Virus record (IMG/VR): IMGVR_UViG_2778261697_000001
Reading direction: 5' to 3' (one strand)
Length of the DNA: 10,610 nucleotides
DNA from: a virus
Lineage: Duplodnaviria > Heunggongvirae > Uroviricota > Caudoviricetes
In this document: positions 1 to 10,610 of the stretch, in pieces
Layout of the letters: each line of letters begins with the position of its first letter
How positions within the stretch are numbered: the first letter of the stretch is position 1
Translations under genes and position numbers: made by a program
The notes under the pieces: generated by a model
What the model saw: the letters and a program-made list of their open reading frames with translations, nothing else
Database searches by the model: none
What the model was told of the DNA's origin: nothing

Positions 1-132
1 GTCCATTTCCGCGCAGACGATGACGTCACTGCCCGGCTGTATGCGCGAGGTTACCGACTGCGGCCTGAGTTTTTTAAGTGACGTAAAATCGTGTTGAGGC
101 CAACGCCCATAATGCGGGCAGTTGCCCGGCAT
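1..132 (-). CDS. insB: IS1 InsB, 5' part only (continues beyond the window edge)
   Basis: Mirror image of 10479-10610. It reads [44 protein letters not shown] in the -1 frame relative to insA and is open to the window edge. Confidence 0.8.
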
Positions 133-326
133 CCAACGCCATTCATGGCCATATCAATGATTTTCTGGTGCGTACCGGGTTGAGAAGCGGTGTAAGTGAA
201 CTGCAGTTGCCATGTTTTACGGCAGTGAGAGCAGAGATAGCGCTGATGTCCGGCGGTGCTTTTGCCGTTACGCACCACCCCGTCAGTAGCTGAACAGGAG
301 GGACAGCTGATAGAAACAGAAGCCAC
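51..326 (-). CDS. insA: IS1 InsA (transposition inhibitor / N-terminal part of the InsAB' transposase)
   Basis: 91-aa [43 protein letters not shown]... with the characteristic Cys-rich zinc-finger start; identical to the ORF at 10285-10560. Confidence 0.95.
69..77 (-). promoter_or_regulatory. IS1 programmed -1 ribosomal frameshift motif (A6C slippery site) joining insA to insB'
   Basis: Plus strand reads GTTTTTTAA here, i.e. TTAAAAAAC on the coding strand near the 3' end of insA. That this motif drives InsAB' frameshifting is established IS1 biology. Confidence 0.7.
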
Positions 327-359
327 TGGAGCACCTCAAAAACACCATCATACACTAAA

Positions 360-692
360 TCAGTAAGTTGGCAGCATCACCGCTGGCATGAATTCATTTT
401 CAGTTCTGAATTTAATAATTATAGAGTCAGTAAAGTCCTTATCAATGGATTGTACGATACCTCTAACGGCGATTAATTTACCTTTTAACTGTTCATCGGT
501 AGCGACTTCATTTTCTTCATACTCTTTAAACAGCTGTCGAGCAGTAGTGTTGTAGATTTCTTTTTGCGGTGCCGCAGCTTCCGTATCGGATGAGTATGAA
601 GAATTAGAGCCTTTATCGTTATTGCCTGCAAAATATCCAATAATCACCAACCCGATGAAAATATATAAAATCCATTTTAATAATTTCTTCAT
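360..692 (-). CDS. Membrane-anchored OB-fold protein (tRNA_anti-like / BOF-like family), 3' end replaced by IS1 sequence
   Basis: N-terminal Lys-rich start followed by a hydrophobic helix (MKKLLKWILYIFIGLVIIGYFAG). C-terminal YEENEVATDEQLKGKLIAVRGIVQSI resembles the OB-fold tRNA_anti-like family, assigned from memory. The last 6 codons and the TGA stop (360-380) lie inside the IS1 terminal repeat, so the native C-terminus is missing. AT-rich, unlike the adjacent tail operon. Confidence 0.55.
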   Translation of the reverse strand: MKKLLKWILYIFIGLVIIGYFAGNNDKGSNSSYSSDTEAAAPQKEIYNTTARQLFKEYEENEVATDEQLKGKLIAVRGIVQSIDKDFTDSIIIKFRTENEFMPAVMLPTY

Positions 693-754
693 GTTATCAC
701 CTTAATGCTAATAATTTATATGGTTACAAATGGTAATGGCTACCACTACAAATT

Positions 755-2131
755 ATGGCATTACCAGTAAATATTACTACTGATAATAAATATGGGACTT
801 ATATGACGTGGAAAGACAGGCTTCAGGATGCGTCATTTCGCGGCGTACCGTTTAAAGTTGAAGAAGAAAGTGCGGGAACCGGTCGCCGTGTGGAAACACA
901 CGAATACCCGAACCGCGACAAGCCCTATACTGAAGATCTGGGAAAAGTCACTTTCCGCCCGTCCATCACGGCTTATGTGGTGGGAGATGACTGCTTTGAC
1001 CAGCGCGATCGCCTGATTGATGCGCTGAATAAACCCGGTCCCGGCACGCTTGTCCATCCGACATACGGTGAGCTGAAAGTCTGTGTTGACGGGGAAGTTC
1101 GGGTCAGCACATCGAAAAGTGAAGGGCGTATTGTCCGCTTTGACCTGAAGTTTGTCGAAGCGGGAGAACTCTCTTACCCCACATCAGGTGCGGCGACGGC
1201 GCAGACGCTGATGTCATCCTGTTTTGCACTGGATGACTGCATCAGTGGCAGCTTCAGCGGTTTCAGTATCGATGGCGTGGCGGATTTCGTGCAGAACGAC
1301 GTTATCGGTAATGCCGGCACAATGCTGGGGTATGTTTCTGATGCGATGAAAGTGGTGGATTCTGCTGTATCGGATGCCGCCAGGCTGTTGCAGGGAGATA
1401 TTTCGGTACTTCTGCCGCCGCCATCGTCAGGCAAAAATTTCGTTGAGCAGGTGCAGAAAATGTGGCGTACCGGGAAGCGCCTTTATGGTAACGCCAGCGA
1501 CCTGGTCACCATGATCAAAACGCTTTCCGGTGTCAGCCTCGGCAGCGATCTGCAACCGCGCGGTGTCTGGAAAACGGACAGTAAAACCACCGCCACGGCA
1601 ACGCAGCAGCGTAACGTGGTTGCCAGCACCCTTCGTACGACCGCAATCAGCGAAGCGGCGTATGCCGTCACCCGGCTGCCTGCACCAACAACTTCCGCAG
1701 TGATGCAGAATTCCGCAGTGGGGCAGTCAACAACCCCCGCGCAGAGCACCGGCTGGCCTTCCGTCACGCATCCGGCACTGAACAATGCACCGGCGGTGAA
1801 AAACACGGTTGACCTGCCAACGTGGGAAGAACTGACCGACATTCGCGACACACTGAATACGGCAATTGAGAAGGAGTTGTCCCGTACAACCAGTGATGCG
1901 CTGTTTCTGGCGCTGCGCCGGGTGAAAGCAGATCTGAATGCGGATATCAACACGCGCCTTGAACAGTCTGCACGGATCATTCAGCGCACACCGGATGAGG
2001 TTTTACCCGCGCTGGTGCTGGCGGCGACCTGGTTTGATAACGCGGCGCGTGACGCGGACATTATCCGGCGTAATGCCATTACGCATCCCGGCTTTGTGCC
2101 GGTGATCCCTCTGAAGGTGCCAGTGCAATGA
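755..2131 (+). CDS. Mu gpN-like DNA circularisation protein (tail/baseplate module)
   Basis: 458-aa ORF. The N-terminal WKDRLQDASFRGVPFKVEEESAGTGRRVETHEYPNRDKPYTEDLG block matches the DNA_circ_N-type domain of Mu N homologues as I recall it, followed by a Ser/Thr/Ala/Pro-rich linker. The first 16 codons are AT-rich with no Shine-Dalgarno sequence, so the real start may be the ATG at 803 (MTWKDRL...). The stop overlaps the next start (ATGA at 2128-2131). Confidence 0.75.
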   Translation: MALPVNITTDNKYGTYMTWKDRLQDASFRGVPFKVEEESAGTGRRVETHEYPNRDKPYTEDLGKVTFRPSITAYVVGDDCFDQRDRLIDALNKPGPGTLVHPTYGELKVCVDGEVRVSTSKSEGRIVRFDLKFVEAGELSYPTSGAATAQTLMSSCFALDDCISGSFSGFSIDGVADFVQNDVIGNAGTMLGYVSDAMKVVDSAVSDAARLLQGDISVLLPPPSSGKNFVEQVQKMWRTGKRLYGNASDLVTMIKTLSGVSLGSDLQPRGVWKTDSKTTATATQQRNVVASTLRTTAISEAAYAVTRLPAPTTSAVMQNSAVGQSTTPAQSTGWPSVTHPALNNAPAVKNTVDLPTWEELTDIRDTLNTAIEKELSRTTSDALFLALRRVKADLNADINTRLEQSARIIQRTPDEVLPALVLAATWFDNAARDADIIRRNAITHPGFVPVIPLKVPVQ

Positions 2132-3207
2132 ACGATAACGTCACGCTACGGGTAAATGGCCGGGAGTGGAATGGCTGGACATCGGTGCGCATCGGTGCCG
2201 GTATTGAACGGCTGGCGCGGGATTTCAGTGTGGAGATCACCCGCCAGTGGCCGGGAGATGAGGGTATCACCACGCTTCAGCCGCGCATTAAAAACGGTTC
2301 AAAAGTGGAAGTGCTGATTGGTGATGAGCTGGTGATCACCGGCTGGGTGGAGGCGACTCCCGTTCGTTACGATGCCCGTTCGATCAGCACCGGTATTGCC
2401 GGACGCAGTCTGACCGCTGACCTGATTGACTGTGCAGCCGAACCGACACAGTTTAACGGACGATCGCTGGTACAGATTGCGCAGGCGCTTGCAGCGCCTT
2501 TCGGCATTGAGGTGGTGAACAGCGGCGCGCCGTCGGGTGTTATTCCTGATGTCCAGCCTGATCACGGCGAAACGGTGATTGAGGTGATCAACAAAATACT
2601 CGGTCAGCAGCAGGCACTGGCTTACGACGACCCGCACGGCAGGCTGGTGATTGGCGGTATTGGCTCAACGCGGGCACATACCGCGCTGGTACTCGGGGAA
2701 AACATCCTTTCCTGCGATACGGAGAAGAGTATCCGGGAGCGGTTTTCAGTTTACCAGGTGGCGGGGCAGCGTGCCGGAAACGACGATGATTTCGGTGAGG
2801 CTACCACCACCGCGCTGCGGGCCCGCACAGAGGACGCATTTATTGCCCGTTACCGTCCGATGTATATCAGGCAGACAGGGCAGGCTACGGGGGCAGGCTG
2901 TATTGCCCGTGCTGACTTTGAAGCCCGACAACGGGCGGCACGGACGGATGAAACCACCTATGTGGTGCAGGGCTGGCGACAGGGTAACGGTACGCTGTGG
3001 CAGCCCAACCAGCGGGTGATTGTCTTCGATCCGGTCTGTGGTTTCGATAATACCGAACTGCTTGTTTCGGAAGTCACGTTTACTCAGGACCAGAACGGCA
3101 CCCTGACGGAAATCCGTGTCGGCCCGCCTGATGCTTATCTGCCTGAACCCGAAGCCCCCGGCGCGCGGAAAAAGAAAAAAGCCAGAGTACAGGAGGACCC
3201 GTTCTGA
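2128..3207 (+). CDS. Mu gpP / gp44-like baseplate hub protein (phage late control gene D family)
   Basis: 359-aa ORF in conserved Mu-like order between the gpN-like and gpV-like genes. Start is coupled to the upstream stop; AAGGTG lies upstream. GC-rich phage-type codon usage. Family assigned from position and general sequence character. Confidence 0.7.
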   Translation: MNDNVTLRVNGREWNGWTSVRIGAGIERLARDFSVEITRQWPGDEGITTLQPRIKNGSKVEVLIGDELVITGWVEATPVRYDARSISTGIAGRSLTADLIDCAAEPTQFNGRSLVQIAQALAAPFGIEVVNSGAPSGVIPDVQPDHGETVIEVINKILGQQQALAYDDPHGRLVIGGIGSTRAHTALVLGENILSCDTEKSIRERFSVYQVAGQRAGNDDDFGEATTTALRARTEDAFIARYRPMYIRQTGQATGAGCIARADFEARQRAARTDETTYVVQGWRQGNGTLWQPNQRVIVFDPVCGFDNTELLVSEVTFTQDQNGTLTEIRVGPPDAYLPEPEAPGARKKKKARVQEDPF

Positions 3208-3755
3208 TGAGGACGATTGAAGCCATGCAGCGACAACTCCTCGGCCTGATTGGGCGGGCCGTGGTGAAAAGCATCAGTGCCGCCACGAAATGTCAGACCG
3301 TGGATGTGTCCCTGATTGCCGGTGAACCCAAAGCCGGGGTTGAGCATCTTGAACCCTACGGTTTTACCGCAAGGGCAAACAGCGGTGCAGAAGCGGTGGT
3401 GTTGTTTCCGGATGGCGACCGTTCTCATGCGGTAGTTGTTACGGTGTCGGACCGGCGCTACCGCCTGAAAGGGCTGCAGACGGGTGAGGTGGCTGTCTAT
3501 GACGATCAGGGGCAGTCCGTGATGCTGACCCGGGAGGGGATCGTGGTGGACGGTGCAGGTAAAACGATCACGTTTCGCAATGCACCTGAAGCACGTTTTG
3601 AAATGGACCTTGAAGTGACCGGACAGGTGAAAGACCTGTGCGACTCCGGCGGCACCACCATGTCAGCGATGCGGCTTGCTTATAACGGGCATCGTCACAG
3701 AGAGAACGGTCAGGGCAGTAACACCGACAAACCTGATAAAGCGATGGAGGCATGA
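3207..3755 (+). CDS. Baseplate assembly protein V / Mu gp45-like spike
   Basis: 182-aa ORF with the pattern LEPYGFTARANSGAEAVVLFPDGDRSHAVVV typical of the gpV family (from memory). Strong Shine-Dalgarno AGGAGGA at 3191-3197. Start overlaps the upstream stop (TGATG). Confidence 0.75.
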   Translation: MRTIEAMQRQLLGLIGRAVVKSISAATKCQTVDVSLIAGEPKAGVEHLEPYGFTARANSGAEAVVLFPDGDRSHAVVVTVSDRRYRLKGLQTGEVAVYDDQGQSVMLTREGIVVDGAGKTITFRNAPEARFEMDLEVTGQVKDLCDSGGTTMSAMRLAYNGHRHRENGQGSNTDKPDKAMEA

Positions 3756-4180
3756 TGGAACTGTGGCTGACGGTGAACGGTAAACGCACCTGCGCCAGCG
3801 CACCGCTGGATCCGCTGACCCGCGCCGTGGTGATTTCCCTGTTCACCTGGCGGCGGGCGGAGCCTGATGACAATGCCGACGTCCCGATGGGATGGTGGGG
3901 GGATACCTGGCCTGCGGTACAGAATGACCGTTACGGCTCCCGACTGTGGCTGCTTCAGCGCAGCAAACTGACCAATCAGCTGGTGCAGACGGTAAGGGGG
4001 TATATCCGCGAATGCCTGCAATGGATGATTGATGACGGCGTGGTGTCCCGTATTGATCTGGATATCCGCCGCACCGGGATTAATGAACTGGGTAACAGTA
4101 TCACTCTCTGGCGTCGTGACGGACCGGTAATGATTTCTTTTGATGATCTGTGGAGTGCGATAACGCATGGCGGACAGTGA
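3752..4180 (+). CDS. Mu gp46-like baseplate protein
   Basis: 142-aa ORF of the size and position of Mu gp46. GGAGG at 3746-3750; the second ATG at 3755 has the better spacing and may be the true start. Overlaps the stop of the gp45-like gene. Confidence 0.7.
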   Translation: MMELWLTVNGKRTCASAPLDPLTRAVVISLFTWRRAEPDDNADVPMGWWGDTWPAVQNDRYGSRLWLLQRSKLTNQLVQTVRGYIRECLQWMIDDGVVSRIDLDIRRTGINELGNSITLWRRDGPVMISFDDLWSAITHGGQ

Positions 4181-5225
4181 ATTTCAGCGCCCGACGCTGG
4201 CAGAAAATATCAGTATGCTCCGTAACGATTTATTCGCCAGGCTGGACGTCAGCGACACGCTCCGGCGCATGGATGAAGACGTGCGGGCAAAGGTGTATGC
4301 GGCGGCGCTGCATACGGTTTACGGGTACATCGATTATCTGGCAATGAATATGCTGCCTGACCTGTGCGATGAGTCCTGGCTGGCGCGACATGCTGCGATG
4401 AAACGGTGTCCGCGCAAGGGGGCCACGGCTGCCAGCGGGTATATGCGCTGGGAAGGTGTCAGCGATGGCCTGAAGGTGACTGCCGGGAGCGTGATTCAGC
4501 GCGATGACCTGGTTCAGTACACGGCAACTGCCGATGCAACCAGCTCCGGTGGTGTCCTGCGTGTGCCGATCACTTGCTCAACTACAGGCGCGGTCGGTAA
4601 CGCTGACGACGGTACGGCATTAATCCTGGTCACGCCGGTGAATGGTCTGCCGTCTTCCGGTGTGGCTGACACCCTGACAGGCGGATTTGATACTGAAGAG
4701 CTGGAAACGTGGCGCGCCCGCGTCATTGAGCGGTATTACTGGACGCCTCAGGGCGGGGCTGACGGGGACTATGTCGTCTGGGCTAAAGAAGTGCCCGGCA
4801 TTACCCGCGCATGGACATACCGACACTGGATGGGAACGGGGACTGTCGGTGTGATGATTGCCAGCAGTGACCTGATTAATCCCATTCCGGAAGAGTCAAC
4901 GGAAACGGCGGCAAGACAACATATCGAGCCACTGGCCCCGGTGGCAGGCTCTGATTTGTATGTATTCAGGCCGGTGGCGCATAAAGTGGATTTTCATATC
5001 CGCGTGACGCCGGACACACCGGAAATACGGGCTGCCATCACCGCGGAGTTGCGTTCGTTCTTGCTGCGTGATGGTTATCCGCAGGGAGAACTGAAGGTGT
5101 CGCGTATCAGTGAGGCGATTTCCGGTGCGAACGGGGAATACAGCCATCAGTTGCTTGCACCGGCGGACAATATCTCCATTGCAAAAAATGAACTGGCGGT
5201 ACTGGGGACGATTTCATGGACGTGA
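4167..5225 (+). CDS. Baseplate J-like protein (Mu gp47-like)
   Basis: 352-aa ORF in the expected position after the gp46-like gene, overlapping it by 14 nt. Size and order fit the baseplate J family. Confidence 0.75.
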
Positions 5226-5800
5226 CAAACGATGATTACATCCGTCTGTTGTCGGCACTGTTGCCCCCCGGTCCGGCGTGGTCAGCCAGCGATCCGGCGA
5301 TTGCCGGTGCGGCACCGTCATTAACCCGCGTTCATCAGCGTGCGGATGCCCTGATGCGGGAGCTGGATCCGCGCACCACCACTGAACTGATAAACCGCTG
5401 GGAGCGTCTGTGCGGTCTGCCGGATGAATGTATTCCCGCAGGGACACAGACCCTTCGCCAGCGTCAGCAACGGCTGGATGCGAAGGTTAACCTGGCGGGC
5501 GGCATCAATGAGGATTTTTACCTTGCGCAGCTTGCTGCCCTGGGTAGACCAGATGCCACCATCACGCGATACGACAAAAGCACGTTCACCTGCTCATCGG
5601 CTTGTACTGACGAGGTGAATGCGCCGGAATGGCGGTATTACTGGCAGGTCAATATGCCAGCTGCCACCAACACCACCTGGATGACATGTGGCGATCCCTG
5701 CGATTCCGCACTGCGTATCTGGGGGGACACCGTTATCGAGTGCGTGCTTAACAAACTCTGCCCGTCGCATACCTACGTAATTTTTAAATATCCGGAGTAA
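5216..5800 (+). CDS. Mu gp48-like tail protein (YmfQ-like, DUF2313-type)
   Basis: 194-aa ORF overlapping the baseplate J gene by 10 nt. Length and position match gp48/YmfQ-type proteins that precede tail-fibre genes. Confidence 0.7.
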
Positions 5801-5803
5801 TCC

Positions 5804-6730
5804 ATGCATCGTATAGACACGAAAACCGCGCAAAAGGATAAGTTCGGCGCGGGTAAGAACGGTTTTACCCGTGGTAACCCCCAGACAGGCACGCCTGCCA
5901 CCGATCTGGATGATGACTACTTTGACATGTTGCAGGAAGAGCTCTGCAGCGTGGTGGAGGCATCCGGTGCCAGCCTGGAGAAGGGGCGGCATGACCAGCT
6001 GCTTACCGCGCTTCGTGCGCTGCTGTTAAGTCGCAAAAATCCGTTTGGCGATATCAAATCGGACGGCACGGTGAAAACGGCTCTTCAAAACCTTGGTTTG
6101 GGAGATACAAGCGGATACGTGGGACGCTGGGTGAATACCCGGGTTTTCACGTCATCAGGTACGTACACCCCGACGCCAGGAACAAAACGGATCAGGGTCA
6201 CAATAACGGGCGGCGGTGGCGGAGGGGGCGGCTGCAAGGCTATATCCAATAATGAAACGTTTTTCGGTGCTGGCGGCGGGGCAGGTGGGACAGTAATCAC
6301 CACGCTGATCCTGACGAAGGATAGTTATCCTGTCACTATCGGCGCAGGTGGGGCCGGCGGCGTTAGTGCGACGAACGGCTTCAAGGGCGGTGATAGCTCG
6401 TTCGGATCGGTAATAGCCCCTGGTGGTGAAGGTGGTGGAAAATCAGGAGTCACAAACACGAACGGTGGTAACGGCGGTGTGCCAAGTACTGGCGGTATCA
6501 ACATCATTGGTGGAAATGGAGGCGACGGTCAGTCCGGAAATATCGGCGTCAGCGGTGAAGGCGGAACATCGTACTGGGGGGGCGGTGGACGCGCAGGCGC
6601 TGGCGGTGGTGTTAGTGGTAAGGCATATGGTTCAGGTGGCGGTGGCGCATACGATGCCGGTTATAGCGGAACCAGTATGACAGGCGGGAAAGGTGCTGCT
6701 GGGGTTTGTATTATCGAGGAGTTTGCATAA
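5804..6730 (+). CDS. Tail fibre protein with conserved N-terminal anchor domain and glycine-rich C-terminal repeat domain
   Basis: 308-aa ORF. N-terminus [53 protein letters not shown] is the conserved prophage tail-fibre N-terminal domain (from memory). From about residue 140 the C-terminus is dominated by GGxGG repeats. GGAG Shine-Dalgarno 6 nt upstream. Confidence 0.8.
6190..6700 (+). repeat. Degenerate GGN-rich coding repeats (glycine-rich domain of the tail fibre)
   Basis: Direct reading shows runs such as ggcggcggtggcggagggggcggctgc and ggcgcaggtggggccggcggcgtt. The complementary strand yields artefactual Pro-rich ORFs. Confidence 0.6.
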
Positions 6731-7146
6731 TGAATGCGTCATATGCAGTTATTGAAAATGGGATGGTTGTGAATGTCATTGTCTGGGATGGCGAGGATGA
6801 ATTCACTGTGCCGGATAATCTGCAGCTCATTAATATTTCTGATATCAGTGAGCAGCCCGGAATTGGCTGGGCGTATTCAGACGGGGTATTTACTGCGCCG
6901 CTCCCTCCGGAACGTTCTCATGATGAACTGGTAGCTGACGCTGAACAGAAAAAACAGTCGCTGATAGACGCAGCAATGGCCAATATCAGCGTGATTCAGT
7001 TAAAGCTGCAGGCCGGGCGCAAACTGACGCAAGAAGAAACTACCCGACTTAACGTTGTGCTGGATTATATCGAGGCTGTGACGGCAACAGATACCAGCAT
7101 TGCACCGGATATTGAGTGGCCGGATGAACCGTGCTTCGCTGAATAA
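6730..7146 (+). CDS. Tail fibre assembly protein (Tfa chaperone)
   Basis: The C-terminus TATDTSIAPDIEWPDEPCFAE matches the conserved Tfa C-terminal motif (lambda Tfa ends ...TSTAPDIEWP...). ATG at 6730 overlaps the tail-fibre stop and has GAGGAG 8 nt upstream. The ORF track start at 6706 is probably an upstream extension. Confidence 0.8.
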   Translation: MNASYAVIENGMVVNVIVWDGEDEFTVPDNLQLINISDISEQPGIGWAYSDGVFTAPLPPERSHDELVADAEQKKQSLIDAAMANISVIQLKLQAGRKLTQEETTRLNVVLDYIEAVTATDTSIAPDIEWPDEPCFAE

Positions 7147-7223
7147 AATCTGTTGAGGAGAAGCGGTTTAATTGTAACTCAATTCTTTTTGTGTAATAAA
7201 AGTAGGACAAAACTGTGACACAT

Positions 7224-7251
7224 AAAGCCTCGCAATGGTTTGCAAGGCTTT
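7224..7251. terminator. Candidate bidirectional intrinsic terminator between convergent tfa and acyltransferase genes
   Basis: AAAGCCTCGCAA-TGGT-TTGCAAGGCTTT: 12-bp arms with one mismatch and a 4-nt loop, with A/T tracts at both ends so a U-run follows the stem in either direction. Confidence 0.35.
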
Positions 7252-7352
7252 GAACGCTTCTATATTGAGGATGTGACGCGGTTTCGTTTATTTCCATTCT
7301 ATATATTGATGTCGATTTTTATGAATATAGAGCATACGGATAAACTGCAGTG

Positions 7353-7389
7353 TGATTAGAGTCAAAGTAATAGTTGTTGACTCTAATCA
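7353..7389. repeat. Perfect AT-rich palindrome immediately 3' of the acyltransferase gene
   Basis: GATTAGAGTCAA (7354-7365) and TTGACTCTAATC (7377-7388) are exact reverse complements separated by 11 nt; the flanking t/a extends pairing to 13 bp. No U-tract follows on either strand. Confidence 0.4.
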
Positions 7390-7406
7390 TTGCAAAGTGA
7401 CTTTAC

Positions 7407-8474
7407 TTAATGAAATTTATCTCGGATGAATTGTTGCGATGGCTTTTCAATGAATATATATGACATATAGCTAATTGCCATTAATGTAAGCATGAATAAA
7501 ATGAATACCTTGGGGCTGTAAAAAAGATCGCGTCCATAGCCAATCTTGTCAGCTAAATAAACAACAATGATTTGCAAAGGAAAATGTAAAAGATAGGATG
7601 AATAACTGATATCACCCAACCATTCAATTTTTTCCCCAAAATCGTTTCGTATTGCGCTAATTGACACAAGGAAAAAGATTATGGAGGTAAATCCGAATAA
7701 GATAATTGAGAATATATCTGCTACTTGCAGGGTAAAGATAACTCCCCATGAGATCAATAGAAAAACACAAGCAAAAATAAAAAATAACTTTGCGCTAATA
7801 TTTTTTATGACAGCAATCGTAATTTTATAGGTCAGACCACCAATAAAGAAAGAGAATGCGCCGATCATTATGGGATTGTTAATTTTGAAAAAGTAGTACG
7901 ACAATGCAACTATTAAAATTGATATGAATGTTGTTTTTGATGTGAACTTGCATAATATAAAAAATATCATGTACATAAGTACTTCAATCGACACGGACCA
8001 TGTCGGGGCGTTGAAGGACCAACCTCGCTCAAATCCCCATGATTGAATCATCAATAAATTCAGAATGGCATGGTAAATGTCATTCATAGGATAAACAAAA
8101 AAATAATTATGACTTTTAAAGAAAATAATTTGTAATATTGCCACGACAGCAAATGTAAATATATAAAGTGGATATAATCTACTGACACGGTTAACTATAA
8201 AAGTTTTTGCTGAGGTTTTATTGCTGTGTATATTGTCAGCGTATAGATAAAAAAATATGAATCCAGAAATCATAAAAAACAATTCGACAGCATATAAACC
8301 GTAATGATAAAAGACGGAAAAAAAATCATAAAAAGGTTGGCGGTTTATGATTATGTCAGATGCAGCATTCTTTTTCATAAAAAAATGTTGCCAATGCCAT
8401 AACACAACGGAAAGTGCGGCAAATCCTCTCAGAACATCCAGGGTATATATTCTCTTCCCAAAAACATTCGTCAC
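7407..8474 (-). CDS. Acyltransferase family 3 integral membrane protein (OafA/Oac-like; putative O-antigen or surface polysaccharide acetyltransferase)
   Basis: 355-aa ORF with the hallmark N-terminal motif LDVLRGFAALSVVLWH and the RLYPLY motif, and many hydrophobic helices. GTG start with AAGAGG 7 nt upstream. Very AT-rich (about 22-33% GC on sampled lines, against about 57% in the tail genes). Confidence 0.85.
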   Translation of the reverse strand: MTNVFGKRIYTLDVLRGFAALSVVLWHWQHFFMKKNAASDIIINRQPFYDFFSVFYHYGLYAVELFFMISGFIFFYLYADNIHSNKTSAKTFIVNRVSRLYPLYIFTFAVVAILQIIFFKSHNYFFVYPMNDIYHAILNLLMIQSWGFERGWSFNAPTWSVSIEVLMYMIFFILCKFTSKTTFISILIVALSYYFFKINNPIMIGAFSFFIGGLTYKITIAVIKNISAKLFFIFACVFLLISWGVIFTLQVADIFSIILFGFTSIIFFLVSISAIRNDFGEKIEWLGDISYSSYLLHFPLQIIVVYLADKIGYGRDLFYSPKVFILFMLTLMAISYMSYIFIEKPSQQFIRDKFH

Positions 8475-8970
8475 AACGAACCTCTTTTAATAAAGTCAAG
8501 TGATAATGAAAGATAAATATTGTAAACGAAAAAATACTGGACTGGAACATATATCTCTGCCTGTAATTTAACCAAGATAATTTTACTAACGCAGTCATAA
8601 TTCGTTCATGTATACCAGATGAAAGTACATGTTCTATGAAATAGGGTTTTGCCTAGAGTTTGAAGGTTTTTAACGATTATACCTGTTTAATCGACTCCCC
8701 ATGTTTTTTGACATTATCCACCGCACACGATACTGGATGCCAGGTAAACTGATTTGCTGGCATAAAGTCACTGAGAATTTTTTACCAACAATATCTTGCC
8801 ACATCTTTTCCCGTACAGTTTCGGCAATAGAATCAGCGGGCAGCGGTCATCAATATTCACCAGACATTGATCTGCCGCACTATCTGACCGGTGTCCTGCT
8901 GAGAATACTAATTTCTTTTTTTTGCAAGTGCTGTCCAATCATGATTGGGGGGGGCTGGCGGAGTTGAAAA

Positions 8971-9002
8971 CGCAGACACGTTGTATGCAATAACGTGCTG
9001 CG
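8971..9002 (-). terminator. Stem-loop A, 24 nt downstream of the GIY-YIG stop; candidate intrinsic terminator and copy 1 of a hairpin repeat
   Basis: GCAG-a-CACGTT-[gtatgcaat]-AACGTG-CTGC with a flanking C-G pair. On the minus strand it is followed by GTTTTCAACTCC. Confidence 0.4.
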
Positions 9003-9025
9003 GTTTAATCTTATCAATTGAATAC

Positions 9026-9895
<870 letters not shown>

Positions 9896-9990
9896 CTAAC
9901 CCTTTGAATTTACATAGCGCAAAAAGATACCTTTCCTCATAATGTGAGCTAATTTTATGTTTCGTTTGATGATCGGGTCGGTCTCGAAAC

Positions 9991-10024
9991 CCGTAGCCAC
10001 GTCGTATGCAAGAACGTGCTACGG
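9991..10024 (-). repeat. Stem-loop B, copy 2 of the hairpin repeat, upstream of the GIY-YIG gene
   Basis: GTAG-c-CACGT-[cgtatgcaaga]-ACGTG-CTAC with two flanking C-G pairs. Homologous to stem-loop A; the outer stem carries a compensatory C-G to T-A change. Confidence 0.4.
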
Positions 10025-10284
10025 TTAGCTGGTGAAATGTCGATAGTGCGAGTGTTGAATAATTTCTAGCCGTTATTGATTTTACGTATTTTTGTATGAG
10101 ATGATTTGCATCTCCTGCCACCGACCATCTATGACTATACGTCACCATTTCTAGGGCTGCTATGTGCCAAGAGCGGTAATTGACAGAGAGCAGCCCTATC
10201 TCAGTGGCTTTATTTTTTTAGAGATTGCAGGTGATGCTGCCAACTTACTGATTTAGTGTATGATGGTGTTTTTGAGGTGCTCCA

Positions 10285-10560
10285 GTGGCTTCTGTTTCTA
10301 TCAGCTGTCCCTCCTGTTCAGCTACTGACGGGGTGGTGCGTAACGGCAAAAGCACCGCCGGACATCAGCGCTATCTCTGCTCTCACTGCCGTAAAACATG
10401 GCAACTGCAGTTCACTTACACCGCTTCTCAACCCGGTACGCACCAGAAAATCATTGATATGGCCATGAATGGCGTTGGATGCCGGGCAACTGCCCGCATT
10501 ATGGGCGTTGGCCTCAACACGATTTTACGTCACTTAAAAAACTCAGGCCGCAGTCGGTAA
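10285..10560 (+). CDS. insA: IS1 InsA
   Basis: 91-aa ORF identical to the copy at 51-326. Confidence 0.95.
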
Positions 10561-10610
10561 CCTCGCGCATACAGCCGGGCAGTGACGTCATCGTCTGCGC
10601 GGAAATGGAC
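10479..10610 (+). CDS. insB: IS1 InsB, 5' part only (continues beyond the window end)
   Basis: ATG at 10479 opens the frame [44 protein letters not shown], which matches the InsB N-terminus as I recall it and is open to the window edge. Confidence 0.8.
10534..10542 (+). promoter_or_regulatory. IS1 programmed -1 ribosomal frameshift motif (TTAAAAAAC)
   Basis: A6C slippery sequence near the 3' end of insA, in the overlap with the insB frame. Confidence 0.7.

Follow-up and report, generated by a model that had tools for sequence, protein, structure and literature searches.

The ORF at positions 360 to 692 (minus strand) of the 10,610-nucleotide stretch of prophage DNA analysed here (hereafter, the window) corresponds to the 5' 70% of a prophage-borne moron gene that has 148 codons when intact. 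The junction at which its native sequence stops marks where an IS1-associated deletion or rearrangement ended, and we infer adjacent deletion as the mechanism. The account as a whole, in which the moron was cut at codon 104 by such a deletion or rearrangement and a dead, IS1-bounded remnant was left behind, is considered highly probable.

Structure of the junction and of the fusion ORF

The first 381 nt of the window (1-381, minus strand) were assigned to the left end of an IS1 of the IS1A type, on the basis of identity at 381 of 381 positions to L001 2620-3000 of E. coli EJN001, where a complete IS1A of 768 bp contains the exact counterpart of this segment. The window is a draft contig beginning inside IS1. 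The left terminal inverted repeat (IRL, 23 bp, 359-381, minus strand), identified by direct reading and by comparison with the right repeat (IRR) of the complete copy, abuts the OB-fold gene and is the reverse complement of GGTGATGCTGCCAACTTACTGAT. The two 23-bp terminal repeats of the element are imperfect (GGTGATGCTGCCAACTTACTGAT and GGTAATGACTCCAACTTATTGAT for IRL and IRR, respectively, the latter taken from the complete EJN001 copy), and IRL is present twice in the window, at 359-381 and at 10230-10252. The insA gene (51-326, minus strand) was taken from the ORF list and recognized by the Pfam families Zn_ribbon_InsA (1e-21) and HTH_Tnp_IS1 (5e-31); it runs in the same direction as the fusion ORF and lies 33 nt downstream of the fusion stop. 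The full InsAB', with DDE_Tnp_IS1 and the programmed -1 frameshift, is found in complete IS1 copies, of which the window itself carries the first 381 nt only. A 120-nt probe spanning the junction matched IS1 transposase features in 4970 of 5426 genomes, and at least 16 IS1 places were matched by the same probe in EJN001.

Homology to IS1-free relatives begins exactly at 382, so that the break lies between 381 and 382. The native remainder of the moron (382-692, minus strand) is 311 nt long, corresponding to 103 codons plus the GC of codon 104, and matches both L002 3001-3311 and L006 from 6001 on at 100% identity. The IS1-encoded tail (360-381, minus strand) was read from the codon listing as the third base of Ala104, the residues VMLPTY and the stop codon TGA at 360-362. 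The first-pass annotation had the ORF running directly into the IS1 terminal repeat at 381, and these coordinates were right, with the native sequence ending at 382. It had further attributed the final residues AVMLPTY and the stop to IS1; VMLPTY and TGA are indeed new, but the alanine is encoded by a hybrid codon (GC native, G from IS1) and is also present in the intact gene, where the codon is GCA. The ORF list, Pfam and the codon listing together give a product of 110 aa, in which 104 native-identical residues are followed by VMLPTY. The Shine-Dalgarno sequence AAGGTGA (697-703, minus strand), seen on direct reading, is intact and precedes the ATG by 4 nt.

The fusion protein is present in public collections as WP_225526332.1 and MCA4097632.1. 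A cluster look-up recorded it on 17 contigs and a gene-position index on at least 24, and it is annotated by RefSeq/PGAP as an ordinary CDS under the name 'OB-fold putative lipoprotein'.

The intact moron and its predicted product

In IS1-free E. coli (EH09-18-41, a15 and others) the intact allele is 447 nt and 148 aa long and is 100% identical to the window throughout the retained part; the gene in the window is therefore truncated and not naturally short, as had been proposed from the sequence. In the same cluster look-up, the 148-aa sequence was found on at least 1000 contigs, versus 17 for the 110-aa fusion. A protein search yielded 90 homologues, from genera including Escherichia, Buttiauxella, Scandinavium, Pantoea, Serratia and Erwinia; these are mostly 146-167 aa long, cover 99-100% of the 148-aa query at identities down to about 42% and align to its C-terminus. 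The possibility raised at first pass, that full-length homologues might end naturally at the equivalent position, is not borne out by this alignment. What has been lost is the C-terminal 44 residues, including two near-invariant cysteines; an alignment of 29 sequences shows eight positions conserved at 90% or more within this segment (L119, G122, C129, R134, G137, P139, G141 and C144). The 44 residues are replaced by six IS1-encoded ones, which agrees with the earlier description of the gene as a fusion or pseudogene. At intact loci the gene ends at a hairpin with a 9-bp stem followed by a T-run (terminator at L002 2861-2840), and this native 3' terminator has been lost together with the 44 residues.

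The OB-fold gene is a phage moron, as judged by its distinct GC content, its opposite strand, its absence from a related prophage and the possession of a terminator of its own at intact loci. Its GC content is 35.0% (382-692) versus 56.7% for the tail operon (755-7146); in intact prophages it is located on the opposite strand, between the tape-measure and DNA-circulation genes; and in the prophage of strain fS58a it is missing from the same slot, the distance from the tape-measure stop to the DNA-circulation start being 60 nt. The earlier view of the gene as AT-rich acquired cargo, unlike the GC-rich tail operon, was borne out by these comparisons. Among 5426 complete E. coli genomes, the gene is present in about 61-70, versus about 1000-2200 for the adjacent tail DNA. 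The host prophage is about 40 kb long, is integrated at thrW and combines lambdoid early genes with a Mu-like contractile tail. The moron and the DNA-circulation (Mu gp43-like) gene diverge from an intact intergenic region (693-802), the RefSeq start of the latter gene (DNA circularization) mapping to 803; scanning of 693-802 on the minus strand, upstream of 692, revealed no consensus sigma-70 match for the moron. The DNA circulation protein gene itself (803-2131, plus strand; Pfam DNA_circ_N, 3e-34, and annotation) is the first of the surviving Mu-like baseplate/tail-fibre block. Further along this block, annotations of the tail-fibre region (5804-6730 and 6706-7146; L004 12929-13855) vary among relatives (an stfP fragment and a glycine-rich-domain protein); the region is frameshifted in EH09-18-41 and appears mosaic or decayed.

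The protein was matched to the Pfam family PF12869 (tRNA_anti-like) with E=1.1e-13 and 51.4 bits in the truncated form (profile positions 5-100 of 146) and with E=3e-19 and 69.5 bits in the full-length form (profile positions 5-131), both above the gathering cut-off of 23.5 bits. Given this match for the truncated protein and the 381/381 match for IS1, neither the OB-fold nor the IS1 assignment is due to chance. In the AlphaFold model of the full-length protein (P0001, pLDDT 85.7), an N-terminal helix (residues 2-22) and a disordered linker (25-40) precede a compact domain, which opens with a strand (46-50), two helices (51-60, 62-69) and three strands (73-85, 91-95, 104-108) and continues with a helix (110-117) and C-terminal strands (124-129, 131-135, 138-146). 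The five-stranded OB barrel is complete in the 148-aa allele. The window copy ends at residue 104, and according to the same model its native part (382-692) encodes the transmembrane helix, the disordered linker, the two helices and the strands β1-β2; of the barrel it retains strands 73-85 and 91-95 and lacks β3 (104-108), the helix (110-117), β4 and β5, the segments 124-129, 131-135 and 138-146 all being lost. The best PDB match, obtained with Foldseek, was 3f1z (E=3e-5; TM 0.64, normalized by target length), a PF12869-type 'putative nucleic acid-binding lipoprotein' of K. pneumoniae, and further PDB matches were to the OB anticodon-binding domains of Asp-, Lys- and Asn-tRNA synthetases. The Pfam match, the model with its helix and barrel, and the match to 3f1z bring the initial designation of the gene as one for an OB-fold membrane protein onto firm ground. 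An NCBIfam spoIIIAG match was sub-threshold and was rejected.

The coding stretch for the hydrophobic helix (627-689, minus strand; residues 2-22) was delimited by the AlphaFold model, hydropathy (Kyte-Doolittle mean of 2.16 for residues 4-22) and the alignment, and is taken as a signal anchor. A lipobox of the form [LVI][ASTVI][GAS]C was absent from the protein and from all 29 aligned homologues; the protein reads ...VIIGYFAGNND at this place and has no cysteine before residue 129. Since the lipobox cysteine is missing, the protein is signal-anchored and not a lipoprotein, and the RefSeq name 'putative lipoprotein' is a misleading annotation, a family label and not a description. A cytoplasmic N-terminus and a periplasmic OB domain are suggested by the KK..K at the N-terminus and by the near-invariant cysteine pair of the C-terminal part.

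As to function, the protein was assigned to PHROG phrog_8545 (category 'moron', label 'superinfection exclusion Sie-like') at 1.5e-49 for the full-length form and 7e-33 for the truncated one, and it is from this label that a superinfection-exclusion-type role of the intact gene is suggested. PADLOC gave no match and has no model for the protein. A tblastn search of deposited phage genomes gave no close copy, and the distant matches, at 28-48% identity, were to Burkholderia, Bordetella and Klebsiella phages, where all are hypothetical proteins. A literature search on PF12869 prophage proteins returned no functional study.

Flanks of the two IS1 copies and history of the remnant

Of 5426 complete genomes, two have the junction: EJN001, isolated from urine in Jinan, China, and EBJ001. 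Both come from human samples, and megablast showed 100% identity between each of them and the entire unique part of the window. On its other side, the same IS1 borders in both genomes on DNA downstream of a gene for a LacI-family regulator, within a galactan/maltoporin cluster. The first-pass annotation had proposed that the missing 3' part of the gene be sought on the far side of IS1. It was not found there in EJN001 or EBJ001, where the far side is unrelated chromosome, and a target-site duplication of about 9 bp was likewise absent at this left IS1, the flanks of which read TGGGAGAGG and GCTGGCATG. The missing 171 nt (3' part and terminator) are present in 70 genomes; EJN001 and EBJ001 are not among the 69 of these 70 holders that were listed, though an identity of about 100% would be expected. 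From integrase through the tape-measure gene, the prophage (about 33.6 kb in EH09-18-41) is absent from the locus in both genomes. The statement that an IS1 insertion had cut the gene can accordingly be retained in one respect, the abutment of IRL on codon 104, but not as a simple insertion, the far side being unrelated and the duplication lacking. The absence of a target duplication marks the junctions as rearrangement end points and does not call the identity of the IS1 into question.

The left IS1 (L001 2233-3000) is a resident copy, and its outer (IRR) junction is shared with strain YDC107 (L008 9434-10201), in which the IRL side of the shared element is joined to different DNA, again without a duplication; the IS1-free strain L73 diverges at the same base as this shared outer junction. 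One fixed and one variable end, as reportedly described by Reif and Saedler in 1975, are the classic sign of an IS1-promoted adjacent deletion or rearrangement. The left IS1 site looks like a hotspot of repeated IS1-mediated rearrangement.

At the right end of the window, a second IS1 left-end fragment (10230-10610, plus strand) was recognized by sequence comparison as a perfect inverted copy of 1-381, so that both IS1 copies have IRL facing inwards. This second IS1 is the other edge of the prophage remnant, and in EJN001 a complete IS1A adjoins rclC. It is preceded by the last five codons, the stop and 2 nt of a SIR2-family gene of 936 aa (10210-10229, minus strand); the match of the window ends at L006 15849, and the SIR2 CDS occupies L006 15830-18640 (minus strand). 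The gene is intact in IS1-free relatives, and all but 20 nt of it is missing in the window. The position of rclC on the far side of the second IS1 in EJN001 implies that SIR2 and the intervening backbone have been lost. The interval between SIR2 and rclC contains the pao, ecp and ykg genes in YDC107, and in fS58a the backbone starts next to SIR2. No target duplication was found at the right IS1 (flanks GAGATTGCA and CAGACAGTG), and a search with its outer flank was uninformative, this flank being core rclC DNA.

Several other genes in this part of the window may be mentioned. A LEM-3-like GIY-YIG protein is encoded at 9026-9850 (minus strand), appears intact and matches the PADLOC model PD-T4-3, a single-gene anti-phage system, with E=1e-139. 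An Acyl_transf_3 membrane acyltransferase gene (7407-8474, minus strand) lies downstream of the tail-fibre genes and is possibly a moron that modifies the O-antigen; its CDS is annotated as 1191 nt in EH09-18-41 versus 1068 nt in EJN001 and a15. The PD-T4-3-like gene, the SIR2-family gene (itself a likely defence gene) and the acyltransferase gene make up an AT-rich (37.7% GC) cargo/defence cluster at the right end of the prophage.

In one E. coli lineage, the IRL end of one IS1 is joined to codon 104 of the moron. In the proposed history, the same event, or a series of events, took the prophage from integrase through the tape-measure gene (about 33 kb); the second, inverted IS1 took SIR2 and the adjoining backbone as far as rclC, with a dead prophage remnant of 9.85 kb left over. 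The arrangement at thrW bears on the order of events. In the closest IS1-free relatives (a15 and EH09-18-41) the prophage lies directly at thrW, and in EJN001 an island and a galactan-utilization cluster lie between thrW and the remnant; two in-situ deletions would thus need an ancestor in which the prophage was distal to the island, and a genome with island and prophage in tandem was not found among EJN001, a15, EH09-18-41, YDC107, L73 and fS58a. The EJN001 island (L007 27495-36204) follows thrW, is without an integrase and carries YfjI-family, inovirus Gp2-type and frameshifted reverse-transcriptase genes. The thrW-rclC interval is heavily rearranged, as the comparison of this island with the prophage at thrW in the closest relatives shows.

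It is somewhat unlikely, and yet worth weighing, that the unit of IS1, fragment and IS1 was moved or imported as a block, by composite transposition or IS1-IS1 recombination, after the gene had been cut at a donor site by an ordinary insertion. The two copies are inverted with both IRL inward, in the manner of a composite transposon, the remnant does not adjoin thrW as the prophage does in the closest relatives, and the 16 or more IS1 places of EJN001 matched by the junction probe count on the same side. However, there is no 9-bp duplication around the unit (TGGGAGAGG versus CAGACAGTG) and none of the swapped or inverted duplication pattern that IS1-IS1 inversion would give; the junction was found on no plasmid and at no other site in the 5426 genomes, and the remnant occupies the thrW-to-rclC interval in the orientation that the intact prophage has there. 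A block translocation or IS1-IS1 recombination would alter the history only and not the present state of the locus.

A simple IS1 insertion, with the intact 3' part and a 9-bp duplication just beyond the element, is highly improbable. Insertion of IS1 into AT-rich DNA is common, and the window ends inside IS1, so that the far side in its own strain lies outside it; against this, the two complete genomes that are 100% identical to its unique part have an unrelated far side and no duplication, and neither is among the 69 of 70 listed holders of the 3' part. That the junction is an assembly artefact, an IS1 repeat joined chimerically to a prophage contig, is hardly conceivable: the window is a short-read draft contig with collapsed IS1 at both ends, but two complete chromosomes share the junction, as do at least 24 independent contigs, with lengths of 5.7-10.6 kb. 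An exact-protein look-up matched the window to the 10,610-bp contig NTBG01000064.1 of assembly GCA_002811605.1. The contig ends are collapsed IS1 repeats, and sister contigs of 5.7-10.4 kb from other assemblies stop elsewhere, at other IS1 depths. We thus keep to the IS1-associated deletion or rearrangement as the origin of the junction.

Fate of the truncated allele and relation to known systems

Because two barrel strands cannot form an OB fold, loss of function of the 110-aa allele can reasonably be inferred, and its product would be a non-functional, probably unstable, membrane-anchored stub. Such an anchored stub may still be made, since the start codon, its Shine-Dalgarno sequence and the DNA upstream are intact and RefSeq calls an ordinary CDS. 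With the terminator gone and insA co-directional 33 nt downstream, transcription could run into IS1. A sigma-70-like site (TTGATA-16-TATAAT, 11/12 matches, 445-418, minus strand), a consensus match only, lies inside the OB coding region and points toward insA; the intact allele has it too (L002 3064-3037). Promoter consensus matches occur at background level, with 3 found versus 1.9 expected.

It is very unlikely that the 110-aa fusion is still functional or has acquired a new function, either as a small membrane protein or through read-through into insA. The intact start, Shine-Dalgarno sequence, transmembrane helix and linker would suit the former, and the lost terminator, co-directional insA and promoter-like 11/12 site pointing into IS1 would suit the latter. 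On the other hand, three of the five barrel strands and eight positions conserved at 90% or more are gone, the allele is restricted to one lineage, and promoter-like matches are no commoner than background. A non-functional stub thus appears the better description of the allele.

IS-mediated prophage decay is known in E. coli and Shigella, both from deletions of the Reif and Saedler type and from cryptic prophages such as e14 and CP4-6. The present locus resembles IS1-promoted adjacent deletion in having one IS1 end fixed (shared with YDC107), the other flank variable and no duplication, and it resembles IS1-mediated decay more generally in that large prophage blocks and their neighbours were lost and a tail-gene remnant remains; no difference in kind was seen. 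The phenomenon is textbook IS1-driven decay of a dead prophage in genomes that are already annotated.

With respect to the protein, the intact product shares with 3f1z, the PF12869-type structure, an OB barrel placed after an N-terminal signal for export or anchoring, and differs in having no lipobox; the window copy, in addition, lacks the C-terminal 30% of the domain. It is like Sie-like proteins (PHROG 8545) in being small, prophage-encoded and anchored at its N-terminus, and in being a moron expected to be expressed apart from the late operon, and it differs in that the label is annotation only for this family and that PADLOC has no model for it. Superinfection-exclusion proteins of the lactococcal Sie2009 type are membrane proteins, and we know of no exclusion phenotype for the PHROG 8545 OB-fold family. 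A transmembrane helix combined with an OB-fold-like domain is also found in the prophage- or plasmid-borne anti-phage proteins AbiP of Lactococcus and PdpSau of S. aureus prophages, in which the OB domain is cytoplasmic and binds nucleic acid (PMC10127798). In the protein studied here, by contrast, the positive-inside rule and the conserved cysteine pair suggest a periplasmic domain. AbiP and PdpSau may be regarded, at most, as analogues. Only tentatively, and with the odds judged to be against it, the intact 148-aa gene might represent an uncharacterised enterobacterial class of prophage exclusion or defence genes, coding for a signal-anchored periplasmic OB protein in a moron slot between the tape-measure and baseplate genes.

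The locus is a clean, well-documented example, from one E. coli lineage, of the erosion of a prophage and of its cargo and defence genes by IS1, and as such it matters little. The name given to WP_225526332.1 is misleading, a truncated allele without a lipobox being listed as a normal CDS. In a weaker variant of its possible significance, loss of the terminator would let moron transcription enter insA and alter how active this IS1 copy is. Membrane-anchored OB-fold prophage proteins labelled 'Sie-like' form a widespread family, to which the intact gene belongs and the putative exclusion role of which is the only mildly interesting thread; if the exclusion or defence reading were true, the IS1-truncated allele would provide a natural loss-of-function control.

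Follow-up and report, generated by a model that had tools for sequence, protein, structure and literature searches.

The window, that is, the whole stretch of DNA analysed (10,610 nt), is a 100% match to the chromosomes of E. coli EJN001 and EBJ001. Eight ORFs on the + strand follow one another in Mu order by Pfam: gpN, gpP, gp45, gp46, gp47, gp48, fibre, and chaperone (Table 1). The first four carry DNA_circ_N (gpN, 3e-34), GpP/gp44, Mu_Gp45, and GP46 domains. The last four carry Baseplate_J (7e-54), Mu_Gp48, Gly_rich_2 (fibre), and Caudo_TAP (chaperone) domains. PHROGs assignments agree with Pfam. The junctions show coupling: stop and start codons meet as ATGA at 2128, TGATG at 3207, ATGATG at 3752-3757, and TAATG at 6730, and the others are a 14-nt overlap, a 10-nt overlap, and one 3-nt gap. 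The eight collinear tail genes are translationally coupled. The sequence-only reading of this DNA had recognised an orphan Mu-type baseplate and fibre module from a prophage, with the order N-P-45-46-47-48-fibre-chaperone and overlapping stop/start codons; its core is upheld.

Table 1. Features of the window, with the evidence for each.
Feature	Position	Strand	Evidence
Inner 381 bp of left IS1 (IS1A)	1..381	-	IRL end abuts phage DNA at 359-381
Truncated OB-fold / Sie-like moron	360..692	-	Pfam tRNA_anti-like 1e-13; phrog_8545 'superinfection exclusion Sie-like' 7e-33
AT-rich divergent intergenic region of moron cassette	693..802	.	SfV homology resumes at 799
gpN-like 'DNA circularisation' / baseplate hub protein, 442 aa	803..2131	+	PF07157; 435/442 identical to SfV orf15
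gpP-like baseplate hub protein, 359 aa	2128..3207	+	GpP domains; 356/359 identical to SfV orf16
gp45-like baseplate spike / assembly protein V, 182 aa	3207..3755	+	PF06890; 181/182 identical to SfV orf17
gp46-like wedge protein, 141 aa	3755..4180	+	PF07409; 141/141 identical to SfV orf18
gp47 / Baseplate_J wedge protein, 352 aa	4167..5225	+	PF04865 7e-54; 347/352 identical to SfV orf19
gp48 / YmfQ wedge protein, 194 aa	5216..5800	+	PF10076; 192/194 identical to SfV orf20
Mosaic tail fibre, 308 aa	5804..6730	+	SfV-type N-terminal attachment domain to ~6105
Tail-fibre assembly chaperone, 138 aa	6730..7146	+	PF02413 2e-21
Acyltransferase_3 moron, 31% GC	7407..8474	-	PF01757; phrog_3333 O-acetyltransferase 2e-40
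GIY-YIG nuclease PD-T4-3/CMoRE (type IV restriction), apparently intact	9026..9850	-	PADLOC PDLC04031 1e-139; PDB 9U75 8e-172
Inner 381 bp of right IS1 (IS1A)	10230..10610	+	Joins phage DNA at 10229/10230

The reading frames are intact, as had been noticed. Each of the six baseplate proteins is as long as its SfV counterpart, 97-100% identical to it, and free of stops. In exact-sequence look-ups, the gpN-like protein is present on 47 contigs and the chaperone on 371. The conserved start of gpN is ATG 803 (442 aa, the PGAP call) and not ATG 755; SfV homology begins at 799. The missing ribosome-binding site pointed out earlier concerns the non-conserved ATG 755; a weak GGGA precedes ATG 803, where SfV has GGAG. 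For the chaperone, the start is ATG 6730 rather than TTG 6706.

The fibre is a mosaic. Downstream of ~6105 the SfV-type attachment domain gives way to a different, glycine-rich C-terminal domain, and the ORF is continuous. Its exact sequence is found on ~100 contigs and every member of its cluster has 308 aa; together with end-to-end PHROG matches, the look-up indicates an intact gene. When it was compared by tblastn with phage genomes, only the N-terminal third showed high identity and no full-length phage counterpart was found. The fibre is mis-annotated by PGAP and NCBI.

The phage-derived DNA is not confined to the operon (755-7146) but spans 382-10229. It had been suggested that the operon begins abruptly, with an AT-rich divergent gene in the place of the tape-measure gene. 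The real left breakpoint is the IS1 end at 381/382, and it lies within that divergent gene, an OB-fold moron of 33% GC. In intact prophages this moron sits between the tape-measure (TMP) and gpN genes, and it is a genuine native moron of this phage lineage. Comparison with the prophage of strain a15 shows that 104 native residues (382-692) of a 148-aa protein remain, followed by 6 residues encoded by IS1.

Two accessory genes follow the chaperone on the opposite strand. The acyltransferase occupies the place that gtrABV has on the SfV map and is a candidate O-antigen acetylase. The second gene belongs, by profile and structure matches, to the PD-T4-3/CMoRE family: 255/256 profile positions are covered in PADLOC and 258 residues in PDB 9U75. 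PGAP places its start at 9799. Its placement as a GIY-YIG nuclease of PD-T4-3/CMoRE type also draws on PMC12923530, and the match to the solved CMoRE proteins is full-length. NCBIfam gave no match for the acyltransferase, OB-fold, fibre, or small ORF; two small unannotated ORFs had no match in PHROGs, Pfam, or PADLOC; and Rfam and tRNA scans of the window returned nothing. An invertase gene after the chaperone is indeed absent, as had been stated, but this is no sign of decay, since SfV-type phages naturally lack one and have O-antigen-modification or accessory genes at that position.

The same DNA is found within complete prophages. Five other strains carry complete SfV-like prophages integrated at thrW, from which 382-10229 differs at only 10 positions; for a15, these are 9 SNPs and 1 intergenic indel over 9848 nt. 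In a15 and EH09-18-41, the segment is embedded in a prophage with the order proA, thrW, int, cI/cro, Q, lysis, terminase, portal, capsid, sheath, tube, TMP, OB-fold, baseplate, fibre, tfa, acyltransferase, GIY-YIG, and SIR2. The intact prophage of EH09-18-41 (99.9% identical) abuts thrW. A tRNA scan near the right end of the a15 prophage found nothing.

In EJN001, the segment lies 21 kb downstream of thrW and adjoins rclCBA in K-12 backbone orientation. As the sequence-only reading had it, sheath, tube, tape-measure, and head genes are absent from the window, and they are also absent from up to 18 kb on either side of it in the source genome. The locus is a remnant of an SfV-like lambdoid prophage with a Mu-type tail and not a functional member, because the genes for integration (int), immunity, Q, lysis, the head, sheath, and tube, and the TMP are absent from the window, from 18 kb on each side and, as same-lineage copies, from the matches listed for EJN001. 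Cryptic-prophage remnants of this kind are ordinary.

SfV, SfI, SfII, and SfIV are serotype-converting lambdoid myoviruses of Shigella flexneri that integrate at thrW. The window and SfV share 97.3% DNA identity over 5307 nt (799-6105), which covers orf15-orf20 and the N-terminus of the fibre. They also share gene order and the presence of accessory cell-surface genes after the chaperone. The differences are that the fibre C-terminus and the chaperone have been replaced; that acyltransferase, PD-T4-3, and SIR2 genes are found instead of gtrABV; that an OB-fold moron separates the TMP gene from that for gpN; and that EJN001 keeps only the distal quarter of the phage genome. SfI has thrW as its attachment site (PMC3636060), and the intact relatives of the window are likewise at proA-thrW. 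SfV-like phages are found in ~20% of E. coli genomes.

The likeness to Mu (N, P, 45, 46, 47, 48, S, U) holds for the tail protein families and their order, and each protein is annotated in the SfV record as 'similar to phage Mu'. It does not extend to the parent phage. In place of transposase A/B and a Mu-type c repressor, the intact relatives encode a tyrosine integrase, cI/cro, and Q, and they have a terminase and an HK97-type head. Neither the window nor SfV has an invertase; the G segment and Gin of Mu are missing. A transposable Mu-like prophage was rejected on these grounds; the parent is a non-transposable, lambdoid SfV-like phage whose head is of HK97 type and whose contractile tail is of Mu type. 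A tailocin or contractile injection system (R-pyocin-like, eCIS) was also rejected, as sheath, tube, and tape measure are not at the locus. The EJN001 chromosome has a single SfV-type tail module, and the matches listed include no sheath-to-TMP segment of a15 type.

A close precedent is e14 of E. coli K-12, a defective prophage related to SfV and SfI (PMC3636060). Of its head and tail genes almost none is left apart from fragments of aaaE, beeE, and jayE, but gp48/YmfQ, the fibre StfP, and the chaperone TfaP persist, with the type IV restriction gene mcrA after them. Positions 4438-6105 of the window are 95.7% identical to e14. While e14 is located at icd, keeps int, xis, and repressor, and lost its middle by an internal deletion, the EJN001 remnant is bounded by IS1 and lacks int, regulators, and invertase. 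Moreover, gp47 (jayE) is pseudogenised in e14 and a Pin-invertible fibre segment is present, whereas EJN001 has the whole of gpN-gp48 intact.

Both ends of the remnant are IS1 copies. Each is a full copy of 768 bp extending past the window, and the two are 100% identical and mutually inverted. A thrW-linked island, with galactan, RpiB, and hsd genes and with LacI on the IS1 side, lies outside the left copy and rclC outside the right one. At the right, only the last 20 nt of the SIR2 gene known from intact prophages are left. No target duplication was found in any pairing, be it that of simple insertion, composite transposition, or inversion by recombination or replicative transposition, and the outer flanks, TGGGAGAGG and CAGACAGTG, have no k-mer of 6 nt or more in common within 20 nt. 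The outer-left junction is shared with ESBL_DR28, which bears the island and in which island DNA continues past the IS1; thus, only the inner flank changed in EJN001. The IS1 copies at this junction differ by 16 nt, spread over positions 231-687, and that of EJN001 is uniformly IS1A. Because of this difference, the IS1 at the shared junction may have been converted or replaced.

IS1-promoted adjacent deletion and recombination between IS1 copies are established processes. The locus has the expected features: an IS1 at each breakpoint, one flank conserved with other strains, the other flank novel, and no duplication. It differs in that the process is inferred from its end product alone, with no intermediates seen, and this applies to the order of the events as well. 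In the EJN001/EBJ001 lineage, an SfV-like temperate phage would formerly have occupied the thrW region as a prophage. Both of its ends would then have been lost in two deletions associated with IS1. These would have come about either through intramolecular transposition of IS1 (adjacent deletion) or through IS1 copies recombining with each other as IS1A recently expanded. On the left, everything from int up to and including the tape-measure gene would have gone, together with one third of the OB-fold moron at its 3' end; on the right, the defence gene SIR2, attR, and the chromosome as far as rclC. The survivors are the distal 9.8 kb, i.e., the truncated Sie-like gene, the complete gpN-to-chaperone operon, the acyltransferase gene, and the PD-T4-3/CMoRE gene. 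We consider this history of an SfV-like prophage trimmed by two IS1-associated deletions very probable.

The remnant is unable to build a tail because sheath, tube, and tape measure are missing. With Q and the Q-dependent late promoter lost, the eight-gene operon is probably silent. A promoter consensus scan gave 14 sites against 14.6 expected, and terminator counts likewise equalled the shuffled expectation; neither scan bears on expression.

Could the remnant nevertheless be kept by selection? The accessory genes (PD-T4-3/CMoRE, acyltransferase) may be what is maintained, with the tail hitch-hiking, or the baseplate-fibre cassette may serve the host, e.g., as a recombination reservoir for SfV-like phages that enter the cell. 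PD-T4-3, the acyltransferase, and eight of eight tail ORFs are intact, and e14 also keeps a type IV restriction gene beside a tail remnant. Yet just 10 differences separate it from intact prophages and decay has had no time to set in, so that intact frames say nothing on selection. Furthermore, SIR2 was lost and the Sie-like gene truncated in the same events, and the arrangement is known from two near-identical isolates only. Maintenance is therefore unlikely: the tail genes are intact since the deletion is very recent, not since they are maintained. 'Decaying prophage remnant', the earlier description, is right as to remnant, but decaying is overstated; the truncation is recent and the genes are without mutational decay. 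A related and quite unlikely proposal is that the IS1-bounded remnant is a retained accessory cassette, whose inverted IS1 ends could mobilise PD-T4-3/CMoRE and the O-antigen acyltransferase, and whose fibre and chaperone could be rescued into incoming SfV-like phages. If so, the rescued pair would alter the host range of those phages.

IS1 composite transposons such as Tn9 and Tn1681 exist, and here two identical inverted copies, with IRL ends inward, bracket 9.8 kb that includes a defence gene. On that view the unit would have captured a tail end and defence genes and arrived as a whole. Against this, no 9-bp duplication lies outside the two copies, the unit is known at one locus only in two near-identical strains, and it is in native orientation in the thrW region, the normal home of the intact prophage. 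In addition, the left junction is already occupied by IS1 in a strain without the remnant. Arrival as a composite transposon is very doubtful.

The sequence-only reading had named one finding that would overturn it: a prophage rearranged rather than deleted. In that case IS1-mediated inversion or transposition would have carried the half with the head, sheath, tube, and tape-measure genes to another place in the chromosome, with its full set persisting. Identical inverted IS1 copies are a geometry that inversions can yield, and EJN001 has ~31 matches to the window, mostly IS1. However, the flanks lack inverted or exchanged 9-bp duplications, and thrW and rclC keep their orientation in the backbone. 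Among the matches listed for EJN001 and EBJ001, none was found for the a15-type head module, the sheath-to-TMP segment, the TMP-3'/OB-fold junction, or SIR2. Absence was judged from ranked match lists, in which a same-lineage copy of ~100% identity would rank first; it holds for such copies, and diverged (<97%) or fragmentary head or sheath copies from another phage may exist. Because these segments were not found elsewhere and the baseplate DNA is at only one place in EJN001, the remainder appears to have been lost by deletion and not by inversion. The remnant reading thus withstood this test, and rearrangement is extremely unlikely. Mis-joining of contigs at IS1 repeats, of which there are ~30 identical 768-bp copies per genome (a classic cause of misassembly), is hardly credible, as the structure is identical in two separately deposited complete genomes and a mis-join would relocate the remaining prophage, which is absent among the matches listed, rather than remove it.

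Taken by its sequence, the locus is in all likelihood the tail-tip end of a common E. coli SfV-family prophage that very recently lost both sides via IS1. The significance beyond annotation is small. It is a clean, datable case of a prophage cut down by IS1 expansion until accessory genes, defence genes, and a structural module without a promoter are left, and it shows that intact ORFs in a remnant are not evidence of domestication when the deletion is only ~10 substitutions old.

The window matches the E. coli EJN001 chromosome at 100% (929125-939734), and the same holds for EBJ001. Eight collinear plus-strand ORFs were called between 755 and 7146. In order, their Pfam matches are DNA_circ_N (Mu gpN), GpP/gp44 hub domains, Phage_Mu_Gp45, GP46, Baseplate_J (gp47), Phage_Mu_Gp48, a Gly_rich_2 tail fibre, and a Caudo_TAP fibre chaperone (E-values 8e-15 to 7e-54), and PHROGs are concordant. 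The gene junctions are ATGA (2128), TGATG (3207), ATGATG (3752-3757), 14-nt and 10-nt overlaps, a 3-nt gap, and TAATG (6730). The module in Mu order with overlapping stop and start codons that the sequence-only reading had described is thus borne out, and such an arrangement is far beyond chance.

Shigella phages SfV, SfI, SfII, and SfIV match positions 799-6105 with 97.3% identity. At least 80% of the SfV-type baseplate DNA is found in 1067 of 5426 complete E. coli genomes; this phage family is common in E. coli. The segment 382-10229 is 99.9% identical to one in five E. coli chromosomes (a15, PBS4, MY732, 36C_1_fosA3, and EH09-18-41), and in a15 and EH09-18-41, the two of the five whose context was examined, a complete prophage surrounds it. 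The order in EH09-18-41 is proA, tRNA-Thr (thrW), int, xis-like, cI/cro, Q, holin/endolysin/spanin, terminase, portal, protease, capsid, connectors, sheath, tube, assembly protein, tape measure, OB-fold protein (minus strand), gpN through chaperone, and then, all on the minus strand, acyltransferase, GIY-YIG, and SIR2. SfI and its relatives integrate at thrW (PMC3636060).

Downstream of the EH09-18-41 prophage are a second integrative element and then paoDCBA-yagU-ykgJ. An integrase-bearing element in this tandem position at thrW is seen in both EH09-18-41 (region L005, 22238-38095) and a15 (region L002, 31291-45790), carrying TOPRIM/DUF927 primase-like, Ash-family, and P22-like ejection-protein genes. 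In EH09-18-41 an IS3-family element (L005 16026-17271) lies between the acyltransferase and GIY-YIG genes of the otherwise intact prophage, and PGAP calls the C-terminal part of the fibre frameshifted. Both represent decay that arose independently in this prophage lineage.

Four a15 segments were compared with complete E. coli genomes: the head module, sheath to tape measure with the OB-fold remainder, a 701-nt probe over the exact left breakpoint, and the SIR2 region. For all four, the same five intact-prophage strains rank first at 100%, and EJN001 and EBJ001 are not among the matches listed (for the breakpoint probe, the best 60 of 70 full-length matches, to 97.0% identity). The SIR2 gene is found in 14 genomes, all listed, and these two strains are not among them. 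EJN001 has SfV-type baseplate DNA in exactly one place, and thrW, the remnant, and rclCBA-rclR preserve the K-12 backbone orientation. Therefore, as judged from ranked match lists and setting aside divergent or partial copies derived from unrelated phages, the missing parts of this lineage are deleted and not relocated. The rest of the prophage, sought elsewhere as the possible product of an IS1-mediated inversion, was not found among the listed matches, and the orphan-module reading stands.

Features of the remnant (window positions unless a region is named; L001, EJN001 region; L002, a15 region)
Feature	Position	Strand	Match or note
IS1	1-381 and 10230-10610		
OB-fold (PF12869) gene, AT-rich, hydrophobic N-terminus	360-692; L002 17865-18311	-	PHROG annotated Sie-like superinfection exclusion
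Tail fibre, continuous 308-aa ORF	5804-6730 (L001 23804-24730)	+	
Acyltransferase_3 gene, 31% GC	7407-8474	-	PHROG O-acetyltransferase / O-antigen acetylase; position of SfV gtrABV
Small ORF, 88 aa	8701-8967	+	unannotated
GIY-YIG gene, full-length PD-T4-3/CMoRE type IV restriction enzyme	9026-9850	-	PADLOC 1e-139; PDB 9U75 8e-172
Small ORF, 95 aa	9861-10148	-	unannotated

In EJN001 the phage DNA is flanked by two full 768-bp IS1 copies, 100% identical and inverted with their IRL ends inward. The left copy cuts the OB-fold gene, which has 104 native and 6 IS1-encoded codons versus 148 in intact prophages; outside it, a LacI-family regulator closes a degraded, thrW-linked island with a galactan-utilisation cluster. 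At the right copy the final 20 nt alone of the SIR2 gene remain, and rclC begins 18 bp past it. The four IS1 flanks share no 9-mer or even 6-mer in direct or inverted orientation, which excludes the signatures of simple insertion, composite transposition with duplication, and inversion. ESBL_DR28 also carries an IS1 precisely at the outer-left junction (TGGGAGAGG/GGTAATGAC) and in the EJN001 orientation, but there more island DNA follows. The change in EJN001 is therefore confined to the inner flank of a resident IS1, as would be produced by an IS1-promoted adjacent deletion or IS1xIS1 recombination. The ESBL_DR28 copy likewise has no 9-bp target duplication, so its LacI-side junction is the scar of an older rearrangement within the thrW island. 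That copy, downstream of the LacI-family gene (region L008, 22729-23496), is a variant 97.9% identical to the EJN001 IS1. The four EJN001 copies examined (L001 17614-18381 and 28230-28997; L006, another EJN001 region, 2563-3330 and 19903-20670) are all 100% identical, and about 31 places in EJN001 match the window, mostly IS1; a recent IS1A expansion would fit this. One copy interrupts a C40 peptidase (yafL) gene.

Some features earlier taken as signs of decay are native to the phage lineage. The divergent AT-rich gene, thought to replace the tape-measure gene, is a moron that in intact prophages lies antisense between the tape measure and gpN genes. Therefore it does not mark the deletion, and late transcripts have to pass across it. 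In SfV the corresponding interval is just 45 nt long and contains a hairpin and T-run. The reported absence of a ribosome-binding site concerns ATG 755, which is non-conserved and within the moron cassette. The conserved gpN start is ATG 803 (MTWKDRLQDASF...), 4 nt after SfV homology resumes, and its site is weak, not absent (GGGA; GGAG in SfV). An invertase is indeed missing 3' of the chaperone, but SfV and the intact relatives also have none, so this is no sign of decay; a Pin-invertible segment is a feature of the e14 lineage.

The reading frames are intact, as had been noted. Over 9848 nt, the phage DNA differs from that of a15 by 9 SNPs and one intergenic 1-bp indel. Six of the seven SNPs in the eight tail genes are synonymous, and at the other, which is non-synonymous (gp46 codon 135), the window has the SfV allele. 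The six baseplate proteins have the same lengths as SfV orf15-20 (allowing for the annotated orf15 start), are 97-100% identical to them, and show no internal stops in this comparison. The intactness reflects a very young truncation and carries no information on selection. The fibre is a mosaic, SfV-type to 6105, beyond which the C-terminus and the chaperone are foreign. In the PGAP annotation it is divided between a 'StfP pseudogene' and a 'glycine-rich domain-containing protein', and NCBI gives the same protein the name 'carbohydrate kinase'. Both annotations are apparently wrong: PHROG fibre profiles cover it end to end, the exact sequence is on about 100 contigs, and every member of its 90% cluster is 308 aa. 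The split is an artefact of the mosaic structure.

In this phage family the structural genes belong to a long late transcript that starts at a promoter 5' of the lysis genes and requires Q antitermination, as is established for lambdoid phages. Q and the lysis genes are present in intact relatives, and their region is deleted in EJN001. The left IS1 transposase reads away from the remnant, and a promoter scan gave no signal above chance 5' of gpN. For these reasons the operon is most likely transcriptionally silent. Even if it were expressed, no tail or tailocin could be assembled since sheath, tube, and tape measure are missing.

The minus-strand acyltransferase and GIY-YIG genes presumably have their own promoters, as is usual for morons, and may still be functional. 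The acyltransferase, a candidate LPS-modifying moron, differs from that of a15 by one residue (E281K). The GIY-YIG gene is intact; PD-T4-3/CMoRE type IV restriction targets 5hmC/5ghmC DNA. In intact prophages it adjoins a 936-aa SIR2-family gene (ThsA-like SIR2 domain), the two forming a small defence cluster at the phage attR end, with the 95-aa ORF located between them. Neither small ORF has a match in Pfam, PHROG, PADLOC, or NCBIfam, and the sole indel versus a15 (at 8946) is inside the 88-aa ORF.

It is very improbable that the IS1-bounded cassette has been kept, or could be mobilised, for its defence and surface-modification genes and donates fibres to incoming SfV-like phages. Membership tests, in which flank duplications were sought, gave no evidence of a mobile composite transposon at the locus. 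The same tests reject a tailocin, for which sheath, tube, and tape measure are missing, and a transposable Mu-like prophage. Among functional phages, SfV, SfI, and SfII are the nearest relatives. As a remnant, the locus is most closely paralleled by e14 of K-12, an SfV/SfI-related cryptic prophage (PMC3636060), which retains jayE (gp47 pseudogene), ymfQ (gp48), stfP, tfaP, and, at its end, mcrA, a type IV restriction gene. The locus is a previously undescribed example of a familiar type, the insertion-sequence-trimmed cryptic prophage.

What the first reader, a model, noticed from the sequence alone, without database searches (positions are those of the whole stretch)
5804..6730. Tail fibre with a long glycine-rich repeat C-terminus encoded by recombination-prone GGN repeats
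The distal 170 residues or so are dominated by GGxGG motifs rather than a recognisable receptor-binding fold, and the gene is short for a Mu-type fibre. The repetitive DNA could expand or contract by slippage or recombination, diversifying the receptor-binding end.
Basis: seen in the sequence. Interest (0 to 1): 0.35.

Follow-up and report, generated by a model that had tools for sequence, protein, structure and literature searches.

The report
Short phage tail fibre, glycine-lattice tip
This gene encodes an ordinary short prophage tail fibre whose glycine-rich end is a fixed-size, well-known receptor-binding fold (as in cyanophage Pam3 gp24), not an expandable repeat array.

Summary
The ORF is real: 5804-6730, + strand, 308 aa. 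Its last 173 residues are 37.6% glycine.

- **Known domain.** The Gly-rich part matches Pfam PF21722. A profile of homologues hits the solved Pam3 fibre gp24 at E 2.4e-19. An AlphaFold model (pLDDT 97) superposes on it with TM 0.74.
- **DNA not repetitive.** The only tandem repeat is a 24-nt (GGN)8 tract. The longest exact direct repeat is 10 nt, no more than synonymous shuffles give.
- **Length almost fixed.** Of 118 near-full-length close homologues, 113 are 308 aa. The other five carry 2-3 residue deletions in the Gly8 run.
- **How it really varies.** Substitutions cluster at non-glycine positions of aa 164-250. Whole cassettes are also swapped. The first 101 aa match the SfV short fibre, and the tip plus its chaperone gene are 97.7% identical to a P2-like prophage fibre.
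- **Context.** Here the gene sits in an IS1-flanked prophage remnant without sheath or tube genes.

Verdict: an ordinary new member of a known kind, of low interest.

The parts
5804..6730 (+). Tail fibre gene, 308 aa, intact ORF (ATG to TAA).
   Evidence: ORF list. PHROGs tail-fibre families 6202, 863 and 454. The same 308-aa gene follows the gp48-like gene in intact prophages L005-L012.
5804..6106 (+). N-terminal module (aa 1-101), predicted helical. It is shared with SfV-type short fibres and probably docks to the baseplate. It ends at the motif NLGLG(D/E).
   Evidence: 96% identical to aa 1-101 of SfV orf21, with homology stopping after NLGLG. Gene nt 1-302/303 recur in many of the 1925 E. 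coli genomes that match the gene at all, whereas only 67 carry at least 80% of it. AlphaFold helices at 37-53, 65-75, 80-86 and 90-96. Weak matches to the Mu fibre S N-terminus: profile E 0.0025 to 5yvq/9ki1, and Foldseek 9ki1_j.
6152..6718 (+). TNF-like plus glycine-rich domain (Pfam Gly_rich_2, aa 117-305). The fold model covers aa 105-308.
   Evidence: PF21722 at E 8.3e-15, 55.8 bits against a cut-off of 24.3. Profile versus Pam3 gp24 at E 2.4e-19. Domain model with pLDDT 97.2 and pTM 0.92. Foldseek 7ypx_A: TM 0.74, rmsd 3.5 A, 30% identity, probability 1.0.
6208..6231 (+). (GGN)8 tract encoding Gly136-143. It is the only tandem DNA repeat in the gene and the only site of length polymorphism among close homologues.
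   Evidence: Tandem Repeats Finder. Alignment gaps occur only at columns 136-138. The 305-aa allele in L003/L004 lacks GGAGGGGGC between GGCGG repeats. Five deletion alleles each have a 308-aa relative that is identical over the 300 residues compared outside the tract.
6293..6553 (+). Variable segment (aa 164-250). Substitutions sit at non-Gly positions between invariant glycine motifs.
   Evidence: Mean column entropy is 0.41 here against 0.05-0.14 elsewhere, with 33 variable columns. dN/dS is 0.38 here against 0.04-0.18 elsewhere, and dS is also raised (0.32 against 0.13-0.19).
6730..7146 (+). Tail fibre assembly chaperone gene (138 aa). Its ATG overlaps the fibre stop (TAATG), and GAGGAG lies 11 nt upstream.
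   Evidence: PF02413 Caudo_TAP at E 1.9e-21. Gene callers give a 138-aa product starting at the fibre stop codon in L003-L007, L009 and L010. Sequence read.
6090..7110 (+). Exchangeable cassette: the fibre tip plus most of the chaperone gene. It is shared with the fibre of a P2-like prophage.
   Evidence: 1021 nt at 97.7% identity to L002 6001-7021, in E. coli DETEC-E601. There it forms the C-terminus of a 2034-nt fibre gene that follows P2-type baseplate genes (V, W, J, I).
5216..5800 (+). Mu gp48-like wedge protein (YmfQ family). It is the likely attachment partner of the fibre. This role is an inference.
   Evidence: PF10076 at E 6.9e-27. In Pam3 the fibres link to wedge subunit gp23 (PMC9942802).

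Best explanation
The gene encodes a short, modular tail fibre of an SfV-like temperate phage that has a Mu-type contractile tail.

**Architecture**
- Residues 1-101 form a conserved helical module that fixes the fibre to the Mu-type baseplate wedge. This role is an inference.
- Residues about 105-308 form one compact domain of fixed size: a TNF-like beta-sandwich whose strands extend into a lattice of glycine-rich motifs. It is the fold solved in cyanophage Pam3 gp24 and is related to the ALK/LTK TG domain.
- The glycines are structural. In the solved homologue they allow tight main-chain packing, which explains why they are invariant here.

**Function and variation**
- The non-glycine residues between the motifs (aa 164-250) are the variable part. 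They most likely form the receptor-binding surface, probably for LPS or another surface glycan. This is inferred by analogy with gp24-like Klebsiella phage fibres.
- The downstream Caudo_TAP protein is the folding and trimerisation chaperone.
- Host-range variation arises from point substitutions in that segment and from exchange of the tip-plus-chaperone cassette at the conserved NLGLG junction. It does not arise from changes in repeat number.

**Status in this genome**
- The gene lies in an IS1-bounded prophage remnant, so it cannot by itself contribute to a virion.
For: **Shown**
- Mu-type baseplate genes lie upstream and a Caudo_TAP gene downstream.
- PF21722 matches above its curated cut-off.
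- A 73-sequence profile hits Pam3 gp24 at E 2.4e-19.
- The domain model has pLDDT 97.2. Foldseek gives 7ypx_A with TM 0.74 and 30% identity. Bxb1 tail-tip chains and ALK/LTK TG domains follow.
- The domain is found in 7288 cluster representatives. In 134 near-full matches its span varies only -21 to +19 aa, and it ends within 5 aa of the C terminus in 131 of them. The N-terminal parts range from 8 to 1196 aa.
- Glycines are invariant, and variation is concentrated at aa 164-250.
- The N-terminal module is shared with SfV orf21 up to NLGLG.
- The tip-plus-tfa cassette is 97.7% identical to one in a P2-like prophage.
- The same fibre-tfa-acyltransferase arm occurs in prophages that keep sheath, tube and tape-measure genes.

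**From papers**
[quoted passage not shown] Its chaperone is gp25 (PMC9608196).
- Pam3 has a Mu-like six-component baseplate (PMC9942802).
- The gp24-like fibre TFP_Y of a Klebsiella phage recognises LPS. Host-range mutations T169 and S209 lie in its glycine-rich domain (PMC12671077).
Against: - No experiment exists on this protein. Its receptor, its trimeric state and its attachment to gp48 are inferred.
- Single-sequence similarity to Pam3 gp24 is weak (phmmer E 0.75). The link rests on the profile and the fold comparison.
- dN/dS in the variable segment is below 1 (0.38). Diversifying selection is therefore not demonstrated, and the raised dS points to imported divergent segments instead.
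- Model coordinates cannot be inspected, so the lattice geometry and the position of the variable residues on the distal face were not verified.
- In this window the prophage lacks sheath, tube and tape-measure genes, so the gene may be functionally inert here.
Confidence: 0.85

Rival explanations
1. The GGN-rich DNA acts as a slippage- or recombination-prone array. Its expansion and contraction change the length of the receptor-binding end and so diversify host range.
For: - A (GGN)8 tract exists at 6208-6231.
- Five cluster representatives carry Gly5 or Gly6 in place of Gly8. Each has a 308-aa relative that is identical over the 300 residues compared outside the tract, so the deletions are recent and recurrent.
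- The 9-nt deletion lies between GGCGG microhomologies.
Against: - The polymorphism is confined to one 24-nt tract, and only deletions of 2-3 residues occur.
- No run longer than 8 Gly is seen in the 120 close homologues or the 149 representatives.
- The variants are rare: 1-3 contigs each, against 238 contigs for the common allele P0005.
- The rest of the domain has no gaps at all.
- The DNA is no more repetitive than synonymous shuffles.
- The tract corresponds to the first glycine motif. In Pam3 the first loop, L1, lies at the conserved centre of the lattice and not at the variable tip (PMC9608196).
- L003 and L004, which carry the 305-aa allele, also have a split acyltransferase gene, and L003 has a split sheath gene as well. 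Decay is therefore an alternative reading.
Confidence: 0.06
2. The reading in the RefSeq annotation. The locus is a broken stfP pseudogene (N-terminal fragment) followed by a separate gene for a glycine-rich protein. On this view it is a decaying chimera and not one functional fibre gene.
For: - PGAP annotates 'stfP, incomplete, missing C-terminus' plus a 'glycine-rich domain-containing protein' in NZ_CP086338.
- The surrounding prophage is truncated by IS1.
Against: - There is one uninterrupted 308-aa frame.
- The same 308-aa architecture occurs in well over a hundred 90%-identity clusters and on hundreds of contigs, including prophages that keep sheath, tube and tape-measure genes.
- dN/dS is 0.04-0.38 across the gene, which indicates purifying selection in the family.
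- The join falls exactly at the NLGLG junction that other fibres also use.
Confidence: 0.04
3. A monomeric T-even gp38-type adhesin (as in phage S16 or T2) that caps another fibre protein, not a self-contained trimeric fibre.
For: Both have glycine-rich motifs that separate variable segments. The Pam3 authors note an architectural resemblance to S16 gp38 (PMC9608196).
Against: - S16 gp38 (6F45) is not among the 50 best PDB matches of either model, while Pam3 gp24, Bxb1 and ALK/LTK are.
- The protein has its own baseplate-docking N-terminus, shared with SfV orf21.
- No gp37-like fibre gene is present in the module.
Confidence: 0.03
4. A carbohydrate kinase, the name given to this protein in many GenBank records.
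For: Only the names given by sources.
Against: - No kinase family matches in Pfam or NCBIfam.
- Every sequence, fold and context result points to a tail fibre.
Confidence: 0.01

Closest known systems
Cyanophage Pam3 tail fibre gp24 with chaperone gp25 (PDB 7YPX, 7YFW)
   Same: - Three-part plan in a protein of about 280-310 aa: N-terminal helical docking part, TNF-like sandwich and C-terminal glycine-rich domain.
- About 12-13 glycine motifs and 38-39% Gly.
- The gene follows a Mu-like minimal baseplate and is followed by a chaperone gene.
- Profile E 2.4e-19 and TM 0.74.
   Different: - Only 27-30% identity in the structural alignment.
- The N-terminal module here is the enterobacterial SfV-type one. 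The profile alignment starts only at Pam3 residue 47.
- The chaperone here is a Caudo_TAP protein. Its relation to gp25 was not tested.
- Host and receptor are different.
Shigella phage SfV orf21 short tail fibre (and the SfI, SfII and SfIV equivalents)
   Same: - aa 1-101 are 96% identical.
- Same gene order: gp48-like gene, fibre, tfa, then O-antigen-modifying genes on the opposite strand.
   Different: After NLGLG the SfV protein (216 aa) has an unrelated C-terminal domain. Relatives in E. coli are annotated 'gp53-like domain-containing protein'. There is no glycine-rich domain.
Klebsiella phage SCNJ1-Y fibre TFP_Y (gp24-like)
   Same: [quoted passage not shown] LPS is the receptor, and host-range changes arise from point mutations in the glycine-rich domain (PMC12671077). 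This is the mode of variation inferred here.
   Different: It comes from a lytic phage with a different N-terminal domain.
ALK/LTK extracellular TNF-like plus glycine-rich (TG) domain (PDB 7NX3, 7LS0, 7NX1)
   Same: The same kind of TNF-like sandwich carrying a glycine lattice. Foldseek probability 0.82-0.96.
   Different: TM is only about 0.3 and identity 13-15%. It is the ligand-binding domain of a eukaryotic receptor kinase, so the relation is one of fold class only.
Salmonella phage S16 / T-even gp38 adhesin (PDB 6F45)
   Same: Conserved glycine-rich motifs form a scaffold that displays variable receptor-binding segments (from PMC9608196).
   Different: It is not recovered among the 50 best matches of either fold search. 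According to the paper, gp38 has a three-layer lattice of 10 motifs on a beta-helix domain and caps the gp37 fibre.
Phage Mu tail fibre S (PDB 5YVQ, 9KI1)
   Same: Mu-type baseplate context. There is a weak N-terminal similarity: profile E 0.0025, and Foldseek 9ki1_j with probability 1.0 and TM 0.40 on the target.
   Different: Mu S is 504 aa with a different distal domain. It belongs to an invertible G segment. No invertase gene appears in the window's ORF list and no duplicated inverted tip was found.

Membership tests
Pfam PF21722 Gly_rich_2 (glycine-rich domain) | Score above the curated gathering threshold over most of the model | tested here: met
   55.8 bits against a cut-off of 24.3, E 8.3e-15, protein aa 117-305 on model positions 2-224 of 226.
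Pam3 gp24-type short tail fibre | TNF-like beta-sandwich plus glycine-rich C-terminal domain (fold-level match to the solved structure) | tested here: met
   Profile E 2.4e-19 to 7yfw/7ypx. Model pLDDT 97.2. Foldseek 7ypx_A: TM 0.74, rmsd 3.5 A, probability 1.0.
Pam3 gp24-type short tail fibre | About 12 glycine-rich motifs and about 39% Gly in the distal domain | tested here: met
   13 motifs between aa 136 and 295, and 37.6% Gly over aa 136-308. Pam3 values from PMC9608196.
Pam3 gp24-type short tail fibre | N-terminal alpha-helical domain that docks to the baseplate wedge | tested here: inconclusive
   Helices are predicted at 37-53, 65-75, 80-86 and 90-96, but block-mean pLDDT over this part is only 56-89, and aa 1-19 are below 50. 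The module is shared with SfV orf21. Docking itself was not tested.
Pam3 gp24-type short tail fibre | Four-layer lattice of extended glycine motifs held by main-chain hydrogen bonds; homotrimer | not testable with these tools
   Model coordinates are not exposed and only monomers can be predicted. DSSP shows the Gly motifs as non-helix, non-strand, which is compatible with the lattice but not diagnostic.
Pam3 gp24-type short tail fibre | Dedicated chaperone gene immediately downstream, and a Mu-like minimal baseplate upstream | tested here: met
   Caudo_TAP at E 1.9e-21, with its start overlapping the fibre stop. Upstream lie Baseplate_J and Mu gp48 Pfam hits and ORFs annotated as DNA circularization protein, baseplate assembly protein, baseplate assembly protein V and GP46 family protein.
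T-even gp38 adhesin (S16 type) | Fold match to S16 gp38 (6F45) | tested here: not met
   6F45 is absent from the 50 best PDB matches of both models.
Variable-number tandem repeat / contingency locus | Tandem DNA repeats spanning the variable region | tested here: not met
   Only a 24-nt (GGN)8 tract. The longest exact repeat is 10 nt, within the range of synonymous shuffles.
Variable-number tandem repeat / contingency locus | Copy-number variation among close homologues | tested here: inconclusive
   5 of 118 near-full-length close homologues have Gly5 or Gly6 in place of Gly8, on different backgrounds. There are no expansions and no other indels. The functional effect is unknown.
Mu/P1-type invertible fibre segment (S/S', Gin/Cin) | Invertase gene and an inverted duplicate of the fibre tip and tfa | tested here: not met
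   No invertase gene appears in the window's ORF list or in the RefSeq annotation of the same DNA. Only two weak inverted repeats of 17-24 nt, 75-82% complementary. An acyltransferase gene follows tfa.

The most novel reading that the evidence does not exclude
The (GGN)8 tract may be a small contingency site. On this reading the recurrent in-frame 6- or 9-nt deletions (Gly8 to Gly6 or Gly5), seen on five different allelic backgrounds, would be selected functional variants. They would shorten the first glycine motif of the lattice and retune receptor binding or fibre stability. The alternative is that they are neutral or damaging slips in decaying prophages.
Probability: 0.06. Interest if true: 0.4.

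Novelty: new member of a known kind. Interest (0 to 1): 0.12.

Why it matters
The result matters mainly as a correction.
- A glycine-rich fibre end that looks like low-complexity, slippage-prone sequence is in fact a rigid, conserved receptor-binding scaffold. It is widespread, with 7288 cluster representatives.
- In E. coli this scaffold moves together with its chaperone gene as a cassette between Mu/SfV-type and P2-type tails.
- Two annotation errors come to light. GenBank names this protein 'carbohydrate kinase', and RefSeq splits it into a pseudogene plus a separate gene.
- For phage engineering, the NLGLG junction and the aa 164-250 segment are the obvious places to swap or mutate to change host range.
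- Nothing here is surprising to a specialist in phage tail fibres.

Tried and rejected
- **Tandem and direct DNA repeats.** Nothing was found beyond the 24-nt tract.
- **NCBIfam.** No family matched.
- **Single-sequence search of PDB sequences.** It gave only E 0.75 to Pam3 gp24. The link became significant only with a profile.
- **Inverted repeats or an invertible segment around the fibre and tfa.** Only two weak pairs were found, and the idea was rejected.
- **Promoter and terminator scan of 5600-7500.** Counts were at shuffle level and not informative.
- **Positive selection on the variable segment.** Pairwise Nei-Gojobori dN/dS was 0.26-0.58, so it is not demonstrated.
- **Literature.** No paper mentions PF21722. 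No paper was found on this E. coli/Shigella prophage fibre.
- **Full-length model.** It gave a poor global superposition (rmsd 12-14 A), probably because the N-terminal part, predicted with low confidence in the monomer, is not placed as in the solved fibre. I repeated the search with the domain alone.
- **'Carbohydrate kinase'.** Rejected for lack of any supporting match.

Full report
**1. The observation**

Residues 136-308 contain 65 glycines in 173 residues (37.6%). The other phage proteins of the window contain 7.5% (binomial tail about 7e-29). The glycines form 13 short motifs, for example [22 protein letters not shown] and GGNGG.

The DNA is not a repeat array. Tandem Repeats Finder reports only 6208-6231, a (GGN)8 tract. 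The direct-repeat families are two-copy matches of 13-24 nt, three of them at 71-77% identity and a 13-nt pair at 92%. The longest exact direct repeat is 10 nt. Shuffling synonymous codons most often gives 11 nt, and 143 of 500 shuffles give 10 nt or less. The composition is real, but the 'recombination-prone GGN repeats' are not.

**2. Context**

- Upstream lie a DNA-circulation gene, a Mu gpP-like baseplate gene, and genes for baseplate V, gp46, baseplate J and gp48/YmfQ.
- Downstream, a 138-aa Caudo_TAP tail-fibre assembly gene starts at 6730, overlapping the fibre stop codon (TAATG). GAGGAG lies 11 nt upstream.
- On the opposite strand follow an Acyl_transf_3 gene at 31% GC and a LEM-3-like GIY-YIG gene.
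- The window is 100% identical to the E. coli EJN001 chromosome over the fibre gene.
- Positions 1-381 and 10230-10610 are identical inverted IS1 ends. Positions 800-10090 are 97.3% identical to the right arm of prophages that keep tail terminator, sheath, tube, tape-measure and baseplate genes. The window therefore holds a 9.3-kb prophage remnant.
- Phage SfV has the same order: gp48-like gene, short fibre, tfa, then O-antigen-modifying genes on the opposite strand.

**3. What the glycine-rich part is**

- Pfam places aa 117-305 in PF21722 (Gly_rich_2) at E 8.3e-15, well above the curated cut-off.
- PHROGs tail-fibre families match at E down to 4e-92.
- An exhaustive HMMER search with aa 100-308 found 7288 cluster representatives at E up to 0.001.
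- In the 134 near-full matches among the 150 best, the domain span differs from the query by only -21 to +19 residues (median +3).
- In those matches the domain ends within 5 residues of the C terminus in 131 of 134. The part in front of it ranges from 8 to 1196 residues.
- This is the signature of a fixed-size terminal domain mounted on shafts of many lengths.
- A profile of 73 homologues hits the solved Pam3 fibre gp24 at E 2.4e-19. The single sequence gave only E 0.75.
- AlphaFold models are very confident for this part. Block-mean pLDDT is 95 or more from residue 111 on in the full-length model. The domain alone reaches mean pLDDT 97.2 and pTM 0.92.
- Foldseek puts Pam3 gp24 first (7ypx_A: TM 0.74, rmsd 3.5 A, 30% identity, probability 1.0). 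Mycobacteriophage Bxb1 tail-tip chains and the ALK/LTK TG domains follow.
- BFVD returns 256 viral proteins at E up to 0.001, many named 'glycine-rich domain-containing protein' or tail fibre.
- The Pam3 papers describe gp24 as an N-terminal helical docking domain, a TNF-like sandwich and a glycine-rich domain. That domain has 12 glycine motifs in a four-layer lattice, 39% Gly and a variable distal tip. Folding is assisted by chaperone gp25, and the baseplate is Mu-like with six components (PMC9608196 and PMC9942802).
- The present gene reproduces that plan almost point for point.

**4. How it varies**

Length:
- Among the 120 best homologues (88-100% identity), 113 are 308 aa. Five are 305 or 306 aa and two are truncated.
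- Alignment gaps occur only at columns 136-138, inside the Gly8 run.
- The five short alleles have Gly5 or Gly6. Each has a 308-aa relative that is identical over the 300 residues compared outside the tract, so the deletions are recent and arose on different backgrounds.
- In L003 and L004 the change is a 9-nt deletion (GGAGGGGGC) between GGCGG microhomologies.
- No run longer than 8 Gly occurs in the close set or in 149 representatives.

Substitutions:
- Real variation is by substitution at non-glycine positions of aa 164-250. Mean column entropy there is 0.41 against 0.05-0.14 elsewhere.
- Pairwise dN/dS is highest there (0.38 against 0.04-0.18) but stays below 1. dS is also raised (0.32 against 0.13-0.19), which suggests import of divergent segments as much as selection.

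Cassette exchange:
- aa 1-101 are 96% identical to SfV orf21, and homology stops right after NLGLG.
- Gene nt 1-302/303 recur in many of the 1925 E. coli genomes that match the gene at all. Only 67 genomes carry at least 80% of the gene.
- From nt 6090 (the same NLGLG codons) to 7110, the tip plus most of the tfa gene is 97.7% identical to the end of a 2034-nt fibre gene in a P2-like prophage.
- Cluster representatives of 401-1405 aa carry the same tip at 86-94% identity.

**5. Mechanism**

Shown: a modular fibre gene with a Pam3-type terminal domain, a co-transferred chaperone gene, invariant glycines and variable inter-motif residues.

Inferred:
- The N-terminal module docks to the gp48-like wedge protein.
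- The protein trimerises with the help of Tfa.
- The variable residues contact the receptor, most likely LPS or O-antigen. This rests on analogy with the gp24-like Klebsiella phage fibre TFP_Y. There LPS triggers DNA ejection, and host-range mutations map to the glycine-rich domain (PMC12671077).
- The neighbouring O-antigen-type acyltransferase fits a phage that recognises and then modifies surface polysaccharide. This link is speculative.
- In strain EJN001 the remnant cannot build a tail, so the gene is at most a reservoir for recombination.

**6. Comparison and novelty**

The protein meets the tested defining features of PF21722 and of the Pam3 gp24 type. It fails the test for the T-even gp38 fold, because 6F45 is not among the 50 best matches of either model. 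It also fails the tests for a tandem-repeat locus and for a Mu-type invertible fibre.

Identical proteins are already in public databases under misleading names. GenBank uses 'carbohydrate kinase'. RefSeq splits the ORF into a 'stfP pseudogene' plus a 'glycine-rich domain-containing protein'.

I found no paper on this enterobacterial prophage fibre. I therefore rate it a new member of a known kind, of low interest.

Noticed in passing
window 1-381 and 10230-10610; 800-10090: Identical inverted IS1 ends bracket a 9.3-kb fragment that is 97.3% identical to the right arm of SfV-like prophages. In other genomes those prophages keep sheath, tube and tape-measure genes. The window is therefore a prophage remnant.
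   Followed up: yes
window 5804-6730 (NZ_CP086338 934928-935854): Annotation problems. RefSeq splits the intact 308-aa ORF into 'stfP, incomplete' plus a 'glycine-rich domain-containing protein'. GenBank calls identical or near-identical proteins 'carbohydrate kinase', with no family support.
   Followed up: yes
window 7407-8474 (- strand): An Acyl_transf_3 gene at about 31% GC sits where SfV carries gtrV/gtrB. It is probably an O-antigen acetylation (serotype-conversion) moron. It is split into two ORFs in L003 and L004.
   Followed up: partly
window 9026-9850 (- strand): A LEM-3-like GIY-YIG domain protein (PF22945) lies at the prophage end and is conserved in all related prophage arms examined. 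Its role is unknown.
   Followed up: no
window 5216-5800 and 5804-6106: The gp48-like wedge protein has 8 cysteines (66, 72, 126, 130, 158, 162, 176, 182). The fibre's N-terminal helical module has one invariant Cys48. In Pam3, fibre Cys28 is disulfide-linked to cysteine-rich loops of the wedge (PMC9942802). Covalent anchoring may occur here too, but this was not tested.
   Followed up: no
window 6233-6235 and 6707-6709 (Cys144, Cys302): Two cysteines in the glycine-rich domain are invariant among close homologues. One directly follows the Gly8 run and the other lies in the last strand. They may form an intradomain disulfide.
   Followed up: no
window 6730-7146: The tfa start codon overlaps the fibre stop codon (TAATG), with GAGGAG upstream, which suggests translational coupling. 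RefSeq calls a shorter tfa starting at 6763.
   Followed up: partly
window 360-692 (- strand): An OB-fold (tRNA_anti-like, PF12869) putative lipoprotein gene lies between the left IS1 and the prophage fragment. The sequence 382-799 is not part of the related prophages.
   Followed up: partly
PDB 8gl8_D (RemZ), seen from profile A2: The fibre-domain profile also hits the first 198 residues of RemZ at E 1e-4. RemZ is a 1114-aa non-phage protein. The glycine-rich domain therefore also occurs outside phage fibres.
   Followed up: no

Follow-up and report, generated by a model that had tools for sequence, protein, structure and literature searches.

A phage-borne AT3 acyltransferase gene in an IS1A-bounded prophage remnant of Escherichia coli: a candidate for surface-glycan modification by lysogenic conversion

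What does a low-GC acyltransferase gene do beside the tail-fibre genes of a temperate phage, and which molecule does its product modify? The question is raised by a 10,610-nt stretch of DNA recorded as a tailed-phage sequence in IMG/VR (IMGVR_UViG_2778261697_000001), which is referred to below, at its full length, as the window. Since the description of Sf6 Oac it has been textbook knowledge that temperate phages can carry an AT3 acetyltransferase gene beside the tail fibre. What is new here is an uncharacterised AT3 subfamily with clear candidates for testing; since the phage-borne AT3 gene beside a tail fibre was already established with Sf6 Oac, the value of the finding is incremental.

The acyltransferase gene and its protein

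The coordinates of the gene and of the features around it are collected in Table 1. An identical coding sequence is annotated in RefSeq as "acyltransferase family protein" in E. coli EJN001 (WP_100774581.1). An earlier, sequence-only reading of the window had proposed at this place a very low-GC AT3 gene with a GTG start and a good Shine-Dalgarno sequence, convergent with the tail-fibre assembly gene tfa, and most of this proved correct. The AT3 gene itself is confirmed by the open reading frame, the RefSeq coding sequence and the Pfam match. The start is confirmed by the AAGAGG motif 6 nt upstream of it: the Shine-Dalgarno sequence is identical in the copies from Citrobacter freundii and E. 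coli AH02, in the C. freundii orthologue the N-terminus is conserved along with this sequence and the GTG, and the alignments of homologues begin at residue 1 of the acyltransferase. Convergence holds as well, tfa (6706/6763-7146, +) and the acyltransferase gene lying on opposite strands with a gap of 260 bp. As for the base composition, the contrast stands: the GC content is 32.2% in the acyltransferase ORF (34% at third codon positions) against 56.7% in the tail operon (755-7146), a difference far beyond chance. The range of 22-33% given for sampled lines is slightly too low at its upper end, the 60-nt lines of the ORF spanning 23-42%.

Table 1. Features of the window around the acyltransferase gene
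Feature	Coordinates	Strand	Evidence and details
Left IS1A copy, inner end; truncates the prophage	1..381	-	Comparison with locus L001
Tail fibre, StfP-like N-terminus and glycine-rich C-terminus	5804-6730	+	Pfam Gly_rich_2; PHROG tail-fibre families
Tail-fibre assembly gene tfa	6706-7146	+	Pfam Caudo_TAP; PHROG tail-fibre families
Variable segment relative to sister prophages without the acyltransferase	7111..8964	.	Alignment with L014 and L015 breaks off at 7110 and is regained at 8965
Mobile cassette, ~1.39 kb (upstream region, ORF and hairpins)	7207..8593	-	Shared with the Citrobacter freundii prophage L005
Hairpin 2, 12-nt arms, 4-nt loop, between tfa and the acyltransferase gene	7224..7251	.	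Repeat search; intrinsic-terminator-like on both strands
Hairpin 1, perfect 13-bp stem, 11-nt loop	7353..7389	-	Repeat search; 17 nt 3' of the stop
Acyltransferase CDS	7407..8474	-	355 aa, 1,068 nt; GTG start 8474-8472, TAA stop 7409-7407
Conserved upstream region, presumed promoter (inferred)	8475..8593	-	Conservation between E. coli and Citrobacter
Shine-Dalgarno AAGAGG	8481..8486	-	Read from the sequence; 6 nt 5' of GTG
PD-T4-3 anti-phage defence gene (GIY-YIG), next gene upstream	9026..9850	-	PADLOC PDLC04031, E 1.1e-139; Pfam LEM-3_GIY-YIG; RefSeq start 9799
Right IS1A copy, inner end; truncates the prophage	10230..10610	+	Comparison with locus L001

The protein matches Pfam Acyl_transf_3 (PF01757) over residues 10-334, which correspond to positions 2-320 of the 326 in the profile (E 1.7e-24; score 86.9 bits, curated cut-off 31). 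Among the PHROG families it matches 3333, "O-acetyltransferase" (E 1.7e-40), and weakly 6705, "O-antigen acetylase" (E 8e-8). No second Pfam domain was found in its 355 residues, and we therefore treat it as an AT3-only protein. Searches with the protein against the NCBIfam family models and against the sequences of the PDB gave no match.

Two motifs are described as essential in AT3 proteins, R-X10-H in the first transmembrane helix (Arg14 and His25 in OafB) and RXXR in the third, at the cytoplasmic face (PMC9833829). Both are present here, as R16-GFAALSVVLW-H27 and R96-V-S-R99, and in an alignment of 58 homologues their arginines and histidine do not vary. The same is true of F66, F67, S70 and G71 within an FFxxSGF motif at residues 66-72 (F66-F67-M-I-S70-G71-F72). 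An AlphaFold model built on this alignment (pLDDT 90.2, pTM 0.89) contains ten long helices, which we read as ten transmembrane helices; the only stretch of low confidence lies in the long loop between the third and fourth of them (residues 123-157), and the C-terminus, residue 355, lies shortly after the tenth. The sole strong PDB matches of the model are human HGSNAT and yeast GWT1, solved acyl-CoA-dependent transmembrane acyltransferases that differ from it in being eukaryotic, in carrying extra domains and in having other acceptors, and that share only 12-14% identity with it.

Comparison with the Citrobacter orthologue gave a dN/dS of 0.15-0.18, and the ORF is intact at 50 of the 52 places where it occurs in complete E. 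coli genomes. Truncated alleles of 163-307 aa exist in the protein cluster, and the allele of the window is not one of them. On account of its motifs, fold and dN/dS, the gene is under purifying selection and is predicted to encode an intact enzyme.

Prophage carriage and the mobile cassette

The window is 100% identical to part of the E. coli EJN001 chromosome. Its phage part is a 9.85-kb remnant between two inverted IS1A copies, in which the integrase, the regulatory and head genes and the greater part of the tail genes are missing. In the surrounding chromosomal locus (L001, in which the window starts at position 12852) the IS1A copies occupy 12464-13232 and 23081-23849; they are 769 bp long, 100% identical and inverted. 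An IS1 composite transposon was considered and rejected: the copies are inverted and identical, but no target-site duplication was found outside or inside the pair. Because of this, an IS1-mediated deletion or rearrangement is likelier than transposition of the whole as a unit. It should be mentioned that the copy in the window is consequently part of an IS1-truncated remnant, which qualifies the label "phage".

Intact relatives of the remnant were found as well. A complete circular phage genome of 43.7 kb (43,680 bp) from strain AH02 [NZ_CP081704.1] is that of an SfV/e14-like myovirus whose acyltransferase gene is 97% identical in nucleotides; from tfa onward its genes are ordered as tfa, AT3, PD-T4-3, Dcm methylase with a type II endonuclease, DinI, integrase and a dusA fragment. 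The order in the intact prophage of strain a15 is tfa, AT3, PD-T4-3, SIR2 and integrase, the SIR2-family gene following at the point that in the window is taken by the right IS1A copy (10230..10610). The protein of the window differs by a single residue from the copy in the intact prophage. A dusA fragment adjoins int in the circular genome, and the phage apparently integrates at dusA.

The sequence-only reading had regarded the gene as temperate-phage cargo, and this view is borne out by the 43.7-kb circular genome, by the intact a15 prophage and by 14 IMG/VR viral contigs that carry the gene with at least 96% identity, mostly a few kb from the contig end. In total, 49 of 5,426 complete E. 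coli genomes (~1%) are carriers, and they come from varied sources. Strain NCTC11129, which is among them, is assigned to ST155 in the literature.

To delimit the unit in which the gene travels, we compared the window with a prophage of Citrobacter freundii (L005). The only stretch common to both at 85.6% nucleotide identity is 7207-8593, which comprises the ORF with its flanks, while the tail genes are 72% identical. Upstream of the acyltransferase gene about 120-130 bp are conserved between E. coli and Citrobacter, and the similarity ends beyond them; a scan of this region for consensus sigma-70 promoters gave no strong match. Downstream, hairpin 1 is kept in Citrobacter with one compensatory base-pair change (A>G / T>C) that preserves the pairing. 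Hairpin 2 appears there as a GCCTTGC/GCAAGGC stem with TTTTT after it on the strand of the acyltransferase gene. Neither hairpin was called in a simple, strict terminator scan; judged by their structure and position, the two would provide the gene with a terminator of its own, as is characteristic of a moron. Likewise as in morons, the insertion is absent from close sister prophages (L014 and L015) and deviates in GC content. In these sister prophages the slot is occupied by a tfa stub in inverted orientation, in some cases together with a ClpP-like gene and a remnant of a pin-like recombinase. The cassette appears to be built like a moron, as an autonomous unit of small size.

Characterised enzymes and contexts of the subfamily

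Searching 50,697 phage records with tblastn revealed no match above 38% identity, and phages Sf6, SfII and Sf101 were absent among the matches listed. In pairwise comparisons (blastp) the similarity to Sf6 Oac and phiV10 Oac was not significant (E 0.02-0.05), and the profile of the subfamily scored 18 bits for Sf6 Oac and below 0 for phiV10 Oac. Among four characterised proteins the best pairwise match was WecH, though it was only local (E 1e-6 over 69 residues), and OpgC showed no significant similarity to the acyltransferase. It should be taken into account that equal distances also separate Sf6 Oac, phiV10 Oac, WecH and OpgC among themselves, the two Oac proteins being barely similar (E 0.002). 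Because these four enzymes are mutually so remote, sequence distance is uninformative on the acceptor; and since the protein has no characterised close relative, the acceptor has to be read from genomic context.

The likeness to the two Oac proteins lies in family and arrangement. They too belong to PF01757 and PHROG 3333, contain R-X10-H and RXXR and are without an SGNH domain, and they are of similar length (333-338 aa vs 355 aa here). Their genes have the same layout, being located among the cargo of temperate phages on the opposite strand, convergent with and directly 3' of the tail-spike or tail-fibre gene. The gene of the window resembles oac in that it encodes an AT3-only protein, is carried by a temperate phage, lies beside a receptor-binding gene and is transcribed against the late operon. 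The host phages differ: an SfV/e14-like myovirus here, as against a P22-like or epsilon15-like podovirus. As the pairwise similarity is not significant, we judge the acyltransferase of the window not to be orthologous to either Oac.

OafA and OafB of Salmonella (GtrC family II) share with it the AT3 domain and the essential motifs, and OafB is also prophage-borne (BTP1); O-antigen acetylation by OafB protects against phage (PMC9558356). They differ in having an eleventh helix followed by a C-terminal periplasmic SGNH domain, both of which are absent here, and neither the window nor the intact phage encodes an SGNH partner. The name "Oac/OafA-type", applied to the gene in the sequence-only reading, is therefore appropriate at the level of the superfamily only: pairwise similarity to the Sf6 and phiV10 proteins is not significant and SGNH is lacking.

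Contexts of the homologues are more telling. Members from Pseudomonas savastanoi (P0035) and Xanthomonas albilineans (P0058) are 43% identical over the full length and are located within O-polysaccharide clusters with Wzm/Wzt (Wzt_C), GT4-GT4, Rml and terminal-methyltransferase genes, a composition typical of ABC-transporter-dependent (rhamnan-type) O-polysaccharide synthesis. The motifs WHWQHFF, NAPxWSVS and SYSSYLLHFP are invariant across the subfamily in the 58-homologue alignment, including the members from Pseudomonas syringae/savastanoi and X. albilineans. In contrast to the gene of the window, the Pseudomonas and Xanthomonas members are chromosomal, of high GC content and placed inside a biosynthetic cluster rather than among phage cargo. 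To our knowledge, and in the literature that we searched, none of them has been characterised biochemically. At 24 of 80 species-level loci at least two classes of O-polysaccharide markers were present within 10 kb, and one locus of the 80 was a prophage. Neither polysaccharide nor phage markers were seen at 49 of the 80 with the limited reference set, and because this marker set is small these loci are uninformative.

The enterobacterial relatives are found in a different setting. Tail-fibre, tail-spike or baseplate genes adjoin eight of the ten that were sampled (46-85% identity), and at least four types of prophage tail are represented: (i) SfV/Mu-like tails in E. coli, Citrobacter, Klebsiella aerogenes, K. 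variicola and Serratia quinivorans; (ii) an E217-like tail in S. marcescens; (iii) a P2-like remnant in S. plymuthica; and (iv) a fibre with an S74 chaperone domain in one further enterobacterium. In K. aerogenes and K. variicola the neighbours include beta-helix spikes of the depolymerase type. The Kluyvera orthologue (58% identity) is a stand-alone chromosomal gene. In a neighbour-joining tree without bootstrap the enterobacterial members form one clade, apart from those in O-polysaccharide clusters.

Housekeeping peptidoglycan acyltransferases as the closest homologues would have spoken against the surface-modification gene suggested by the sequence-only reading. The informative contexts are, instead, O-polysaccharide clusters or the receptor-binding genes of prophages, and together with the AT3 family and the carriage by phages they support the candidacy of the gene for surface modification.

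It should be mentioned that PA5458 of P. aeruginosa is a putative acetyltransferase that modifies the CPA (PMC3560663). The possibility that the Pseudomonas homologue P0079 is PA5458 was rejected, as P0079 is by its context an unrelated stand-alone gene.

Proposed function and its alternatives

We consider it moderately likely that the gene is a stand-alone AT3 moron which brings about lysogenic conversion through O-acylation of a surface glycan, most likely the O-antigen. What has been shown concerns the family, the motifs, the fold, selection, carriage by phages, mobility of the cassette and the contexts of the subfamily; which donor and acceptor are used, whether the lysogen expresses the gene and how phages are affected are matters of inference. 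By analogy with other AT3 proteins, an acyl group, most likely acetyl, would be taken from cytoplasmic acyl-CoA, the phosphate of CoA being held by conserved arginines. A central pore lined by R16, R96 and R99 would lead the group to H27, close to the periplasmic face, and this histidine would catalyse its transfer in the periplasm to a hydroxyl of a surface glycan that is still lipid-linked. This acceptor would be a surface glycan, probably the O-antigen of LPS. The outcome would be lysogenic conversion, with an altered surface epitope or serological identity and changed phage adsorption, and the masking of a phage receptor would amount to superinfection exclusion in the broad sense. The gene would, in other words, work like that of Sf6 Oac, a member of the same AT3 family.

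Provided that the enzyme is active, an O-acyl decoration that is unrecorded and invisible to genotype-based O/K typing may be present on about 1% of sequenced E. coli (49/5,426). Such a decoration can alter recognition by antibodies and susceptibility to therapeutic phages.

The same chemistry could be directed at another envelope glycan, namely the capsule (K antigen), colanic acid, enterobacterial common antigen (ECA), LPS core or periplasmic glucans, so that conversion would proceed through that polymer; we regard this as possible but rather unlikely. Depolymerase-type spikes in Klebsiella commonly target the capsule, and it is next to spikes of this kind that the Klebsiella relatives are located. 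The local match to WecH, which acts on ECA, was the best of the four pairwise matches, and an acceptor common to many strains would agree with the varied sources of the 49 carrier genomes. Furthermore, AT3-only proteins acylate many different glycans (PMC9558356), and prophage acetyltransferases of Klebsiella have been linked to K-loci and discussed as capsule modifiers (PMC13123978). However, the members that are encoded in biosynthetic clusters are accompanied by Wzm/Wzt (Wzt_C), Rml and a terminal methyltransferase, that is, by genes for an O-polysaccharide and not for capsule or ECA; wecH and opgC are already present as core genes of E. coli and encode very different proteins; and the NCBIfam models gave no match.

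It is improbable, in our opinion, that the gene is an inert passenger of a dead, IS1-truncated remnant, either unexpressed or without a suitable acceptor in the host. The gene losses of the 9.85-kb remnant and the negative result of the promoter scan agree with such a view, and a mismatch with the O-type of the host is plausible because the AT3 acetylases of O-antigens, as the Oac variants illustrate, are acceptor-specific (PMC9558356). On the other hand, the ORF, the Shine-Dalgarno sequence, the 130 bp upstream and both hairpins are intact, and the flanking signals belong to the cassette itself, which would not depend on late transcription of the phage. The lineage is under purifying selection, the allele is not one of the truncated ones, and its product is a single residue away from that of the intact prophage. 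A role inside the cell, as a component of a defence system formed with PD-T4-3, SIR2 or the restriction-modification genes rather than as a surface modifier, is highly improbable. The gene does lie in a prophage defence hotspot, with PD-T4-3 next on the same strand and with SIR2 or a type II restriction-modification pair following in relatives. Yet PD-T4-3, for which defence activity has been reported, is described as a system of one gene that is active when cloned by itself (10.1101/2024.12.20.629700), no PADLOC model matches the acyltransferase, and the two genes are 551 bp apart, with an upstream region between them that is conserved independently. Moreover, PD-T4-3 occurs without the acyltransferase in the sister prophages L014 and L015, and the acyltransferase without PD-T4-3 in Citrobacter, Serratia and Klebsiella; because of this independent occurrence the partnership was rejected.

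The variety of tail types in the enterobacterial branch (Mu/SfV-like, E217-like and P2-like tails and fibres with the S74 chaperone) suggests a more far-reaching idea, which is speculative and which we consider unlikely. This branch might represent a compact mobile cassette which moves together with the receptor-binding genes of unrelated tails, or which has been recruited to a place beside them again and again, each acetyltransferase being matched to the adjacent fibre or spike and masking exactly the glycan which the latter binds. If true, this would make the pair a transferable "bind-and-mask" module that could be used for predicting phage receptors. In a variant of the idea, the acceptor may be shared by the majority of E. 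coli (ECA or LPS core), and exclusion would be independent of the O-type. A search of the PDB with the sequence of the adjacent fibre gave only matches at E ~0.8, to the Pam3 fibre, which are uninformative; and because the glycine-rich tip of the fibre reveals no receptor specificity, masking of its own receptor, as envisaged in the main proposal as well, is unsupported for this phage.

The place of the cassette in the phage genome can be compared with that of gtrABV in SfV and related serotype-converting myoviruses of Shigella and E. coli, where it lies between the tail-fibre genes and attP-int. The architecture appears to be the same, with a Mu-like baseplate (gp44-48), fibre and tfa, a slot for conversion or cargo genes, and int. 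The cargo differs, being a glucosylation operon in SfV and an acetyltransferase with defence genes here. With AT3, PD-T4-3, SIR2 and restriction-modification genes found in it, the slot between tfa and int marks a combined hotspot of surface modification and defence in SfV/e14-like prophages.

The slot between tfa and the integrase gene

The slot between tfa and the integrase gene is a variable defence hotspot in the E. coli prophage family to which the window belongs. The next upstream neighbour of the acyltransferase gene, on the same strand, is PD-T4-3, a single-gene system. What follows PD-T4-3 differs between relatives: in the intact prophage of strain a15 it is a SIR2-family gene, and in the phage of strain AH02 a pair of genes encoding a Dcm methylase and a type II endonuclease. 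It is from these genes that the slot is recognized as a defence hotspot. Two unannotated orfs adjoining PD-T4-3 (88 and 95 aa) gave no matches in the Pfam-independent libraries NCBIfam, PHROGs and PADLOC and are probably non-coding.

In two sister prophages without the acyltransferase (L014 and L015), its position is occupied by the genes listed in the table. These appear to be the remains of a tail-fibre inversion switch of the kind present in e14 and Mu. It seems that these relics were displaced by the acyltransferase cassette. While the acyltransferase gene of E. coli is placed after the fibre module, its homologs in prophages of Serratia marcescens (L008) and Klebsiella aerogenes (L010) lie inside it, with a gp53-like baseplate gene on one side and large fibre or beta-helix spike genes on the other.

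Features of the window and of related prophage loci (window positions unless a locus is named; L001 is the E. coli EJN001 locus)
Feature	Coordinates	Strand	Remarks
IS1A copies, inverted	1-381 and 10230-10610; L001 12464-13232 and 23081-23849		bounds of the 9.85-kb phage remnant
Small OB-fold lipoprotein gene	360-692	-	PHROG 8545 'superinfection exclusion Sie-like', E 7e-33
Tail fibre, single uninterrupted 308-aa orf	5804-6730	+	read in the window
Hairpin element	7193-7251; L014 15465-15524
Unannotated orf, 88 aa	8701-8967	+	one side of PD-T4-3
PD-T4-3 anti-phage defence gene, GIY-YIG nuclease	9026-9850 (RefSeq start 9799)	-	PADLOC E 1.1e-139
Unannotated orf, 95 aa	9861-10148	-	other side of PD-T4-3
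Inverted tfa stub, ClpP-like gene, broken pin-like recombinase	L014 12806-12886; L015 12314-13564		position of the acyltransferase in the window
Homologous acyltransferase inside fibre module	L008 7031-11703; L010 1893-9646		S. marcescens and K. aerogenes prophages

Borders of the remnant and complete phage genomes

The two bounding IS1A copies (769 bp each) are 100% identical to each other, and no target-site duplication was found at them. The right IS1 junction lies about 20 bp into the SIR2 gene known from strain a15, at its 3' end. The remnant adjoins rclC and not dusA, which appears to be the integration site of the intact phage.

The 43.7-kb "plasmid" deposits of E. coli AH02 [NZ_CP081704.1, whole record] and CT01 [NZ_CP081794.1] are complete circular phage genomes. 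Since both strains also contain a chromosomal copy, this suggests that the phage excised spontaneously or replicated in culture.

Other elements of the remnant

Flanked by the genes for the tape measure and for DNA circularisation and encoded on the other strand, the Sie-like lipoprotein gene (36% GC) has the appearance of a second moron. In intact prophages its product is 148 aa long, but in the window only 110 aa, as the 3' end of the gene is cut off by the left IS1.

The tail-fibre orf, divided in RefSeq into an "stfP pseudogene" and a separate "glycine-rich domain" gene, is extremely rich in glycine across the C-terminal two-thirds; its sole match among PDB sequences, to the Pam3 fibre, was marginal.

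A second copy of the 60-bp element with a terminator-like hairpin, 90% identical, is present close to the integrase gene of another prophage (L014); the element may be a reusable terminator or module boundary.
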